From contig CAXXMV010000006.1 of assembly GCA_963662285.2 (NCBI GenBank), positions 1,504,001-1,568,000 on the forward strand: a stretch of 64,000 nt of DNA, in the 5' to 3' direction. The position numbers and the translations under genes were made by a program. This document shows, in pieces, positions 1-64,000 of this stretch. A model generated the notes under the pieces. It saw only the letters and a list, made by a program, of their open reading frames with translations, was not told the DNA's origin and did no database searches. The first letter of the stretch is position 1. Each line of letters begins with the position of its first letter. The DNA comes from a bacterium. GTDB lineage: Bacteria > Hinthialibacterota > Hinthialibacteria > Hinthialibacterales > Hinthialibacteraceae.

Positions 1-1599
1 CAATGGACTCATGGCGCTTAACATTCCTTCCATCCATTTATGGTTTTCTTTACGGAATTTCATAGCCTGTGGGCTGTTATCATTTTTTTGAGGTAAACAC
101 TGTACGTAAATGATTTTACTATCCCGGGCGTTAAAGAAACTGGGCGCTGGTATTAACTTAGATGAAGGAGCATATTCAGAAATTATGTTATTTTTTATAA
201 AATGTCTCGTCAGTAGGTCAGGATTCATATCAACTACGTAGCATAATTCCTGACCTAAAGGAAATGTCTTATGCATTTGTTCTGGAGTTAACCATTGACC
301 GTTTTTATCTCTTTCCATACGCCACTTATAGGCTGCTTGCAATGCCAATACTCTTCTTTTTATAACTGTCATTCTTTGAGTTAAGTAATAACTTGTATTA
401 TGAATATTTGAAGAGTTAGTTATAGATGGATGACTATATAATCGAGATACGGCGTAAGTTAACTTTGGCAGTTGTCTGGCTTGTTCAGCGGATAGCAGTG
501 GATCACTCTCATAAAAGGCATCCGGTAGTCGATCACAACGTTTGCGAAGAGCGGCGAGAGTTGTCCATTTTCCAAGCATAGAATTTACTACTGGAGTTTT
601 CTTCTCTTTGTTTGTCAGAAATCCGACTTTTATAAAATCACTGCATAAATCATTATAATCATAAGTTTTCGACTCTTTCTTTGCGAATTCAATATGGGGA
701 ATAACAAAATTATTGCTAATCAATATGGAAGCCGCTAATTGATCCGAAGATAACTTGCTTTCTTTGAAAATAGCACTAATTAATGTTTTCTTAGTAGAAT
801 AAAATGATTTCTCTTCAAATATTGAACTTATTAATAAGTTTTCAATATTTGAACTCTGGCAAAATCTTGGTAATTTCCATTCATTAAATTTGATATTATT
901 AAGACTTTTATAAATTAGTGATGTTCTTTCATAATCAGGATTAGTCCAAATCAAATGATCAAATCCATCAAACCCTAAATGATGAATATTAATGCGCAAA
1001 AACTGTAGATGTTCTTTTGCAAAGGCATATCTGACACTTTCTCCGAAATCAATGATAGTTTTAAGTTGTTTCAAAGCGCTTTCAAAATCGCCTTCCAACC
1101 AGTCTCGATAAGCCATTTGTCTAATAGCGTAAGAGATTCTTTTTAACCAATATAAATTATGAGATTCGCGTGAATCTATATCAGAGAAATGGCTCTCATT
1201 TGGAGCAGCAATAAATGGGTGGCATTGCAGAGCCTTTTCCATATTTTGCACATGAGTTTGCATTTGATTTAAATAATCATCAAACCATTCAGGTGAGCTT
1301 GCATTGGCGACAAATCCTTGGTTTTCGCAAGGATTGTTAAATTGATTGGACATAAATATTTCTTGATTTGCGCCTGATATTGTATCATCGCTTGAGGGGA
1401 GCAGTTTATAATATGCTTCCTGACTACCAGGACCGTATTTATCCCAAATAGCCTGATTGAATATTTTGGCGTATTCCGGTGCATTTGCAATTTGATTCTT
1501 GATATGTTGCGCTTCAAACAACTTATTACCCAGCACAAGAATCAAAGCTGTTAATATTGTACATTCCATTAAGCGTTTGGTTATTGATTTCACGGTCAT
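1..1599 (-). CDS. Hypothetical protein with N-terminal membrane anchor, >533 aa, runs off the window edge; last visible gene of the GntR-ABC operon
   Basis: Not in the ORF track because there is no stop inside the window. Manual translation from ATG 1599 (AAGGAG RBS upstream) gives MTVKSITKRLMECTILTALILVLGNK... and stays open to base 1. Confidence 0.8.
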   Translation of the reverse strand, partial: MTVKSITKRLMECTILTALILVLGNKLFEAQHIKNQIANAPEYAKIFNQAIWDKYGPGSQEAYYKLLPSSDDTISGANQEIFMSNQFNNPCENQGFVANASSPEWFDDYLNQMQTHVQNMEKALQCHPFIAAPNESHFSDIDSRESHNLYWLKRISYAIRQMAYRDWLEGDFESALKQLKTIIDFGESVRYAFAKEHLQFLRINIHHLGFDGFDHLIWTNPDYERTSLIYKSLNNIKFNEWKLPRFCQSSNIENLLISSIFEEKSFYSTKKTLISAIFKESKLSSDQLAASILISNNFVIPHIEFAKKESKTYDYNDLCSDFIKVGFLTNKEKKTPVVNSMLGKWTTLAALRKRCDRLPDAFYESDPLLSAEQARQLPKLTYAVSRLYSHPSITNSSNIHNTSYYLTQRMTVIKRRVLALQAAYKWRMERDKNGQWLTPEQMHKTFPLGQELCYVVDMNPDLLTRHFIKNNIISEYAPSSKLIPAPSFFNARDSKIIYVQCLPQKNDNSPQAMKFRKENHKWMEGMLSAMSPL

Positions 1600-1666
1600 T
1601 CTCCTTTTTGAACCGCTCATTAATAATCTTTATTAAATACTATTGATCCGATGATATTTATCTTGT

Positions 1667-3157
1667 CTAACCCATACCTAGCTCTATCCCGGTTAACAAA
1701 TAAATTAAATCGAGCCAGCCAGTGTTAAAAATAATCACAATCACGGATAGCATAAACAAGAATATTCGTCCAACATACAATTGGCGATACATAGTGCTTC
1801 CGGTCAGTACGCTGTGGTCTGTCGCAGTCCGCCATGTCGTCAAAATTATGCCTATAAATAGGGCTAGAATAATCCAGGGAATACCAGGAATAATGTCTAA
1901 CATATCAATATGTTTTCTTTTAGTTATTGACGTTGCAATATCTGTAATATGCGAGGTCCCGAATTGCAGGTAGCAATAAACTAAAGATACAGAGAGAAAA
2001 GCTGGAATACATTCCAGGAAGGCGTATAGCGTGTTACGTATGGCATGAGTAAACAAAGCCGCACAGGCAAAAAGCCCTAAACCGATCAGGGGCAAACAGA
2101 AAAATATTATTAATTTCTCTCTATCTCTGTTGCTATGAGCATTATTAAACTCAAAGGTATTTATTCCAAAGATTACAAACATTATGCACAAAGCGGGAAC
2201 AAGAGCCAGCACTAAGCCTGACAGCCACTTGGCCCAGAAAATTTCACTCAAAGAAATCGGTTGATAAAACAAAACATTCTGCTGACCATGCTTCTCGTTA
2301 TTCTTGTAAGTTGATATCCCGATATATATTGATAATAAAACTGAACCGACTAAAGATAAACTTACGATTAGATCTGAATTAGTTGCAAAACCGAATACAC
2401 TGACAATAATAAAAAAGACGCCCAGTATTAGAGATGTCCAGTTCTGTTTTATTTGCAGCCATAGCAGCTGTTCCGTCTTGAATCGAATAGTGCTATTCAA
2501 AGAATGGCGTAGTTTTAATATCCCCATACTGGCGCCAAAGGGAATGGTGAAAACCAGTAAGAATAATGGATAAAAATAATAAACGCCGATTTTGGTCTGA
2601 AAAGCATAATGATGCGCAACCATCATGCTGATGAAAACAATCACTATCCCGCAAAGCAGAACCGTAATGGTCTGTTTAACTTTACTAGATATTATCACCC
2701 CGACGCCATAAGCGAAGATGCTGTATGACAATATGTAGGCGAAGATTTTATTTTCAGATTCCCATAACGTAACTCCGAATAGCAATGTTACCAGAAACCA
2801 TAGCGCTTGAACCAGACATACCACTATTACTATTGATAATCCCGCAGCTATTTTTTCAGAGAAAATACGCGTCCATGAAACCGGCAGACGCGTCAATAAG
2901 ATAACATTGTTTCCACTACGTTCTTCGGCCATGAAATAAGCCGCTGCAATCAATGCAATCAGGGCGGTTATAGTGATTTGCACCTTAAAAAACCAATTAC
3001 TCAAACTCCATTCATCAAATAGACTAACAAAGCCGATTTGATTTTTTAAAATGGGAAACAGTGCCATAATGAAAGCCTGCACCATCAATGCCAATGCGGC
3101 ATGTCGGCTCAGCTGCTTAAAGTCTTTTTGGAAAATTGCAAAGGATTGTATATTCAT
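1667..3157 (-). CDS. ABC-2-type permease, internally duplicated (two halves)
   Basis: Polytopic hydrophobic protein. The motif E..+...L...P.S...IF..K occurs twice (EERSGNNVILLTRLPVSWTRIFSEK; NEKHGQQNVLFYQPISLSEIFWAK). Overlaps the ATPase stop. Confidence 0.8.
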   Translation of the reverse strand: MNIQSFAIFQKDFKQLSRHAALALMVQAFIMALFPILKNQIGFVSLFDEWSLSNWFFKVQITITALIALIAAAYFMAEERSGNNVILLTRLPVSWTRIFSEKIAAGLSIVIVVCLVQALWFLVTLLFGVTLWESENKIFAYILSYSIFAYGVGVIISSKVKQTITVLLCGIVIVFISMMVAHHYAFQTKIGVYYFYPLFLLVFTIPFGASMGILKLRHSLNSTIRFKTEQLLWLQIKQNWTSLILGVFFIIVSVFGFATNSDLIVSLSLVGSVLLSIYIGISTYKNNEKHGQQNVLFYQPISLSEIFWAKWLSGLVLALVPALCIMFVIFGINTFEFNNAHSNRDREKLIIFFCLPLIGLGLFACAALFTHAIRNTLYAFLECIPAFLSVSLVYCYLQFGTSHITDIATSITKRKHIDMLDIIPGIPWIILALFIGIILTTWRTATDHSVLTGSTMYRQLYVGRIFLFMLSVIVIIFNTGWLDLIYLLTGIELGMG

Positions 3158-4047
3158 GATCCCACCAAATCTACGAAGATATCTTCGAGCGTCATCTCTT
3201 CGATTATCACATTGTCGGCGCCAGACGACTGCTTGATGTCTTGCTGCGTCTTACGCTGGTCGAAATTGTAGCAAGTGATAATCGCTTCACGCCCATTTTT
3301 CTTGACGCTCAAGGCATCGCATACTCCCAACTTATCGGGAACCGACTCTCCGAATATTAAACGCACCCGTTTCATGCAATTCTGCAAGTCATCCATACGA
3401 TTTGATGATATTAATTGTCCTTCACGGATGAATGCAACATGATCCAACAGTCCGGCGAATTCATTCAACAAGTGCGACGATAACAGAATGGTCTTGCCCG
3501 ATTCCTGATAGCAGGCCAGGATTGTTTCGATGAAGTTCCTACGCGCCGCCGGGTCGAGTCCGCCGGTCGGTTCGTCAAGCACCAGCATTTCCGGTTCAAA
3601 TGAAAGCGCCAACAGCAGCGCCAGTTTGGCGCGCATTCCTTTGGATAGTTCTCCAACCTTCTGTTTTTGTTCCAGGCCGAAATCCATCAGCAGTTGATTG
3701 GACAATGTCCAGTTCCAAGTCGAATGATAAGCGGCGACCAATGAGATTAGTTCATCGACCTTCATCCATTCGTAATAACCATAATTCTCTGGTACGTAAC
3801 CCACCCGCTGCCGGATTGCAATGCCTTGTTTGGCCGGATCGAGACCTAATAAAGAAATCTTGCCGCTGGTTACAGGTAATATACCCATGATCATATTTAT
3901 AGTGGTTGATTTACCCGAACCGTTGGGGCCGAGTAAGCCGAATACAGACCCTGTAGGAACTTCCAGGTCGAGATTGTTAACCGCAAGTTTTTTCCCGAAT
4001 TTACGGCTCAATCCCTTAGTGGATATCGCAATGTCACTCATTTTCAT
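3154..4047 (-). CDS. ABC transporter ATP-binding protein (YtrB/multidrug type)
   Basis: Walker A GPNGSGKS, signature LSKGM, Walker B LVLDEP, H-loop SSH. Confidence 0.95.
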   Translation of the reverse strand: MKMSDIAISTKGLSRKFGKKLAVNNLDLEVPTGSVFGLLGPNGSGKSTTINMIMGILPVTSGKISLLGLDPAKQGIAIRQRVGYVPENYGYYEWMKVDELISLVAAYHSTWNWTLSNQLLMDFGLEQKQKVGELSKGMRAKLALLLALSFEPEMLVLDEPTGGLDPAARRNFIETILACYQESGKTILLSSHLLNEFAGLLDHVAFIREGQLISSNRMDDLQNCMKRVRLIFGESVPDKLGVCDALSVKKNGREAIITCYNFDQRKTQQDIKQSSGADNVIIEEMTLEDIFVDLVGS

Positions 4048-4429
4048 TCTCCTTACTGAGTCTCCCCGCGCTGTTGCGGATCATGTCAATGATTTCCTCT
4101 ATGCTTATCTGGTAGTGGTTTGCTTCCAGCGTCAGATCATCCGACATCCGTTCCAGGATTTTCAGACGCTCTTTCTTCTCCAGCCCCGGGCCGTCATCCG
4201 TCACAAAACATCCAGCACCCTGCCGCGCTCGCACAACCCCCATGTGTTCAAGTTCCAGATAGGCGCGGCTCACCGTATTACGGTTCACCCGCGCTTGCAC
4301 CGCCGCTTCTCTGATAGTGGGGAGCTGATCCCCTGGTTTTAGCGCTCCGGTGGCAATCGCACGCCTGACCGACTCGACGATTTGGAGATATGTTGCTTTT
4401 GGATTGGATAAATCGATTGTAATAATCAT
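4034..4429 (-). CDS. GntR-family regulator, YtrA subfamily
   Basis: wHTH pattern YLQIV...GALKPGDQLPTIRE...VNRNTVSRAYLELE...GAGCFV, short C-terminus, upstream of ABC genes. ATG 4429 preferred over TTG 4468 because the promoter overlaps the latter. Confidence 0.92.
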   Translation of the reverse strand: MIITIDLSNPKATYLQIVESVRRAIATGALKPGDQLPTIREAAVQARVNRNTVSRAYLELEHMGVVRARQGAGCFVTDDGPGLEKKERLKILERMSDDLTLEANHYQISIEEIIDMIRNSAGRLSKENENE

Positions 4430-4468
4430 TGTGCTAGGTATGCTATGACAATTATCAAAAAACGTCAA
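4430..4468 (-). promoter_or_regulatory. Sigma70 promoter with overlapping YtrA-type operator
   Basis: Minus strand TTGACG-17nt-TAGCAT. The palindrome TGTCATAGCATACCTAGCACA (4450-4430) fits TGTnnTA-N7-TAnnACA and abuts the ATG. Confidence 0.7.
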
Positions 4469-4594
4469 GCAGTTTTTTTGATTTCACTAGAATCGGATTA
4501 GTTAAATTTAATTAAATAAGGTGCTTGGGGATAGAAAATATTTTGTGACGGATATGGTTGCTATAACCTTTCCCTTCAGAGAATAGCACAGAGC

Positions 4595-4805
4595 GGGGAG
4601 CATCGGCTTCTAGCCGGTGTGTCAAAGAAACCTATAAAACAGTCAACCAATTACGAATATCGCGTAGAATCCTTCTTCACATGCACATACTACTGGTACC
4701 ATTGATAATTCCAAACCTTGGATATCATTCGATCACAACAATACTTCATATTTGTATGAAGAGAACCGAAGGGATTGGCGAACCGGCTAGAAGCCGATGC
4801 TCCCC
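4595..4805. repeat. REPIN-like pair: perfect 24-bp inverted repeat GGGGAGCATCGGCTTCTAGCCGGT (family D)
   Basis: 4595-4618 is the exact reverse complement of 4782-4805. Each arm is itself a small hairpin. Confidence 0.85.
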
Positions 4806-4858
4806 TTTTCGATTATATCAATCGCATCCTGATTCTGACAAAAATTATCCCCAAAAAA

Positions 4859-5197
4859 TTAGATCGGCAGCTGAATCATCCTGTCGGATTTGGTATTGAA
4901 AGTCAATTCGCCTGGTTGGGCGTTATAATAGAGCAGGCAACCCGGTAATTTTTCTTGAACCATTGGGATTAATTGATCACGGCTGGTTTCGATGATTTGA
5001 GCATCCATTTTAACGTCTAAACGCCAGGATAAGGCGGCGGGGAGGGTAGACCATAGAAAGAGAACCAACTCTCCATGAGTGGTTTCCCCTAAAACCAGAG
5101 ATAATTTTTGATTCGTCGATCCCTGATTGGTCGTGTTTTGATTATTCCGCCTTAGCAGAAATAATGTATTTGGCAGTTCATCAACAGTCACAGACAT
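4859..5197 (-). CDS. Hypothetical protein
   Basis: 112-aa ORF with ATG in otherwise empty space; no motif recognised. Confidence 0.5.
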   Translation of the reverse strand: MSVTVDELPNTLFLLRRNNQNTTNQGSTNQKLSLVLGETTHGELVLFLWSTLPAALSWRLDVKMDAQIIETSRDQLIPMVQEKLPGCLLYYNAQPGELTFNTKSDRMIQLPI

Positions 5198-5285
5198 TTA
5201 CCCTGGTTAAGATTTTGTATTATATTACATAAATGAATAATCAACTAATCCAGTGGTTGTTAATTTAAAACTTATGGGGTGAACA

Positions 5286-7682
5286 ATGATGATGAAACAA
5301 TCAGCGTCTTCCTTTATTAAGATTATAGGCTTACTTTTTGTATCTTTCCAATTTATATCATCTCCCTTGAGTCATTCTGACGCCATTAATAATCCCAAAT
5401 ACGGGCAATTAGATAAGTTCCGTCAGTTGGAAGAGGTATTGCCATCACCCAATCCATACCGCACCGCTTCTGGCGCCCCTGGAAGTGAATATTGGCAGCA
5501 AAAAGTGGATTATGTAATAGACGTCGAATTGGATGATGCAAACCAACGCATCACCGGTTCCGCCAAAATATCATATCTCAACAACTCACCTGATGTTCTG
5601 AATTATTTATGGATGCAGCTAGACGCCAACATCTACACTCCTGCAGCTGATTCAGTTATGAAGTCTGAGGCGCCAGATTTTAACAGCATAAGCCATTCAG
5701 GGTTGCGTTGGTTATTATCGCGGCAGGATTTCAACGGCGGCATCAACATCACTTCTATCAAAGAGAACAGCGGCAAACCACTGGCCCATCAGATCGTTAA
5801 AACCATGATACGCATTGACCTTCCGGCGCCGCTTAAACCGGGAGATAAATTCGTATTCTCCATTGATTGGAATTACAAAATCAACAATTCCAAATATGTT
5901 AAAGGTAGAACGGGTTGTGAATTCTTTGAAGATGACGGTAATTTTATATATGAAATAGCCCAATGGTTTCCCCGCTTATGCGCCTATACCGATGAATCCG
6001 GTTGGCAGAACAAGCAGTTTATGGGTGACGGAGAATTTACCCTGGAATTCGGCGACTACCTGGTGCGCATCACCGCGCCCGATGATCATATCGTGGCCGC
6101 GTCAGGCAAACTGCAAAATCCCCGCGATGTAATGACGGCGGAACAGCGCCAACGGTTCAAACAAGCCAGGACTGCTGAGAAACCGGTATTCATCGTTACT
6201 CCTGATGAAGCCAAAGCAAACCAATCTTCCAAGCCTGAGGGAAAGAAAACCTGGATTTTCAAAGCGGATAACGTCCGCGACTTCGCGTTTGCGTCTTCAC
6301 GCAAATTCATCTGGGACGCCCAAGGTTGCAATAACGGCGGCAATACAGTCATGGCTATGTCGTTTTACCCCATCGAAGGTGAACCTTTGTGGAGCAAATA
6401 CTCAACTCACTCCATCATCCAAACGCTTGACGTCTACTCAAAATATACCTTCGATTATCCCTATCCGGTCGCCATTTCAGTCAATGGACCCGTTGGAGGT
6501 ATGGAATACCCCATGATCTGCTTCAACGGCCCCAGGCCGGAAGAGGATGGCACATACTCCAAGGAAATCAAATACCGTCTTATCTCGGTCATTATTCACG
6601 AAGTCGGTCATAATTATTTCCCCATGATCGTCAATTCCGATGAACGCCAGTGGACCTGGATGGATGAAGGTCTCAACACCTTTATGCAATACTTGACTGA
6701 ACAGGAATGGGAAGGCGATTATCCTTCGGGTCGCGGCGAACCCAAAAAGATTATTGGATACATGACATCGCGTAATCAGGTTCCCATCATGACTAATTCG
6801 GAATCACTTTTGCAATTCGGCAACAACGCTTACGCCAAACCATCTACGGCTCTGAATATCCTGCGCGAAACCATCCTGGGCAGGGAACTGTTTGATTTCG
6901 CTTTTAAGGAATACGCCACACGCTGGATGTTCAAACGCCCGACTCCGGCGGATTTCTTCCGCACCATGGAAGACGCATCCGGCGTTGATCTCGATTGGTT
7001 CTGGCGTGGGTGGTTCTACTCAACCGAGCATTCTGATATCGAAATCAATAAACTGATTCATTACACTATGGACAGCGGCGATCCTGAAATCGATAAGGCC
7101 AAATCCAAAGCAGAACGTGATGAGGAACCGGAAACCCTATCCGAAATGCGAAACAAGGATTTGCCCAAACGGGTGGACAAATACCCCGAATTAAAAGATT
7201 TCTACAATGAATACGACGAATTGGACGTCACCGAGACTGACCGGGAAAAATATAAGGAACTACTGGAAAAACTGGATGACGAAGAGAAAGAGCAACTCAA
7301 ATTAGAATCCAATTTCTACGTAGTCGATCTGAAAAACAACGGCGGCCTGGTGATGCCGGTCATCATTCAGGTGGAATATGAAGATGGAACTACTGAAGAG
7401 ATTCGCATCCCAGCCGAAATATGGCTGCATAATGCAAAAAACGTTTCCAAACTTATCCTGACCGAAAAACTGATTAAACGTTTGATTCTCGATCCACACC
7501 TGGAAACCGCCGATGCTGATATAGAAAACAATTACTTCCCGCGCCGCATACAAAAGAAGAGATTCAAACTCAAAAAGCCCGACGAGAAAGACAATCCTAT
7601 GCAGCAAAAGCGCAAGGAAGAAGAGAAAAAGATCAAAGAGGATGAAGAAAAACTAAAAGAAGCGGAAAAACCCGAAGTTTGA
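5286..7682 (+). CDS. M1-family zinc aminopeptidase, secreted
   Basis: Signal peptide, GGMEYP motif, HEVGH followed 18 residues later by E (WMDEG). Confidence 0.95.
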   Translation: MMMKQSASSFIKIIGLLFVSFQFISSPLSHSDAINNPKYGQLDKFRQLEEVLPSPNPYRTASGAPGSEYWQQKVDYVIDVELDDANQRITGSAKISYLNNSPDVLNYLWMQLDANIYTPAADSVMKSEAPDFNSISHSGLRWLLSRQDFNGGINITSIKENSGKPLAHQIVKTMIRIDLPAPLKPGDKFVFSIDWNYKINNSKYVKGRTGCEFFEDDGNFIYEIAQWFPRLCAYTDESGWQNKQFMGDGEFTLEFGDYLVRITAPDDHIVAASGKLQNPRDVMTAEQRQRFKQARTAEKPVFIVTPDEAKANQSSKPEGKKTWIFKADNVRDFAFASSRKFIWDAQGCNNGGNTVMAMSFYPIEGEPLWSKYSTHSIIQTLDVYSKYTFDYPYPVAISVNGPVGGMEYPMICFNGPRPEEDGTYSKEIKYRLISVIIHEVGHNYFPMIVNSDERQWTWMDEGLNTFMQYLTEQEWEGDYPSGRGEPKKIIGYMTSRNQVPIMTNSESLLQFGNNAYAKPSTALNILRETILGRELFDFAFKEYATRWMFKRPTPADFFRTMEDASGVDLDWFWRGWFYSTEHSDIEINKLIHYTMDSGDPEIDKAKSKAERDEEPETLSEMRNKDLPKRVDKYPELKDFYNEYDELDVTETDREKYKELLEKLDDEEKEQLKLESNFYVVDLKNNGGLVMPVIIQVEYEDGTTEEIRIPAEIWLHNAKNVSKLILTEKLIKRLILDPHLETADADIENNYFPRRIQKKRFKLKKPDEKDNPMQQKRKEEEKKIKEDEEKLKEAEKPEV

Positions 7683-7715
7683 TAAGAGTATTCTGCTCCA
7701 TTTTATGATATAACT

Positions 7716-7817
7716 GGGTGCCAAGGGCAAGACCGCAATGCGGTCAGCCCTTGATGCGATAACCTACGTATCTAAAAAAGCGCGTAGGGTGGGCTAAAAG
7801 CGAAAGTGTAGCCCACC
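7716..7817 (+). repeat. Composite REP unit: family A (GGGTGCCAAGGG-hairpin-CCCTTGA, 7716-7754) plus family B (CGTAGGGTGGGCTA...TAGCCCACC, 7783-7817)
   Basis: Both elements recur many times in the window. The same A+B order recurs at 8633-8727. Confidence 0.85.
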
Positions 7818-7864
7818 AAGAATAACTTAAAAAAATTCGATCCTAAAAGATCGGTTAAAAATCT

Positions 7865-8542
7865 ATGTCAAACCAATTACCTGTTCCATTAGCATATAAT
7901 CCTGATTTATTGTCGATCATGCCTGAAGCGGTTGGAAGGGTGCTGGAATTTGGCTGCAACGATGGCGCTTTAGGTAAAGCCTACAAAGAAAAATTCCCTG
8001 ATACCCATTATATTTCAATAGAAATTAATCCCGATGCAGCAGCGAAAGCAAGCCAACATGTCGATAAAATAGTAAACGGGGATTGTGAAAAAGTCGAAGT
8101 TATCGAACAAGCGCTGGATGGCCAACCCGTCGATTGCATTGTTTATGGGGATGTCCTGGAACATCTCCACGATCCCTGGGCGGCGCTAAAACTTCATTCG
8201 TCATACCTGACAAAGAACGGCGTAGTGGCCGCCTGCATCCCCAATATCCAGCATTGGACAATCATCAATAACCTGTTCCACGGTTACTGGGAATATCAGG
8301 ATTCCGGTATTCTGGATAGAACTCATCTAAGATTTTTCACCCATCGATCAGTCCGGGCGTTGTTTGAAGGCGCTGGATTGTTCATCGATTTTATTCGTGG
8401 CCGCCGTCCGGGCAAGGATCAGTTTCCCCAATTTCTAGAAGCGATGAAGCCAGTTCTTCCACGGCTCAATGTTGATGAAAAAATATTCGCTGAAGCGGCC
8501 AGCATTGTCCAGTTCGTAGTTCGCGCAACCAGAAATGATTAG
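7865..8542 (+). CDS. Class I SAM-dependent methyltransferase
   Basis: VLEFGCNDG motif I, DVLEHL, and the GILDRTHLRFFT motif typical of glycan-associated MTases. Confidence 0.9.
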   Translation: MSNQLPVPLAYNPDLLSIMPEAVGRVLEFGCNDGALGKAYKEKFPDTHYISIEINPDAAAKASQHVDKIVNGDCEKVEVIEQALDGQPVDCIVYGDVLEHLHDPWAALKLHSSYLTKNGVVAACIPNIQHWTIINNLFHGYWEYQDSGILDRTHLRFFTHRSVRALFEGAGLFIDFIRGRRPGKDQFPQFLEAMKPVLPRLNVDEKIFAEAASIVQFVVRATRND

Positions 8543-8632
8543 AATAATATGAATCATAAGAACATAGGTAACTAAACAGAGGTAACAAAAAAAATAAAAC
8601 CTACCAGAACATTAGTAGGGCGCCAAAAACCG

Positions 8633-8727
8633 GGGTGCCAAGGGTAGTGTACTTTCTACCCTTGAAAACCACCTAAGATTAAACAAGCCAACGCGTAGGG
8701 TGGGCTAAAAGCGAAGCGTAGCCCTCC
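8633..8727 (+). repeat. Composite REP unit A (8633-8665) plus B (8694-8727)
   Basis: GGGTGCCAAGGGTAG-loop-CTACCCTTGA and CGTAGGGTGGGCTAAAAGCGAAGCGTAGCCCTCC. Confidence 0.85.
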
Positions 8728-8811
8728 AAAAAACACTATATATATTCTTCAATTGACTTTAAGATATCATTAATCATACTTCATCTGCAAACTATTAGGA
8801 GAGACTAATCC

Positions 8812-9714
8812 ATGAAACCTGTTCTGCATTCCGTAAGTTACGCCGGTCTCTGGGGGCAAGATGCGTTAAACCTGGAAGAGTTCATTTCTCACACTGCTGA
8901 TCTAGGATATTCCGGCGTGATGCTGATGGCCAAACGGCCTCACCTGTCGCCTTTGGATTATGATGAAAAGAAAATAGATCAATTGGTAAAATTGCTTCAA
9001 GCAAAGAATCTCACCGTATCATGCATGGCGGCCTATAGCGACCCCAATTGCGGCTACTCAGCCACCAGCGGGCCATTCGCTCCGGTTGGTGAAATGCAAT
9101 TGCTGAGCATCCGTCATTTCGCAGATATGGCGCAAAAACTTAACTCTCCCATTATACGCTTGCTGACCGGACTGGCCGCAACCGGAGAACCATACAAAGT
9201 CCAATGGGATCGTTGCGTAAATTTTATGCGTGAAGCCTGCGATATAGCTGCCGCTTACGGCGTTACAATCGGCATTCAGAATCATGATGATATCGCCGGA
9301 CACTATCTATCAATGGGCGACCTGATCGAAGAGGTTAACCGTCCCAATTGCAAAGCCTGCTTCGACGCCTGGTCGATTGCGTTGCATGGTGATGATCTTA
9401 CAGAAGCCGTCAATACCCTGGGCGACAAGATAATCCATACCACCGTAGCCGATTACGTCAAACGCCCCCGCTTCCGTTATCATAATCCAGGGGAAGGGAA
9501 TATATACGAACGCATCCTGGATGAAGTGCGCGCCGTGCCGCCTGGCGAAGGTTTTATTGATTACGCCGCATTCTTTGATGCGTTAAAGAATATCGGTTTT
9601 GAAGGAACAGTCGCTTTTGAAATGTGCTCCCCCATTCGCGGCGGAGGAAGCCGGGAGAACCTGGATCGTTACGCAACAAAATTTCTCGAATTCTTTGAAC
9701 CGTGGGTGGTTTAA
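8812..9714 (+). CDS. Sugar phosphate isomerase/epimerase (xylose isomerase-like TIM barrel)
   Basis: QNH, FD, HTTVAD, PPGEGFIDY and G.VAFE motifs of the AP_endonuc_2 family. Confidence 0.88.
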   Translation: MKPVLHSVSYAGLWGQDALNLEEFISHTADLGYSGVMLMAKRPHLSPLDYDEKKIDQLVKLLQAKNLTVSCMAAYSDPNCGYSATSGPFAPVGEMQLLSIRHFADMAQKLNSPIIRLLTGLAATGEPYKVQWDRCVNFMREACDIAAAYGVTIGIQNHDDIAGHYLSMGDLIEEVNRPNCKACFDAWSIALHGDDLTEAVNTLGDKIIHTTVADYVKRPRFRYHNPGEGNIYERILDEVRAVPPGEGFIDYAAFFDALKNIGFEGTVAFEMCSPIRGGGSRENLDRYATKFLEFFEPWVV

Positions 9715-9826
9715 TCAAGGGCTGACCGCAATGCGGTCTTGCCCTTGCCACCCGTCAAATTAATATAATGAGTTATATCCCAAAACCCCTCTCCCCCAAG
9801 TTTGGGGGAGAATTCAAGAGGGGGTT
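9715..9826 (-). repeat. REP family A (9715-9753, reverse) and family C (CTCCCCCAAGTTTGGGGGAG, about 9785-9826)
   Basis: Near reverse complement of the 7716 element. The C hairpin is also at 36660 and 51382. Confidence 0.8.
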
Positions 9827-9880
9827 GTTTTCAAAAACTATTGATTTTTTATTTAATGTAATCATAACAGGTGTTTTTTT

Positions 9881-10747
9881 ATGACCATGATAATGATGTT
9901 GAATTTAAAGGGGGGCGTCGCCAAAACGACTAATGCCGTAGCTATTGCTGAATATCTGGCGACGATGAAGAAAAAAATACTCTTCATCGACGCCGATCAT
10001 CAATATACCGCCAGTGAATTGTTGATTGGAGAAGAACGATGCCTGGAGCAGGATTCCAAGCGCAAGACGCTGCATGATCTTCTTTCCAGTATGATGAGTG
10101 AAGATTTTGAATCATCAGTTCTTGAGCAATATATCACCAAAGATGCATCCAATATATCCAGAATCCAAAAGTATATGGATTGCATCCCCTGCTCATACCG
10201 CATAGATGAATTCACTTCCAATATTGCTAAAGCCAAAAAAGGCTTCTTGGGGGACGACGAATTTCAAAAGAAATGGTTGAATCAAAAAAGAAAGTTACAC
10301 CGCTGGTGTCTCAAAAATTATGATTTCACCATTGTTGATTGTCCGCCCAGCCTCGCTATCCAGGTGCGTTTCTTTTTGGGATGCGCTGACTTCTTTATCG
10401 CTCCCACCATTCCCGATAGATTATCAGTACGCGGAACCGCTTATCTGCTGGAGCGAATCAGAAAAAGAGGACACAAAAGAATTCTGCCCCTCGGATCATT
10501 ATGGTCTATGGTGCGCGTGCAAAACCGCAAGCATAAAGAGATGATGAAAATCGTTGAAGATGAAAAATGCCAATATGATGGAATCCCCAAACCATTCAAA
10601 ACCTACATTCCCAACATGGCGGCCATCGCCAACGCCATGGAAAACAACAAGCAATTCGTTAATTTCAGCGACAAATATAAATCCCAGTCAATAAAACTAT
10701 ATAAAGCTCTATGCCAGGAAATTATTGAAAGAATCGAGAAGAATTAA
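9881..10747 (+). CDS. ParA/Soj-family ATPase (orphan)
   Basis: Deviant Walker A NLKGGVAKTT, IDADHQ, YDFTIVDCPP. Confidence 0.9.
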   Translation: MTMIMMLNLKGGVAKTTNAVAIAEYLATMKKKILFIDADHQYTASELLIGEERCLEQDSKRKTLHDLLSSMMSEDFESSVLEQYITKDASNISRIQKYMDCIPCSYRIDEFTSNIAKAKKGFLGDDEFQKKWLNQKRKLHRWCLKNYDFTIVDCPPSLAIQVRFFLGCADFFIAPTIPDRLSVRGTAYLLERIRKRGHKRILPLGSLWSMVRVQNRKHKEMMKIVEDEKCQYDGIPKPFKTYIPNMAAIANAMENNKQFVNFSDKYKSQSIKLYKALCQEIIERIEKN

Positions 10748-10760
10748 CCTAGGAAAACCA

Positions 10761-12020
10761 ATGAACAGCAAACAACGGGTTTTAGCAGCCATAAATCATC
10801 AACAACCGGATCGCATCCCCATAGATTTCGGCGGCAGTAATGTCTCCAGTATGCATGTAACCTGCGTTGCTGCGTTGCGCGATTACTATGGTCTGGAGAA
10901 GAGACCTGTAAAAGTTCACGAACCTCATCAGATACTGGGTTGGATTGATGAAGACCTCAAACAGGCCATAGGCATTGATGTTGACAGTCCATTCCCCGCA
11001 GCCACCGGATTCGGCTTCCCCAACGAAAATTGGAAAGAATGGGAAATTCCAACCACTGGATTGACTGTGCTGGTTCCTGAGAAATTCAATACTGTACCAG
11101 AAGATAACGGGGATATTCTTTTGTATCCCCAAGGCGACCAATCGGCGCCGCCCAGCGGCAGGATGCCCAGAGGCGGCTATTACTTCGACGCAATTCTAAG
11201 GCAGCAGCCCATAGATGAAGATAAACTTGATCCAGAAGACAACCTTGAGGAATACAGCGTCGTTTCGGATAGTGAAATAGAAGAATACGCCCAAACCATT
11301 CGTAATACTGCAACCTATGGACGCGCTGTAGTAGGTAAAGTTAACTGTACATCTTTTGGAGATATTGCCCGCGTTCCCGGCATCCAGTTGAAACATCCCA
11401 AAGGCATTCGCGATATAACTGAATGGTACATGTCCATAGCCACCCGGCCTGACTACATACATGCCGTCTTCGCTAAACAGTGTGAATACGCATTAGTCAA
11501 TCTTCAGAAACTCAAAGACGCCTGCGGCGACCTGATTGACGTGCTATATATCTGCGGAACCGATTTCGGAACGCAGGATTCCACCTTCTGCTCGGTCAAC
11601 ACCTACAACGATCTCTTTAAACCTTATTACAAAACAGTCAACGACTGGATTCACCAGAATACCAATTGGAAAACCTTTAAGCATTCATGCGGAGCGGTGG
11701 AACGCTTTATCGATCCCTTCGTTGATTCAGGATTCGACATCCTCAATCCAGTGCAATGTTCAGCCAAAGGTATGGCGCCCGGTCATCTCAAAGACGCCTA
11801 TGGCGACCGCATGGTCTTCTGGGGCGGGGGAGTGGATACCCAGAAAACTCTGCCTTTCGGAACTCCGCAAGAGGTTCGCCAGGAGGTATTGCAGCGCTGC
11901 GAAATTTTCTCCAACAACGGTGGATTCGTCTTTAATGCAGTTCATAATGTACAAGCCAACACCCCGGTAGAAAACATAGTAGCCATGATTGACGCAGTCA
12001 AAGAATTTAACGGAGAGTGA
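10761..12020 (+). CDS. Uroporphyrinogen decarboxylase-like (URO-D/MtaA-CmuA family) protein
   Basis: MNSKQRV...PDRIPID start, DFGTQ, KHSCG, LNPVQ, FWGGGVDTQ, HNVQ. Confidence 0.88.
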   Translation: MNSKQRVLAAINHQQPDRIPIDFGGSNVSSMHVTCVAALRDYYGLEKRPVKVHEPHQILGWIDEDLKQAIGIDVDSPFPAATGFGFPNENWKEWEIPTTGLTVLVPEKFNTVPEDNGDILLYPQGDQSAPPSGRMPRGGYYFDAILRQQPIDEDKLDPEDNLEEYSVVSDSEIEEYAQTIRNTATYGRAVVGKVNCTSFGDIARVPGIQLKHPKGIRDITEWYMSIATRPDYIHAVFAKQCEYALVNLQKLKDACGDLIDVLYICGTDFGTQDSTFCSVNTYNDLFKPYYKTVNDWIHQNTNWKTFKHSCGAVERFIDPFVDSGFDILNPVQCSAKGMAPGHLKDAYGDRMVFWGGGVDTQKTLPFGTPQEVRQEVLQRCEIFSNNGGFVFNAVHNVQANTPVENIVAMIDAVKEFNGE

Positions 12021-12027
12021 AATTACC

Positions 12028-13641
12028 ATGTACAACATCATTAAACAAAGTTTGTATGTAAGTCTTTTTCTCTGCTCACTGCTAACATTATCAATGCAGG
12101 TTGTTTTAGCTGAAGACAGCGGAGTCTTCTCGGTTAAACAATACAATGCCGTCGGCGACGGTCAAACGCTTGACACCAAAGCCATCCAGTCAGCCATTGA
12201 CGCCGCCTCGGCTGCCGGAGGAGGGACGGTCGATTTCCCTGCGGGAACCTACCTGTCAGGTACGCTTATCCTCAAAAGCAATATTACCCTGAATTTACAG
12301 CCTGGCGCAGTATTATTGGGCAGCCGTAAAGTTGAAGATTATCCACATACTATTCCCTCTATCAGGTCGTATACCGACAACTACGTCAAGCAAAGTTTGA
12401 TCTATGCCGAAAACCTCCACAACATCGCCATCACCGGCAGCGGAACCATCAATGGACAGGGCGACGCCTTTAAATGGAAAAAATATGAAAACCGCCCTTA
12501 TATAATCCGCATGATCTCTTGCGAGAAGGTCTTGATAGACGGAATCACGCTCATCAAATCACCCATGTGGATGCAGCATTATCTGGCCTGCGAAGACCTA
12601 ACAGTTCGCAATGTCCATGTCTTCAACCATGGCAATTATAACAATGACGGTATTGATCTGGATAGTTGCCGCAACGTCCGTCTTTCCGGTTGTTCTTTCG
12701 ATTCCGATGATGACGCTCTCTGTCTCAAAAGCACTACCGACAAACCATGCGAAAGCATAACCATTACCAATTGCGTACTCAGCAGTCATTGCAACGCCTT
12801 CAAAATGGGAACCGAATCAAACGGCGGTTTCAAAGATATCACCTTCTCCAACAGCACAATCCACTCTCCCCGGCTTAGCCAGGTCGAATATGGCAAACAG
12901 CGCGGTCTGGCGGGCATCGCATTAGAGATCGTTGATGGCGGAACTATGGATCAAATCGCCATATCCAACATCGTTTTAAGGGGAGTCTCCGTACCTCTCT
13001 TCCTGCGCTTGGGCGACCGCGCCCGGCCATTCATCAAAGATGCGCCCAAGCCGAAAGTAGGCCAATTCAAAAATGTAAGCATCAGTAATATAGTCGCTAC
13101 TGGCGTCTCCAAAATCGGCTGCTCCATCACCGGACAACCAGAGAAATTCTTAGAAAACGTCTCCTTGCAGGATATCCATATCGAATACGAAGGCGGCGGG
13201 ACAGAGGAAGACGCCATGCGGGAAGTAGAACACAAACCGACGTCGTATCCCGAATCAACCATGTTCGGCGTCCTTCCATCCTACGGCTTCTATTGCCGCT
13301 ATGTAAATGGATTAAACCTGCGCAACATCAACTTACGCTGGAAAGATAAAGACCTACGCTCCGCCATGATATGTCAAAAAGTGAATGATCTAACCATTGA
13401 CGGTTTCTATAGTAAAGCAACTCCTGATGGAAATTCTTCAATTATTTTGGATGATGTATCTGGAGCATTACTCAGAGGATGTCAGACCAAAGAGGCTATA
13501 AATGTTTTCTTGCAATTAGAGAATGAGACCAAGGATATTAGTTTGCTTTCCTCGGATCTAAGAAAAGCTGAAAATGCTGTTAAGTTTATGAATCAGGAAA
13601 TAAGAAAAACCTTTTTCCAAACCGCCAATCTCGGCGTATAA
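12028..13641 (+). CDS. Glycoside hydrolase family 28 (polygalacturonase-like), secreted
   Basis: Signal peptide, GDGQTLDTKAIQSAID, catalytic-type NNDGID...DDDALCLK, KMGTES. Confidence 0.9.
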   Translation: MYNIIKQSLYVSLFLCSLLTLSMQVVLAEDSGVFSVKQYNAVGDGQTLDTKAIQSAIDAASAAGGGTVDFPAGTYLSGTLILKSNITLNLQPGAVLLGSRKVEDYPHTIPSIRSYTDNYVKQSLIYAENLHNIAITGSGTINGQGDAFKWKKYENRPYIIRMISCEKVLIDGITLIKSPMWMQHYLACEDLTVRNVHVFNHGNYNNDGIDLDSCRNVRLSGCSFDSDDDALCLKSTTDKPCESITITNCVLSSHCNAFKMGTESNGGFKDITFSNSTIHSPRLSQVEYGKQRGLAGIALEIVDGGTMDQIAISNIVLRGVSVPLFLRLGDRARPFIKDAPKPKVGQFKNVSISNIVATGVSKIGCSITGQPEKFLENVSLQDIHIEYEGGGTEEDAMREVEHKPTSYPESTMFGVLPSYGFYCRYVNGLNLRNINLRWKDKDLRSAMICQKVNDLTIDGFYSKATPDGNSSIILDDVSGALLRGCQTKEAINVFLQLENETKDISLLSSDLRKAENAVKFMNQEIRKTFFQTANLGV

Positions 13642-13667
13642 TAAACAGAACAGCAAGTGGAATCCAT

Positions 13668-13694
13668 GTAGGGTGCGCCTCTCGTGGGCGCCCT
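13668..13694 (+). repeat. GTAG-type REP (degenerate)
   Basis: GTAGGGTGCGCCTCTCGTGGGCGCCCT, similar to the element at 51497. Confidence 0.6.
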
Positions 13695-13734
13695 GTTTGA
13701 AGCAATCACCTATGATTCCAAAGGATAAAAATTC

Positions 13735-14001
13735 ATGATCAATTCCATAGAAAAGCAATTACAGCAAATCCCGAATGTAGGCCTTGCAATATCCAGCAAA
13801 ATGATGCGTCTGGGAATCAAATCCATCGATCAGTTAGCTGATAGTGATGCGGAAAAGTTATATGACCGCCTCTGTGATATGGACGGCGTACAGCATGATG
13901 TCTGCCTGTTGGATGTCTTCGTATCCGCCGTCGAATTCGCAAAAACCGGGACAAATGAACCCTGGTGGGAATATAGCCGCAAACGCAAGCAAGAAGCATG
14001 A
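13735..14001 (+). CDS. Small helix-hairpin-helix protein (Cdd1/mitomycin-resistance-like family)
   Basis: LQQIPNVG HhH motif, LYDRLC...HD.CLLDVF, PWW.YS. Confidence 0.8.
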   Translation: MINSIEKQLQQIPNVGLAISSKMMRLGIKSIDQLADSDAEKLYDRLCDMDGVQHDVCLLDVFVSAVEFAKTGTNEPWWEYSRKRKQEA

Positions 14002-14321
14002 ATACCAAAAACCCTGAATATTGCTTGTAGGGCTTTCCCCCTCAAACAAAACAGGCATCGCCTGATAGTAGGCGCCAGCCATCATAATATAATAAATATC
14101 AAGGATTAAAAAAATCCCTGGAAGTTGGAAGCCCCTTTTATTATTTATTTCTAGAAATCCTCTAAGAATCTCTTAGGGGATTTTTTGGAATTATGCCCTA
14201 TCATTTCTCCCTAATATTCATAATTATCATTGTTTTACATATATTTTGCCTATGATTTATCATACAATAGAATCATATACACGTATGCATCACATAAGTC
14301 TAGAATAATCTGGAGGTTGTT

Positions 14322-15680
14322 ATGTTAAATAAGAGTATGATCCGCTGTTTATTTACTATATGGTTTGCGACTCTCGCCCTATTCGTTTCAGCGGCGGATT
14401 TCGAAGCTGGCGTCGCCAAGGCGTGCATTACCCCTTCTTATGATATATGGATGTCGGGTTACGCCTCACGTGACAAGCCGTCGCAAGGCAAACTACACGA
14501 CCTCAATGCTAAAGCCCTGACTCTTAAAGACAAAGATGGCAATTGCGCGGTGCTTTTGACCGCTGATCTGATAGGCGTATCGGCTGATCTGAGCGACCGG
14601 GTGGCTCAGCGCGTCAAAAAACTTACCGGAATAGAACGTGAGGCTATCATGGTAAGCGCCAGCCATACTCATAGCGGCCCGGTGTTGCGCAATAATCTGG
14701 AAACCATGTACGATCTTCCACCGGAAGAATGGGATAAAATAACTCGATATACTAAAGAATTAGAAGACAACATGGTAAAGGTGATCTGCCAATCGGTTGA
14801 AAATCTACAACCGGCCTCACTATATCGTGGAAATGGCGAGGCGCATTTCGCCGTCAATCGGCGCGAATATACCCTTGACGGAGTTAAGATTGGAGTGAAT
14901 CCCATAGGACCTTTGGATAATGACGTCCCGGTTATGAAAGTCGTCGATCAATCCGGTTCGATAATGGCCATAGTTTTCGGCTACGCTTGCCATAATACTA
15001 CTCTCAGCATCTTCAAACTAAGCGGCGATTACGCTGGTTTCGCTCAATACGAAATTGAAAAGAATCACCCCGAAGCCATCGCCATGTTCTTTATCGGCTG
15101 CGGCGCTGATGCTAATCCCAATCCCCGCAGAGAATTGGAACACGCCCGGAATTATGGCAAACAATTGAGCGACTCAGTAGACCGGGTGCTCAATGGCTTC
15201 ATGCGAGAAATCAAAGGATCAATTAAGACCTCATTCACCACCGTACCTCTTCCCCTGACTCCCGCGCCAACCCGCGCCCAACTTGAAGAACAGGCCAAAG
15301 ATGAATACATATATATCGTCCGCCGCGCCAAGAGTCTCTTAAAACAACTTGATAAAGACGGCTCTCTTCCAGAAACCTATCCTTATTCATTGCAACTGTG
15401 GAGCATTGGAAATGATTTCCGCTGGTTAGCCATGGCGGGCGAGGTCGTGGTCGATTATTCCTTACTCTTCAAGCACCTATACGGCAAAGATGATATCTGG
15501 GTGACGGGTTACGCCAATGACGTCTTCGCTTACATCCCATCATTACGGGTATTGCGAGAAGGCGGTTATGAAGCAAACGAATCCATGATCTATTACGGCC
15601 TACATGGTCCCTGGAAGCCTGAAATTGAAAAGATTATTGTAGATACAGTAGCCCAACTGGCTGATGAGATTGATTCCTAA
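14322..15680 (+). CDS. Neutral/alkaline ceramidase N-terminal-domain family hydrolase, secreted
   Basis: Signal peptide, MSGYASR, ASHTHSGP, YACHNT, GYANDV..YIP, GGYE. Confidence 0.85.
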   Translation: MLNKSMIRCLFTIWFATLALFVSAADFEAGVAKACITPSYDIWMSGYASRDKPSQGKLHDLNAKALTLKDKDGNCAVLLTADLIGVSADLSDRVAQRVKKLTGIEREAIMVSASHTHSGPVLRNNLETMYDLPPEEWDKITRYTKELEDNMVKVICQSVENLQPASLYRGNGEAHFAVNRREYTLDGVKIGVNPIGPLDNDVPVMKVVDQSGSIMAIVFGYACHNTTLSIFKLSGDYAGFAQYEIEKNHPEAIAMFFIGCGADANPNPRRELEHARNYGKQLSDSVDRVLNGFMREIKGSIKTSFTTVPLPLTPAPTRAQLEEQAKDEYIYIVRRAKSLLKQLDKDGSLPETYPYSLQLWSIGNDFRWLAMAGEVVVDYSLLFKHLYGKDDIWVTGYANDVFAYIPSLRVLREGGYEANESMIYYGLHGPWKPEIEKIIVDTVAQLADEIDS

Positions 15681-15696
15681 CGCTATCAGCGTAACA

Positions 15697-15729
15697 GGGT
15701 GCCAAGGGCAGTGTTTTTTCTGCCCTTGA
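15697..15729 (+). repeat. REP family A
   Basis: GGGTGCCAAGGGCAG-loop-CTGCCCTTGA, followed by AACCACCCAAGATTAAA as after the 8633 copy. Confidence 0.85.
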
Positions 15730-15771
15730 TAACCACCCAAGATTAAAGATACAACCTATGGAGTAAAACCA

Positions 15772-17106
15772 ATGCTAACATCAAACCGAAACACTTACCT
15801 AATCGCCTTCTGCATCCTATTCGCAGCAAGTTCATTCGGATCAGATGAAACTCAGGATTTCTCTCCCCAACCGGACGAGCAGCAATTATCAATATCTATG
15901 CATTCCAAGATGGAAGAACTTCCTCTGATACGAGTCGGTCAATCTGATTCTGATCTAATTGGTAATGATAACCGCGTACTCCAGGCCGCAGTGGATTACA
16001 TAGCCAACCTGGGCGGCGGCGTGGTCGAGATTGGCGCCGGAACCTACACCATGCGCGATTCACTGCATCTTCGCGCTAATGTAACCGTCCGCGGCGTTGC
16101 GGATAAAACCATCCTGAAAAAATCGGATTGCGTATCATCTCTGCTGGCCATTGACGGCGACTTCGGCGAAGAGCAGATCACCCTGAAGAATCCAGATGGA
16201 TTCAAGGTCGGCGACGGCGTTGCAGTGTGGGATGACCAAGCCGGTGGTTTTCATACGGTCGTAGCCCGCATTACCGGACGCCGGGGCAATACTTTTTCGA
16301 TCAGCAAACCCCTGGGTTCTGATTATATGATTAATAATAAGGCTCATGCTGATACGGTCTTTCCAGTTGTCAGCGGTTATCATTTAGGAGGCGTACGCAT
16401 TGAAAATCTCGTCATCGATGGCAACCGGGATAGTAACGTCCACCTGAACGGCTGCCGTGGAGCGGGCATCTTTCTCTATCGCGGATTCGGAACCGTGATC
16501 AAGGATTGCATCGTGCGAAATTACAACGGCGATGGCATCAGTTTCCAGCAATCCAACGACGTAACCGTTATCAATTGCATCTGCGAAAACAACGCAATGC
16601 TGGGATTGCATCCCGGCAGCGGCTCGCAGCGTCCGCAGGTCAAGAATTGCATCGCCCGTAAAAATGGAACCGACGGCCTCTTCTTATGCTGGCGCGTGCG
16701 GCATGGATTATTTGAAAACAACATCATGGAGCAAAACGGGAGATTCGGCATCTCCATCGGACATAAAGACAGCGATAACCTGATCCAAAATAACCGCGTA
16801 GTTTCTAACCAAAACGATGGAATATTCTTCCGCAATGAAACAATCGGCATGGCGGGGCATCGCAACAAACTAAAGAACAACATCATCGAAAACAACGGCG
16901 CCGAAGGGAACGGCGCGGGCATAAGAATCCGCGGAGAAACCAACGGAACCGTAATAATGAACAACATAATCCGGGATACCCGCCCAGCTGATCAACAAAC
17001 CCAAACAGTAGGAATCCGAATAGAAGAAAAAGCCGGAACCGTTATTATCGAGAATAATAAGAACCAATCTCAACAGAAGATTGTTGATTTGCGTGAGGAG
17101 AAGTAA
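15772..17106 (+). CDS. Right-handed parallel beta-helix (pectate lyase-like) secreted protein
   Basis: LQAAVD...GGGVVEIGAGTY cap and repeated N...GI beta-helix rungs. Confidence 0.85.
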   Translation: MLTSNRNTYLIAFCILFAASSFGSDETQDFSPQPDEQQLSISMHSKMEELPLIRVGQSDSDLIGNDNRVLQAAVDYIANLGGGVVEIGAGTYTMRDSLHLRANVTVRGVADKTILKKSDCVSSLLAIDGDFGEEQITLKNPDGFKVGDGVAVWDDQAGGFHTVVARITGRRGNTFSISKPLGSDYMINNKAHADTVFPVVSGYHLGGVRIENLVIDGNRDSNVHLNGCRGAGIFLYRGFGTVIKDCIVRNYNGDGISFQQSNDVTVINCICENNAMLGLHPGSGSQRPQVKNCIARKNGTDGLFLCWRVRHGLFENNIMEQNGRFGISIGHKDSDNLIQNNRVVSNQNDGIFFRNETIGMAGHRNKLKNNIIENNGAEGNGAGIRIRGETNGTVIMNNIIRDTRPADQQTQTVGIRIEEKAGTVIIENNKNQSQQKIVDLREEK

Positions 17107-17149
17107 CCTGAAAATGGATGAAACACACTTCCGCTTTGTCTCAACTAAT

Positions 17150-17220
17150 TGGCTATCCTGGATGATTTCCAGCGAGGTAGATGTACTGTAATTGGATATT
17201 GCTGTTCCCAAGGAGGATAA
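17150..17220 (+). pseudogene. Putative decayed 3' stub of type I R-M specificity gene (hsdS)
   Basis: Frame reads WLSWMISSEVDVL*LDIAVPKE, resembling the HsdS C-terminal pattern LLPRLISGEVDV..LDI.VP.E, with an in-frame stop. Confidence 0.55.
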
Positions 17221-17226
17221 CAACGT

Positions 17227-19485
17227 ATGTCTGAAACTGTATTTACAAAAGTCGATTATGATCTGGGCTCATTGATTAAGTATATCGGATTAGGAGAAAT
17301 TGGTCTTCCAGATATTCAGCGGCCTTTTGTCTGGAAGAATGCCAAAGTTCGCGATCTGTTCGATTCCATGTATAAAGGTTACCCAGTGGGTTATCTGCTG
17401 TTTTGGCAAAATGGGCAGGCCGATGCTTCCCGAACCATCGGAGTCGACAATAAACAGAAACCGCCCCGTTTGGTGATCGTAGATGGCCAGCAACGCCTGA
17501 CTTCTTTGTATGCCGTCGTCAAAAACATTGCCATTTTGCGGGATAACTTTGAAAGCGAACCTATCCAGATTGCCTTCAATCCACTGGAAGAAAATTTTGA
17601 AGTGGCCGACGCGGCCATTTGTAGAGACAAGTCATTTATCCCGGATATCTCTGTTTTGTGGAGTGCGGATGCAAAGATAACCCGGATTATTCGAGACTAC
17701 CTTGAGAATCTGCGGACGAGTCGTGAAATAAGTGAAGACGCAGAGTTGGAGATAGAAGACCGAATTCTAAAACTTCAGGGATTGCTGAGTTTCCCGTTTA
17801 CCGCTCTAGAACTGGCATCAGATATTGATGAAGAGGCAGTATCGGATGTGTTCGTACGAATCAACAGCAAAGGAACACCGCTAAATCAGGCCGATTTCAT
17901 TTTGACTCTAATGTCGGTATTTTGGGACGAAGGGCGCGCTGCCCTGGAGCGTTTCTGTCGCGAATCTCGTCAACCTGCGAAAGGCACAGCGTCCTCGTAT
18001 AACTATTTTATTAAACCGTCCCCCGATCAGTTGTTGCGAGTAGGTGTGAGCGTCGCATTCAAACGCGCCAGATTGAAATACGTGTACTCGATATTACGGG
18101 GCAAGGATCTTGAAACCGAACAATTCAGCCCCGAACTCAGGGAACAACAATTTGAACGTCTAAAGAATGCCCAAGAACGTGCGCTGAATCTCCAACACTG
18201 GCACGACTTCATGAATTGTATTCGTCAAGCCGGGTTTCGCAGTGAAAAAATGATCAGTTCACAGAACAATCTGATGTTTGCCTATTCACTCTATCTGATT
18301 GGTCGTACGGAATACAAGGTACCCGAGTTCAAACTTCGACGAGCGATCGCTCGCTGGTTCTTTATGTCGGCTGTCACAGGCCGCTTTACCGGCTCGCCGG
18401 AATCAGTCATGGAATCCGATCTCGCACGGTTCCGTGACGTAGATACCGACGAGGGATTCATGAAAATTCTCAACCAAATCTGCGACATCACACTCACCAA
18501 TGATTTCTGGGCAGTTTCTCTACCGAATGATCTTGCCACCTCATCATCCCGCAGCCCTTCACTGTTCGCCTATTATGCAGCGCTGGTAATGCTGGATGCG
18601 CGAGCGTTATTCTCCAAAATCAAGGTGGCCGATCTACTAGATCAGTCCATTCAGGCTAATCGTGCCGCCTCAGAACGACACCATCTGTTTCCTAAGAGTT
18701 ACCTTGGTAAACAGGGTATGAAAACTCCCCGTGATACAAATCAGATTGCTAATTTCGCGCTTGTAGAATGGGGCGACAATACGACTATTTCCGATCAGGC
18801 GCCTTTGGATTACGTGCCTGCAATGAAGGCGCGATTCAGTCAGGCAGAACTTGAGCAGATGTATCGATTTCATGCTTTACCGCCAAACTGGGAGCATCTG
18901 GATTACCGGAAATTTCTAGAGAAACGTCGCGAACTGATGGCGCAAGTGATCGCCGAGGGCTACGCGACCCTTCTGACCGTGGAAAACAAGAAAGATATAG
19001 CCGCAGCAGAGTTTGATCTGTCAAAGGTCATTTTGAACGGCGAATCCGAAGCAGTGGAGTTCAAGTCTACCTTACGCACTAACATGCACACAGGCGATAA
19101 AGACCCACGTATGGAATTGGCTGTGCTTAAGACTCTGGCTGGTTTTTTGAATACAAATGGCGGTATGTTAGTTATAGGTGTTTCGGATGATGGTAGCCCA
19201 GTTGGTATTCAGGCTGATGAATTTGAAAATGAAGACAAGATGAGTTTGCATCTTGTAAATATTGTCAAATCCCGTTTGGGAATACAAGCCATGATTTCTC
19301 TTCATATTAATTTTGACGATCGCAACAAATATCGTGTTATGGTAGTGAAATGCAATAAATCTCCTACGCCTGTTTTTGTTAAGGATGGCAACAATGAACG
19401 TTTTTATATTCGTACAGGGCCATCCACAACTGAGTTGAGTCCCAGCCAGACTCCTGAATATATCAAACAGAGGTTTATTGCATGA
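17227..19485 (+). CDS. GmrSD-like (DUF262 + HNH/DUF1524-like) protein with C-terminal Schlafen/AlbA_2 domain
   Basis: DUF262 motifs LPDIQRPFVW, DGQQRLT, FVRINSKG; HNH-type ERHHLFPK...NQIANF...N; AlbA_2 motif GESEAVEFKST...AGFLNTNGGMLVIGVSDDG. Confidence 0.9.
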   Translation: MSETVFTKVDYDLGSLIKYIGLGEIGLPDIQRPFVWKNAKVRDLFDSMYKGYPVGYLLFWQNGQADASRTIGVDNKQKPPRLVIVDGQQRLTSLYAVVKNIAILRDNFESEPIQIAFNPLEENFEVADAAICRDKSFIPDISVLWSADAKITRIIRDYLENLRTSREISEDAELEIEDRILKLQGLLSFPFTALELASDIDEEAVSDVFVRINSKGTPLNQADFILTLMSVFWDEGRAALERFCRESRQPAKGTASSYNYFIKPSPDQLLRVGVSVAFKRARLKYVYSILRGKDLETEQFSPELREQQFERLKNAQERALNLQHWHDFMNCIRQAGFRSEKMISSQNNLMFAYSLYLIGRTEYKVPEFKLRRAIARWFFMSAVTGRFTGSPESVMESDLARFRDVDTDEGFMKILNQICDITLTNDFWAVSLPNDLATSSSRSPSLFAYYAALVMLDARALFSKIKVADLLDQSIQANRAASERHHLFPKSYLGKQGMKTPRDTNQIANFALVEWGDNTTISDQAPLDYVPAMKARFSQAELEQMYRFHALPPNWEHLDYRKFLEKRRELMAQVIAEGYATLLTVENKKDIAAAEFDLSKVILNGESEAVEFKSTLRTNMHTGDKDPRMELAVLKTLAGFLNTNGGMLVIGVSDDGSPVGIQADEFENEDKMSLHLVNIVKSRLGIQAMISLHINFDDRNKYRVMVVKCNKSPTPVFVKDGNNERFYIRTGPSTTELSPSQTPEYIKQRFIA

Positions 19486-19562
19486 CCCCACCCACTGGCT
19501 ATACTGAAGATGCTGGGTACCATAGGCAAGACCCCAATGTGGTCTCACTTACTAACATGTAA
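19482..19562 (+). pseudogene. Putative 5' stub of type I restriction subunit gene (hsdR)
   Basis: ATGA overlap with the upstream stop. MTPPTGYTED resembles the HsdR N-terminal YTED pattern, then diverges and stops after 26 codons. Confidence 0.4.
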
Positions 19563-19600
19563 GACTGTGTTTATGAGATATCCAAGAGGAGAGTTGTGAA

Positions 19601-19777
19601 ATGAATGCCATGCAAAAACAGACGCTGGGACATCTGAAATCAAAGTTATCCGAGTTTTATCAAGACCGTCTTGAAAGTCTTTATCTGTTTGGATCGCAAG
19701 CCAGGGAGACAGCTGAAGCTGAGTCGGATATTGATGTCATAGTTGTTTTGAAATGGCAGGATGATTGTAAGGTTTGA
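19601..19777 (+). pseudogene. Truncated minimal nucleotidyltransferase (MNT/pol-beta family), 58 aa
   Basis: Manual translation MNAMQKQTLGHLKSKLSEFYQDRLESLYLFGSQARETAEAESDIDVIVVLKWQDDCKV* has the GSxAR...SDID motif and a GAGGAG RBS, but lacks the C-terminal part. Confidence 0.75.
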
Positions 19778-19802
19778 ACGAATTGTTATTACAAAGGTTG
19801 CA

Positions 19803-19870
19803 TCAAGGGCTGACCGCAATGCGGTCTTGCCCTTGCCACCCGTCACCCGTCAAAGCGCCAGCGTGTCCCA
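19803..19870 (-). repeat. REP family A (19803-19841) plus a fragment of family B
   Basis: Identical to 9715-9753. CAAAGCGCCAGCGTGTCCCA matches part of the B variant at 39873. Confidence 0.85.
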
Positions 19871-19897
19871 GCGATTGTGCATTAAATTTGTTCCTAA

Positions 19898-20122
19898 TTA
19901 TTTCAAGTAATCTAAGAATTCATCAACAGTAATCCCTGCTTGACGGATGATTGAACGCAAGGTTCCTTTATCTATTACGTTATGATCTGGAACAACAACG
20001 AGGGAATAAGGTTCATCTCTGCGCATAATAATATGGCTTCCATGCTGTCGTTTGATGTTAAAGCCCTTTTTTGCAAGCGCTTTAACACATTCACGGCCAG
20101 ATAATACGGGCAGTACGCTCAT
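19898..20122 (-). CDS. hicA: HicA-family mRNA interferase toxin
   Basis: GF...RQHGSH catalytic motif, VVVPDH, GTLRSIIRQAG. Confidence 0.92.
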   Translation of the reverse strand: MSVLPVLSGRECVKALAKKGFNIKRQHGSHIIMRRDEPYSLVVVPDHNVIDKGTLRSIIRQAGITVDEFLDYLK

Positions 20123-20328
20123 ACGGCAACCAAAATTGCATTAAAGTGATCTTCCGGGATGGGACGGTTATCTTCTTCCAATACTGCGATGTAGCCCTGA
20201 ATGGCTTCTTTGATGTTATTGATTGCATCTTCCTTGGATTGCCCTTGGCTCACGCAACCCGGTAGGCTGGGACATTCCGCCACCCAAAAGCCATCTTCTC
20301 CAGGGTAAATTAGAACTTGTCTCATCAT
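20119..20328 (-). CDS. hicB: HicB-family antitoxin (short, no DNA-binding domain)
   Basis: EDGFWVAECPSLPGCVSQG...EAI...IP motif; overlaps the hicA start. Confidence 0.92.
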   Translation of the reverse strand: MMRQVLIYPGEDGFWVAECPSLPGCVSQGQSKEDAINNIKEAIQGYIAVLEEDNRPIPEDHFNAILVAV

Positions 20329-20377
20329 CAACCTCTCTAGCATTTATTATTCTATTATAGTACAAAATAACGAAATC

Positions 20378-21793
20378 CTACGGAAATATCCCTTTATCCA
20401 CATAGAACTGGGCGATTTTCCGGATTGATTCAATGAATGCGGCGGTTCGTAGGTCTATGTTATCATTCACGCTTTTAAGCGTATCGCGGATGTGGTTGTA
20501 GGATGACATCATGGTCTCTTCGAGTCCCGCGTATACCAGGTCTTTTTCGCTGGCGCCGTAGCCCATTTGTTTGACATGTTCGGGAGTTATTTTCTCGCCG
20601 AACAAATCTTGCAGCGTACTTAATATGCTGCTGTGAAAGTTATCATCAAAGCGTTTGGTCATACGCCCGAAGCGGACGTGGGATAAATTCTTGACCCACT
20701 CAAAATAGGATACGGTCACCCCCCCGGCGTTTAGGTAAATGTCGGGGATTATCATGACTCCTTTATTATGCAGGTATTCATTGGCGTAGGCGGAGATCGG
20801 GCCGTTGGCTGCTTCTGCTATTATTTTGGCTTTGATCCGCTCAGCATTATCTATGGTAATCTGATTTTCCATCGCAGCTGGAATAAGGATATCGCATTCC
20901 ATTTCCAGGCCAATGCTTCTATCAGGAAGATTTTCGGCGTCGGGGAAATCGAGAATTGATTCTGTCGCTTTACGGTGTTCGATCACCTTTTCAATGTCTA
21001 ATCCATTGGGATTATAGATGGCGCCTTCATATTCACTTATGCAAATAATTTTGGCGCCAGCCTCATGAAAGAAATGCGTCGCGTGATAACCCACATTGCC
21101 CACTCCCTGGATGATAACCGTCTTGCCTTCTATGCCTGTAGCAAGACCCAGTTTATCCATGTCATCCTGGAAACTACATGCATGGCGCGTGCCATAAAAG
21201 ACGCCTAATCCGGTCGCTTCAGCGCGGCCATCTACTCCCCCCAAACTGACGGGTTTCCCTGTGACGCAGCCGATGGCGTCCAACTCATGCACCGCGAGAG
21301 TAGTATAGGTATCGACGATCCAGGCCATCTCTTGCGGACCGGTTCCGAAATCGGGCGCCGGGACGTCTGAACTGGGACCGATGAAATTCTTTCTATACAA
21401 CTCGAAGGTATACCGGCGGGTTATGCGTTCCAATTCGGATTCAGAATACATATGTTTGGATATTTTGACGCAGCCCTTGGCGCCTCCAAAAGGGACGTCA
21501 ACCACGGCGCATTTATAACTCATCAGCGCGGCCAGCGCGGTAACTTCATCTTCATTGACGTTAGCGGCGAAGCGGATGCCGCCTTTAGTCGGTAATATAT
21601 GATGACTATGCTCCGCCCGCCAGGCATGGATAACCTCTATGGTTCCATTATCGCGTTCAAGTGGAAAGGTTATGTGATAAACGTTACTACAACTCTTAAC
21701 CTGTTCTAAAAGCCCTGGCTCAAAATTGGTGTAACGGGCGGCTTTATCGAAATTCCAGTTGACCTGCTCGAAAAATTTCAGTTCACCTGACAT
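20378..21793 (-). CDS. gdhA: Glutamate dehydrogenase (Glu/Leu/Phe/Val DH family)
   Basis: KGGIRF, PFGGAKG, DVPAPD, GRAEATG, QGVGNVG, EAANGP, NAGGVTVSYFEW. Confidence 0.93.
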   Translation of the reverse strand: MSGELKFFEQVNWNFDKAARYTNFEPGLLEQVKSCSNVYHITFPLERDNGTIEVIHAWRAEHSHHILPTKGGIRFAANVNEDEVTALAALMSYKCAVVDVPFGGAKGCVKISKHMYSESELERITRRYTFELYRKNFIGPSSDVPAPDFGTGPQEMAWIVDTYTTLAVHELDAIGCVTGKPVSLGGVDGRAEATGLGVFYGTRHACSFQDDMDKLGLATGIEGKTVIIQGVGNVGYHATHFFHEAGAKIICISEYEGAIYNPNGLDIEKVIEHRKATESILDFPDAENLPDRSIGLEMECDILIPAAMENQITIDNAERIKAKIIAEAANGPISAYANEYLHNKGVMIIPDIYLNAGGVTVSYFEWVKNLSHVRFGRMTKRFDDNFHSSILSTLQDLFGEKITPEHVKQMGYGASEKDLVYAGLEETMMSSYNHIRDTLKSVNDNIDLRTAAFIESIRKIAQFYVDKGIFP

Positions 21794-21814
21794 AGTCACA
21801 TCCTTATACATTCA

Positions 21815-23593
21815 TTATTGTAATTCAATAATGCTCCATATACCCTGATTCGTCATGGATAAACTTATGACGTCGCCATCAGTTGTTATCTTCAAATTAC
21901 GGCTCTCACTATTGGGTGAATGAATCGTTGCCTTGCTTATAGTTCTCGCGCCGAAAATCTTCTTGGATATTTGTACTGTAGCAGATATCGGCGTTATCGA
22001 ATCATTATCAAAGTCATAATTTTGATTGAGAACATGACACACAATAGGCGCCTTGTCATCTTCAGTATTATATCGCAGGGAAACACGCAGATCATTTTCT
22101 GTTTTACAGCGGATATCTGTTTTCAAAGACTGGGGAAGCGAGTCGATATTCTTACACTCAATAACTTGCGCTTTTAACTTATTCAACCATTCGGCTTTGG
22201 CTAAAGTCATGGGATGTACCAAGATTGAATCAATTCCCGCCAGTTGCTTCATGTCCGGCTTGGTTGATGCATCAGCCATATAAACGATCCTATGTGGAAT
22301 GTTGGCATCGGTCATTTGTATGCATAATTTTTTAGTCGCGTTGAAATCATCGTTACTGCAAATAACGGCTGTCCTGGTCAGCGATTTATATCCATCAAAA
22401 AGCGCTTTGTTCTTCTGCACAAATTGGTATAGATCAGCAAAATCCTCTGGTTTTCCATTATACCAATGGGTTCCCAGTTCTTTGGTATAACACCATTGCC
22501 GGTGGGGAACCATAAAGACGCTGCCGAAAGCGTAGGTCTGGGCTATCCATGCCCTGACAAATCCCGGTTTATCATTGGCTTTGATCCAGGCCCAGTCCTG
22601 ACCCGATGCGGTAGCCGTCTGCCGGTCGCCCAAGGCTTCCACCATGCGGTAGACGAATACCGGTTGCGCATTGACTTTTTTACTCGCTGCATCCTGGGGA
22701 ATCTCGCCGCAGAAATAGTCAATAATAGGGGAGGGAATAACAGTTCGCGGCGACGAGGCGCTCGAATTGACGCTGCGCACCAGGGCTTTGCCGCGGATTT
22801 TCTCCGCATATTCATAGACCTCAGTGATGCGAATCTTCATCTGCTCATTTTGAAAATCCTGAAATTCTCCACGCAGTGGGATGGTATGCGCTTTATGCTT
22901 AAAGTCATCAGCCGAAAATCCTTTGCCTCTTAAGAATTTCCCATAATCAAAATCATCAATATTAGTGACGCCATAATCTTTAAGTTCTTCTTTGGACTTA
23001 TTCTGCTTGAGATATTCTCTGAAACCTTTCATGCAATGAACGCAAAAGCAACCTCCCATATAGGAACTGCAATTTGAAGAACCGCCGTAATCATCTATAT
23101 GCAAGCCATCTATTGGCGCCAGGCAGGCGCGTTTGGCTTGATCGAGAAAAAACTTTTGATATGAGGGATTATTCGAGCAAAACCAATAAGATGGATGGCC
23201 TTTGTGTTTATGATCCCACAACCAGGGAACGCATATTGCGTTGCCTTCCAGATCAAGGCTGATGGCTTCTTTGAAATTATCCGGCGCGAAATCGATATAC
23301 CCGCCAAAATCAACTAAAAAGTTAACGCTGCCGCAATACCTCATTCCCCGCTTATGAGCTTCAGCAACGCGTTTATTAAAACTCTCAACGCTCTTCTGAT
23401 CGCGCGAATTGCATAAGCCTCCCCAGCCAACCACCGTTCCCGAATAGTCGTCATACTGCTTAGGAGAACTGGCTGCATACATAAAAACAACATCGCTGGC
23501 ATGAATCGAAGGACGCTCTTCGGCATGCGCCAGGGTAAATCCCATTAGGCTGATGACGGATAAAACAAAGACGTGTTTTATAGAAGGTTTCAT
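21815..23593 (-). CDS. Secreted protein, probable glycoside hydrolase-like TIM barrel
   Basis: Signal peptide, DGLHIDD and GCFC.HC...FR.YL motifs as in GH42-like/GHL proteins. Confidence 0.6.
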   Translation of the reverse strand: MKPSIKHVFVLSVISLMGFTLAHAEERPSIHASDVVFMYAASSPKQYDDYSGTVVGWGGLCNSRDQKSVESFNKRVAEAHKRGMRYCGSVNFLVDFGGYIDFAPDNFKEAISLDLEGNAICVPWLWDHKHKGHPSYWFCSNNPSYQKFFLDQAKRACLAPIDGLHIDDYGGSSNCSSYMGGCFCVHCMKGFREYLKQNKSKEELKDYGVTNIDDFDYGKFLRGKGFSADDFKHKAHTIPLRGEFQDFQNEQMKIRITEVYEYAEKIRGKALVRSVNSSASSPRTVIPSPIIDYFCGEIPQDAASKKVNAQPVFVYRMVEALGDRQTATASGQDWAWIKANDKPGFVRAWIAQTYAFGSVFMVPHRQWCYTKELGTHWYNGKPEDFADLYQFVQKNKALFDGYKSLTRTAVICSNDDFNATKKLCIQMTDANIPHRIVYMADASTKPDMKQLAGIDSILVHPMTLAKAEWLNKLKAQVIECKNIDSLPQSLKTDIRCKTENDLRVSLRYNTEDDKAPIVCHVLNQNYDFDNDSITPISATVQISKKIFGARTISKATIHSPNSESRNLKITTDGDVISLSMTNQGIWSIIELQ

Positions 23594-23712
23594 ATTATGC
23601 TTTCTCCCAATAGTAAAACTATCCAAAATATTTTAATCTATTAATATTACTGTTTCTTAGTTATACCATATTAGATGATTAAAATAAGATATCACTAGAG
23701 TGGAGCGCTCAA

Positions 23713-24486
23713 ATGAAAAAAATAATTCTATCAATATCTTTAATTCTATCTTGTGCTTTTCCTGGTTTCGCCAAATCCGTTTTGATCATTGCGGATGAAT
23801 GGCCGCAAATGGAAATCTTGGCGGAGTATCTCAAGACTGAGGGTAAATTCAAGGTTCAATCAGTCGAACAAACCGGGATACCCAAACGCATATCCTCAAA
23901 CAGGGCTGTTTTTATGTTCATTCATAAAGACCTTAATCAAGACGCCGCATTACAGATGATCGATTATGCAAAAAATGGAGGGAAATTAATTGTCATGCAC
24001 CACGGCATATCTTCCGCCAAGCGAAAGGTTCCTCAATGGTTCGATCTTCTAGGCGTCCATCTACCAACCAAAGAAGAAGAACCGGATAACTATTATACCT
24101 ATCAGCATGAGGTTGATTACCATATCGTAAATCTTCGTCCATCGCATTACATCACAACCAATAAAATCCTATGGCCGGATACTATAGAGTATCAATCATC
24201 CGATGCGCCTAGTCGTTATGCGCAAACGCCTGCCATGATCTTTGAAAATTCAGAAATATTCATGAATCATAATTTCAAAGATGGCCGTGAAAAAACCGTC
24301 CTGCTTGGCTTTCATCATAAGAATCCTAAAACGGGAAAAATAATTATGCAGGATCGAGGCGGTTGGTATAAGAAAGCTGGGAAGGGATGGGTATTCTATT
24401 TCCAACCAGGACACCTGACATCTGATTTTCAACAACCATATTGCCAGATGCTATTAAACTGCCTGAACTGGAAACCGGGGAAATAA
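23713..24486 (+). CDS. ThuA-like / class I glutamine amidotransferase-like domain protein
   Basis: Signal peptide, GGKLIVMHH, GKGWVFYFQPGH. Confidence 0.7.
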   Translation: MKKIILSISLILSCAFPGFAKSVLIIADEWPQMEILAEYLKTEGKFKVQSVEQTGIPKRISSNRAVFMFIHKDLNQDAALQMIDYAKNGGKLIVMHHGISSAKRKVPQWFDLLGVHLPTKEEEPDNYYTYQHEVDYHIVNLRPSHYITTNKILWPDTIEYQSSDAPSRYAQTPAMIFENSEIFMNHNFKDGREKTVLLGFHHKNPKTGKIIMQDRGGWYKKAGKGWVFYFQPGHLTSDFQQPYCQMLLNCLNWKPGK

Positions 24487-24487
24487 T

Positions 24488-24619
24488 ATGACGCAGAGAG
24501 AAATGACGCAAACTCATAATCCGCATAGTTTCATGAATCTATTAAGGTTGGTTGGTTTAACCCTTCTAACGGTTGCAGTATATGTCGCCCTCAAAATACA
24601 GGGCAAATTGAAAATGTAA
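24488..24619 (+). CDS. Putative small single-TM peptide (43 aa)
   Basis: Manual translation MTQREMTQTHNPHSFMNLLRLVGLTLLTVAVYVALKIQGKLKM, starting 1 nt after the upstream stop. Confidence 0.4.
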   Translation: MTQREMTQTHNPHSFMNLLRLVGLTLLTVAVYVALKIQGKLKM

Positions 24620-24648
24620 ATTCAGTCAATTAAAACAATCCACCAAAG

Positions 24649-24678
24649 CGTAGGATGGGTCGGCCTTATCGACCCATC
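24649..24678 (+). repeat. GTAG-type REP (family B variant)
   Basis: CGTAG GATGGGTCG-GCCTTAT-CGACCCATC hairpin. Confidence 0.75.
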
Positions 24679-24706
24679 AAAAATCCACCCCAACTAACAC
24701 TCCCCA

Positions 24707-25342
24707 CTACTCAGCCGCCTCAAAGTATACTATAGGAGTGTTAATTTCTTGAAAAACCAGACGGAAATCCTTGCCAAATGTTTCTAAAAATAAACTTTTT
24801 TTCCGGTCAACTGCATTTAATTCCTCAACGCATGGAAAATCTGAATCGGCTTTGAATGTATAAGCCCCATTGGCCTGGATGCATTCAATATCCCTGATGC
24901 GCGTCTCATGTCCCGTATCCAGCCCATCAGCAATCCGTAAAAAGGAAGCCAGTTTTCTCACTACCAACTGATCTTCAGGTGAAAGAAGAACAAACAGGGA
25001 ATGAGAATGCTTAGGTAAAGATCTACGATGGTATCTTACAATATTGGCGAGCATCCTTAATTCTCTATCATCAAAAGCAGGAAGATTGCTATTTAGAATA
25101 ATCCTCATCGAGTGTTTATGATGAGATTTTCTTGAAATACTCCACCCGATATCATGCAGAAAAGCGGCGCTTTCTAATAGGGTGCGTTCTTCAATTCCTA
25201 ATTCATGAAGTGATGTTAACTGATCAAAAAGGGCCATTGATAGTTTTGTTACATGAAGAGAATGCGAAACTTCATGACCAATAGACTCTAATAATTCTCT
25301 CGCTTGAATGGTTTTGGATTTTAATCCATCAAAGGACGGCAT
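24707..25342 (-). CDS. Stand-alone HD domain of Ppx/GppA C-terminal type
   Basis: HS.HV..L...LFD, AAFLHDIG, HHKHS, RYHRR, LRIADGLD. Confidence 0.88.
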   Translation of the reverse strand: MPSFDGLKSKTIQARELLESIGHEVSHSLHVTKLSMALFDQLTSLHELGIEERTLLESAAFLHDIGWSISRKSHHKHSMRIILNSNLPAFDDRELRMLANIVRYHRRSLPKHSHSLFVLLSPEDQLVVRKLASFLRIADGLDTGHETRIRDIECIQANGAYTFKADSDFPCVEELNAVDRKKSLFLETFGKDFRLVFQEINTPIVYFEAAE

Positions 25343-25723
25343 TATCTATGTTCCTCAAAGAAGTGCATGTGATGCATAAAGCCAGCTTGCGTGATAGTCC
25401 AATATTGGATGTCATTTGACATCATTCAGTAATACTATATCTTGATTTTTTGGTTTGTCATTAAAAATTTTCTTCATTAATACTACATTTAAGCAACTGC
25501 ATATTATAGTATTTACATTTCTTTCTAACAAAAGGTTAACACAAATATTACGAAACACCCACATTTTTTATTCAATTAAAAAATATCTTTATAAAAAGAG
25601 AAATTACATGATTAAACCTGAATGAAAGTTATAATGAGACATCGCAATCTCTTAATTGATTATTTTATTATTCAATGTAATATTTGCAAATCCCTATGAG
25701 ATAATTAAGAGGAGAATATAAAA

Positions 25724-27364
25724 ATGATAAACCGAATGTTTTCAGCATGTTTTCTTATGTTATCGCTGCTCGTTTGTGGATTCACTTCAGTGGCAATGGC
25801 GGAAAGCGTTCAACGGTGGGGACGATTCGAAAACTCATTTATAAGTACTATAGAATACCAAAATCCTGTCCAGCAAGTGAAATTGAAGGTTGAATTCACT
25901 TCACCTGACGAAAAAAAACGTACTATTCTTGGATTCTGGGATGGCGCAAAACAGTGGCGCGTCAGGTTCTCCCCTGATCAGATTGGTTCTTGGACTTATA
26001 AAACTTCCTGCTCCGATGAGCAAAACAGTGGCTTAAATAATCAAACCGGCAAGTTTGAATGCATAGCATATAAAGGCAATCTCGAGTTATTTAAGCATGG
26101 CGAACTCAGGATATCTGATAACCATAGATACATAGTTCATAACGATGGCGCTCCATTCTTCTGGTTAGCCGATACGGTCTGGTGCGGTCCGGCGCTGTCG
26201 GATTTCGATGATTGGCAGGTATTCTGCCAGGACCGGGTTGATAAAGAATTCACCGCCATTCAATTCGTCATGACTCAATGGCGCATGACCAAAACTGACG
26301 CCGATGGCAATCCTACATATACTGGAAAAGAAAAGATCGCTTTGAATATGAATTATTTCCAGCGTTTGGATAAATACGTAGATCAAATTAACCATGCCGG
26401 TCTGGTGGCGGTTCCCGTCCTGCTTTGGGCTATTAATGGAGAAGAGAATCCCGGTTGGTCATTGCCTGAAGATCAGAAGATTATACTGGCTCAGTACATG
26501 ATCGCCCGCTATGGCGCTCATCAGGTTATCTGGTTCCTGGGCGGCGACGGTAATTACAGCGGATCAAGAGCAGATAGTTGGAAACGCGTCGGCAGAGCAG
26601 TATTCAATAAAGATCAACATCGTCTGGCGACCATGCACGTCGGTGGAACTATGTGGGCTGAGAAAGAATTTAGCGGTGAACCATGGTTCAGTTTTCTGGG
26701 CTACCAAAGCGGTCATGGCGATAGTCAAAAAACATTTGCTTGGTTGAACCAGGGACCGCCCAGTACTGAGTGGAATAACCAACCAACTTTGCCATTTATT
26801 AATACCGAACCGAATTATGAAGCTCATAATGGATACTCGTCCAAGAAAGTGCATAATGATCATGCCGTTCGCCGGGCAGCTTATTGGAGTCTTCTGGTTT
26901 CGCCTCCCGCCGGGGTAACCTATGGCGGTCAGGGCATCTGGGGATGGCATACAAAAGTACAAGCGCCCGCCGACCATATAAGCACCGGTTTGGGATCGCC
27001 CTGGAATATCGCCAAAGACCTGCCCGGCGCCTTCAGCATGAAATATCTGCATCAATTTTTCAAATCAATCGATTGGTGGACATTGCTGCCTGCTCCAGAG
27101 ATGGTTTTGAATCAACCAGGAAAAGAAGATCCGTCAAAATTCATCGCCGCCGCGAAATCTAAGGACGGCGCCTTAGCAGTGATATATCTTCCTGAAGGTG
27201 GAGAAGTCAAACTGGATACAGCATCATTAAAAAAGGACGCCGTGGCGCGTTGGTATCATCCACGTACAGGCGGTTGGCTTAATGCAGATATGATTCTACA
27301 GACTCCTCAGGTTTTCAAGACGTCTGATCGCAACGACTGGGTTCTTCTGATTGAAGCGAAATAA
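25724..27364 (+). CDS. DUF5060/DUF4038 (apiosidase-like) glycoside hydrolase with C-terminal collagen-binding-like domain
   Basis: GFWDG..WRVRFSP, DGAPFFWLADTVW, YQSGHG, NTEPNYE, WYHPRTG. Confidence 0.85.
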   Translation: MINRMFSACFLMLSLLVCGFTSVAMAESVQRWGRFENSFISTIEYQNPVQQVKLKVEFTSPDEKKRTILGFWDGAKQWRVRFSPDQIGSWTYKTSCSDEQNSGLNNQTGKFECIAYKGNLELFKHGELRISDNHRYIVHNDGAPFFWLADTVWCGPALSDFDDWQVFCQDRVDKEFTAIQFVMTQWRMTKTDADGNPTYTGKEKIALNMNYFQRLDKYVDQINHAGLVAVPVLLWAINGEENPGWSLPEDQKIILAQYMIARYGAHQVIWFLGGDGNYSGSRADSWKRVGRAVFNKDQHRLATMHVGGTMWAEKEFSGEPWFSFLGYQSGHGDSQKTFAWLNQGPPSTEWNNQPTLPFINTEPNYEAHNGYSSKKVHNDHAVRRAAYWSLLVSPPAGVTYGGQGIWGWHTKVQAPADHISTGLGSPWNIAKDLPGAFSMKYLHQFFKSIDWWTLLPAPEMVLNQPGKEDPSKFIAAAKSKDGALAVIYLPEGGEVKLDTASLKKDAVARWYHPRTGGWLNADMILQTPQVFKTSDRNDWVLLIEAK

Positions 27365-27379
27365 TTAAGGTTAAACACA

Positions 27380-28912
27380 ATGTCTCTTATCGGTCTCGAC
27401 ATCGGCGCAACTGGTTGTAAAACAATAGTATTTAGTGAAGAAGGTCATATTCTTGGACAATGCCATAGAGAATACAGTATCCTGCATCCTCAACCCGGTT
27501 GGATTGAACAGGATGCTGAGCGCGTCTGGCAGATGGCCTGGGATTCCCTCGAAGACGCCATCGCCGATGCAGGGCGGGGTGATTCTCCCACGGCAATGGC
27601 AATATCCGTGCAAAGCGGCGCCATTATTCCCATCGATCGCAGTGGTTTCTCCATGCGCTACGCTATTTTGGGTATGGATGCCCGCTCCAGTGCGGAAAAC
27701 CAATGGCTGCAAGAGACATTCGGAGCTGAAGAATTATACAATCTGACCGGGGCGCCATTACACCCTTCAAACATGCTGCCCAAATTACTCTGGCTGCAAC
27801 GCCATGAGCCGGATTTATGGAAACAGGCAGACTACTTTCTATCCTACGAAGATTTCATATTACGCCGTTTCATCGGTAAACCTATGACTGGACATTGCCT
27901 GGCCTCATGCACTCAGATGTATGATTTAGCTAATGGATGCTGGGCTGGAGATATTCTTGATAAATGCAGTATAGATGTAAACCGTCTGGCCGCTCTGGGG
28001 ACTGAATCAGTCGGCGTTCTGGGAACCATGCGCCTGGAATTGGCTATGGAATTAGGCGTCCATCATAATGACATCGCTATCATCAGTGGGGGACGCAATC
28101 ATGCCTGCGCCGCCATAGGCTGCGGCGCCATCAAGACCGGATCAGTAGTAGTCTCCACCGCAATCGATCAGGTAATTGCAACAGCTATAGATTCTCCTGC
28201 GATCAATAAAACTCTGCGCGAGGGCAATATTGAGGTATGCCGTCATGCAGCGCATGGATTATATTTGGCAATGAACCGGAATCCGAACAGTGAGTTACTG
28301 CTGCGTTGGTTCAGGGATTCTTTCTGTGAACCGCAAATCGAGCGGACTAAACAAAGCGGAGGTGATCCCTATGATCTTATACTAGCGGATGCTACAGAAG
28401 GCCCTACCGGATTAATGGTTCTGCCTCATTTCGCTGGAAGTGGAACGCCTCAATTAGACGCAGAATCCAAAGGCGCCATTCTTGGTTTGACCCTGTCTGA
28501 CAACCGATCAACTATCGCCAAAGCAATGCTCGAAGGATTAAGCCACGAACTACGCATCAACCTTGATACGATTCGGGACGGTGGGATTGATATAAGCCAG
28601 TTGAATATTGTAGGCGATAGCGCCAGCAATCCATTATGGCTGCAAATTCAAGCCGACATCTGTCAGATTCCATTGAACGTTGCCCAAACAACAGTAACCT
28701 CATGCCTGGGCGCGGCGCTTCTAGCAGGAACCGCTACGGGAGTATATCCAGACCTTGATTCAGCAATTTCGCAAACCGTAAAAAAACCACAACGCATCGA
28801 GCCGCAACAAGCAAACGCCGCCGCTTATAATAAAGCTCATCAAACCTATAAAAAGATTTACCCCGCCATCAAATCGATAGGACGCGCTTCTACTTGGTCC
28901 CATAATACTTAG
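27380..28912 (+). CDS. FGGY-family carbohydrate kinase homolog with degenerate catalytic motifs
   Basis: GLDIGATGCK, PQPGWIEQD, D.R, LPHFAGSGTP, KGAILGL, A.LEG. Confidence 0.85.
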   Translation: MSLIGLDIGATGCKTIVFSEEGHILGQCHREYSILHPQPGWIEQDAERVWQMAWDSLEDAIADAGRGDSPTAMAISVQSGAIIPIDRSGFSMRYAILGMDARSSAENQWLQETFGAEELYNLTGAPLHPSNMLPKLLWLQRHEPDLWKQADYFLSYEDFILRRFIGKPMTGHCLASCTQMYDLANGCWAGDILDKCSIDVNRLAALGTESVGVLGTMRLELAMELGVHHNDIAIISGGRNHACAAIGCGAIKTGSVVVSTAIDQVIATAIDSPAINKTLREGNIEVCRHAAHGLYLAMNRNPNSELLLRWFRDSFCEPQIERTKQSGGDPYDLILADATEGPTGLMVLPHFAGSGTPQLDAESKGAILGLTLSDNRSTIAKAMLEGLSHELRINLDTIRDGGIDISQLNIVGDSASNPLWLQIQADICQIPLNVAQTTVTSCLGAALLAGTATGVYPDLDSAISQTVKKPQRIEPQQANAAAYNKAHQTYKKIYPAIKSIGRASTWSHNT

Positions 28913-28921
28913 CTAATCAAA

Positions 28922-30136
28922 TTATTTCTTCGGCGCAGTCCAGGAAAACAGTTTTGCATCAGTGAATGGCAGTTTGTTGAATGAACGGCTGCTCTTCTTA
29001 TTAAAAAATATCTTATCGGCGAAGTCGGCTAAGGCTTGCCAGTCTTCTATCATCTGATCATGGCCGCCTTGGCGGAAGTGGATTCCATTATTGCCGCTGG
29101 CATTGAGAAAGTCGAAAACTGGTTGGGCAGCGAGATAGGTCTGCTGTTCGCCGATAGGATTAGCCCACTTGTCGCCCAGGGCGTCGGTGGTTAAGAGCGC
29201 CCGTGGCGCCACCAGGGCTTTAAGGAAATGTTGGTCGAATGGAAGTCTGGTTTCCTTATCAGCGAAATCCCGCAGACGCTTATGAAACCAATAACTGAAG
29301 CGCTTGGGTTCGGTAATCAGTTTAAGGCTTTCTCCAACTCTAACCCGGTAGCAGCCGCCTCCCCCGCAACCTGAACCATTGGGAACCGTCAACGCGATGC
29401 GTTCATCCAACGCTCCCGCCAGTAAAGCAGCCTTACCGTCACGCGAATGGCCAGTTATGGCGATGCGCTCTTTATCAACGCAATCCAGAGTCATGAAATA
29501 ATCCACCACCCGATGGCATCCCCAGGCCCACGCGGCCAGAGCAGCCCAGTCGTATTCGGGGTAAGCTGATTGCGCAGCGCCGATTACATCGTTTCCCTCA
29601 ACATCTGGATCAACGCTGTCGCGGGCGTACTCGCAGGCGATGTAACCACGGTCGATCAGTTCACAGGCGATGGGAATATCTCGCAGCCCGGTTTCACCCA
29701 AGTGGGGCGTGAACTTGATAATAGCAGGGAAGGGGCCGCCGCTGTTAGGAATCATCATACCGATGTTTATCTTGATTTGACTGTTCGGTCCCAGGGTAAG
29801 CAGGATGCGCTTTTCAGTTGCGGCGCCATTGAATACGCTTTTTGAAGATAGTTCACGGGCGATTATGTTGTCTGGCGCCGGGGGCATGAAACCGTATTGA
29901 TAGTAGAGCATCATCGATTTGATTTCAGCGCGACGCTTAGTCCAATCCGAGATACTGCGAACCATCGTTCCATCATTCATCATAAAAGGATTGGGCAGTT
30001 CTCTAATTACCGGCAGTTGATCCACATCCGGTAACTCAATCGCACTGGGCGTCTGCGCTTGTGAAATAATCGTTAAGCAGCAGAAAAACATGATGACGGC
30101 TAAGCAGTAAATCCACATATCGTTTTTATCTAACAT
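28922..30136 (-). CDS. Carbohydrate esterase family 15 (glucuronoyl esterase-like)
   Basis: AAWAWG, GHSRDGK nucleophile motif, SGCGG, PFDQH.L.ALVAPR. Confidence 0.9.
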   Translation of the reverse strand: MLDKNDMWIYCLAVIMFFCCLTIISQAQTPSAIELPDVDQLPVIRELPNPFMMNDGTMVRSISDWTKRRAEIKSMMLYYQYGFMPPAPDNIIARELSSKSVFNGAATEKRILLTLGPNSQIKINIGMMIPNSGGPFPAIIKFTPHLGETGLRDIPIACELIDRGYIACEYARDSVDPDVEGNDVIGAAQSAYPEYDWAALAAWAWGCHRVVDYFMTLDCVDKERIAITGHSRDGKAALLAGALDERIALTVPNGSGCGGGGCYRVRVGESLKLITEPKRFSYWFHKRLRDFADKETRLPFDQHFLKALVAPRALLTTDALGDKWANPIGEQQTYLAAQPVFDFLNASGNNGIHFRQGGHDQMIEDWQALADFADKIFFNKKSSRSFNKLPFTDAKLFSWTAPKK

Positions 30137-30305
30137 TGGCGTCTCTTTTCAGGTTTATTAGCATATTCTAATCCGTTAGTTCTTTCCGGGAAATGAGGAT
30201 TAATTCTGTAATTACCTATCTAAACCTTCCTTTTTTGCAGCCATTCTGAGAAAATTTACACTCAATTTAATATATTTGCCTTAAATAATGCACAGGAGAA
30301 TAGCA

Positions 30306-31655
30306 ATGGATCGTAGAAAATTTTTACAAGCCAGCGCCGCTGGACTCGCAATGTCGTCTTTGAGTAGCCATGCCGCTGATTTCGATAGACAAAAAAAACG
30401 CAAAGTCGCTCTGATTGGCAGTGGATGGTATGGCAAAAGCGCTCTGCTCCGCGCCATCCAGGTGGCGCCAATAGATGTGGTCGCCCTGTGTGACGTCGAT
30501 AGCCAGATGGTGGCTGAAGCCGCTGAACTGGTTGCCACGCGGCAGCAATCCGGCAAGAAGCCCCGCACCTACGGTGATTTCCGCGAAATGCTTAAAAAGG
30601 AAGAACTGGATATCGTCCAGGTTTCAACCCCGGATCATTGGCATGCTCTAGCCGCCATCGCCGCCATGCAATCCGGCGCTGATGTATACGTCGAGAAACC
30701 CGTCAGCGTTGATGTTGTTGAAGGCCAGGCTATGGTGGCCGCCGCCAAGAAATATAAACGGGTAGTGCAGGTCGATACCCAAAGACGCAGCACTCCGCAT
30801 CTGATTGAAGCAAGGGATAACATCATCCGCGAAGGCAAACTGGGCAAGATCGCCTATGCCGAAGTCTGCTGTTATTATCACATGCGTAATCGCAACAAAC
30901 CTCAAGTCATTACGCCGCCTGCAACTTTAGATTACGATTTCTGGGCAGGTCCAGCGCCCAAGATTCCCTTCAATCCCAATATTCATCCGAGAAGCTGGCG
31001 CGCCTATATGGAATATAGTAATGGCATCATGGGCGATATGTGCATCCACATGTATGACATGGTGCGCTGGATGCTCGATTTGGGTTGGCCCAAGCGCATC
31101 AGTTCATCCGGAGGCATCCTGGTCGATAAGGAAAGCGTAGCCACTATCTCCGATACCCAGACCGCCACCTTCGACCATTGGGATAAGGATATAGTATGGA
31201 CCCACCGCACCTGGGGTTCCACGCCGGATAAAGATTACCCTTGGGGCGCCATTATATACGGCGACAAGGGAACCTTGAAATTAAGCGTTCATGGCTACGA
31301 TTTCATCCCTCAAGGCCGGGGCGAAAAAATCCGCAAGGACGTTACCTATGAATTAGAGCAATATCCCGAAGACAAAACCGAAAAAGATCTAGAAAAACAA
31401 TGCGCTCCAGCTCTCCGCGCTCATTGGAAGGATTTCCTTACCGCTGTTGATAACCGGACCAAGCCAGTCGCCACTATCGAAGAAGGCTTTATCTCCAGCG
31501 CCAGCTGCATCATGGCCAATATCGCCATGAAAGTTGGCCGCACCCTGGCCTGGGATCCAATCAAAGGCTGCATCATCGGAGACGATGAAGCCAACAAATT
31601 ACTCCAACGCCCCTACCGCAAACCCTGGGTGCACCCCACACCTGATAACATTTAA
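30306..31655 (+). CDS. Gfo/Idh/MocA oxidoreductase, Tat-exported
   Basis: MDRRKFL Tat signal, IGSGWYG, TPDHWH, VYVEKP. Confidence 0.93.
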   Translation: MDRRKFLQASAAGLAMSSLSSHAADFDRQKKRKVALIGSGWYGKSALLRAIQVAPIDVVALCDVDSQMVAEAAELVATRQQSGKKPRTYGDFREMLKKEELDIVQVSTPDHWHALAAIAAMQSGADVYVEKPVSVDVVEGQAMVAAAKKYKRVVQVDTQRRSTPHLIEARDNIIREGKLGKIAYAEVCCYYHMRNRNKPQVITPPATLDYDFWAGPAPKIPFNPNIHPRSWRAYMEYSNGIMGDMCIHMYDMVRWMLDLGWPKRISSSGGILVDKESVATISDTQTATFDHWDKDIVWTHRTWGSTPDKDYPWGAIIYGDKGTLKLSVHGYDFIPQGRGEKIRKDVTYELEQYPEDKTEKDLEKQCAPALRAHWKDFLTAVDNRTKPVATIEEGFISSASCIMANIAMKVGRTLAWDPIKGCIIGDDEANKLLQRPYRKPWVHPTPDNI

Positions 31656-31676
31656 GTGATAGTATTCATTGAGACT

Positions 31677-31710
31677 AACGGGCTATGCGAATAATTGCAT
31701 AGCCCGTTTT
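31677..31710 (+). terminator. Intrinsic terminator
   Basis: AACGGGCTATGCG-AATAAT-TGCATAGCCCGTTTT after the stop codon. Confidence 0.7.
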
Positions 31711-31876
31711 GGTTAATCGTTTTGATATTTCAAACAAGGGCTGCTGCGTCAACCTTGCGGCAGTTAATGTATTTGGTTAATTATATTGTTGATAATTTGT
31801 TATTTTAGGGCTAATATTTTGAGATATCTGATAAGTATTGTTTTGTTGCGTGATAAATGTCAAAGTGAGATATAAC

Positions 31877-32560
31877 ATGAATAGAAACAAACTAATCTTA
31901 TTTATATTGCTGATTATTCCTTTTTCTTTGAATAATTGTATTTTTATGCCGCGGAATAACTTGAAAGTTGATAAGCAGCGTCAAATTGAAGAAGATAGCC
32001 GTAATCAAATAATTGAAACAGATGATATTGTCTCGGCGACATCCGTTATAGTAACGGATAATAAACACCCGACAATATTCTCTAGAAAATTATACGAAAA
32101 GGAAGCTTATGCAAAAAGAGATTTTGTTTTGAATCAATTAAAAAAGATGAGAAAACTGGAAAAAGTTTTTGGTAAAGTAACCCATTATCAGGATAATGGT
32201 GACAAATTATCTGTAGATGTCTTCAACAGAAAAGGAAAGATGCTTGGGAAACTGTGCTACATGAATGACTATTGGGTTCACCAATATGTGGAATGGGATA
32301 AAGGGAAACAAAATGGTTTAACGGCATTTTTTACAAAAGATCATAATCCCTATCAGATATATACATTCAAAGATAATAAACTGGATGGTCCGATCTATGA
32401 GTTTGTAAAAGAGGGATCAAGAAAAGGAACTCTGATTCGATATATTGAAATGAAGAATCATTCGTATATGGGATTGTGTCTTGGTTGGAGTGAGGATGGC
32501 GAAATCCTTGATGAATCGAGATTGATAACAGAACCAAAGCCATATTATGGCCTGCCATAA
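31877..32560 (+). CDS. AT-rich exported protein with MORN-variant (YwqK-like) repeats
   Basis: Hydrophobic N-terminus with Cys; repeats EWDKGKQNG, FKDNKLDG, MKNHSYMG...WSEDG. Confidence 0.65.
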   Translation: MNRNKLILFILLIIPFSLNNCIFMPRNNLKVDKQRQIEEDSRNQIIETDDIVSATSVIVTDNKHPTIFSRKLYEKEAYAKRDFVLNQLKKMRKLEKVFGKVTHYQDNGDKLSVDVFNRKGKMLGKLCYMNDYWVHQYVEWDKGKQNGLTAFFTKDHNPYQIYTFKDNKLDGPIYEFVKEGSRKGTLIRYIEMKNHSYMGLCLGWSEDGEILDESRLITEPKPYYGLP

Positions 32561-32596
32561 AGATTATAAATTAAGACTTTTCGCTTAACAAAAGCG

Positions 32597-32660
32597 CGTA
32601 GGATGGGACAAAGCAAAAAAAAACTTTTCTCTCAAAATCACCTCTGCAGCGTGTCTCATC
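32597..32660 (+). repeat. REP family B variant interrupted by a ~30-nt insertion
   Basis: CGTAGGATGGGACAAAGC...CAGCGTGTCTCATC compared with the intact copy at 39873-39906 (reverse). Confidence 0.7.
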
Positions 32661-32778
32661 CGCCTTCGCTTAAGAGCATTCTCGTAATCTAATCATAAAT
32701 GGCCTGATTCCATTGGACTCCAGTTTAACGCATGTTATTATTAGAGATACTAAATATCTAATAATAAAAGAGTCCATT

Positions 32779-33660
32779 ATGATCCATACCCGACGACAAT
32801 TCCTGCTGACATCGATAACTTCACTGCTAGTTCCGCAATCTCTCTTTGCCGGACAGAATCCTAAATTATCTTTTGGGATGCTCACTGACGCGCATTATTG
32901 CGAAGCGGAGGCGCGGGGGACGCGTTATTACCGGGAATCAATAAAAAAAATGCGTGAATGCATCAGCGAAATGAATCAACAGAAAGTTGATTTTGTGGTT
33001 GAACTGGGAGATATGAAAGATCAGGATTCGCCGCCGGTTGAATCTCAAACCATTAAATATTTGCAGGCCATCGAAGCGGAATTTCAGAAATTCGACGGTT
33101 CCCGGTATCACGCCCTCGGCAACCATGATATGGACAGCATATCGAAGAAGCAATTCCTGACGAACATTGATAATACTGGAATCGCCCAGGATAAATCATA
33201 CTACTCCTTCGATAAAGGCGGTCTGCATTGCATCGTTCTGGACGCCAATTTCACCAGCAAAGGCGTCCCCTATGATCATGGCAATTTTGATTGGACTGAC
33301 GCCAATATCCCACAGCAAGAACAGGACTGGCTCCAAAATGATTTAAGCAATACTAATAAACCCGTAATTGTGTTTCTTCATCAACTACTTGACGGCGAGG
33401 GAAGCGTGTTTATCAAAAACGCGGTGCAAGTACGTAAAATCCTTGAAGCATCAAACAAGGTTATAGCAGTCTTCCAGGGACACCATCATGCTGGACAATA
33501 CAACCATATCAATAAGATTCATTACGTAACCCTGAAAGCTATCATCGAAGGCGCTGGAGAGGAAAACAATGCTTTTGTTATAGCAAATTTCGAGCAGGAT
33601 CGTATAGTTATAAAAGGCTACCGCAAAGCGGTTTCGAGAAAACTTGAGTTAAACAGTTAA
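32779..33660 (+). CDS. Calcineurin-like metallophosphoesterase, Tat-exported
   Basis: TRRQFL; DAH, LGD, GNHD, FLH and GHHH motifs. Confidence 0.92.
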   Translation: MIHTRRQFLLTSITSLLVPQSLFAGQNPKLSFGMLTDAHYCEAEARGTRYYRESIKKMRECISEMNQQKVDFVVELGDMKDQDSPPVESQTIKYLQAIEAEFQKFDGSRYHALGNHDMDSISKKQFLTNIDNTGIAQDKSYYSFDKGGLHCIVLDANFTSKGVPYDHGNFDWTDANIPQQEQDWLQNDLSNTNKPVIVFLHQLLDGEGSVFIKNAVQVRKILEASNKVIAVFQGHHHAGQYNHINKIHYVTLKAIIEGAGEENNAFVIANFEQDRIVIKGYRKAVSRKLELNS

Positions 33661-33679
33661 CCAATAAGCGAGAGAAATC

Positions 33680-35059
33680 ATGAAAAGACGGGATTTCCTG
33701 AAAACCTCCGGCGCCTTTGCTGGTCTAATGACTATCAGTCCATTTACGAAAGCCAGTCAAGAACAACCTGATCGACCCAACATCATTTACATTATGGCTG
33801 ATGATCTCGGCTATGGCGACTTGGGATGCTATGGCCAGAAACTGGTTAAAACTCCCTATATAGACTGCTTGGCGCAAGAGGGGATGCTATTCACCCAGCA
33901 TTATTCCGGCAGCACCGTCTGCGCTCCTTCCCGGTGCAGTCTTATGACTGGATATCATACCGGGCATACCTTCATCCGGGGCAATAAAGAAATTCAGCCT
34001 GAAGGACAATACCCTATACCCAAAGACACTTATACTGTCGCCAAACTGATGAAAAATGCCGGTTATAAAACGGGTATAGTAGGCAAGTGGGGGCTGGGCG
34101 CTCCGGATTCTGATGGCGCTCCCAATAAGCAGGGATTCGACTATTGGTTCGGCGTGAATTGCCAGCGACAGGCGCATCGTTACTACCCCACTCATCTTTG
34201 GGAAAACACAACAAAAATTGAACTGGGCGGCAAAAAATACTCTCATGATTTGATGACCGAAAAAGTTCTCCAGTTTCTGGATGATAGCAAGGATGCGCCC
34301 TTCTTCCTTTATCTGCCATACACCATTCCTCATGCTGAACTGAATGTTCCTGAAGATTCCATGAAACCATACCGGGGCAAATTCGAAGAAAAATCATTCC
34401 CCGGCGCTGGCAACTATGGCGCAACCGATGAACCTAGAGCGGCTTTTGCAGGTATGGTTTCGCGCATGGACCGGGATGTCGGGCGTATCATGAGTAAACT
34501 GAAAACCTTAGGTATTGACGATAACACCCTGATTCTCTTCACCAGCGATAACGGCCCCCATAAAGAAGGCGGCCACGATCCTGAGTATTTTAATAGCAAT
34601 GGACCACTACGCGGCGTTAAACGCGACCTCTACGAAGGCGGCATCCGCGTACCGATGATCGCCCGTTGGCCTAAGACGATTAAACCTGGAACCAAATGCG
34701 ACCATATCTCCGCTTTCTGGGATTTCATGCCCACCTGCGCTGAACTGGCTGGCGCCAAGATTCCTCAAGGCATCGATGGCATCTCCTATGCTCCCGTTCT
34801 TTCCGGCAAGCCGGAAAAACAAAAGACGCACGAATTTATGTACTGGGAATTCCATGAAAGAGGTTTAACTCAGGCTGTCCGTATGGGAGACTGGAAGGCT
34901 TTTAGTCCGGGCAAAGGTAAACCACTGGAACTTTATAATCTCAAAAATGATATTGGAGAGCAAAACAACATCGCTGAAAAACATCCGGATATCATCAAGA
35001 AAATTGAGAATTATATAAAATCAGCCCGTACCGAATCCGAAGTATTTCCAGTGAAATAA
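33680..35059 (+). CDS. Arylsulfatase (formylglycine-dependent), Tat-exported
   Basis: MKRRDFL; ADDLGYGD; CAPSRCSLMTG; GKW; SDNG. Confidence 0.95.
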   Translation: MKRRDFLKTSGAFAGLMTISPFTKASQEQPDRPNIIYIMADDLGYGDLGCYGQKLVKTPYIDCLAQEGMLFTQHYSGSTVCAPSRCSLMTGYHTGHTFIRGNKEIQPEGQYPIPKDTYTVAKLMKNAGYKTGIVGKWGLGAPDSDGAPNKQGFDYWFGVNCQRQAHRYYPTHLWENTTKIELGGKKYSHDLMTEKVLQFLDDSKDAPFFLYLPYTIPHAELNVPEDSMKPYRGKFEEKSFPGAGNYGATDEPRAAFAGMVSRMDRDVGRIMSKLKTLGIDDNTLILFTSDNGPHKEGGHDPEYFNSNGPLRGVKRDLYEGGIRVPMIARWPKTIKPGTKCDHISAFWDFMPTCAELAGAKIPQGIDGISYAPVLSGKPEKQKTHEFMYWEFHERGLTQAVRMGDWKAFSPGKGKPLELYNLKNDIGEQNNIAEKHPDIIKKIENYIKSARTESEVFPVK

Positions 35060-35091
35060 TCATCCTCCATATTTTTGAGGATGATTTTTTC
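35059..35091 (+). terminator. Intrinsic terminator
   Basis: ATCATCCTC-loop-GAGGATGAT followed by a T-run. Confidence 0.6.
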
Positions 35092-35215
35092 CCGAAAATC
35101 CAATTATGCAGTTTGATTATTGTTTTAAGGTGATAGAATTATATGTATTATATGACATAATGTATTGAATTATTGTGAATAATATTATTGGAAGTCGACT
35201 TTATAATAAGGTGAA

Positions 35216-35881
35216 ATGAAGATTATGAATAAACCCTCCCATAAGTCGATACAGGAAAATGGTTTTGGAAATTGCCGTTGGTGCGGCGCGGAGGATATTC
35301 GTCTACAATATCTGATGTGTCCTAATTGTTTTAAGATGTCCAACAAGGTGCCTTCCAAGGCAATGGTGCTTTTGAATAAACCGGAAATTAAGCAGAAATT
35401 GGGCGAAAAAGGCGCGACTCTTACTACTTTCACTCCAGAACTGCGTAAATTTATTACCGGAGAAGAGACCAATTTTCCACCAGAAAAAGACGATATTTCT
35501 CACTGGACTCTGATGCAAGAGGTCGCGCAGAAAAATGTAGAACAGAAAGATATTCAATTCTATATCAGAGAGATGGTTAAGAAAGCGGGATATCCATTAC
35601 CCCCGACTGATGAAGAACTTTTCAAAATCATCGGATTAGAATGCATGTTGCGCTTTATTATCCGTAGTTTGGTGCAACGTGGAGAATTGAAAATTGGTCT
35701 TGATCTGGACGAAGATGAGTTTCTTGATGATTTGCAAGAAAAGTGCATGGATGCCACTGTTCTAAAAGAAGATCAAGCAGATTGGAAACCGCAGGAAACA
35801 GCAGTTCAAACAATACTTGGCGCCGACGATAAAAAAGGTATGAACGTCCGCGATATCATCATGAAAAAATATGGCCGCTGA
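35216..35881 (+). CDS. Hypothetical protein with N-terminal CxxC...CxxC zinc ribbon
   Basis: CRWC-x11-CPNC; AAGGTG RBS. Confidence 0.7.
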   Translation: MKIMNKPSHKSIQENGFGNCRWCGAEDIRLQYLMCPNCFKMSNKVPSKAMVLLNKPEIKQKLGEKGATLTTFTPELRKFITGEETNFPPEKDDISHWTLMQEVAQKNVEQKDIQFYIREMVKKAGYPLPPTDEELFKIIGLECMLRFIIRSLVQRGELKIGLDLDEDEFLDDLQEKCMDATVLKEDQADWKPQETAVQTILGADDKKGMNVRDIIMKKYGR

Positions 35882-35893
35882 TTTGAGCGCCAA

Positions 35894-36262
35894 TCATCTT
35901 TTCAAATGCTTAACAACTGTATTTTCCAGAAGTTCCATTGAGAAAGGCTTGGGCAGGATGCCTTGAGCCTTATTCTCTATAAGAACATCATCGGTAAGGG
36001 TTTGGCTTAAACCACTGGAAATCAAAACCGGCGTGTCAGAAATTTCACGGATTTGCTTCAAGCAGGAAAAACCATCAACTCTAGGCATAGATATATCAAG
36101 AATTACAATATCAATCTCGTCTTGATGAGACTTGAAAAGTTCAAATGCCTGTTCCCCATCATTCGCAGTGATAACTTTATATTGCATGAGCTCGAACATA
36201 GCCTTCGCTACATCAAGCACCATAAATTCATCATCCGCTATTAAAATGGTTGCTTTCGCCAT
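35894..36262 (-). CDS. Single-domain response regulator receiver
   Basis: ILIADDE, LDISMP..DG, SSG, KPF. Confidence 0.93.
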   Translation of the reverse strand: MAKATILIADDEFMVLDVAKAMFELMQYKVITANDGEQAFELFKSHQDEIDIVILDISMPRVDGFSCLKQIREISDTPVLISSGLSQTLTDDVLIENKAQGILPKPFSMELLENTVVKHLKR

Positions 36263-36428
36263 AATATTACCAGACTCTGGTTGATTAAAATCAAGTAAAA
36301 AGCGCCTATGAAAATTATACTCGTTATTATCGTTTTGACTTAAAAAAATTCGCCTTTTAAGTCTTGCTCAAATTGCTAATCAGTAAGTTATTATCAAAAT
36401 CACTCTAAAGGATTACAATAGTCCATAC

Positions 36429-36542
36429 TAGAGCGATTCTCAAAATAACGTGCGCCGATGCGGTTGTTAAAAGTCACCCAAAAACAGGACTTTTAACAAA
36501 TCCAATGTTTTCCATGCGCATATGTTTTTGTTAACCGCTATA
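36429..36542. mobile_element. MITE-like element with TA(G/T)AGCG.TT ends
   Basis: Imperfect TIRs TAGAGCGATTCTCAAAA / TTTTGTTAACCGCTATA, internal hairpin TTGTTAAAAGTC...GACTTTTAACAA; related ends at 60791-60842. Confidence 0.5.
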
Positions 36543-36590
36543 ACTATAATTTTAGGCTTACTATAAAATAAATACTATATAATGATGATT

Positions 36591-36778
36591 CGTAACAGGT
36601 CAGCCATATGAAGTAGTAACACTATAACTATGTTTTATACAAGGCTTTTTTATTAAAATTCTCCCCCCAAGTTTTGGGGGGAGTTAGAGGGGGGTTGCGT
36701 TTCAGCGAATCAACCCCCACCTAACCTCCCCCAGGCTTGGGGGAGGGATAACGCATTTCAATTGGCTGATCAGTTACG
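36591..36778. mobile_element. MITE with 15-bp TIRs and 6-bp target duplication, carrying a family C REP pair
   Basis: CGTAACAGGTCAGCC / GGCTGATCAGTTACG (13 of 15 match), flanked by ATGATT direct repeats at 36585-36590 and 36779-36784. Confidence 0.7.
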
Positions 36779-37288
36779 ATGATTCTATGACGATAAACTC
36801 ACTATGTATAGTGTTTGATTTATATTTTAGATAGTTTTACAGTAAAATAGTGATTTGATAAATTTTGTATAAGTAATTCGATAGAATTTCTGGTTGATAG
36901 ATTAAGAATTTATATTACTAACAAGATGAAAACATACTGAATGAATAATATGCTTATAATATAATATTGATATATTAGGTCTGTGAAAAAGCCTTAAAAA
37001 GGTTGAATTTTTAGAATTGCGAATCAGAAATCTATCTTGAAAACTACTCTAAGTGAATCTTATTGATAAAAGCATATATAAATCCTTAAGACAACCTGTT
37101 AAAAGCATTGCATAATAGTAAAAGTGCTGGCACGATAATATATATAGATCGGTTCTCAAAAATATGTTCTTCCATAATCGCGCTTTGTCTTTATATAAAG
37201 CCATACTTTTCTGACATCTTCGAAACGCATATAAGAACATTATTATGAAAATATCTACAAGTCCTAAGTAAACTATTTGGAGGATGCA

Positions 37289-38347
37289 GTGAATCAACCC
37301 GCTGTTGTGCAATATGCCTTAAAAGAACGATCAGTGGAATTAAGAGAATCTTCCATTCCTGAACCATCACACAAAAGCGTTGTTGTTAAGATTGCTGGAG
37401 CAGGGATATGCGGCACCGATGTTCATCAATATCTCAATGAGCATTCCTGGCCGATCAGTGTTCCGGTCATCATGGGGCACGAATTCAGCGGTATTATCCA
37501 AGATGTAGGTAAAGGCGTATCCAATTTCGCTCCCGGAGATCGCGTAGTTTGCGAAACTTCAGCAGTAATCTGCGGCGAATGTAGTTATTGTAGAACCGGT
37601 CAATACCAATATTGTGAGCATAGAAGGAGTTTTGGTCAGTTATTAGACGGTGGATTTACTCAGTATGTTGATGTCCCGGTTCATTGTCTGCATAGGGTGC
37701 CCAAGAATCTGCCGCTTCATATTGCAGCGTTGACTGAACCAACCTGCGTCTCGTATAACGCAACCGTAGTCCATGCTGATATACGGCCTGGAAAAAGCGT
37801 CGCTGTTTTAGGATGCGGAGCGGTTGGATTAACCTGCGTCCAGCTGGCGAAAATGCAGGGCGGTTATCCCATCATTCTTACTGGTTTGGCGCGTGATAAA
37901 ACCCGCTTGGAAATGGGTAAAAGAATGGGCGCCGATTACACCATTGCGGTTGATGAAGATAATTTACTGGAGAAAATCAATCAGATACGGGATGGTTTAG
38001 GCATCGATGTGGTGATAGATCTTTCAGGGCGTAATCAATCTCTTCGTGATGCTATTCATATCGTTCGTCCTCAAGGACAGATAATAAGAGCAGGATGGGG
38101 GCCTGGAGCTTACAATTTCTCTCTAGACCCTTTAGTGCATAAAGGCGTCCGGCTTGAGGGAGTTTTCAGTCATAATTGGGAAATATGGAATCAATCTATC
38201 AGGCTAATGGCTTCAGGACGTCTCGATCTATCGGAAATGTCGGTTATCCGGTTGCCTATTGAACGCTGGCAGGAGGGTTTTGAAGGCATGTGCGAGGCGC
38301 GATTGATCAAAGTTATTATCGAACCCAATGGCCAGATTGATGATTAG
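37289..38347 (+). CDS. Zinc-dependent alcohol/sugar dehydrogenase (MDR family)
   Basis: GICGTD, GHEFSG, C..C..C.......C structural Zn site, GCGAVG. Confidence 0.93.
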   Translation: MNQPAVVQYALKERSVELRESSIPEPSHKSVVVKIAGAGICGTDVHQYLNEHSWPISVPVIMGHEFSGIIQDVGKGVSNFAPGDRVVCETSAVICGECSYCRTGQYQYCEHRRSFGQLLDGGFTQYVDVPVHCLHRVPKNLPLHIAALTEPTCVSYNATVVHADIRPGKSVAVLGCGAVGLTCVQLAKMQGGYPIILTGLARDKTRLEMGKRMGADYTIAVDEDNLLEKINQIRDGLGIDVVIDLSGRNQSLRDAIHIVRPQGQIIRAGWGPGAYNFSLDPLVHKGVRLEGVFSHNWEIWNQSIRLMASGRLDLSEMSVIRLPIERWQEGFEGMCEARLIKVIIEPNGQIDD

Positions 38348-38609
38348 CTAAGGCTTAATAATAAATGCTTTATAATCCTGTTCTTCTTTTTGAGGGGCAG
38401 GATTTATTTATATAGAGTAATAATATTTGGACAATTTTAACCTCATTTCTGACTTGTAATATTCAATTGAGATACAAAATATAAATTAAAATTAATATGA
38501 AGTAGACTAAACCATTCGTTTTGAGATACCGTCTTAATATGTTGAAAGAGGAATTTCAGAACGTTTTTGTTAATATTTATATTATAGTTTATCGCTTCGG
38601 GAGTCAGAT

Positions 38610-39203
38610 ATGCGATCTGAACAGGATTTGGTGGAAGGCGTCAAGCAACAGGATCCGGGGATTTTTGAAGAGTTCGTACGCCGCTATCAACAACGGGTCT
38701 ATTTCACATCATTACGCATGATGGGCAAGCGCGAAGACGCCCTTGATGCGGCGCAGGATATATTTCTTAAAATCTGGAAATACGCTCCGAAATTGCAGGA
38801 TGCTGTTGTGCTGGAACGCTGGGTTTACCGCGTGACCATAAACGCCTGTATAGATCGCCTACGCAGCAGAAACGTTCATGAATCTCATCTAAATAAAAAT
38901 AATGTTTTAATGTTCTCGCTGGCAGAACCTGGCATGAATCCACGGGATTATGCTCGAAGATTGGAAGATTTGGGTAATGTCAGAGAAGCGTTGGATGGTT
39001 TGACTGAACGTCAACGGGCAATATTTGTATTGCGGCATTTCCAGAACTTGAAAATCAAAGAGATTGCTGAAGTCATGTCTATGCCGCTTGGAACGGTTAA
39101 GGCTACCCTTCATCAGGCCTTTTATAAATTAAAGGAATTATTGAGCGACGTCGTCGTCGAACAACCGGAAAGAAAAATTGATGACACCGAACAAACCGGT
39201 TAA
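38610..39203 (+). CDS. ECF sigma-70 factor
   Basis: Region 2 DAAQDIF...WVYRVTINACIDRLR; region 4 LTERQRAIFVL...EIAEVM..PLGTVK. Confidence 0.93.
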   Translation: MRSEQDLVEGVKQQDPGIFEEFVRRYQQRVYFTSLRMMGKREDALDAAQDIFLKIWKYAPKLQDAVVLERWVYRVTINACIDRLRSRNVHESHLNKNNVLMFSLAEPGMNPRDYARRLEDLGNVREALDGLTERQRAIFVLRHFQNLKIKEIAEVMSMPLGTVKATLHQAFYKLKELLSDVVVEQPERKIDDTEQTG

Positions 39204-39220
39204 ATCAGGGGAGGCGATTG

Positions 39221-39751
39221 ATGCGATTTAAATGCGATGACTTAAAAGAACGCTGGCCGGAATATATCTACCGCGAACTTCCAGAACACGAACAATCATT
39301 ATTCGTCCATCATCTTGATGAATGCGAAGATTGCAGGGCTGAAGAGCGTCAATGGCGCGGCATGTTGTCGGAATTCGATTCGATCGTGTTGTTTGATGAT
39401 AGCATGGAAGCTCCCACCGAGTTGCTATACCGGGTCAAGCGCCAGATTCGGTTTTATGAAGAGTGGTCGAAAAAGCAGAAACAATCAATGCGTAAATGGA
39501 TCATTGGCGCTGCAGCCGCTTGCGCTCTGATAATCTTCGGGCTGTGGGGCGCATATCAAAACCAGTTGGATGCCCGGCTCAGCGCTAAAGAGAATTCTAC
39601 ATTTCAACCAATCAAAGCCTCTATTATTGATTCTATATACGATCCCGACATTGTTATTCAATACCATGAGCATGAGATATTGCAAAAGCCAAAGAAGGTC
39701 GACGCCTCGGTTGATGAGAAAGAGAAAGAGCCAACCGAAGAGAATAAATAG
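39221..39751 (+). CDS. Zinc-binding (HxxxCxxC) transmembrane anti-sigma factor
   Basis: HLDECEDC, single TM helix, directly after the ECF gene. Confidence 0.88.
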   Translation: MRFKCDDLKERWPEYIYRELPEHEQSLFVHHLDECEDCRAEERQWRGMLSEFDSIVLFDDSMEAPTELLYRVKRQIRFYEEWSKKQKQSMRKWIIGAAAACALIIFGLWGAYQNQLDARLSAKENSTFQPIKASIIDSIYDPDIVIQYHEHEILQKPKKVDASVDEKEKEPTEENK

Positions 39752-39761
39752 GTGGTGGTGA

Positions 39762-39906
39762 GTCGTCCCCTCTCCCGGCGGGAGAGGGTGAGGGAGAATT
39801 TTTAATTACTTAAGTGGTTGACGGTGGGCTACGCTTCGCTTTTAGCCCACCCTACGGGATTTAACTTAAAAAGATGGGACACGCTGTCGCTTTGTCCCAT
39901 CCTACG
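39762..39906 (-). repeat. Composite REP unit (CCCTCTCCC/GGGAGAGGG hairpin + family B) plus a second B variant
   Basis: 39762-39860 is directly repeated at 40988-41092; extra B variant at 39873-39906. Confidence 0.85.
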
Positions 39907-39930
39907 GGGGATCTACTCTAGGAGAAAAAA

Positions 39931-40971
39931 ATGCGGTTATTTTGTTTTTATGGCGTAATCATATTTTTATCTCAAATCGTGCTGTTGACTCCAGGCCATG
40001 AATGCTTTGGCGCTGAATCTAATAAAATTGATAATTTAACCCTGGCTGACATGGTCGAGAAGACTTTGCAAAAACTTGATCCCATTATTGTTTTGTATAT
40101 CCAAAAGCGCGATCAGGATTTTCCCGGTAAGCCAAATAGTAAGTGGAAATCAGTTAATTTATTTGGTACTCAAGGAATAGGGTTGACGAATAGAACTGAT
40201 TTTATGGAAAACATTACACAAGATGAAATGGATAAGAATTTGCCAGTTCAAAGGCAAATTTCTTTAATCAAAAACGGTTTTAGTTATTCATTGAATACAT
40301 TGTTGAACCATGGTACTAAATCATCTAATCAAGTTTTGTATAATTTGATCGAATCGCAATGCATCAGTTCGTGGTTTAAACAACACTCTTTTACTTACTA
40401 TCCAGATTTAATTCGAAATAAATATGATGTTTATGTCGTACCAGAAAATTTAGAAATAATAAATAACAAAGTTACGATTGTCGTAAGATACCGTAATAGC
40501 AAATTATATGGAAAAGACAAGCGTAAGAAAATTACTTTTGATTTATTACGCGGAGCTCTTCTTGAAGCATATCATCTTGAACAACTAGATTTGAAAACTA
40601 ATAAATGGTATTTACGTCAAGCCTATGATGTTGTTGAATGGCAGAAATTGGACGATGGAACTGATTTTCCTAAAATATGTGAATATAGATTTCCTTCTTC
40701 AACAAAAAAAGGCCCTAGTAAGTTATTGACGACTAAATTAACTGTACTGCAAGTTAAGAGACCTAAGAATTTTGATCATATAGTGAGCGATTTTAGATTT
40801 ACTGTTGGATGTAAATATTACGATATTGATACCAAAACATTTCATGAAGTCGGGTCTGGTGAGAGGTTTGAGGAACTTAGAAATAAACCTACGAATTGCA
40901 CACTGGTTAAACGGGCGTTGGGGATGGAGTTAGAGGAATTTAATAAACTGTATGATGATTTGAAATGGTGA
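39931..40971 (+). CDS. AT-rich hypothetical secreted protein
   Basis: 346-aa ORF, AGGAG RBS, signal peptide, no recognised motif. Confidence 0.75.
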   Translation: MRLFCFYGVIIFLSQIVLLTPGHECFGAESNKIDNLTLADMVEKTLQKLDPIIVLYIQKRDQDFPGKPNSKWKSVNLFGTQGIGLTNRTDFMENITQDEMDKNLPVQRQISLIKNGFSYSLNTLLNHGTKSSNQVLYNLIESQCISSWFKQHSFTYYPDLIRNKYDVYVVPENLEIINNKVTIVVRYRNSKLYGKDKRKKITFDLLRGALLEAYHLEQLDLKTNKWYLRQAYDVVEWQKLDDGTDFPKICEYRFPSSTKKGPSKLLTTKLTVLQVKRPKNFDHIVSDFRFTVGCKYYDIDTKTFHEVGSGERFEELRNKPTNCTLVKRALGMELEEFNKLYDDLKW

Positions 40972-40987
40972 TGGATGGAAAGTTTAT

Positions 40988-41092
40988 GTCGTCCCCTCTC
41001 CCGCCGGGAGAGGGTCAGGGTGAGGGGGAGTTTTGAATTACTTATGTGGATGATGGTGGGCTACGCTTCGCTTTTAGCCCACCCTACGGATT
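40988..41092 (-). repeat. Composite REP unit, direct repeat of 39762-39860
   Basis: GTCGTCCCCTCTCCCG...AATTACTTA.GTGG.TGA.GGTGGGCTACGCTTCGCTTTTAGCCCACCCTACGG. Confidence 0.85.
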
Positions 41093-41223
41093 GATACGGG
41101 ATTGCTGTCACCCTATTGGATTTGATGGATTATTGATAGTATGGAAATATTATAATTAACAAATTATAGCAAATGAAAATTAAACAACCAATTGTTTCTA
41201 TAGAGTTTGGAAGGGGATTACTC

Positions 41224-41787
41224 ATGAAAAGAAGGTGGAATCAAACCGGATTTACATTATTGGAGTTGATGACGGTTGTTGCCATTATCGGGATATTGTC
41301 CGCCATTGCAATTCCTAATTTTATGAATGCCGCTATTCGGGCGAAAGTGGCGAAAGCAGAAGCTGATATAGAAAATATTGTCTGGTCTTTAGAGATGTAT
41401 TTCGTTGATTTCGATGAATATCCTACTAATCAAAAAACGGGTAAATCATTGCGTGGAGACCTGTCGCGCTTAACCACGCCGATTCCTTATATAAATGTTG
41501 TTCCTGAAGATGTCTTTCTTTCGCCTAACAGGTATGAGCGTAAGGAATATATCCAAGCCGTTCGTGATGGGAATCCAAATTACCGGTTTATCAATTTTCT
41601 GTCTACTGATGGAAACCGCGTATCATTAAAGCAGTTTGGTTTAGAGGGTTCAGCCAATTATGCTATGTATAGTTATGGTCCCGGTTTCAGTGCGGATTGC
41701 GACCCCATGATTCCCGCTACTTTCATAAAATATAATCCCAGTAATGGAACCACTTCTCATGGAGTAATTCTGAGTTTCGGCCCCTAA
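41224..41787 (+). CDS. GspG-like prepilin/pseudopilin
   Basis: G|FTLLELMTVVAIIGILSAIAIP, LEMYFVDFDEYP, C-terminal YNPSNGT.S.G. Confidence 0.9.
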   Translation: MKRRWNQTGFTLLELMTVVAIIGILSAIAIPNFMNAAIRAKVAKAEADIENIVWSLEMYFVDFDEYPTNQKTGKSLRGDLSRLTTPIPYINVVPEDVFLSPNRYERKEYIQAVRDGNPNYRFINFLSTDGNRVSLKQFGLEGSANYAMYSYGPGFSADCDPMIPATFIKYNPSNGTTSHGVILSFGP

Positions 41788-41842
41788 ACTGCAAGTTTAT
41801 CTCTAATTCATATTACTTATATAGAATGCCATAGGAACTATT

Positions 41843-42892
41843 ATGTCGAAATATAAATGGGATAACCTCATTCTTTTTGTGGAACAATTGGCCACCGCCT
41901 CGAAACTGCAATTGCCTTTGGATAAAACAATTGCATCAATGAGCCGTGAAGCCTTGGATAGCAAGTGGGGCAAGACTCAGGAGAGCGTTTCTGAGTTGGT
42001 GCGGCTTGGATCAACCTTGTCGGATGCAATGGATAATTATCCACAATATTTCCCTGGAACCATACGACGGTTGGTCAGGGTAGCAGAAGAGGGCAAAGTT
42101 CTAACCTGTATGCTCAGCAGTCTTAGCGGGTATTTGCAGTCGTCCCGAGAAGTACAGCACCGTCTTCAAAAATGCATGATTTATCCATTGATCGTATGGT
42201 CTTTGCTTTTGATAGATGTAGGAATACTGGTGGCTTATGTTTTTCCGAAGTTCATAAATCTGCAACAGGCTGCTGGGATGCAAGAGACTGATTTCACCTT
42301 GAGAATGCTAACCATTGGTCCAACGGCGTTGATTCTTATTGAAGGGTTATTTCTGCTAATTGCGTGGATTATGATCGGCTGGCTCAGCGCCGACCTGGAA
42401 GGGAAGCAATATACTGGCGGTAGGATCAACCGGGTAATCGCCTATATACCTTTTTTAGGCAATCTACATCGACATGCCAAGGCCGCCGAGGTTTGTGAAA
42501 TTCTGGGAATATTGATTGAAGGCGGTAGGGATGGGCGCGAGGCGGTCAGTATCGCCAGAGATGTTATTGATAACACGCCAATCCAAAAAGCCTTGAACGA
42601 AATTGACGCAGCTCTGCTTACTGGAGAACAGTATCAAGTGATTGACGATAAAAGCGTGATTCCCCCGACATCGCTTTGGATGATATCCGAGAGCAGTTCA
42701 TCACCGGAATTAGGCCAGGCGCTAAGAAGCATTGCGACGTGTCATCGCCGTCAGGTTGATATGCTATCGAGCATTCTACGTGAACTAATCGAACCGCTGT
42801 TGCTTTTTTCCATTGCGGTATTGGGTGGTATGACCATAGTCGCTTTTTACTTTGCGCTGTTTAAGATGACTGCTGGTTTTATGATGTTCTAA
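41843..42892 (+). CDS. Type II secretion/type IV pilus platform protein (GspF/PilC family)
   Basis: QLAT...LPL, G.TLSDAM...P.YFP, EEG.., MIYP, IPFLG, LIEP; two T2SSF repeats. Confidence 0.85.
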   Translation: MSKYKWDNLILFVEQLATASKLQLPLDKTIASMSREALDSKWGKTQESVSELVRLGSTLSDAMDNYPQYFPGTIRRLVRVAEEGKVLTCMLSSLSGYLQSSREVQHRLQKCMIYPLIVWSLLLIDVGILVAYVFPKFINLQQAAGMQETDFTLRMLTIGPTALILIEGLFLLIAWIMIGWLSADLEGKQYTGGRINRVIAYIPFLGNLHRHAKAAEVCEILGILIEGGRDGREAVSIARDVIDNTPIQKALNEIDAALLTGEQYQVIDDKSVIPPTSLWMISESSSSPELGQALRSIATCHRRQVDMLSSILRELIEPLLLFSIAVLGGMTIVAFYFALFKMTAGFMMF

Positions 42893-42901
42893 AAGGCATA
42901 A

Positions 42902-43945
42902 GTGATAAGAACCATGAATAAAGACCAATTAGATATAAAGATAAAAGTTCCGCTGTATCTCCGCGCCTTCAGGATAATAATGGCGTTGACTGTTTGTCTG
43001 GTGCTTATAGCAATATCGCTGGTAATCTTTACGTATTATCAAAGCAACTGGAAGAATATGGATTTTCTGACTTTTATGTATCCCATAATCATCCTGGTTT
43101 CTATAATCATTCTTCCACTTTGCGTTATTGCAGCAAATTACTTTTGCAATGATCATATTGTCCATATAAGCGTCTCGGTTTTATTGGGAATTATTATTTA
43201 TGTAGGGCTAATGGATTTACAAGAGACCTCGAGAGTTGGTTTGTATATTGGAATTGTTCTGGCAATTTATTTGAGTCTGTTTTTTGCTTTTTATAAAATG
43301 CCATTGATGATATTCATCCTCTTTACAATGATTATAGTGTTAGGTTTTGGTTGGCAAATTCTTCCACCGCTAATATCCATGATAGTTTTGGATATAAAGC
43401 CAAACCAATTATTTATGCCTTTTTTGTTTTCTTTTATCCTGTTAGCGGTCGGGGGAATGTTGATGGCCTGCGCATATCTACCCCGTGAAATTGAATGGAA
43501 AAGATATCTCTTTCCATACCGCAATAATTCTGTATTCTCAATTCACAAAAACAAAGATGGCGGGTTTACGCTGATTGAGGTGTTAATCGCAGTTGCCATA
43601 ATCGGGATACTTTCAGGAGGCGTGTTTCATTCATGGGCTTCTATAGTGCGTTCTCACAAACAGTTGCAGATACGCTCTCATGCATTGGAAATCATTAATT
43701 CTGAAATGAACGCATTGATGGCGACCGAGGCGGCGCTGGTTTATTCTGAAGAACCAAATGCGCTGCCCATAAATTTACAGGATTTCGTCTCGCCTTATAA
43801 ATTCACTGGAAACTACCTAATCAATAAGACTGATGATGCTGGAATTGTGAAAATCACAGTCAACTTATCGCATATCATAGAGAATCGCAGCGAGCGTAAC
43901 TTCAGATTGGTGGGCTACCGGCGTTTGGAGGTGAAGACGCCATGA
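42902..43945 (+). CDS. Six-TM membrane domain fused to an internal prepilin (GspI/PilV-like) domain
   Basis: Six hydrophobic segments, then KNKDGG|FTLIEVLIAVAIIG at about residue 221. Confidence 0.75.
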   Translation: MIRTMNKDQLDIKIKVPLYLRAFRIIMALTVCLVLIAISLVIFTYYQSNWKNMDFLTFMYPIIILVSIIILPLCVIAANYFCNDHIVHISVSVLLGIIIYVGLMDLQETSRVGLYIGIVLAIYLSLFFAFYKMPLMIFILFTMIIVLGFGWQILPPLISMIVLDIKPNQLFMPFLFSFILLAVGGMLMACAYLPREIEWKRYLFPYRNNSVFSIHKNKDGGFTLIEVLIAVAIIGILSGGVFHSWASIVRSHKQLQIRSHALEIINSEMNALMATEAALVYSEEPNALPINLQDFVSPYKFTGNYLINKTDDAGIVKITVNLSHIIENRSERNFRLVGYRRLEVKTP

Positions 43946-44436
43946 AACATTCCAAAAAGGGCTTCACCCTGATTGAGTTATTAATTGTTATTGCAATGTT
44001 GAGCATTATGTCTGGAGTTGTTACTAAAATGTGGATCGGCATGGAGAGAATGTCATCCGCCGTGCGCAGCAACATGAAATTCTCGTTTCAGGGACGCCGG
44101 ATTCTGGATCAATTCAGAAGCGACATCATGCAATCAACCCAAGTATCCCATTCTCCAGAAAATCTTATAACGCTGAACCAAGATATAAAGAACGGGCAAG
44201 AGCGTCAGTTGATATACCGTATGGATGGCCGCGAGTTGATTCGGGATACGGTAATAGGCGATAAGATAGCGCGGTCAATCAAAATAGCATCGCTTGATAA
44301 ACTAATGCTTGATATCGCTTTCAAGGATAACGGCGCGGTGCGTATAGAGTTAAGTCGTAAACCAAAGCAACTTCCCATGCAATTCAGGGATTGCCGTATG
44401 GCGACTTATGTCAGCGCATTGGGAGAAGATTTATGA
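43942..44436 (+). CDS. GspJ/PilW-like minor pseudopilin
   Basis: KKG|FTLIELLIVIAML...DI motif. Confidence 0.88.
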   Translation: MKHSKKGFTLIELLIVIAMLSIMSGVVTKMWIGMERMSSAVRSNMKFSFQGRRILDQFRSDIMQSTQVSHSPENLITLNQDIKNGQERQLIYRMDGRELIRDTVIGDKIARSIKIASLDKLMLDIAFKDNGAVRIELSRKPKQLPMQFRDCRMATYVSALGEDL

Positions 44437-44942
44437 GAGAAAATGATCCCAGACGGGGCGCTGCGCTTATACTTTATGTAATGTTTCTTACGGTTGTTGC
44501 GTTATTGATAATTACAGCAACAGTAAACCGGAATATCATGGCCTCGCGGGATCTGCACCGGGGATTTTATAAAATCCAGGCTGATTGGTTAGCCCACGGC
44601 GCTGTAGAACAGGCTCTGGCAGTAATAAAGAGTTCCGGGGATAACGTTACTCCGGTTAAACGTGATTTCAGCGAAACAGTCGCACCTGTGTTTGTGGGCG
44701 ACGATCCATTTGATAATAAAGAAGATACGTCCAGCGATCCTAGAATCATAACCGCCATATACAGTTATCAGATTAGTTCAGTTGGTGAAGATCTGCTTAA
44801 GCAGAATGAAACCAGGGGCTTTTTGGTATCAGCCCGATGCGATATACCCTATCGCTCAATCAAACTGACCAGCATCCAAACCCGGATATGCGCTTATTCT
44901 GAGGATCATGGGTGGAAGGTGCGTCCCCTGGTCAGTAAGTAA
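44433..44942 (+). CDS. GspK/PilX-like minor pseudopilin
   Basis: RRG|AALILYV (no E5), QA.WLA.GAVE.A motif. Confidence 0.75.
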   Translation: MRENDPRRGAALILYVMFLTVVALLIITATVNRNIMASRDLHRGFYKIQADWLAHGAVEQALAVIKSSGDNVTPVKRDFSETVAPVFVGDDPFDNKEDTSSDPRIITAIYSYQISSVGEDLLKQNETRGFLVSARCDIPYRSIKLTSIQTRICAYSEDHGWKVRPLVSK

Positions 44943-45082
44943 TTGATTTTGTTAATTACTCCTCATAACTAGCTCCTCTTACTTGCTTTTCGTTTACTTT
45001 CCCCTGCTGGGAATATTTTTCCAGTATATAATTGCAGCTGGTATGTTTTTCCCTATATTAAGAGTTTTTTTAGGATCGAATT

Positions 45083-46180
45083 ATGCAAATTGGAATTATT
45101 GGTTTACAAACATCAGGTAAGACGACGGTTTTTAATGCATTGACCCATGGTCATGCGGAGACATCGGTTTCCGGAGGAGATAAAGGCGCTAATCGTGGTA
45201 TTGCTAAGGTTCCAGATGAACGGATTGATGTTCTGGTCGAACTTCATAAACCCAAAAAGACGACCTATGCAACTGTTGAATTCACCGATGTTGCCGGGTT
45301 GACTAAAAGTTCGGGTGACGAGAAGGGCTTTAGCAATAAGTTTCTGGGCGATCTACGTGATATGGAAGCCCTTTTAATCGTAGTGCGCGTCTTTAATTCC
45401 GGTTCAGTACCCCATCCTGATGGTACGGTTGACGCCGCCCGCGACCTTGATGCCATACTGACAGAACTGATCTTAGCTGATATGACCATTATCGAGAATC
45501 GTCTGCCCCGTGTTGATGACGCCTGGAATAAACAGCCCGGCAAACGTAAAGAGTTGGAGAATGAGAAGGCAACCCTCCAACGTTTTATGCAGACCCTGGA
45601 AAATGATCAACCGATTATCGCTGCTGAACCTACCCTCGAAGAAGAGAATTTTTATATCCGGCCCTACGGGCTTTTGTCTGGCAAGCGTATGCTTTGCATG
45701 GCAAACATTTCCGATTTAACCGATGATGAGGAAAAGAGCGCTTTTGAGAAATTAAATCAGGCCGCAGAGCGTTGGAATATGCCGGTTGTTTCGATGAATG
45801 CACAATTGGAACAGGACTTGCTTGATTTCCCTGAAGAGGAACGTCTGGATTATTATCTGGAATCGGGTTTGGATGGTCCTTCCGGCGGGAAAGTGATCCA
45901 GGAATCATACCGGATACTTAAGCAGCACTCTTTCCTCACCAGTGGACCGGATGAGGTTCGCGCCTGGACTATTCCCATAGGAATGGTTGCTCAACAGGCC
46001 GCAGGAAAGATACATAGCGACATTGAGCGTGGATTTATCCGCGCTGAAGTTATAACTTTTGCAGATATGAAGGAAATGAAGACGGAAGAAGCCATTAAAA
46101 AAGCCGGGAAATTCAAACTGGAAGGCAAAGAATATGTCGTTCAGGATGGAGACATCATCAATTTCCGGTTTTCTGTGTAA
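45083..46180 (+). CDS. ychF: Ribosome-binding ATPase YchF
   Basis: GLQTSGKTTVFNALT, VPDER, DVAGL, EVRAWTI, AAGKIHSDIERGFIRAEV, EGKEYVVQDGDII. Confidence 0.95.
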   Translation: MQIGIIGLQTSGKTTVFNALTHGHAETSVSGGDKGANRGIAKVPDERIDVLVELHKPKKTTYATVEFTDVAGLTKSSGDEKGFSNKFLGDLRDMEALLIVVRVFNSGSVPHPDGTVDAARDLDAILTELILADMTIIENRLPRVDDAWNKQPGKRKELENEKATLQRFMQTLENDQPIIAAEPTLEEENFYIRPYGLLSGKRMLCMANISDLTDDEEKSAFEKLNQAAERWNMPVVSMNAQLEQDLLDFPEEERLDYYLESGLDGPSGGKVIQESYRILKQHSFLTSGPDEVRAWTIPIGMVAQQAAGKIHSDIERGFIRAEVITFADMKEMKTEEAIKKAGKFKLEGKEYVVQDGDIINFRFSV

Positions 46181-46260
46181 GACTCAAACATGATTTGATT
46201 GAATTGGCGGCTCAGGCCGCATGTCTTGCTGCATGATGGGAATGGCAAGCGTTTTTAGGG

Positions 46261-46312
46261 TTAGGGAGCGACTTTAATTCGCTCTGACGCCAATGGGGAA
46301 TTATTCGCCCCA
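46261..46312. repeat. Degenerate REP pair
   Basis: GAGCGACTTTAATTCGCTC and TGGGGAATTATTCGCCCCA hairpins with related loops. Confidence 0.45.
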
Positions 46313-46361
46313 TCTCCCGCTTTTTGGGGAATTGAATTATTGGTTGTGAAGGAGAGAGAAA

Positions 46362-47600
46362 ATGGTCGATCCCTTACTGGATCCGCTCGATACAATGCCG
46401 GTAGACAGGCCTACTCCACAGGTTATGCAGCGCTATAGAGACTCCACTCAAGCGACAGGCGAGACATTCGAGGATATACTCTCTAAAAAAATAGACCGGC
46501 AGCCGACTCCTGTTATGACGCCAGATGCTTTGCGGGTTCCTGAAATAAAAGCCAAACCTAAGAACAATATTTCTGTTCCTCAAGATAACCAACAAGTTCA
46601 ATCCGTCTCAAATAATCTAGCGGCGTCATCTAATCAGATCAAAAACGAATCAGTTACAGAAAAGTCCATAGCAGAACCAATCCAATATCCTGAATTGAAG
46701 CCTTCTGATATTCTGCCTATAAATCTATTGGATATTTTGAATTTACAGATAGGCAATAAAAATCCAGAGGAACAAAAGGCGCCAAAAGTTCAGGTTACGC
46801 AAGAAAAACAAGAAAAATCAGTTACTAAAGATGCAACTGATATTAGTCCTAAACAAACAAAATCCGAAATAGTGGATCATGATGCTCCTGTTTTAGATAC
46901 TCCAAAGCAAGACGCTGTACTTCAAGATACCACTTATATTATCCAAAGAGGCGATACTCTTTCTCATATCGTTTCATCCTCACTTAGAGAATCCGGTCAG
47001 GAGTTTTCCACTAGAGATGTTTATCAGTTGGTTAATTTATTGGCGGCTCACAACGGGATAGAGAATCCAGATAAGATTTACGCCGGTAATAAACTGGATT
47101 TAGAACCAATCTATTCAAGGCAATTCATTGCTCAAGAGAATAAAACACAGCATACCGCTCTGCCGGGCGAATTACAGCCTCCGGTAAACGGTTATATAAC
47201 TTCAGAGTATGGTATGCGGCAGCATCCCATTTCCAAGCAAGAGGATTTTCATAGTGGCATTGATATAGGCGTACCGATTGGAACGCCTATTACTCCGGTT
47301 AAGTCGGGTCAAGTCACTTTTACTGGTGAACAAAGTGGATATGGCCAGGTTGTGGAAATTGACCATAATGATGGGACGCGTTCGCTTTACGGGCATCTCT
47401 CTGATCTGATGGTTGAAAAAGGCGACATGATCGAAGCCAATGATGTCATCGCATTGTCTGGCGATACGGGACGTTCAACCGGCCCGCATTTGCATCTGGA
47501 AATCCACCAAGATGGTAGAACTATCGATCCTTTAACGGTTATTTCCCGTGATGAGATTGAAAATGGTCCACGTCAGATTGCACGCGGTGATATTAAATAA
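46362..47600 (+). CDS. LysM + M23 peptidase with low-complexity N-terminus
   Basis: YIIQRGDTL...NPDKIYAG LysM; HSGID and STGPHLHLE M23 motifs. Confidence 0.9.
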   Translation: MVDPLLDPLDTMPVDRPTPQVMQRYRDSTQATGETFEDILSKKIDRQPTPVMTPDALRVPEIKAKPKNNISVPQDNQQVQSVSNNLAASSNQIKNESVTEKSIAEPIQYPELKPSDILPINLLDILNLQIGNKNPEEQKAPKVQVTQEKQEKSVTKDATDISPKQTKSEIVDHDAPVLDTPKQDAVLQDTTYIIQRGDTLSHIVSSSLRESGQEFSTRDVYQLVNLLAAHNGIENPDKIYAGNKLDLEPIYSRQFIAQENKTQHTALPGELQPPVNGYITSEYGMRQHPISKQEDFHSGIDIGVPIGTPITPVKSGQVTFTGEQSGYGQVVEIDHNDGTRSLYGHLSDLMVEKGDMIEANDVIALSGDTGRSTGPHLHLEIHQDGRTIDPLTVISRDEIENGPRQIARGDIK

Positions 47601-47765
47601 AGCAGTAGATGTACCCCTAATTGCTTCCGGAACAATTTTTCTCCCCTCCCGAAATGAAAATTTTTATAAATAATCTATTGACAGTCTTTAGATATATAGT
47701 TAATATATAAACAATACATAAGCAAACGCTATTCTGTTTGGCGGAGAATCAGGGTAAAATTAATC

Positions 47766-48152
47766 ATGAATATCATAAAAACGGTTAAAGTGGTTCGATA
47801 TATCACGCATGGTTTAGGAGCGGCAATGCTGCTCTTGTTTTTTACTTTTCTGATCGGGGAGGGTATTCTGGGAAATGAAGGTCTTCCTCCAATATTTCGC
47901 CCGGAAACGATGGCTGTAGTCTTGATGTTGCTGGGATTAATGATTGCCTGGAAATGGCATGGAATGGGCGGCTTGCTGGTAATTACCGGCTATATCGTTT
48001 TTGCTGGTCTCAATGGGCGATTGTTGTTGAATACTCCATTTGCCGTGTTCCCTATAATTGGATTATCGTATGCCCTATGTTGGATATTTACCCGAACATC
48101 GAAACAAAATTGTTTGACTATTGAAATAAATGAAAAGTTGGAAAGGAGTTAA
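47766..48152 (+). CDS. Hypothetical 4-TM membrane protein
   Basis: Hydrophobic segments, GL.IAWKW...GG; TTGACA at 47678 upstream. Confidence 0.75.
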   Translation: MNIIKTVKVVRYITHGLGAAMLLLFFTFLIGEGILGNEGLPPIFRPETMAVVLMLLGLMIAWKWHGMGGLLVITGYIVFAGLNGRLLLNTPFAVFPIIGLSYALCWIFTRTSKQNCLTIEINEKLERS

Positions 48153-48156
48153 GAAA

Positions 48157-49248
48157 ATGACTGTCAATAATAAACGCAGAGGTCCATGGACTCACCGGTT
48201 TTTGATTTATCTATTCAGCACATTGCTTACTCTTTTGTTTGTCTGGCTTTTAGGATTCGTATTGTGGGATATAAGTAGAATCAAGGGGCCTGATTATCAA
48301 GCAATCGAAAAAGAGCAAATCGGGAAGAATGTATTTGATCAAATCTCTGAGTTGATAGAACAACGCAAGAGCATCGAATTACAAATAAAGAATCAACGCG
48401 AGATTCAAGCGATTCTCGAAACCAGCACCAATAATTCTCAACAAACCATGAATCAGCTGCTTGATATGCATAAGCATAATTTAGAGCAGGGAGTCAAACC
48501 CACCGAAGCCGAGCAGAATGCCCTGGCGGAGAGTGAAAAAATATTCCTGGATAATCAAAAAAACTTTCAGGAAGCCAATCGGAAGATCGCCTCTCTAAGT
48601 GAAAAATTGAGGTTGGTAGAAGATGAAATCAGCAGGCGGCAAGCCGAATTAAAGGAACTCCAAAAGCCGGTTAGAGAAATCTATAATGAATTGTATGCAA
48701 AACATCGTTTTAAGATTGCGTCTTTAAAACTTGGTTTTTTAATTCCACTTTTGTTTGTGGTTTCCTGGTTGGTTATTAAAAAGCGGGGTTTGGCTTATTC
48801 GCCTATTATATATTCGGCTTTTATCGCTGTTTTTTCACATACCGCTTTTGTAATGCACCAGCATTTTCCACGCGATTTCTTTAAGTATCTTGCTATTGGC
48901 GCCGCCATTATCATCGTATTGTGTTTCCTGATCCATTTGATCCGTATGATCGCCAAACCAAAACTGGATTGGCTCATAAAGCAATATAAAGAAGCTTATA
49001 TGAAACGTCTCTGTCCAGTCTGCTCTTACCCGATTGAACGGGGGCCGTTTAAGTATTTGGTCTTTCCTCTGAAATGGTCGGTGATGCGGGCGCCCAATCA
49101 TCAAGGTGAATATCCTGATGATGACAAACCTTATTCATGCCCGTCATGTGGAACGCAATTATACGAGAATTGCAAGGAATGCAATGCCATTCGACCTTCG
49201 CTGCTGCCTCATTGTCAATCGTGTGGAGCGGAGAAAACGTTTGAGTGA
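48157..49248 (+). CDS. Membrane protein with long coiled coil and C-terminal double zinc ribbon
   Basis: TM, about 140-aa coiled coil, 3 TM, then CPVC, CPSC, CKEC, CQSC. Confidence 0.8.
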   Translation: MTVNNKRRGPWTHRFLIYLFSTLLTLLFVWLLGFVLWDISRIKGPDYQAIEKEQIGKNVFDQISELIEQRKSIELQIKNQREIQAILETSTNNSQQTMNQLLDMHKHNLEQGVKPTEAEQNALAESEKIFLDNQKNFQEANRKIASLSEKLRLVEDEISRRQAELKELQKPVREIYNELYAKHRFKIASLKLGFLIPLLFVVSWLVIKKRGLAYSPIIYSAFIAVFSHTAFVMHQHFPRDFFKYLAIGAAIIIVLCFLIHLIRMIAKPKLDWLIKQYKEAYMKRLCPVCSYPIERGPFKYLVFPLKWSVMRAPNHQGEYPDDDKPYSCPSCGTQLYENCKECNAIRPSLLPHCQSCGAEKTFE

Positions 49249-49287
49249 TTTGATTGATTAGAAAAACGTTATACAATGTGATATGAT

Positions 49288-49321
49288 TAACAGGGAAGAG
49301 ATGTCTTCCCTGTTTTTGTTT
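49288..49321 (+). terminator. Intrinsic terminator
   Basis: AACAGGGAAGA-GATG-TCTTCCCTGTT followed by T-rich sequence. Confidence 0.75.
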
Positions 49322-49403
49322 GAAGACTTCGCTTTTCGGGTATATCCATGTAATAATGGCGAGTAATATTTATATGTTTTAGTCAGGTTTTGACATTATC
49401 AAT

Positions 49404-50258
49404 ATGAGCGGTAAAACTGAATCATCCAATATGATTGAGCATGTTGATGTCTCTCCCGGAGAAGACGTAATAATAGAGCTGCGTGACCTGGTAATGTCGT
49501 TTGGACCGAGAACCGTATTAAATTCTCTTTCATTCACTATTCCACGTGGCAAGACGACGGTTATTATCGGCGGAAGCGGCTGCGGCAAATCGACCTTATT
49601 GAAATTGATGGTAGGCTTTTTAAAGCCGGATTCAGGTGAAATCCTGTATGATGGGCAAAATATTGCGCCCATGAATGAAGATGAACTTGATCCGGTTCGT
49701 AAGCGATTCGGCATTCTGTTTCAGAACGGCGCCCTGTTTAATTCCATGACGGTAGGTGAGAATGTTTCTTTGCCGATGGTCGAACATACTTCTCTGGATG
49801 AGAAGATTATCCGTATGATTGTCAAGATGAAATTGGAGATGGTTGGTTTAAGAGGATTTGAAGACTTGAAGCCATCCCAGATTTCCGGTGGAATGAAGAA
49901 GCGGGTCGGCTTGGCGCGGGCTATTGCTCTTGATCCTGAAATTGTATATTACGATGAACCGTCAGCGGGTTTGGATCCGATAACCGCTGCGGTGATTGAC
50001 GATCTGATGAATGATCTGTCGCACAAACTTGATATAACATCCGTGGTTGTAACCCATCATATGAGCAGCGCATTCAAAATTGCGGATAAAATTATTATGC
50101 TGCACAAGGGCAAAATAATCGCTCAGGGATCGGCCGATTATTTTAAGCAGTCAGAGCATCCATTGATTAAGCAGTTTGTAGAGGGATTGGCTGATGGACC
50201 TGTTCCATTCAGCATGTCCGCTGACGATTATATAGAAGATCTATTACATGTAACGTAG
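49404..50258 (+). CDS. mlaF: MlaF/Mkl-type ABC ATPase
   Basis: GGSGCGKS, FQNGALF, ISGGMKKRVGLARA, YDEPSAGLDP. Confidence 0.9.
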   Translation: MSGKTESSNMIEHVDVSPGEDVIIELRDLVMSFGPRTVLNSLSFTIPRGKTTVIIGGSGCGKSTLLKLMVGFLKPDSGEILYDGQNIAPMNEDELDPVRKRFGILFQNGALFNSMTVGENVSLPMVEHTSLDEKIIRMIVKMKLEMVGLRGFEDLKPSQISGGMKKRVGLARAIALDPEIVYYDEPSAGLDPITAAVIDDLMNDLSHKLDITSVVVTHHMSSAFKIADKIIMLHKGKIIAQGSADYFKQSEHPLIKQFVEGLADGPVPFSMSADDYIEDLLHVT

Positions 50259-50267
50259 CGTAAAGGA

Positions 50268-51374
50268 ATGATTTTAATGGCTTTAGTCTCGTTGTCAGAA
50301 ATGAAAGTGGGTGTTTTTGTTGTATTGGCTTTGGTTTTATTCCTGGTCGCGATATTGTCGGTGGGGAACTTCCAGGAATATTTCAGTCGAACAGTAACCA
50401 TTCATATCACCATCCCTTCAATTGATGGACTGGAAAAATACTCGCCTGTTACCTATTCCGGAGTACGCATCGGCACGGTTAAGGATTATCAATGGGATGA
50501 GGAGAGGCAAACAGTTGTTATTGACGCCCAGGTGGACATTGATTCTTCCGTCTCATTGGATTCAAAAGTGAATTTTACGTCGGCCAGTCTTTTATCGCCG
50601 TTATTCATCAGTATATCAGGCGGCAGCAAGACCAAGCGCATCCGTGATTTAATTAAAAATGGCGCAATAGATACTAAGGATATATATCTGGAAGCAGAAC
50701 CATATCTCTCGATAGGAGCAATCTTCGCTTTGGCGGGAGACGTGAAAAACGTTCTGCAAAAAGTTGAAGGCGTATTGGGTGAGATAGATAAACCGCTAAT
50801 GGCGATATCAGATTTCATTGATGATGCAAGTAAGAACGTCAATATTATCATGCATGACGTTGATGGAATGATATCAGACGGTCATCCACGTATAAACCAG
50901 CTGTTGGATAATTCCAATAATATGATTACCAGCGCTTCAGGAGAAATAATCCCGACGTTGCAAGATATCCGAAAAGGCGCCAAAGGAGTCGCGCCTTTAG
51001 TATCCAATACGCAAAAACAATTGCATGACGTCTTGAATAAAACCAGCGGCCTGATCGAATCCATAAGCCCCGAACTGGATGAACTTTCAGACGAAGCAAT
51101 TGTACTGATCAAGAGTATCAATAAACGCATTGAAACCATTCAATCTTCTATTGTGCGATTAACTAACGACGTCGATTCCGTGGTGGTCAATAACCGCGAG
51201 GATATTGATCGCATCGTCGCCCATTTGGAAACTACAGCAGCCAATCTCAATGAAATAAGTACGGAACTTTCAAAAAATCCCTGGCGTATGATATGGAAAA
51301 CCGAGGAGAAAATGGCGCCTCCCCGCGTTTCTCCTAAATGGAATCCCATTATGGATGCTCAAGGCGCTAATTAG
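50268..51374 (+). CDS. mlaD: MCE/MlaD-family protein with long helical tail
   Basis: E.KVGVFV TM, GL...SPV.YSGVRIG.V MCE motif, C-terminal NPW. Confidence 0.85.
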   Translation: MILMALVSLSEMKVGVFVVLALVLFLVAILSVGNFQEYFSRTVTIHITIPSIDGLEKYSPVTYSGVRIGTVKDYQWDEERQTVVIDAQVDIDSSVSLDSKVNFTSASLLSPLFISISGGSKTKRIRDLIKNGAIDTKDIYLEAEPYLSIGAIFALAGDVKNVLQKVEGVLGEIDKPLMAISDFIDDASKNVNIIMHDVDGMISDGHPRINQLLDNSNNMITSASGEIIPTLQDIRKGAKGVAPLVSNTQKQLHDVLNKTSGLIESISPELDELSDEAIVLIKSINKRIETIQSSIVRLTNDVDSVVVNNREDIDRIVAHLETTAANLNEISTELSKNPWRMIWKTEEKMAPPRVSPKWNPIMDAQGAN

Positions 51375-51381
51375 GATAGAA

Positions 51382-51600
51382 TTCTCCCCCCAAGCCTGGG
51401 GGGAGTTAGAGGGGGGTTGGGCTTCGATGAATCAACCCCTTCTAACCTCCCCCAGGCTTAGGATAATCCTTAGAATTTTCGAAGGATTTTGCAACTGTAG
51501 GGGCGTCTTTTATGGGCGCCCGATTAGCCCGTCAGTCCGGGAATTGGAAAAACCAAATAGGATTCATAATCGGGTAACCACAAGGGTTACCCCTACAGTT
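51382..51600. repeat. Family C REP pair (51382-51460) and inverted GTAG REP pair (51497-51521, 51572-51596)
   Basis: The C pair is nearly identical to 36660-36748; AACTGTAGGGG...CCCCTACAGTT inverted ends. Confidence 0.8.
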
Positions 51601-51641
51601 ATTTGATAATCGTTACCAATTAATATTAATAAGGTGAAACT

Positions 51642-52775
51642 ATGCGTATTGTGATTGCTCCAAACGCATTTAAGGAATGTATGTCAGCGCCGGGTGTTGC
51701 GGAAGCCATTGCCCAAGGCGTTAAATGCGCTTGTCCGGAAGCGGATATAATCAAGGTTCCACTGGCGGATGGGGGAGATGGTACAGCCGAAGCGCTAGTC
51801 GCCGCGCGTAGCGGGCGTATGGTTAAGATGACCGCCAATGATCCTTTGATGAGACCTGTAGAGGTTAAGTATGGTCTGTTCGATAATGACAAGGCGGCTG
51901 TTATCGAGATGGCCATAGCATCCGGACTTTGGCGATTGAGTGATGATGAAAAGAATCCTCTGAAGACTACTACCTATGGAACCGGCGAGATGATCCTTGA
52001 TGCGTTGGAGCGCGGCGTGCGAACTATAGTAGTTGGCATTGGCGGAAGCGCTACAACCGATGCCGGTATCGGCATGGCTCAAGTTTTGGGTTATAAGTTC
52101 TTGGATGCGGATGGCGATGAATTGACGCCCACTGGTGAAATGATGAACGCCGTGGCGCATATCGATGCGTCGAAGGCTCATCCAGCGATAAGCGAAACGA
52201 CATTCCTGGTGGCGTCAGATGTCACTAATCCCTTGCTGGGTCCTGATGGCGCCGCGCCGGTTTATGGTCCACAAAAGGGCGCCACTCCTGATATGGTTGA
52301 AACCTTAGAACAAGGCTTGTCTAATATAGCAAAACGCTGGGATGAAGATATGGACGTAAGTATTGGTGACATGCCCGGCGGCGGAGCGGCGGGAGGCCTG
52401 GGCGCTGGAATGGCGGCGTTCTGCGGGGCGGAAATACGATCCGGCTTTGATCTGATCGCGGATTATGCCAAACTGGATGAGGCCCTGGACGGCGCGTCTC
52501 TGGTTATCACCGGGGAAGGGAAGATTGACGCTTCCACTCAATTTGGTAAGGTTCCCGCTGGCGTAGTAAAACGCGCTAAAATGAAGGGCGTTCCTGTGAT
52601 AGGATTGGCTGGATCTGTATCGAGCAGCAGCGTCTCTTTAGAGTCGCAAGGTATGCTGGCTGTTTTTTCGATAGTACCAGGACCGATTGATTTAGAGGAA
52701 GCCATGAATAGAGCGGAAGAGTTTTTGCAGCAAACCACAAAACAAGTGATAAATATTTGGCGGTATAAAGCATGA
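51642..52775 (+). CDS. glxK: Glycerate kinase (GlxK/GarK family)
   Basis: IAPNAFKE, PLADGGDGT, GIGGSATTDAG, DVTNPL.G, PQKGA, GAAGG, ITGEG.ID. Confidence 0.93.
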   Translation: MRIVIAPNAFKECMSAPGVAEAIAQGVKCACPEADIIKVPLADGGDGTAEALVAARSGRMVKMTANDPLMRPVEVKYGLFDNDKAAVIEMAIASGLWRLSDDEKNPLKTTTYGTGEMILDALERGVRTIVVGIGGSATTDAGIGMAQVLGYKFLDADGDELTPTGEMMNAVAHIDASKAHPAISETTFLVASDVTNPLLGPDGAAPVYGPQKGATPDMVETLEQGLSNIAKRWDEDMDVSIGDMPGGGAAGGLGAGMAAFCGAEIRSGFDLIADYAKLDEALDGASLVITGEGKIDASTQFGKVPAGVVKRAKMKGVPVIGLAGSVSSSSVSLESQGMLAVFSIVPGPIDLEEAMNRAEEFLQQTTKQVINIWRYKA

Positions 52776-54181
52776 ACATATTAATAATGGGCGCCGGTGA
52801 GGTTGGTAAAGGTCTTTCTAAGCGCCTTTCCAGTGAAGGGCATCAGGTCAAGGTTATAGATATTGATCCTTCTGTTCTTGAAGATCTGGAAACGCATGTT
52901 GACGTAATGGGTATGGAGGGTAACGGAGCCTGCGCCTCATTGCAGCTTGATGCAGGCGTTAAGGAGATGGATCTTTTTATCGGGGTCAGCGATAACGATG
53001 AGCGTAATATGATCGCCTGCTCCATCGCCAAGCAGTTTGGCGTCAAGACGACTATTGCCCGGGTGCGCAGTGATGAGTACATTTTTCCTGATCGCTCCTA
53101 TTACGCCACATCAATGGGGATTGATCTTATCATCAATCCCGATGAAGTAGCATCGGTTGAATTATTCGATCTTTTAGAGAATCCAGCGGCGGTATCTGTA
53201 GCGGATTTTGCCAGTGGGCGCTTGAAACTGGTTGGCATCATAGTAAAAAAAGAATCCATTGTATGTTCGAGAACTCTAAGCGATTGGCCGGAACTTGGGC
53301 TAGACAAATCAATGCTGGCTGCTGCGGTGGTGCGTGATGGCGAGGCATTCATTCCCCGTGGTGATACATGTCTTCTGGTTGGTGACAGAGTATTTGTGAT
53401 AGCCGCTCCATCAGCGCTGGATAGCGTGAATAAAATCGGCGATATCCAGAATAGGGAATTGAAAAAAGTAGTACTGGTTGGCGCCAGCCGCGTATCGTTT
53501 TTTCTTGCGGAAAGGTTGGAAAAAGCCGGTACGAGAATCCTCATCATCGATAAGGATGAAAAACGCTGCCGGTGGTTCGCTGAAGAACTGGAATCGGCCA
53601 CCATCCTGTTTGGCGATGGCCGGGACATCTCGATTCTAAAAGAAGCGGGCGTGGACGACGCCGATGGCTTCATTTCTGCATCTCAGGATGATGAAACTAA
53701 TATCCTGTCAGCTCTGCTGGCCAAAGAACAAGGCGCCAAGCGCGTTATTACCCTGATGCGCAAGCCGCAATACATCCCCTTGATGGAGCATATCAAACCT
53801 ATCGATGTAGCCATCAATCCTCGCCTGGTGACTATCAACGCGATTATGAGATATGTGCGCCAGGGGCGTATTATTACTATGGCCTCGCTAGCCGCAGAAC
53901 AGGCTGAAGCTATTGAATACGAGATTTCAGCTGAATCCCCATTGATCGGCAGGCCTCTAAAAGAAGGCTTTCTCCCCAGAGAAGTGCTGCTGGGAGCTAT
54001 CGTGCGGGATGATGAAATAATTATTCCACGCGGTGATGATACTCTGCAGCCGCAGGATCATATCGTGGTAATTGCCCTAAAAAAATCTATATCAGATATT
54101 GATAATCTTTTATCAGAAAATGGCCCTGCTACCCGTTGGCAGAAGTTGTTTCAGTCAATTTCCAAGACTGTTTCTCCCTAG
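52772..54181 (+). CDS. trkA: Trk potassium transport regulatory subunit
   Basis: Two TrkA_N/TrkA_C (RCK) repeats; GAGEVG, DE.N, IPRG. Confidence 0.93.
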   Translation: MNILIMGAGEVGKGLSKRLSSEGHQVKVIDIDPSVLEDLETHVDVMGMEGNGACASLQLDAGVKEMDLFIGVSDNDERNMIACSIAKQFGVKTTIARVRSDEYIFPDRSYYATSMGIDLIINPDEVASVELFDLLENPAAVSVADFASGRLKLVGIIVKKESIVCSRTLSDWPELGLDKSMLAAAVVRDGEAFIPRGDTCLLVGDRVFVIAAPSALDSVNKIGDIQNRELKKVVLVGASRVSFFLAERLEKAGTRILIIDKDEKRCRWFAEELESATILFGDGRDISILKEAGVDDADGFISASQDDETNILSALLAKEQGAKRVITLMRKPQYIPLMEHIKPIDVAINPRLVTINAIMRYVRQGRIITMASLAAEQAEAIEYEISAESPLIGRPLKEGFLPREVLLGAIVRDDEIIIPRGDDTLQPQDHIVVIALKKSISDIDNLLSENGPATRWQKLFQSISKTVSP

Positions 54182-54257
54182 ATATTTTAATTCTCCATAT
54201 GGTATGTTATTATCCAATATGTTGAATATGAAATCTTCATAGTTGAGATAATGCAAA

Positions 54258-54845
54258 ATGTCCAATTCCGTAGTGGTTGATGAATCTGTAAAAGTATTAA
54301 ATGCAGATGTAGATGAAAGTCCTAAGAGAAATCCCAAAGTCTTATTTTTACTGGCTGCATTCGCTCTTTTCTTTCATGGTTTTATTTTCAGCATCGCATT
54401 GATTGCGTCGGTTATTCATCCAGGAGAAGATTTGGTTGATCGTTATTTTTTAGCGATAAATATTCTATTTTATCCTACTATTTTACCTATGGGCGTTTAT
54501 GCTCCATTAGCGGTATGCTCCGGTCATGGCATCTTGAACAGAAAAAAATGGGGATTATTCTTGTATGCCTTTATTCATGCAATGAATATCGCCGCTATTA
54601 TGACTTTGATATTAAAATATCCCGCTTATATTACAGTAACTAAAAAAATCTATTTACCTATGACGGGATGTTATGGATTTTTGCTGATTTCTATTCTTAT
54701 CTTTTGGTATCTAGGTTCAAAAATTGTACGAGATTATTTTGGCTTGCAACGCACATACGTCTTAAAGCGGTATGCGATATATCTGGTTGTTGCTTTTATG
54801 ATAACATTCACAATCGCGTTTTTTGCCGATAGCGTTTTTGGCTAG
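54258..54845 (+). CDS. Hypothetical membrane protein (about 5 TM), AT-rich
   Basis: Hydrophobic segments; no motif recognised. Confidence 0.7.
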   Translation: MSNSVVVDESVKVLNADVDESPKRNPKVLFLLAAFALFFHGFIFSIALIASVIHPGEDLVDRYFLAINILFYPTILPMGVYAPLAVCSGHGILNRKKWGLFLYAFIHAMNIAAIMTLILKYPAYITVTKKIYLPMTGCYGFLLISILIFWYLGSKIVRDYFGLQRTYVLKRYAIYLVVAFMITFTIAFFADSVFG

Positions 54846-54908
54846 AACTCAAGTGCATAAAGTTACGTTCTTCCCGGTTGGTTGAAATGAACATTGGAGA
54901 GACGAAAA

Positions 54909-55751
54909 ATGAGTAAGCATGATTATTCTGTTCGACTTATGGATCGCAAAGATGTCGATACCGCCGTATCGTGGGCGGCGGCTGAGGGATGGAATCCGGG
55001 CTTGTATGATGCGGATTGCTTTTTTAGCGCAGATAACTATGGCTATCTTATTGGAGAATTAAACGGCGAACCGGTTGGCTGCATATCATGCGTCGCTTAT
55101 GGCGACAGGTTCGGCTTCATCGGTTTATATATAGTTAAACCTGAATATCGTGGTCAGGGCTATGGCATTAAGTTGTGGAATGACGCTATCTCCTATCTAA
55201 AAGACCGTAATATAGGTTTGGATGGAGTTATCGAGCAGCAGGAGAATTACAAAAAATCCGGCTTCAAACTGGCCTATAGAAATATCCGCTTTGAAGCAAC
55301 CGGAAATGGAAAACTGGCGCCATCCATTGTTCCCGTTTCAGATATTCCGCTGGCGCAAATCCTGGAGTACGACCGGAAATGCTTTCCGGCTGATCGCGAA
55401 ATATTCATGCAGAATTGGTTAAATATGCCCAATGCGGTATCAATGGGCAAAGTTGAAAACGGCGTATTGCAGGGATTCGGCGTTATCCGGGAATGCGGCA
55501 AGGGTTACAAAATCGGCCCGCTATTCGCGGATGACGAACGCATCGCCGAAGACCTCTACCAATCGTTGACCTCACAAGCCATTGGCGCCCAGGTTTATTT
55601 TGACGTCCCGGAAATCAATCTGCCAGCGGTCGCCATAGCCCAACGGCATAACATGAAAATGGTCTTCGAGACAGCGCGTATGTACACCAAAGAAGAACCC
55701 GATGTTGATCTGAATCGCGTTTTTGGTGTTACAACATTCGAACTGGGATAA
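54909..55751 (+). CDS. GNAT acetyltransferase (tandem domain, YitH-like)
   Basis: WAAAEGWNPG, YRGQGYG, YKIGPLFAD, FETARMY. Confidence 0.9.
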   Translation: MSKHDYSVRLMDRKDVDTAVSWAAAEGWNPGLYDADCFFSADNYGYLIGELNGEPVGCISCVAYGDRFGFIGLYIVKPEYRGQGYGIKLWNDAISYLKDRNIGLDGVIEQQENYKKSGFKLAYRNIRFEATGNGKLAPSIVPVSDIPLAQILEYDRKCFPADREIFMQNWLNMPNAVSMGKVENGVLQGFGVIRECGKGYKIGPLFADDERIAEDLYQSLTSQAIGAQVYFDVPEINLPAVAIAQRHNMKMVFETARMYTKEEPDVDLNRVFGVTTFELG

Positions 55752-55770
55752 AAAAATGGGTAATCAGGGC

Positions 55771-55803
55771 GGGTGGCAAGGACAGTGTATTTTCTGTCCT
55801 TGA
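55771..55803 (+). repeat. REP family A
   Basis: GGGTGGCAAGGACAG-loop-CTGTCCTTGA (compensatory stem change). Confidence 0.85.
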
Positions 55804-55843
55804 CTAGACCTTGGTAAAATTAATATCTTCAAATCTGTAATAA

Positions 55844-55924
55844 TTCAACGATATATATTCTAAAAATGATCTATTATTAGCAATATATATGAGCGTAGCG
55901 CTGCACGATTACCGGAGACAGTAA
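55844..55924 (+). pseudogene. Possible C-terminal remnant of a RelE-type toxin
   Basis: Frame reads ...KNDLLLAIYMSVALHDYRRQ* and ends 1 nt before the antitoxin ATG; no intact start. Confidence 0.4.
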
Positions 55925-55925
55925 A

Positions 55926-56186
55926 ATGAAAGATTTTACCAAAGCCAAAAAAAGAATAGATGTTTCCGTCGGCGAGTCGGTTAAGATTATGCGTGAATTA
56001 CAGGAATTAAGCCAAAATCAGTTATCGGAATTAACAGGCATTCCTCAATCAACTATTTCCGCCATTGAACATAACCGGACCAAGTTAGGCGTTGAAAGAG
56101 CCAAGGTTCTGGCGCGCGCCCTTAATTGTCACCCGTCTGTCCTGGTATTCCCCGGTTGGGACGTAAAGCAAGAATCAGCGGCATAA
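55926..56186 (+). CDS. XRE-family HTH protein (HigA-like antitoxin)
   Basis: LSQNQLSELTGIPQSTISAIE HTH, LARAL..HP. Confidence 0.88.
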   Translation: MKDFTKAKKRIDVSVGESVKIMRELQELSQNQLSELTGIPQSTISAIEHNRTKLGVERAKVLARALNCHPSVLVFPGWDVKQESAA

Positions 56187-56201
56187 CAATCCGTAGGGGC
56201 T

Positions 56202-56240
56202 GGGTGCCAAGGGCAAGACCGCATTGCGGTCAGCCCTTGA
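56202..56240 (+). repeat. REP family A
   Basis: One mismatch to 7716-7754. Confidence 0.88.
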
Positions 56241-56256
56241 TGAGACCTTCGTAAAA

Positions 56257-56400
56257 TCAAAAACTTCCAATCTGTATCTTGCCCATCTCTCGTTTAAGGA
56301 ACTCGTAGTCGGCTTTGGGATCAAGCAGAATTTCCTTAATAACGTTGTTGGAAAATGCTTCCTTAAAATTGAATTCAAGTTGCAAAGAGGGTGTAAACTT
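56257..56400 (-). pseudogene. 3' fragment of the IS-interrupted DUF2971-like gene
   Basis: KFTPSLQLEFNF...GSF* continues in frame from ...DRTMI once the IS and one TATCATA copy are removed. Confidence 0.8.
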
Positions 56401-56407
56401 TATCATA

Positions 56408-58167
56408 GGGCTTGCTGTTTTAGATGGAAGTCTTGACAAATGAATAGTTTATGCTACACTCATTCTATGAATCCTGCAAGGGGAATTACATAAAACCCTT
56501 AAAACCTTTGCACTTGAGAGTGGATAAAGATGTATAAAAACGACTCTTTTACTCCGATGTTTCCCGAATTTGGTTTGCCCTTTGGCGGTTATCTTGATCC
56601 CGATAATCGCTGGGTGAAAAAAGCGGCCATGATTCCCTGGGAGGTGGTTGAGCGTGAATACAAAAATAAGTTAAGCGGCTCGACGACTGGTTGTCCGGCT
56701 CTGACCGCCCGAATGGCATTTGGCTCTTTGGTTATCAAAGAAGAACTCAAAGCATCAGATCGTGAAACTGTCGAACAGATCCGTGAAAATCCTTATCTCC
56801 AGTTTTTTATCGGATTGGACGGTTTTCAAACCGGAGAACCTTTTGATGCTTCCATGATGGTTCATTTCCGCAAACGTTTTCCCGTCGAATCGATGAATAA
56901 AATTAACGAAGCGATGACCTTGGCGGCGGCGAAACCCAAAGATGATAAATCATCAGATGAAGATGATGACGTTCCAAAAGATTCCATGAAGTTATCAGAT
57001 GAATCGACGTCCAATAAGGATGGCAATGAAACTTTCGAGGTTGAGAACCGGGGCAAGTTATTGATCGATGCGACTTGCACTCCAGCCGATATTCGTTACC
57101 CCACCGATTTGAATTTACTCAACGAAGCGCGTGAAAAAACGGAAGCGATAATTGATCGGCTCCATCAGGAACGCCCGGACGGCAGCAAGAAACCACGTAC
57201 CTATCGTGAAAATGCACGTAAAGAATATCTTGCTATCTCCAAGAAAAAAAGAAATCCATACAAAGTAATTCGTCGAGCCATTCGTAAACAATTGGGTTAT
57301 GTGAATAGAAATCTGGCGCATATAAAAACTCTCTCGCAGACTGTTTCCCTAGGTGTTTTGAAACGGAACCTCTATCGGGCGCTGTTGGTGATCAGCGAAT
57401 TATATCGACAACAAAAAATCATGTATGACTCGAAACAAAAGCGTATTGCTGACAGGATTGTCAGTATTTGGTTTCCGTATGTGCGTCCCATTAAACGCGG
57501 CAAAGCCAATGCCGAGACGGAGTTTGGCGCAAAACTAAATCTCAGTCTGGTCAATGGATTCGCGTTTATGGAAAGAATTGATTGGAACAATTTCAACGAG
57601 TCAACAGATTTGATTCAAACGATAAAAAACTTTCGCCACCATTTTGGTTTCTTTCCTGAATCGGTTCATGTAGATCAAATTTACCGGAACAAAAGTAATA
57701 GGGATTATTGCAAAAAATATGGTATTAGAATATCCGGCCCAGCGATGGGACGTCCCGTCAAAGATAAAATCATTCGCCGGGAACAAAAGCAACTCGCCCG
57801 GCAAGATGAAATAGATCGTGTTGCCATTGAAGGAAAATTTGGAGAGGGAAAACGTCGCTTCGGCTTGGCGAGAATCATGGCTAAACTGGCAGAAACCTCA
57901 CTGACGGTTATCGGATTGAACCTGTTCGTAATGAATCTGCATAAGATTTCACGACTGGGTAATTTAAATCGGTTCTTTTTGTTTATCGATTTGTGGATTG
58001 AGGTAATACAAGAGGCGCTTCAAACGCTTATCAAATCAAAATGGAGACGCTGGATCAATTTTTTCAGCAATCAAAGTTCATTCGGCAGTGATCCCGTTCG
58101 TACATCGCCCTGAGTCACTACCGAAGATTATAATCTTCGGTAGTTGAAAACGTTTTTCAGCAAGCCC
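56408..58167 (+). mobile_element. IS5-family insertion sequence, intact
   Basis: TIRs GGGCTTGCTG / CAGCAAGCCC; direct repeat TATCATA at 56401-56407 and 58168-58174; promoter TTGACA-16-TACACT at 56433-56460. Confidence 0.93.
56530..58113 (+). CDS. IS5-family DDE transposase
   Basis: NRW, ENPYLQFFIG, LIDAT, EFGAK, VDQIYR, R.AIEGKFGEGKR. Confidence 0.95.
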   Translation: MYKNDSFTPMFPEFGLPFGGYLDPDNRWVKKAAMIPWEVVEREYKNKLSGSTTGCPALTARMAFGSLVIKEELKASDRETVEQIRENPYLQFFIGLDGFQTGEPFDASMMVHFRKRFPVESMNKINEAMTLAAAKPKDDKSSDEDDDVPKDSMKLSDESTSNKDGNETFEVENRGKLLIDATCTPADIRYPTDLNLLNEAREKTEAIIDRLHQERPDGSKKPRTYRENARKEYLAISKKKRNPYKVIRRAIRKQLGYVNRNLAHIKTLSQTVSLGVLKRNLYRALLVISELYRQQKIMYDSKQKRIADRIVSIWFPYVRPIKRGKANAETEFGAKLNLSLVNGFAFMERIDWNNFNESTDLIQTIKNFRHHFGFFPESVHVDQIYRNKSNRDYCKKYGIRISGPAMGRPVKDKIIRREQKQLARQDEIDRVAIEGKFGEGKRRFGLARIMAKLAETSLTVIGLNLFVMNLHKISRLGNLNRFFLFIDLWIEVIQEALQTLIKSKWRRWINFFSNQSSFGSDPVRTSP

Positions 58168-58851
58168 TATCATAGTTCGATCCTTTAGAGTAAATCGACC
58201 TATTCCGAAGGTTGATAGAGAAATGCGTAACTCCTTTTCCTCAGAGAACTTAGCAGCGTCTTTCATGTAGGTATAAATAATTGGATTGGGCAATTTGTGG
58301 TCGTTTGTTTGATGGGTATACCAATCGACATATTTAATCATACCGTAATTCAGTGAAAATATCTGGTGGCAGAGATTGCCCTTGTATTTAAGTGCGGCGC
58401 TTTCTGAGTTCAAGGTATGATTGAGCATAGTACGAAGTTTACCAAATTCGAAAACGACACAGACTTTGCCCTTCTCGCTTCCATTGGCGTATTTATTCCA
58501 TATGTAATCAGAGTTCTCCATTGAGAAGCAGCAGGCATAGGTTCTCTCTCGTGATTTGTCATAATAATGTGCAGGAGAAAAGTCAGGAGCCTTCTGGAAT
58601 CGTATCGCAGAATTGGTAGGTTGATCCTTTGGTAACTGTTTGCCATCGTTCTGATCCGCTTCTGGAAAATCTGAATAACTATCAACACGATTGAAATAGA
58701 GATAATTATTAGTAACCGAACTCAATAAGTTCTCTATAGTCATGACCTTATACAGCAATTGTCCGTCTTGTGGAATGCATAATAGTGGTGCATGGGGTTC
58801 GATGCTCCCCACTGGTGCAGGAAGATGTTTAGAATGTTCTGATCTATTCAT
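58168..58851 (-). pseudogene. 5' fragment of a DUF2971-like gene interrupted by IS5
   Basis: LYK, YACCFS, W.KYA, VC..F, K...F..E.ELR pattern. The C-terminus in the ORF track (GLAEKRF...) is IS-derived. Confidence 0.75.
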
Positions 58852-58923
58852 ATCTGAAAACAAAAATGATGCATTTTCATTGATCTTACTCCAAACATTT
58901 TATTCGATTTTTCCTTGATAATC

Positions 58924-58954
58924 AAAAAAAACGGCCAGCAAATTCAGCTGGCCG
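58924..58954 (-). terminator. Intrinsic terminator of the coiled-coil gene
   Basis: Minus strand ACGGCCAGC-loop-GCTGGCCGT followed by a T-run. Confidence 0.8.
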
Positions 58955-58981
58955 TAAGTTTGTCATCTATTCAGTTAATAT

Positions 58982-60478
58982 CTATTGCATTGATAATTCC
59001 CGGCTATTGTCTTTATTTTCGTCTTGCTGAATGGGAACCGTTGCAGCCGTCTCTTTTGTAGGTTTCTCACAGGGTGGATCAGAGCATAATCCCGCGACGA
59101 TTTTATCAAGCGACTCTAGACGTTCCAGTAACGAATCCAATTGTCCGCCTGCTGTGTCTGCTAACGATGTGAAGGTATGCAGCATTTCGCGTAGTGCGTC
59201 GCCATTCTCAGGAGCGTTCTCTTTGGCGAACAAGGTTTCGGTTCTGGCTTTAACTTCTTTAACCTGATTATCGATTTGCGAACGAAGCGTGTTGGTTTTC
59301 TTGGTGATGCCCTGAAGCGTTGAGGTCAATTTTTCAAATTGGGGAGTCTCTTCGAGGGGCACGTAACTGGATTGAGCCTCTGGATTCTGCGCCACGTCCT
59401 GCTTCAATGTATCAAGTTTACTGGAGACGTCGCGCAAAGACTGAACCAATTTACCGATCTCCACCGAAGTCTGCTTTTTGCTGTTCTCCAGTTGGGATTT
59501 TATCTCGACCTTGGTTCCTTCCATGCCTTCGCTGGTGATATACAGCGCTCTCATCATAGATTCGCTGGTAGAGTCGATACTGGCGTTCATCTGATTAACT
59601 TTGGCTTGAAGGTCGCCAAGGTTGGATTGTATATCTTTTTGGATGGTTTGAGTTGATTCGGTTAAGGTGCACATTTGCTGCTGGTTGTCTTTTTGCAATT
59701 GGGGGACGCTGGCGCATAGTTCGCTGACGGCTTTATTCGATGAATCTATATCCTTTCCTAGATTGGATATTTTCTGCGCCATCAGAGTTAACTCGGCGGA
59801 TATTTTTTGTGAATCGTTCTGGTTTCTGTTTTCAATCGTATTTACTGATGATGCCAGTTCACTCAGTTGAGTATTGGTATTATTATTAGAGAGTTTTATC
59901 AGGTCTTTCAGGGTTTGGTTTTTTTGATCAATTTGCGCCAGCAGTCCCGTGTTAGCCTCTACCATATTTGAATCCAGGTTTTGCACTGCGGTAAGTATTG
60001 CTTCGCCAGATATGCGGGATGTACGTCCTAAAGTTTGAACTACTCTTACTATATCCTGATTGGTTGATTCGATATTCGATACTGCTTGGGCAACTTCGCT
60101 TCCGTTCTTTGCAATCGCCTGAAGCGTCTCGGAGTGATATCCTTCGTCAGTCTGTTTTATATCCAAAAGTCCTTTTGCCAGGATAGAAGAAGTATCATTG
60201 ATTTTTGTTTCAAGGTCTTTACCGAATTTGCTTAAGGTTGTATTGGTTTTATCTGAGACAGATACAATATTATGTTTAGCATCGGCGTTGATGCGTTTTT
60301 CCATTCCTTGCAGGCGGTAATCCATATAAGCCGCCATTCCGATCCAAGATCCGACGACGACGACTAATCCGGATACTACAAGTCCGGCCGCCGATCTTTT
60401 TCCATTGCCGTTTTCCAAACCATTGTTTGGAGGTGATTCGTTCTGTCCGGTAAGGTTTACATTCTTAGTCATGATCAT
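58982..60478 (-). CDS. Single-TM protein with ~420-aa apolipoprotein-like coiled coil
   Basis: AAGGAG RBS, one TM near the N-terminus, S/N/Q/T-rich amphipathic helical sequence with almost no aromatics. Confidence 0.85.
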   Translation of the reverse strand: MIMTKNVNLTGQNESPPNNGLENGNGKRSAAGLVVSGLVVVVGSWIGMAAYMDYRLQGMEKRINADAKHNIVSVSDKTNTTLSKFGKDLETKINDTSSILAKGLLDIKQTDEGYHSETLQAIAKNGSEVAQAVSNIESTNQDIVRVVQTLGRTSRISGEAILTAVQNLDSNMVEANTGLLAQIDQKNQTLKDLIKLSNNNTNTQLSELASSVNTIENRNQNDSQKISAELTLMAQKISNLGKDIDSSNKAVSELCASVPQLQKDNQQQMCTLTESTQTIQKDIQSNLGDLQAKVNQMNASIDSTSESMMRALYITSEGMEGTKVEIKSQLENSKKQTSVEIGKLVQSLRDVSSKLDTLKQDVAQNPEAQSSYVPLEETPQFEKLTSTLQGITKKTNTLRSQIDNQVKEVKARTETLFAKENAPENGDALREMLHTFTSLADTAGGQLDSLLERLESLDKIVAGLCSDPPCEKPTKETAATVPIQQDENKDNSRELSMQ

Positions 60479-60888
60479 GACTCCTTTATATATAAAAAGT
60501 GTTAGTGTCCCGGTAACAGTAGTTTATAACTCTGTTCCAGGTAGTTGCGGCGATTCGTCGCCGTGAAGTAAATACTTTTTCTAATTACAAATAAATAAAC
60601 AATGAATAGAAAACAGTTCGATTGCTGTGTCTAACTCTGTTTCCTATGAAAATGGAAAGTAGACTCCAAGCAGGTTCGTTGAAATGGAAGGAAATACGCA
60701 GACTATCTGATCGTTACCCGATGCATCTCTCTTATAAATCAATAATAAAAACCATACAAAAAGGACGCTTGATAGTATGAGTCATACATATTAGAGCGGA
60801 TGAAGCAAACTCATACGCAGGTCATTCCGAGAACCGCTCTAAACGTCTCATGATTAAAATCTTATTATAAGGTGCTTCTTTCCAGAGA

Positions 60889-61000
60889 TAAGCTCGAACC
60901 GGGGATTACACGATCAGTTGGCTGGGATATTCCCACATAAAACGCTCTTGCATAGAGATATCAACTGATCCATCCCTCAACCCCGATTCTTTCAGTCTTA
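60889..61000 (-). ncRNA. Candidate structured RNA (three-way junction), family unassigned
   Basis: Nested stems GAATCGGGG/CCCCGGTTC and GATCAGTTG/CAACTGATC enclosing two small hairpins; a G-U pair favours the minus strand. Confidence 0.4.
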
Positions 61001-61296
61001 TATTGACAGTAACTTACTTTTATGTCAATAAAAAAAACAGTTTATTTTGCTTTTTTTTGATATATTTTCTATGTGATATCCTCTTTCAGCGTAGTATCTT
61101 AGGGTGAATTGAGTTAACACGAAACGCTAAAAACCCGCTAGAATTTTTTTAGATAACAACACGTTGTGGATATTCAAGATTGTTTTATACAAGATATAGC
61201 GTGAGTTAGCTTTTCCAGCCACTTTTTTAGCAATAATTAACCAACATTATTTCAATAATCGCTATAGTGCTCTGATTTACTAATTATGTCGGGCGA

Positions 61297-61697
61297 CCTC
61301 ATACCCTCTCCCACGGGCTGACTTTACCCAAAAATATCAATATGGGAGATTATGAGAAATTCAATTATCTGAATATAGGACAATATTGGGTGCCAAGGGC
61401 AGTGTATTTTCTGCCCTTGATTCAGATCACTTCATATATTTCGATAATTTAATTAAGGTTTCACTTAATAAAAAGAATTATGATTAACTTTAAAGTTGTG
61501 GTAGTTGGAACTATATGTTAATAATTCTATAAAAAAAAGATAGATAATTATAGAAATTTTTCAGTTTCTCTATAGTTGTCGTCAAGGGCAGAAAGGACGC
61601 TGCCCTTGGCACCCGTATTGATCTCTGCGTAGCCACTATTAATAATAACAAAACTTGTGGGTAAAAATCAGCCCCATGGGAGAGGGCTTGGGTGAGG
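61297..61697. repeat. Nested inverted REP pairs (outer 61297-61330/61658-61697; inner family A 61388-61420/61582-61614)
   Basis: CCCTCTCCCACGGGCTGACTTTACCCA vs TGGGTAAAAATCAGCCCCATGGGAGAGGG; two A copies facing each other. Confidence 0.8.
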
Positions 61698-61840
61698 GGG
61701 AATTACAGAAAACCTCCTGACAAAAAAACTGGTCGTACTACTAGACAATGTGAATTATTAACATCGCAACGATTGACTAAACTCTATTAGCGGTGTGAAA
61801 TGGATTTATAGATTATTAAACCTTTTCTGGAGGATCAAAG

Positions 61841-62512
61841 ATGGGTTCTGACGCCCTTCAGGCCATTCGTGAAGCTGTACATGCTCAAAAAGTGATTCCT
61901 GTTGAGCTGGACATGGGATATAAAGTAGTCTTTAGCACTCTTCAAGGCAATCTCCCTGTTAATAATCGTATAAGCGGTTCCATACTTGATATTCCGGTTG
62001 ATCTGAGGTTGGATTATTCCATCATCCCCAATACTGGTGGAAGCCTTCCAGTTAACTCTGTTCTTGACGGTTTTATCGGTGATGCGCATATACAAGGACG
62101 CATGATGCATAAGATGGTATTCTCAACTATCGCTGGAAATATACCTGTTAATACTGGCATTGAGTTTAAGAACAATGGCGCCAGGTATCACTTGGAGATG
62201 CCAATATCATTCGCTCTCGGCGCTGCGCGGGGAGGCGGATTGAAAAGTAGTAGTGGTGGTGGGGGAATCGCTAAAAAGAAATCACTGGCGCCCAAGTATA
62301 TTGCCGGCAAGATGATTCAGCCGGATGATTTGCCAGACGATGCTGGCAGCAGCGGTTCTTCTGAAGCGGGAAGACCCATTCCCGGCGGTATCCGTGGAGT
62401 AATAGAAGATATTCAGATCGATTTTAGATTCTCCTTTACTTATTACTGCAATACCAGCAGTGGACGCAATCCTATCAATAATCGGTTAACTGGAGAAATA
62501 CGGGCAGTTTAA
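61841..62512 (+). CDS. Hypothetical protein with internal ~30-aa repeats
   Basis: GGAGGA RBS; four repeats ending in G.(L/I/N)P(V/I)N. Confidence 0.8.
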   Translation: MGSDALQAIREAVHAQKVIPVELDMGYKVVFSTLQGNLPVNNRISGSILDIPVDLRLDYSIIPNTGGSLPVNSVLDGFIGDAHIQGRMMHKMVFSTIAGNIPVNTGIEFKNNGARYHLEMPISFALGAARGGGLKSSSGGGGIAKKKSLAPKYIAGKMIQPDDLPDDAGSSGSSEAGRPIPGGIRGVIEDIQIDFRFSFTYYCNTSSGRNPINNRLTGEIRAV

Positions 62513-62550
62513 CTGGCTCATTATTAATATCAATTATGGATTAAATAAAC

Positions 62551-62597
62551 AATAAACCTGTCAAGATATAACACTTGACAGGTTTATGTTGTTTTTA
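62551..62597. terminator. Bidirectional intrinsic terminator
   Basis: ATAAACCTGTCAAG-loop-CTTGACAGGTTTAT between convergent genes. Confidence 0.8.
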
Positions 62598-62651
62598 ATG
62601 ATTGACAATTAAATTATATTATCAATCCATGCAAAGCTGATTACTCCAAAA

Positions 62652-63140
62652 CTACTTATTCAGTTTCGCCTCTTCTATTTCAATTTTCTTTAAATCCGCT
62701 ATAGAATTGATTGGATGTTTACGTCCTCTATGGCAAGTGAAGCAAGTGATTTTCTCTTTGCTTTCAGTGCCTTTATCATTGTTTTCAGTAACTTTTTCTT
62801 TGTTTTCCTTGAAATATCTATCATTAATATCTTGAACCATTACGTGCATCTCTCTTGTTATAATCTTCTCTTTTCTGGAGTCTGAGGTGAAATCACGAAT
62901 ATTGTGACAAAATTTACAGTCGGTTCCCAGCATTTTGGTTAAGTTAATCATATAATCCTGAAGTTCAGTTCGTTTATCAATTTCTAATATTTGAAGATTA
63001 ATGCCTGCTTTCCCTTTGTTCTCTATTGACTTGGCATCTTTAACATCTTCCTGCCCCCATAATATGTCAGCATCTAACGCCAGCATTGAAAATACCATTA
63101 TTATCACCAGGAAACTGCTGAAAAGGATAATTTTACGCAT
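62652..63140 (-). CDS. Di-heme c-type cytochrome (reaction-centre cytochrome c subunit-like family)
   Basis: Signal peptide, NLQIL, M......LG..CKFCH, K...R.M..MV..IN, CFTCHRG. Confidence 0.85.
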   Translation of the reverse strand: MRKIILFSSFLVIIMVFSMLALDADILWGQEDVKDAKSIENKGKAGINLQILEIDKRTELQDYMINLTKMLGTDCKFCHNIRDFTSDSRKEKIITREMHVMVQDINDRYFKENKEKVTENNDKGTESKEKITCFTCHRGRKHPINSIADLKKIEIEEAKLNK

Positions 63141-63400
63141 TCTAATCTCTCCATTTTTGATTATTTTCATAATTATTTTCAAAATTTTAAAACTTATCGA
63201 TACTATTATACATCGGTATGATCACAACGATTTATATATTTCGGGAAATAAAATGAAAATAAAGATACTCTAATGTACTCACATGGATTGAGTTGAATTT
63301 GCATTCATCCCCTCATCTTACCAAATGGAAGTGCTACAATCTAATTTCCTGATTTATCTTAATTTTTTATGATTTACCTTTTCTGAGAGGAATACGGTTC

Positions 63401-64000
63401 ATGATTACCATTTATCGCTGGAACGAAACGCCGCAAGATCAACAAAAGAAGATTTTATCCCGCTCCGCAGAGGATATTGATAAATTTATACCTCAAGCGC
63501 AAAAAATTGTCGATGCGGTAAAAGAACGTGGTGATGAGGCCATAATTCAATATACCAAGGAATTCGACGGCGCTGATTTATCCGGCAACGGTCTGCGGGT
63601 TACGGCTGAAGAAATTGAAGCCTCTGAGAATAATCTTGATGAAGGCGTCAAACAAGCTATTGATCTATCTTTCAAAAATATAAAAACATTTCATGAACGT
63701 CAGATGCCGGAAGAATTCTGGATGACCGAAATTATGCCCGGCGTTATGGGAGGAGAGAAAGTTACTCCCATCGAAAGCTGCGTATTGTACGTGCCGCGCG
63801 GCACGGCTGCTTATCCCTCGGTAATGCTGATGCTGGGCGTACCGGCCAAGGTTGCCGGAGTTAAAAGGATTGCTGTCGCCACTCCTCCTCAATCTAACGG
63901 ATTAGTGGATGACGCCACCCTATATGCAGCCAAATTAATCGGCATTGAAGAGGTTTACCGTTTCGGTGGAGTTCAGGCAGTGGCGGCCTTTGCCTTGGGC
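63401..64000 (+). CDS. hisD: Histidinol dehydrogenase (partial, runs off the window edge)
   Basis: Manual translation contains V..RGDEA...YT.EFD, FHERQ, LYVPRG.AAYPSV.LM, PAKVAGV, ATPP, GGVQAVAAFA.G. Confidence 0.9.
   Translation, partial: MITIYRWNETPQDQQKKILSRSAEDIDKFIPQAQKIVDAVKERGDEAIIQYTKEFDGADLSGNGLRVTAEEIEASENNLDEGVKQAIDLSFKNIKTFHERQMPEEFWMTEIMPGVMGGEKVTPIESCVLYVPRGTAAYPSVMLMLGVPAKVAGVKRIAVATPPQSNGLVDDATLYAAKLIGIEEVYRFGGVQAVAAFALG

Follow-up and report, generated by a model that had tools for sequence, protein, structure and literature searches.

The gene cluster around ORF X

The window, by which we mean the whole 64,000-nucleotide stretch of bacterial DNA analysed here, contains an open reading frame (ORF X) that lies among genes for type IV filament components. 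The features of ORF X and of its neighbours are as follows, with positions given in the window.

38610..39203, + strand: ECF sigma factor (Pfam Sigma70_r2 and Sigma70_r4_2)
39218..39751, + strand: anti-sigma factor (zf-HC2) paired with the ECF sigma factor (Pfam zf-HC2, E 5.3e-7)
41173..41787, + strand: GspG-like major pseudopilin (Pfam N_methyl and T2SSG)
41843..42892, + strand: short GspF/PilC-type platform protein, 349 aa (Pfam T2SSF, E 1.8e-27)
42902..43945, + strand: precursor ORF X, 347 aa, found as full-length single frames in 17 genomes
42953..43477, + strand: six predicted transmembrane (TM) helices of ORF X (residues ~18-192), N-terminus predicted cytoplasmic (hydropathy, AlphaFold2, K+R bias)
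43472..43516, + strand: juxtamembrane motif A-Y-L-P-R-E-I-E-W-K-R-Y-L-F-P (residues 191-205), conserved and predicted to lie on the cytoplasmic side
43517..43564, + strand: variable hydrophilic linker ending in G221 (position -1), a leader-like stretch by the predicted cleavage site
43565..43942, + strand: predicted mature GspI/XcpV-like minor pseudopilin (residues 222-347), with an alpha1 helix carrying E5 and a four-stranded sheet
43942..44436, + strand: second minor pseudopilin with a normal 7-residue leader, MKHSKKG↓FTLIE (Pfam N_methyl)
44391..44942, + strand: short GspK-like protein (NF037980 T2SS_GspK, 24.9 bits, below the cut-off of 130)

ORF X starts with a GTG, 10 bases past the stop codon of the GspF-type gene, and its own stop codon overlaps the start of the following pilin gene (43942). 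An alternative ATG lies four codons in, at 42914, and aligns with the start codons of relatives; the residue numbers used here count from the GTG at 42902. The initial annotation had placed ORF X in the minor-pilin slot of the operon, and the related loci agree with this. The GspF gene lies directly upstream and the second pilin gene directly downstream in all 12 loci compared, and the same order of GspF, X and pilin was found in 13 of 15 further loci, the other two stopping at a contig edge; the two sets are not independent, since many of the loci come from the same genomes. In relatives, the GspG-like gene is also kept upstream of GspF and the GspK-like gene downstream, and the pair of ECF sigma factor and zf-HC2 anti-sigma factor lies upstream of GspG in 12 of the 15 related loci (L015-L029). 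In the window, a non-conserved, secreted-looking ORF of 346 aa (39931-40971) separates the sigma pair from GspG.

The GspG-like ORF scores 61.8 bits against TIGR01710, below the cut-off of 88.85; its first ATG would give a 26-residue leader, and an internal Met (MKRRWNQTG↓F) a 9-residue leader (41173-41250). The short GspF aligns with positions 63-397 of TIGR02120 and thus lacks about the first 60 positions of the profile, and its M1 is invariant in 11 orthologues. Five family genomes without X also had no orthologue of the short GspF; the best GspF-type frames in them were 410-449 aa long (E 1e-42 to 1e-48), so the whole cluster is present or absent as a unit. The second minor pseudopilin gave weak ComGF/GspH-type matches, all below their cut-offs. 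In contrast to type II secretion, the X cluster holds no gene for GspE, GspD, GspL, GspM or GspC. Regarding the partners expected of a GspI, namely GspJ/GspK-type neighbours within a type II secretion cluster, we found the weak ComGF/GspH pilin and the GspK-like protein at 24.9 bits, and neither GspD nor GspE. The genome has 11 T2SSE-type ATPase genes, the nearest about 41 kb downstream of X (contig C6, 1587939-1592128). Elsewhere in the window (25724-35059) lies a run of polysaccharide-degradation genes comprising an apiosidase-like hydrolase, an FGGY sugar kinase, a glucuronyl esterase-like gene, a GFO/IDH/MocA oxidoreductase and a sulfatase.

A class III motif behind six predicted membrane spans

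ORF X matches the Pfam N_methyl profile (PF07963) over residues 217-242 (E 4.4e-9, 36 bits, cut-off 21.2) and TIGR02532 over residues 221-241 (29.6 bits, cut-off 16.3). Both matches are above the cut-off and bear out the canonical class III signal that the initial annotation had read at about residue 221. The sequence around the site is ...KNKDGG↓FTLIEVLIAVAIIG, with G221 encoded at 43562-43564, F222 at 43565-43567, and E226 at position +5 (G221↓F222-T-L-I-E226). It contains what is expected of a type IV pilin motif, which is Gly or Ala at -1, an aromatic or hydrophobic residue at +1, E+5 and about 20 hydrophobic residues. However, such a motif is expected at the N-terminus behind a short hydrophilic leader, and in X it is found at residue 221 after six predicted TM helices. 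Class III signal peptides are defined by this short hydrophilic leader, according to Berry and Pelicic (2015). The in-frame ATG codons nearest to the site, those of M186 and M188, both fall within TM6 and would leave leaders of 36 and 34 residues, respectively; the earlier statement that no Met occurs within about 30 codons before the motif was correct.

The window's own 7.29-Mb genome (G000) contains 123 open frames with a class-III-like motif. When the nearest ATG was taken as the start, 94 of these had leaders of fewer than 10 residues and 18 had leaders of 10-19 residues, and ORF X was the only true pilin motif found behind six TM-like segments without a nearby start. Chance does not explain the arrangement in X. 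Six TM-like segments also precede a weak class-III-like string, G↓ISLIELIA, in a frame of 742 aa (contig C6, 1879861, + strand); the hydrophobic tract usual in pilins is missing there, and the frame has the look of a polytopic protein with a chance match. Many of the 123 frames share a near-identical helix, FTLIELLIVVAIIGILAAIAVPNF, and together with the 11 ATPase genes and two A24 peptidases they make up a very large type IV filament repertoire.

The six hydrophobic segments reported before the motif were recovered by two approaches. Hydropathy averaged over 16 family members gave six peaks, at about residues 24-45, 60-80, 90-105, 116-130, 137-162 and 176-192, and an AlphaFold2 model of whole X, built on a 16-member family alignment (mean pLDDT 64.9), placed helices at 18-48, 55-81, 84-107, 112-131, 135-163 and 172-203. 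A second model, of residues 1-221 with 28 sequences, gave the same six helices at moderate confidence (pLDDT 70.9). Across the 16 sequences, Lys and Arg account for 203 of 993 residues in the segments predicted to lie inside (the N-terminal tail, loops 2 and 4, and the segment after TM6), compared with 33 of 590 in the outside loops (1, 3 and 5). The positive-inside rule therefore predicts a cytoplasmic location for the N-terminus and for residues 193-221. The prediction supports an N-in topology with six TM helices and a cytoplasmic cleavage-site region, as had been proposed.

To describe the selection on the two halves, we used the close pair L004/L005, as synonymous sites are saturated in more distant pairs. 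The dN/dS ratio was 0.18 over 217 codons of the N-domain and 0.06 over 125 codons of the pilin. Judged by this ratio, the N-domain is a coding region under purifying selection. The only invariant residues of the N-domain in 16 sequences are Y192, P194 and R195, all in the juxtamembrane motif, with R201 and Y202 conserved in at least 90%; P194 and R195 are still invariant in 28 sequences, and the family form of the motif is A-Y-x-P-R-x-x-E/Q-W/L-K/R-R-Y.

The N-domain showed no relationship to known proteins in the searches performed. A Pfam scan gave nothing for it at E 0.1 or better, N_methyl being the sole match in X, and comparison with the ESM Atlas gave no usable match. A fold comparison with VIA-align against 48,161 chains returned a designed helical protein as the best match (Z 8.3), followed by generic helical hairpins, and Foldseek with the whole X model returned no match to the N part. 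Two specific candidates were considered and rejected. As an A24 prepilin peptidase, the N-domain gave an hhalign probability of 0.2% against the genome's own PilD and no Peptidase_A24 match in Pfam; two conserved Asp residues would be expected of such an enzyme, and the invariant residues are only the three named above. As a relative of GspF/PilC, it gave a probability of 0.3% against the GspF alignment and no Pfam match. A complex prediction from the GspF and N-domain alignments gave a score of 0.00, which bears neither way on binding. The initial annotation had also suggested a sensor-gated maturation device; with no ligand-binding or catalytic signature found in the N-domain, and three invariant residues, that suggestion received no support.

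In the AlphaFold2 model, the pilin part of X consists of a helix (224-274) and four strands with pLDDT 80-90, so that the lollipop fold of a long alpha1 helix on a beta-sheet is seen in a predicted model only. The top PDB matches by Foldseek were chains of XcpV, the GspI of Pseudomonas aeruginosa (5bw0_B and 5bw0_F; target-normalised TM 0.71-0.74, rmsd 3.3-3.5 over 89-94 columns, E 0.065-0.12), in line with the earlier description of this part as GspI/PilV-like; no Foldseek match of the X model was as good as E 0.001. Against TIGR01707 (gspI), X scores 26.8 bits, below the cut-off of 44.35, and aligns with profile positions 1-55 only. Since this score is below the cut-off and no Foldseek match reached E 0.001, we use the term "GspI-like" rather than "GspI": the C-terminal part is GspI-like by modelled fold and gene position, and not a proven member of that family.

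X and GspI/XcpV are alike in the class III motif with E5, in the predicted long alpha1 helix with a small sheet, and in genes that adjoin other minor pseudopilins and a GspK-like gene. X differs from GspI/XcpV in the weak TIGR01707 and Foldseek values (26.8 bits against 44.35, and E 0.065 against 0.001) and in its 221-residue region with six predicted TM helices, where GspI/XcpV has a leader shorter than 10 residues. A search with a profile of the pilin domain found P0030, a distant relative of 129 aa with an ordinary five-residue leader (E 2.4e-11), as well as P0029, a fragment of a fused member that matches the C-terminal part of P0014 by eye. Judged by the ordinary leader of P0030, the pilin half descends from normally processed minor pilins and the six-TM region was added. 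In a PDB sequence search, matches to the pilin-domain profile were confined to the alpha1N segment of many pilins, and a word-based search with the single pilin domain as the query, among candidates of 73-233 aa, gave no match.

Recurrence of the fusion and conservation at the predicted cleavage site

In a six-frame search, 17 of 41 genomes, the window's own counted, showed X as a single frame of 336-392 aa without interruption. These carriers are 17 of the 35 species genomes of the phylum, with one copy per genome; a profile of the N-domain matched 16 of the 35, once each, and the full-length query brought in G007 as the seventeenth. G015 has a frame of 230 aa next to a contig edge. The carriers are all from a single order, in which they fall into three families (14 of 19, 1 of 4 and 1 of 2 genomes, with the window's genome left out of the counts), and X was absent from all nine genomes of the phylum's other three families. 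The carriers represent at least 15 genera, at 27-41% identity. As far as searched, X is confined to one order of an uncultured phylum.

Protein databases gave a similar picture. A word-based search returned seven relatives of 335-450 aa, all with PF07963, and the N-domain profile, made from 12 sequences, gave 25 matches at E <=0.001 among 1.84 billion representative proteins. In 22 of the 25 a pilin follows in the same frame: 20 are full fusions of 316-399 aa, and P0017 and P0026 are N-truncated fragments that still run into the pilin. P0024 is a repeat protein and probably a false match, and P0027 diverges mid-domain as if frameshifted. P0022 (262 aa) is a relative of the N-domain that ends 19 residues past the PR motif, with no pilin; it occurs on two contigs, the longest of 19,994 nt, and shares 27% identity with the N-domain of the fused P0019. 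This protein may be a natural split form of X. No related loci were found in metagenome contigs with P0022 as the query, or in genome contigs with X alone as the query. In P0004 (450 aa), the N-terminal tail and first helices are duplicated in tandem, a segment starting MNDPERISTLK... coming again about 90 residues on.

An independent contig of 10,344 nt from a public run spans 42700-44100 of the window and agrees with it at every position (0 differences, 0 gaps), although the run may be that of the source sample. The initial annotation had named several observations that would count against a genuine fusion. Relatives carrying two separate genes were not found, P0022 being the single candidate for an exception; an assembly error is contradicted by the identical contig; and no internal start is conserved. 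The fusion recurs as the conserved form, and is neither an assembly error nor a recent stop loss.

The residues around the site were compared in 30 distinct family sequences, some of which are close relatives. Position -1 is occupied by Gly in 25, Ala in four and Ser in one (entropy 0.77 bits), whereas positions -13 to -2 vary widely (2.8-3.5 bits). Position +1 is Phe in 26, Val in three and Tyr in one (0.67 bits), and T2, L3, I4 and E5 (T223, L224, I225 and E226 in X) are invariant in 30/30. The last ~12 residues before the site are hydrophilic, as in a normal leader, and the AlphaFold2 pLDDT is below 50 over residues 192-222 of X, consistent with a disordered linker. The distance from the PR motif to the site is 27 residues in 10 of 13 sequences, and the sequence between them is variable. 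In a survey of internal starts covering 13 of 15 sequences (L027 and L028 left out), four had no ATG, GTG or TTG in the stretch from the PR motif to the site; the rest had such codons at scattered positions. As to the enzyme, G000 encodes a bifunctional prepilin peptidase of 291 aa (A24_N_bact and Peptidase_A24; contig C2, 284343) and a second, shorter A24 frame.

A candidate cleaved precursor and its alternatives

We lean towards the reading that X is split by a PilD-type prepilin peptidase, which would yield a mature minor pseudopilin and a membrane protein with six TM helices. The abrupt onset of conservation at -1 and the PilD-type peptidase encoded in the genome are the grounds on which cleavage is inferred. 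According to Pelicic (2023), the last residue of a leader peptide is Gly or Ala and the cut is made on the cytoplasmic side; conservation that starts exactly at the scissile bond, with small residues at -1, fits this rule. X would be translated as one polytopic precursor of 347 residues, the six helices inserting first, N-in and C-in, followed by the cytoplasmic motif and the ~27-residue linker. The class III helix would then form a seventh span and carry the GspI-like globular domain into the periplasm. The peptidase, encoded elsewhere in the genome, would cut after G221 on the cytoplasmic face and probably N-methylate F222. One product would be a mature minor pseudopilin of 126 residues, which with the two downstream minor pilins would prime a GspG pseudopilus on the short GspF platform. 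The other would be a 221-residue six-TM protein with the AYxPR..EWKRY tail, which would stay in the membrane, probably as an accessory to the assembly platform, produced in a 1:1 ratio with the priming pilin. The selection on the six-TM fragment suggests that it probably has a role of its own at the platform; this proposed role rests only on conservation. A bolder version, in which one gene delivers a priming pilin and a new six-TM platform subunit in a 1:1 ratio at the same site, and the tail couples the short GspF to an ATPase and replaces GspL/M-type parts, seems doubtful to us.

Some observations sit uneasily with cutting. One sequence has Ser at -1, which is outside the Gly/Ala rule, and the conservation of G-1 and E5 could reflect docking to the machinery instead of cutting. 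In addition, all documented leaders are short and hydrophilic (6-26 residues; Berry and Pelicic 2015), whereas the substrate in X would be tethered to six helices. The closest precedent for a longer leader is in the type IVb/Tad prepilins, which, like X, have a longer-than-usual leader before a Gly or Ala site, cut on the cytoplasmic face by a dedicated prepilin peptidase. The documented leaders, about 15-30 residues long in the type IVb case, are hydrophilic and without a membrane span, as given by Berry and Pelicic (2015). The corresponding region of X differs in having 221 residues and six predicted helices and in being itself under selection.

Alternatively, X might stay uncut as a permanent seven-TM protein whose periplasmic GspI-like domain docks the minor pilins and acts as a fixed base or nucleation site, which we regard as possible, though rather unlikely. 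The N-domain and the pilin are almost never found apart, and in 10 of 13 sequences the PR motif stands 27 residues before the pilin helix, which suggests a defined geometry within one chain. The archaeal ArlF/ArlG proteins (FlaF/FlaG) offer a model: they are archaellin-like proteins that keep an uncleaved N-terminal anchor and, as an uncut X would, tie a pilin-like domain to the membrane as a permanent component of the type IV filament machinery. However, ArlF/ArlG have a single N-terminal helix and are not known to carry a G↓F...E5 signature, whereas X keeps the full cleavage signature. An uncleaved helix would need no small residue at -1, yet conservation in the family begins exactly there and only Gly, Ala and Ser occur. 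The linker, hydrophilic and predicted to be disordered, is leader-like, and a membrane-bound pilin of the tip type would block a filament growing from its base, on the model set out by Pelicic (2023).

Two further explanations were considered. Translation might begin internally, for example at M186 or M188, to give a conventional prepilin with a ~34-residue leader, the full-length or N-terminal product being a separate membrane protein. A G-rich stretch, GGGGGA, does lie a few bases ahead of the M188 ATG in the window, and a 34-residue leader from M188 would include the conserved motif. However, Met positions are not conserved, a start within TM6 would leave half a helix in the leader, and no stop codon ends an N-terminal product; as four of 13 sequences are without any start codon in the stretch from the PR motif to the site, and the positions are scattered in the others, an internal start cannot explain the family, and we consider it improbable for X. 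The fusion might instead be an artefact of assembly, a frameshift or a recent stop loss that joined two genes, for which the pilin-less P0022 and the frameshift-like P0027 could be cited. Against this stand the recurrence of the frame in 17 genomes, which come from at least 15 genera (27-41% identity), the purifying selection on both halves, the identical public-run contig and the fixed synteny around X, so that an artefact is hard to credit.

In summary, the sequence data describe X as a candidate minor pilin of a type IV filament whose polytopic pro-region is without precedent and whose cleavage is plausible but unproven; cleavage, methylation of F222 and the role of the fragment are all inferred. 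No description of a pilin with a polytopic leader was found in the literature searched, which lay outside most subscription journals. Pilin search tools depend on the N-terminal position of the motif; PilFind, for example, limits its search to the first residues of a protein. The cluster as a whole, with an ECF sigma factor, an anti-sigma factor, GspG, a short GspF, X and two minor pilins, is a distinct minimal type IV filament cluster in a little-known phylum. An uncut X would be a pilin-like protein of a bacterium that stays anchored in the membrane, which bears on the way in which filament assembly is started by minor-pilin complexes. If X is cut, what a prepilin peptidase accepts would extend beyond peptides of a few residues to include a polytopic protein, and the cell would have a route to a filament-priming pilin and a membrane partner in equal amounts. 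In the polyprotein reading, if true, prepilin peptidase would be a polyprotein-processing enzyme.
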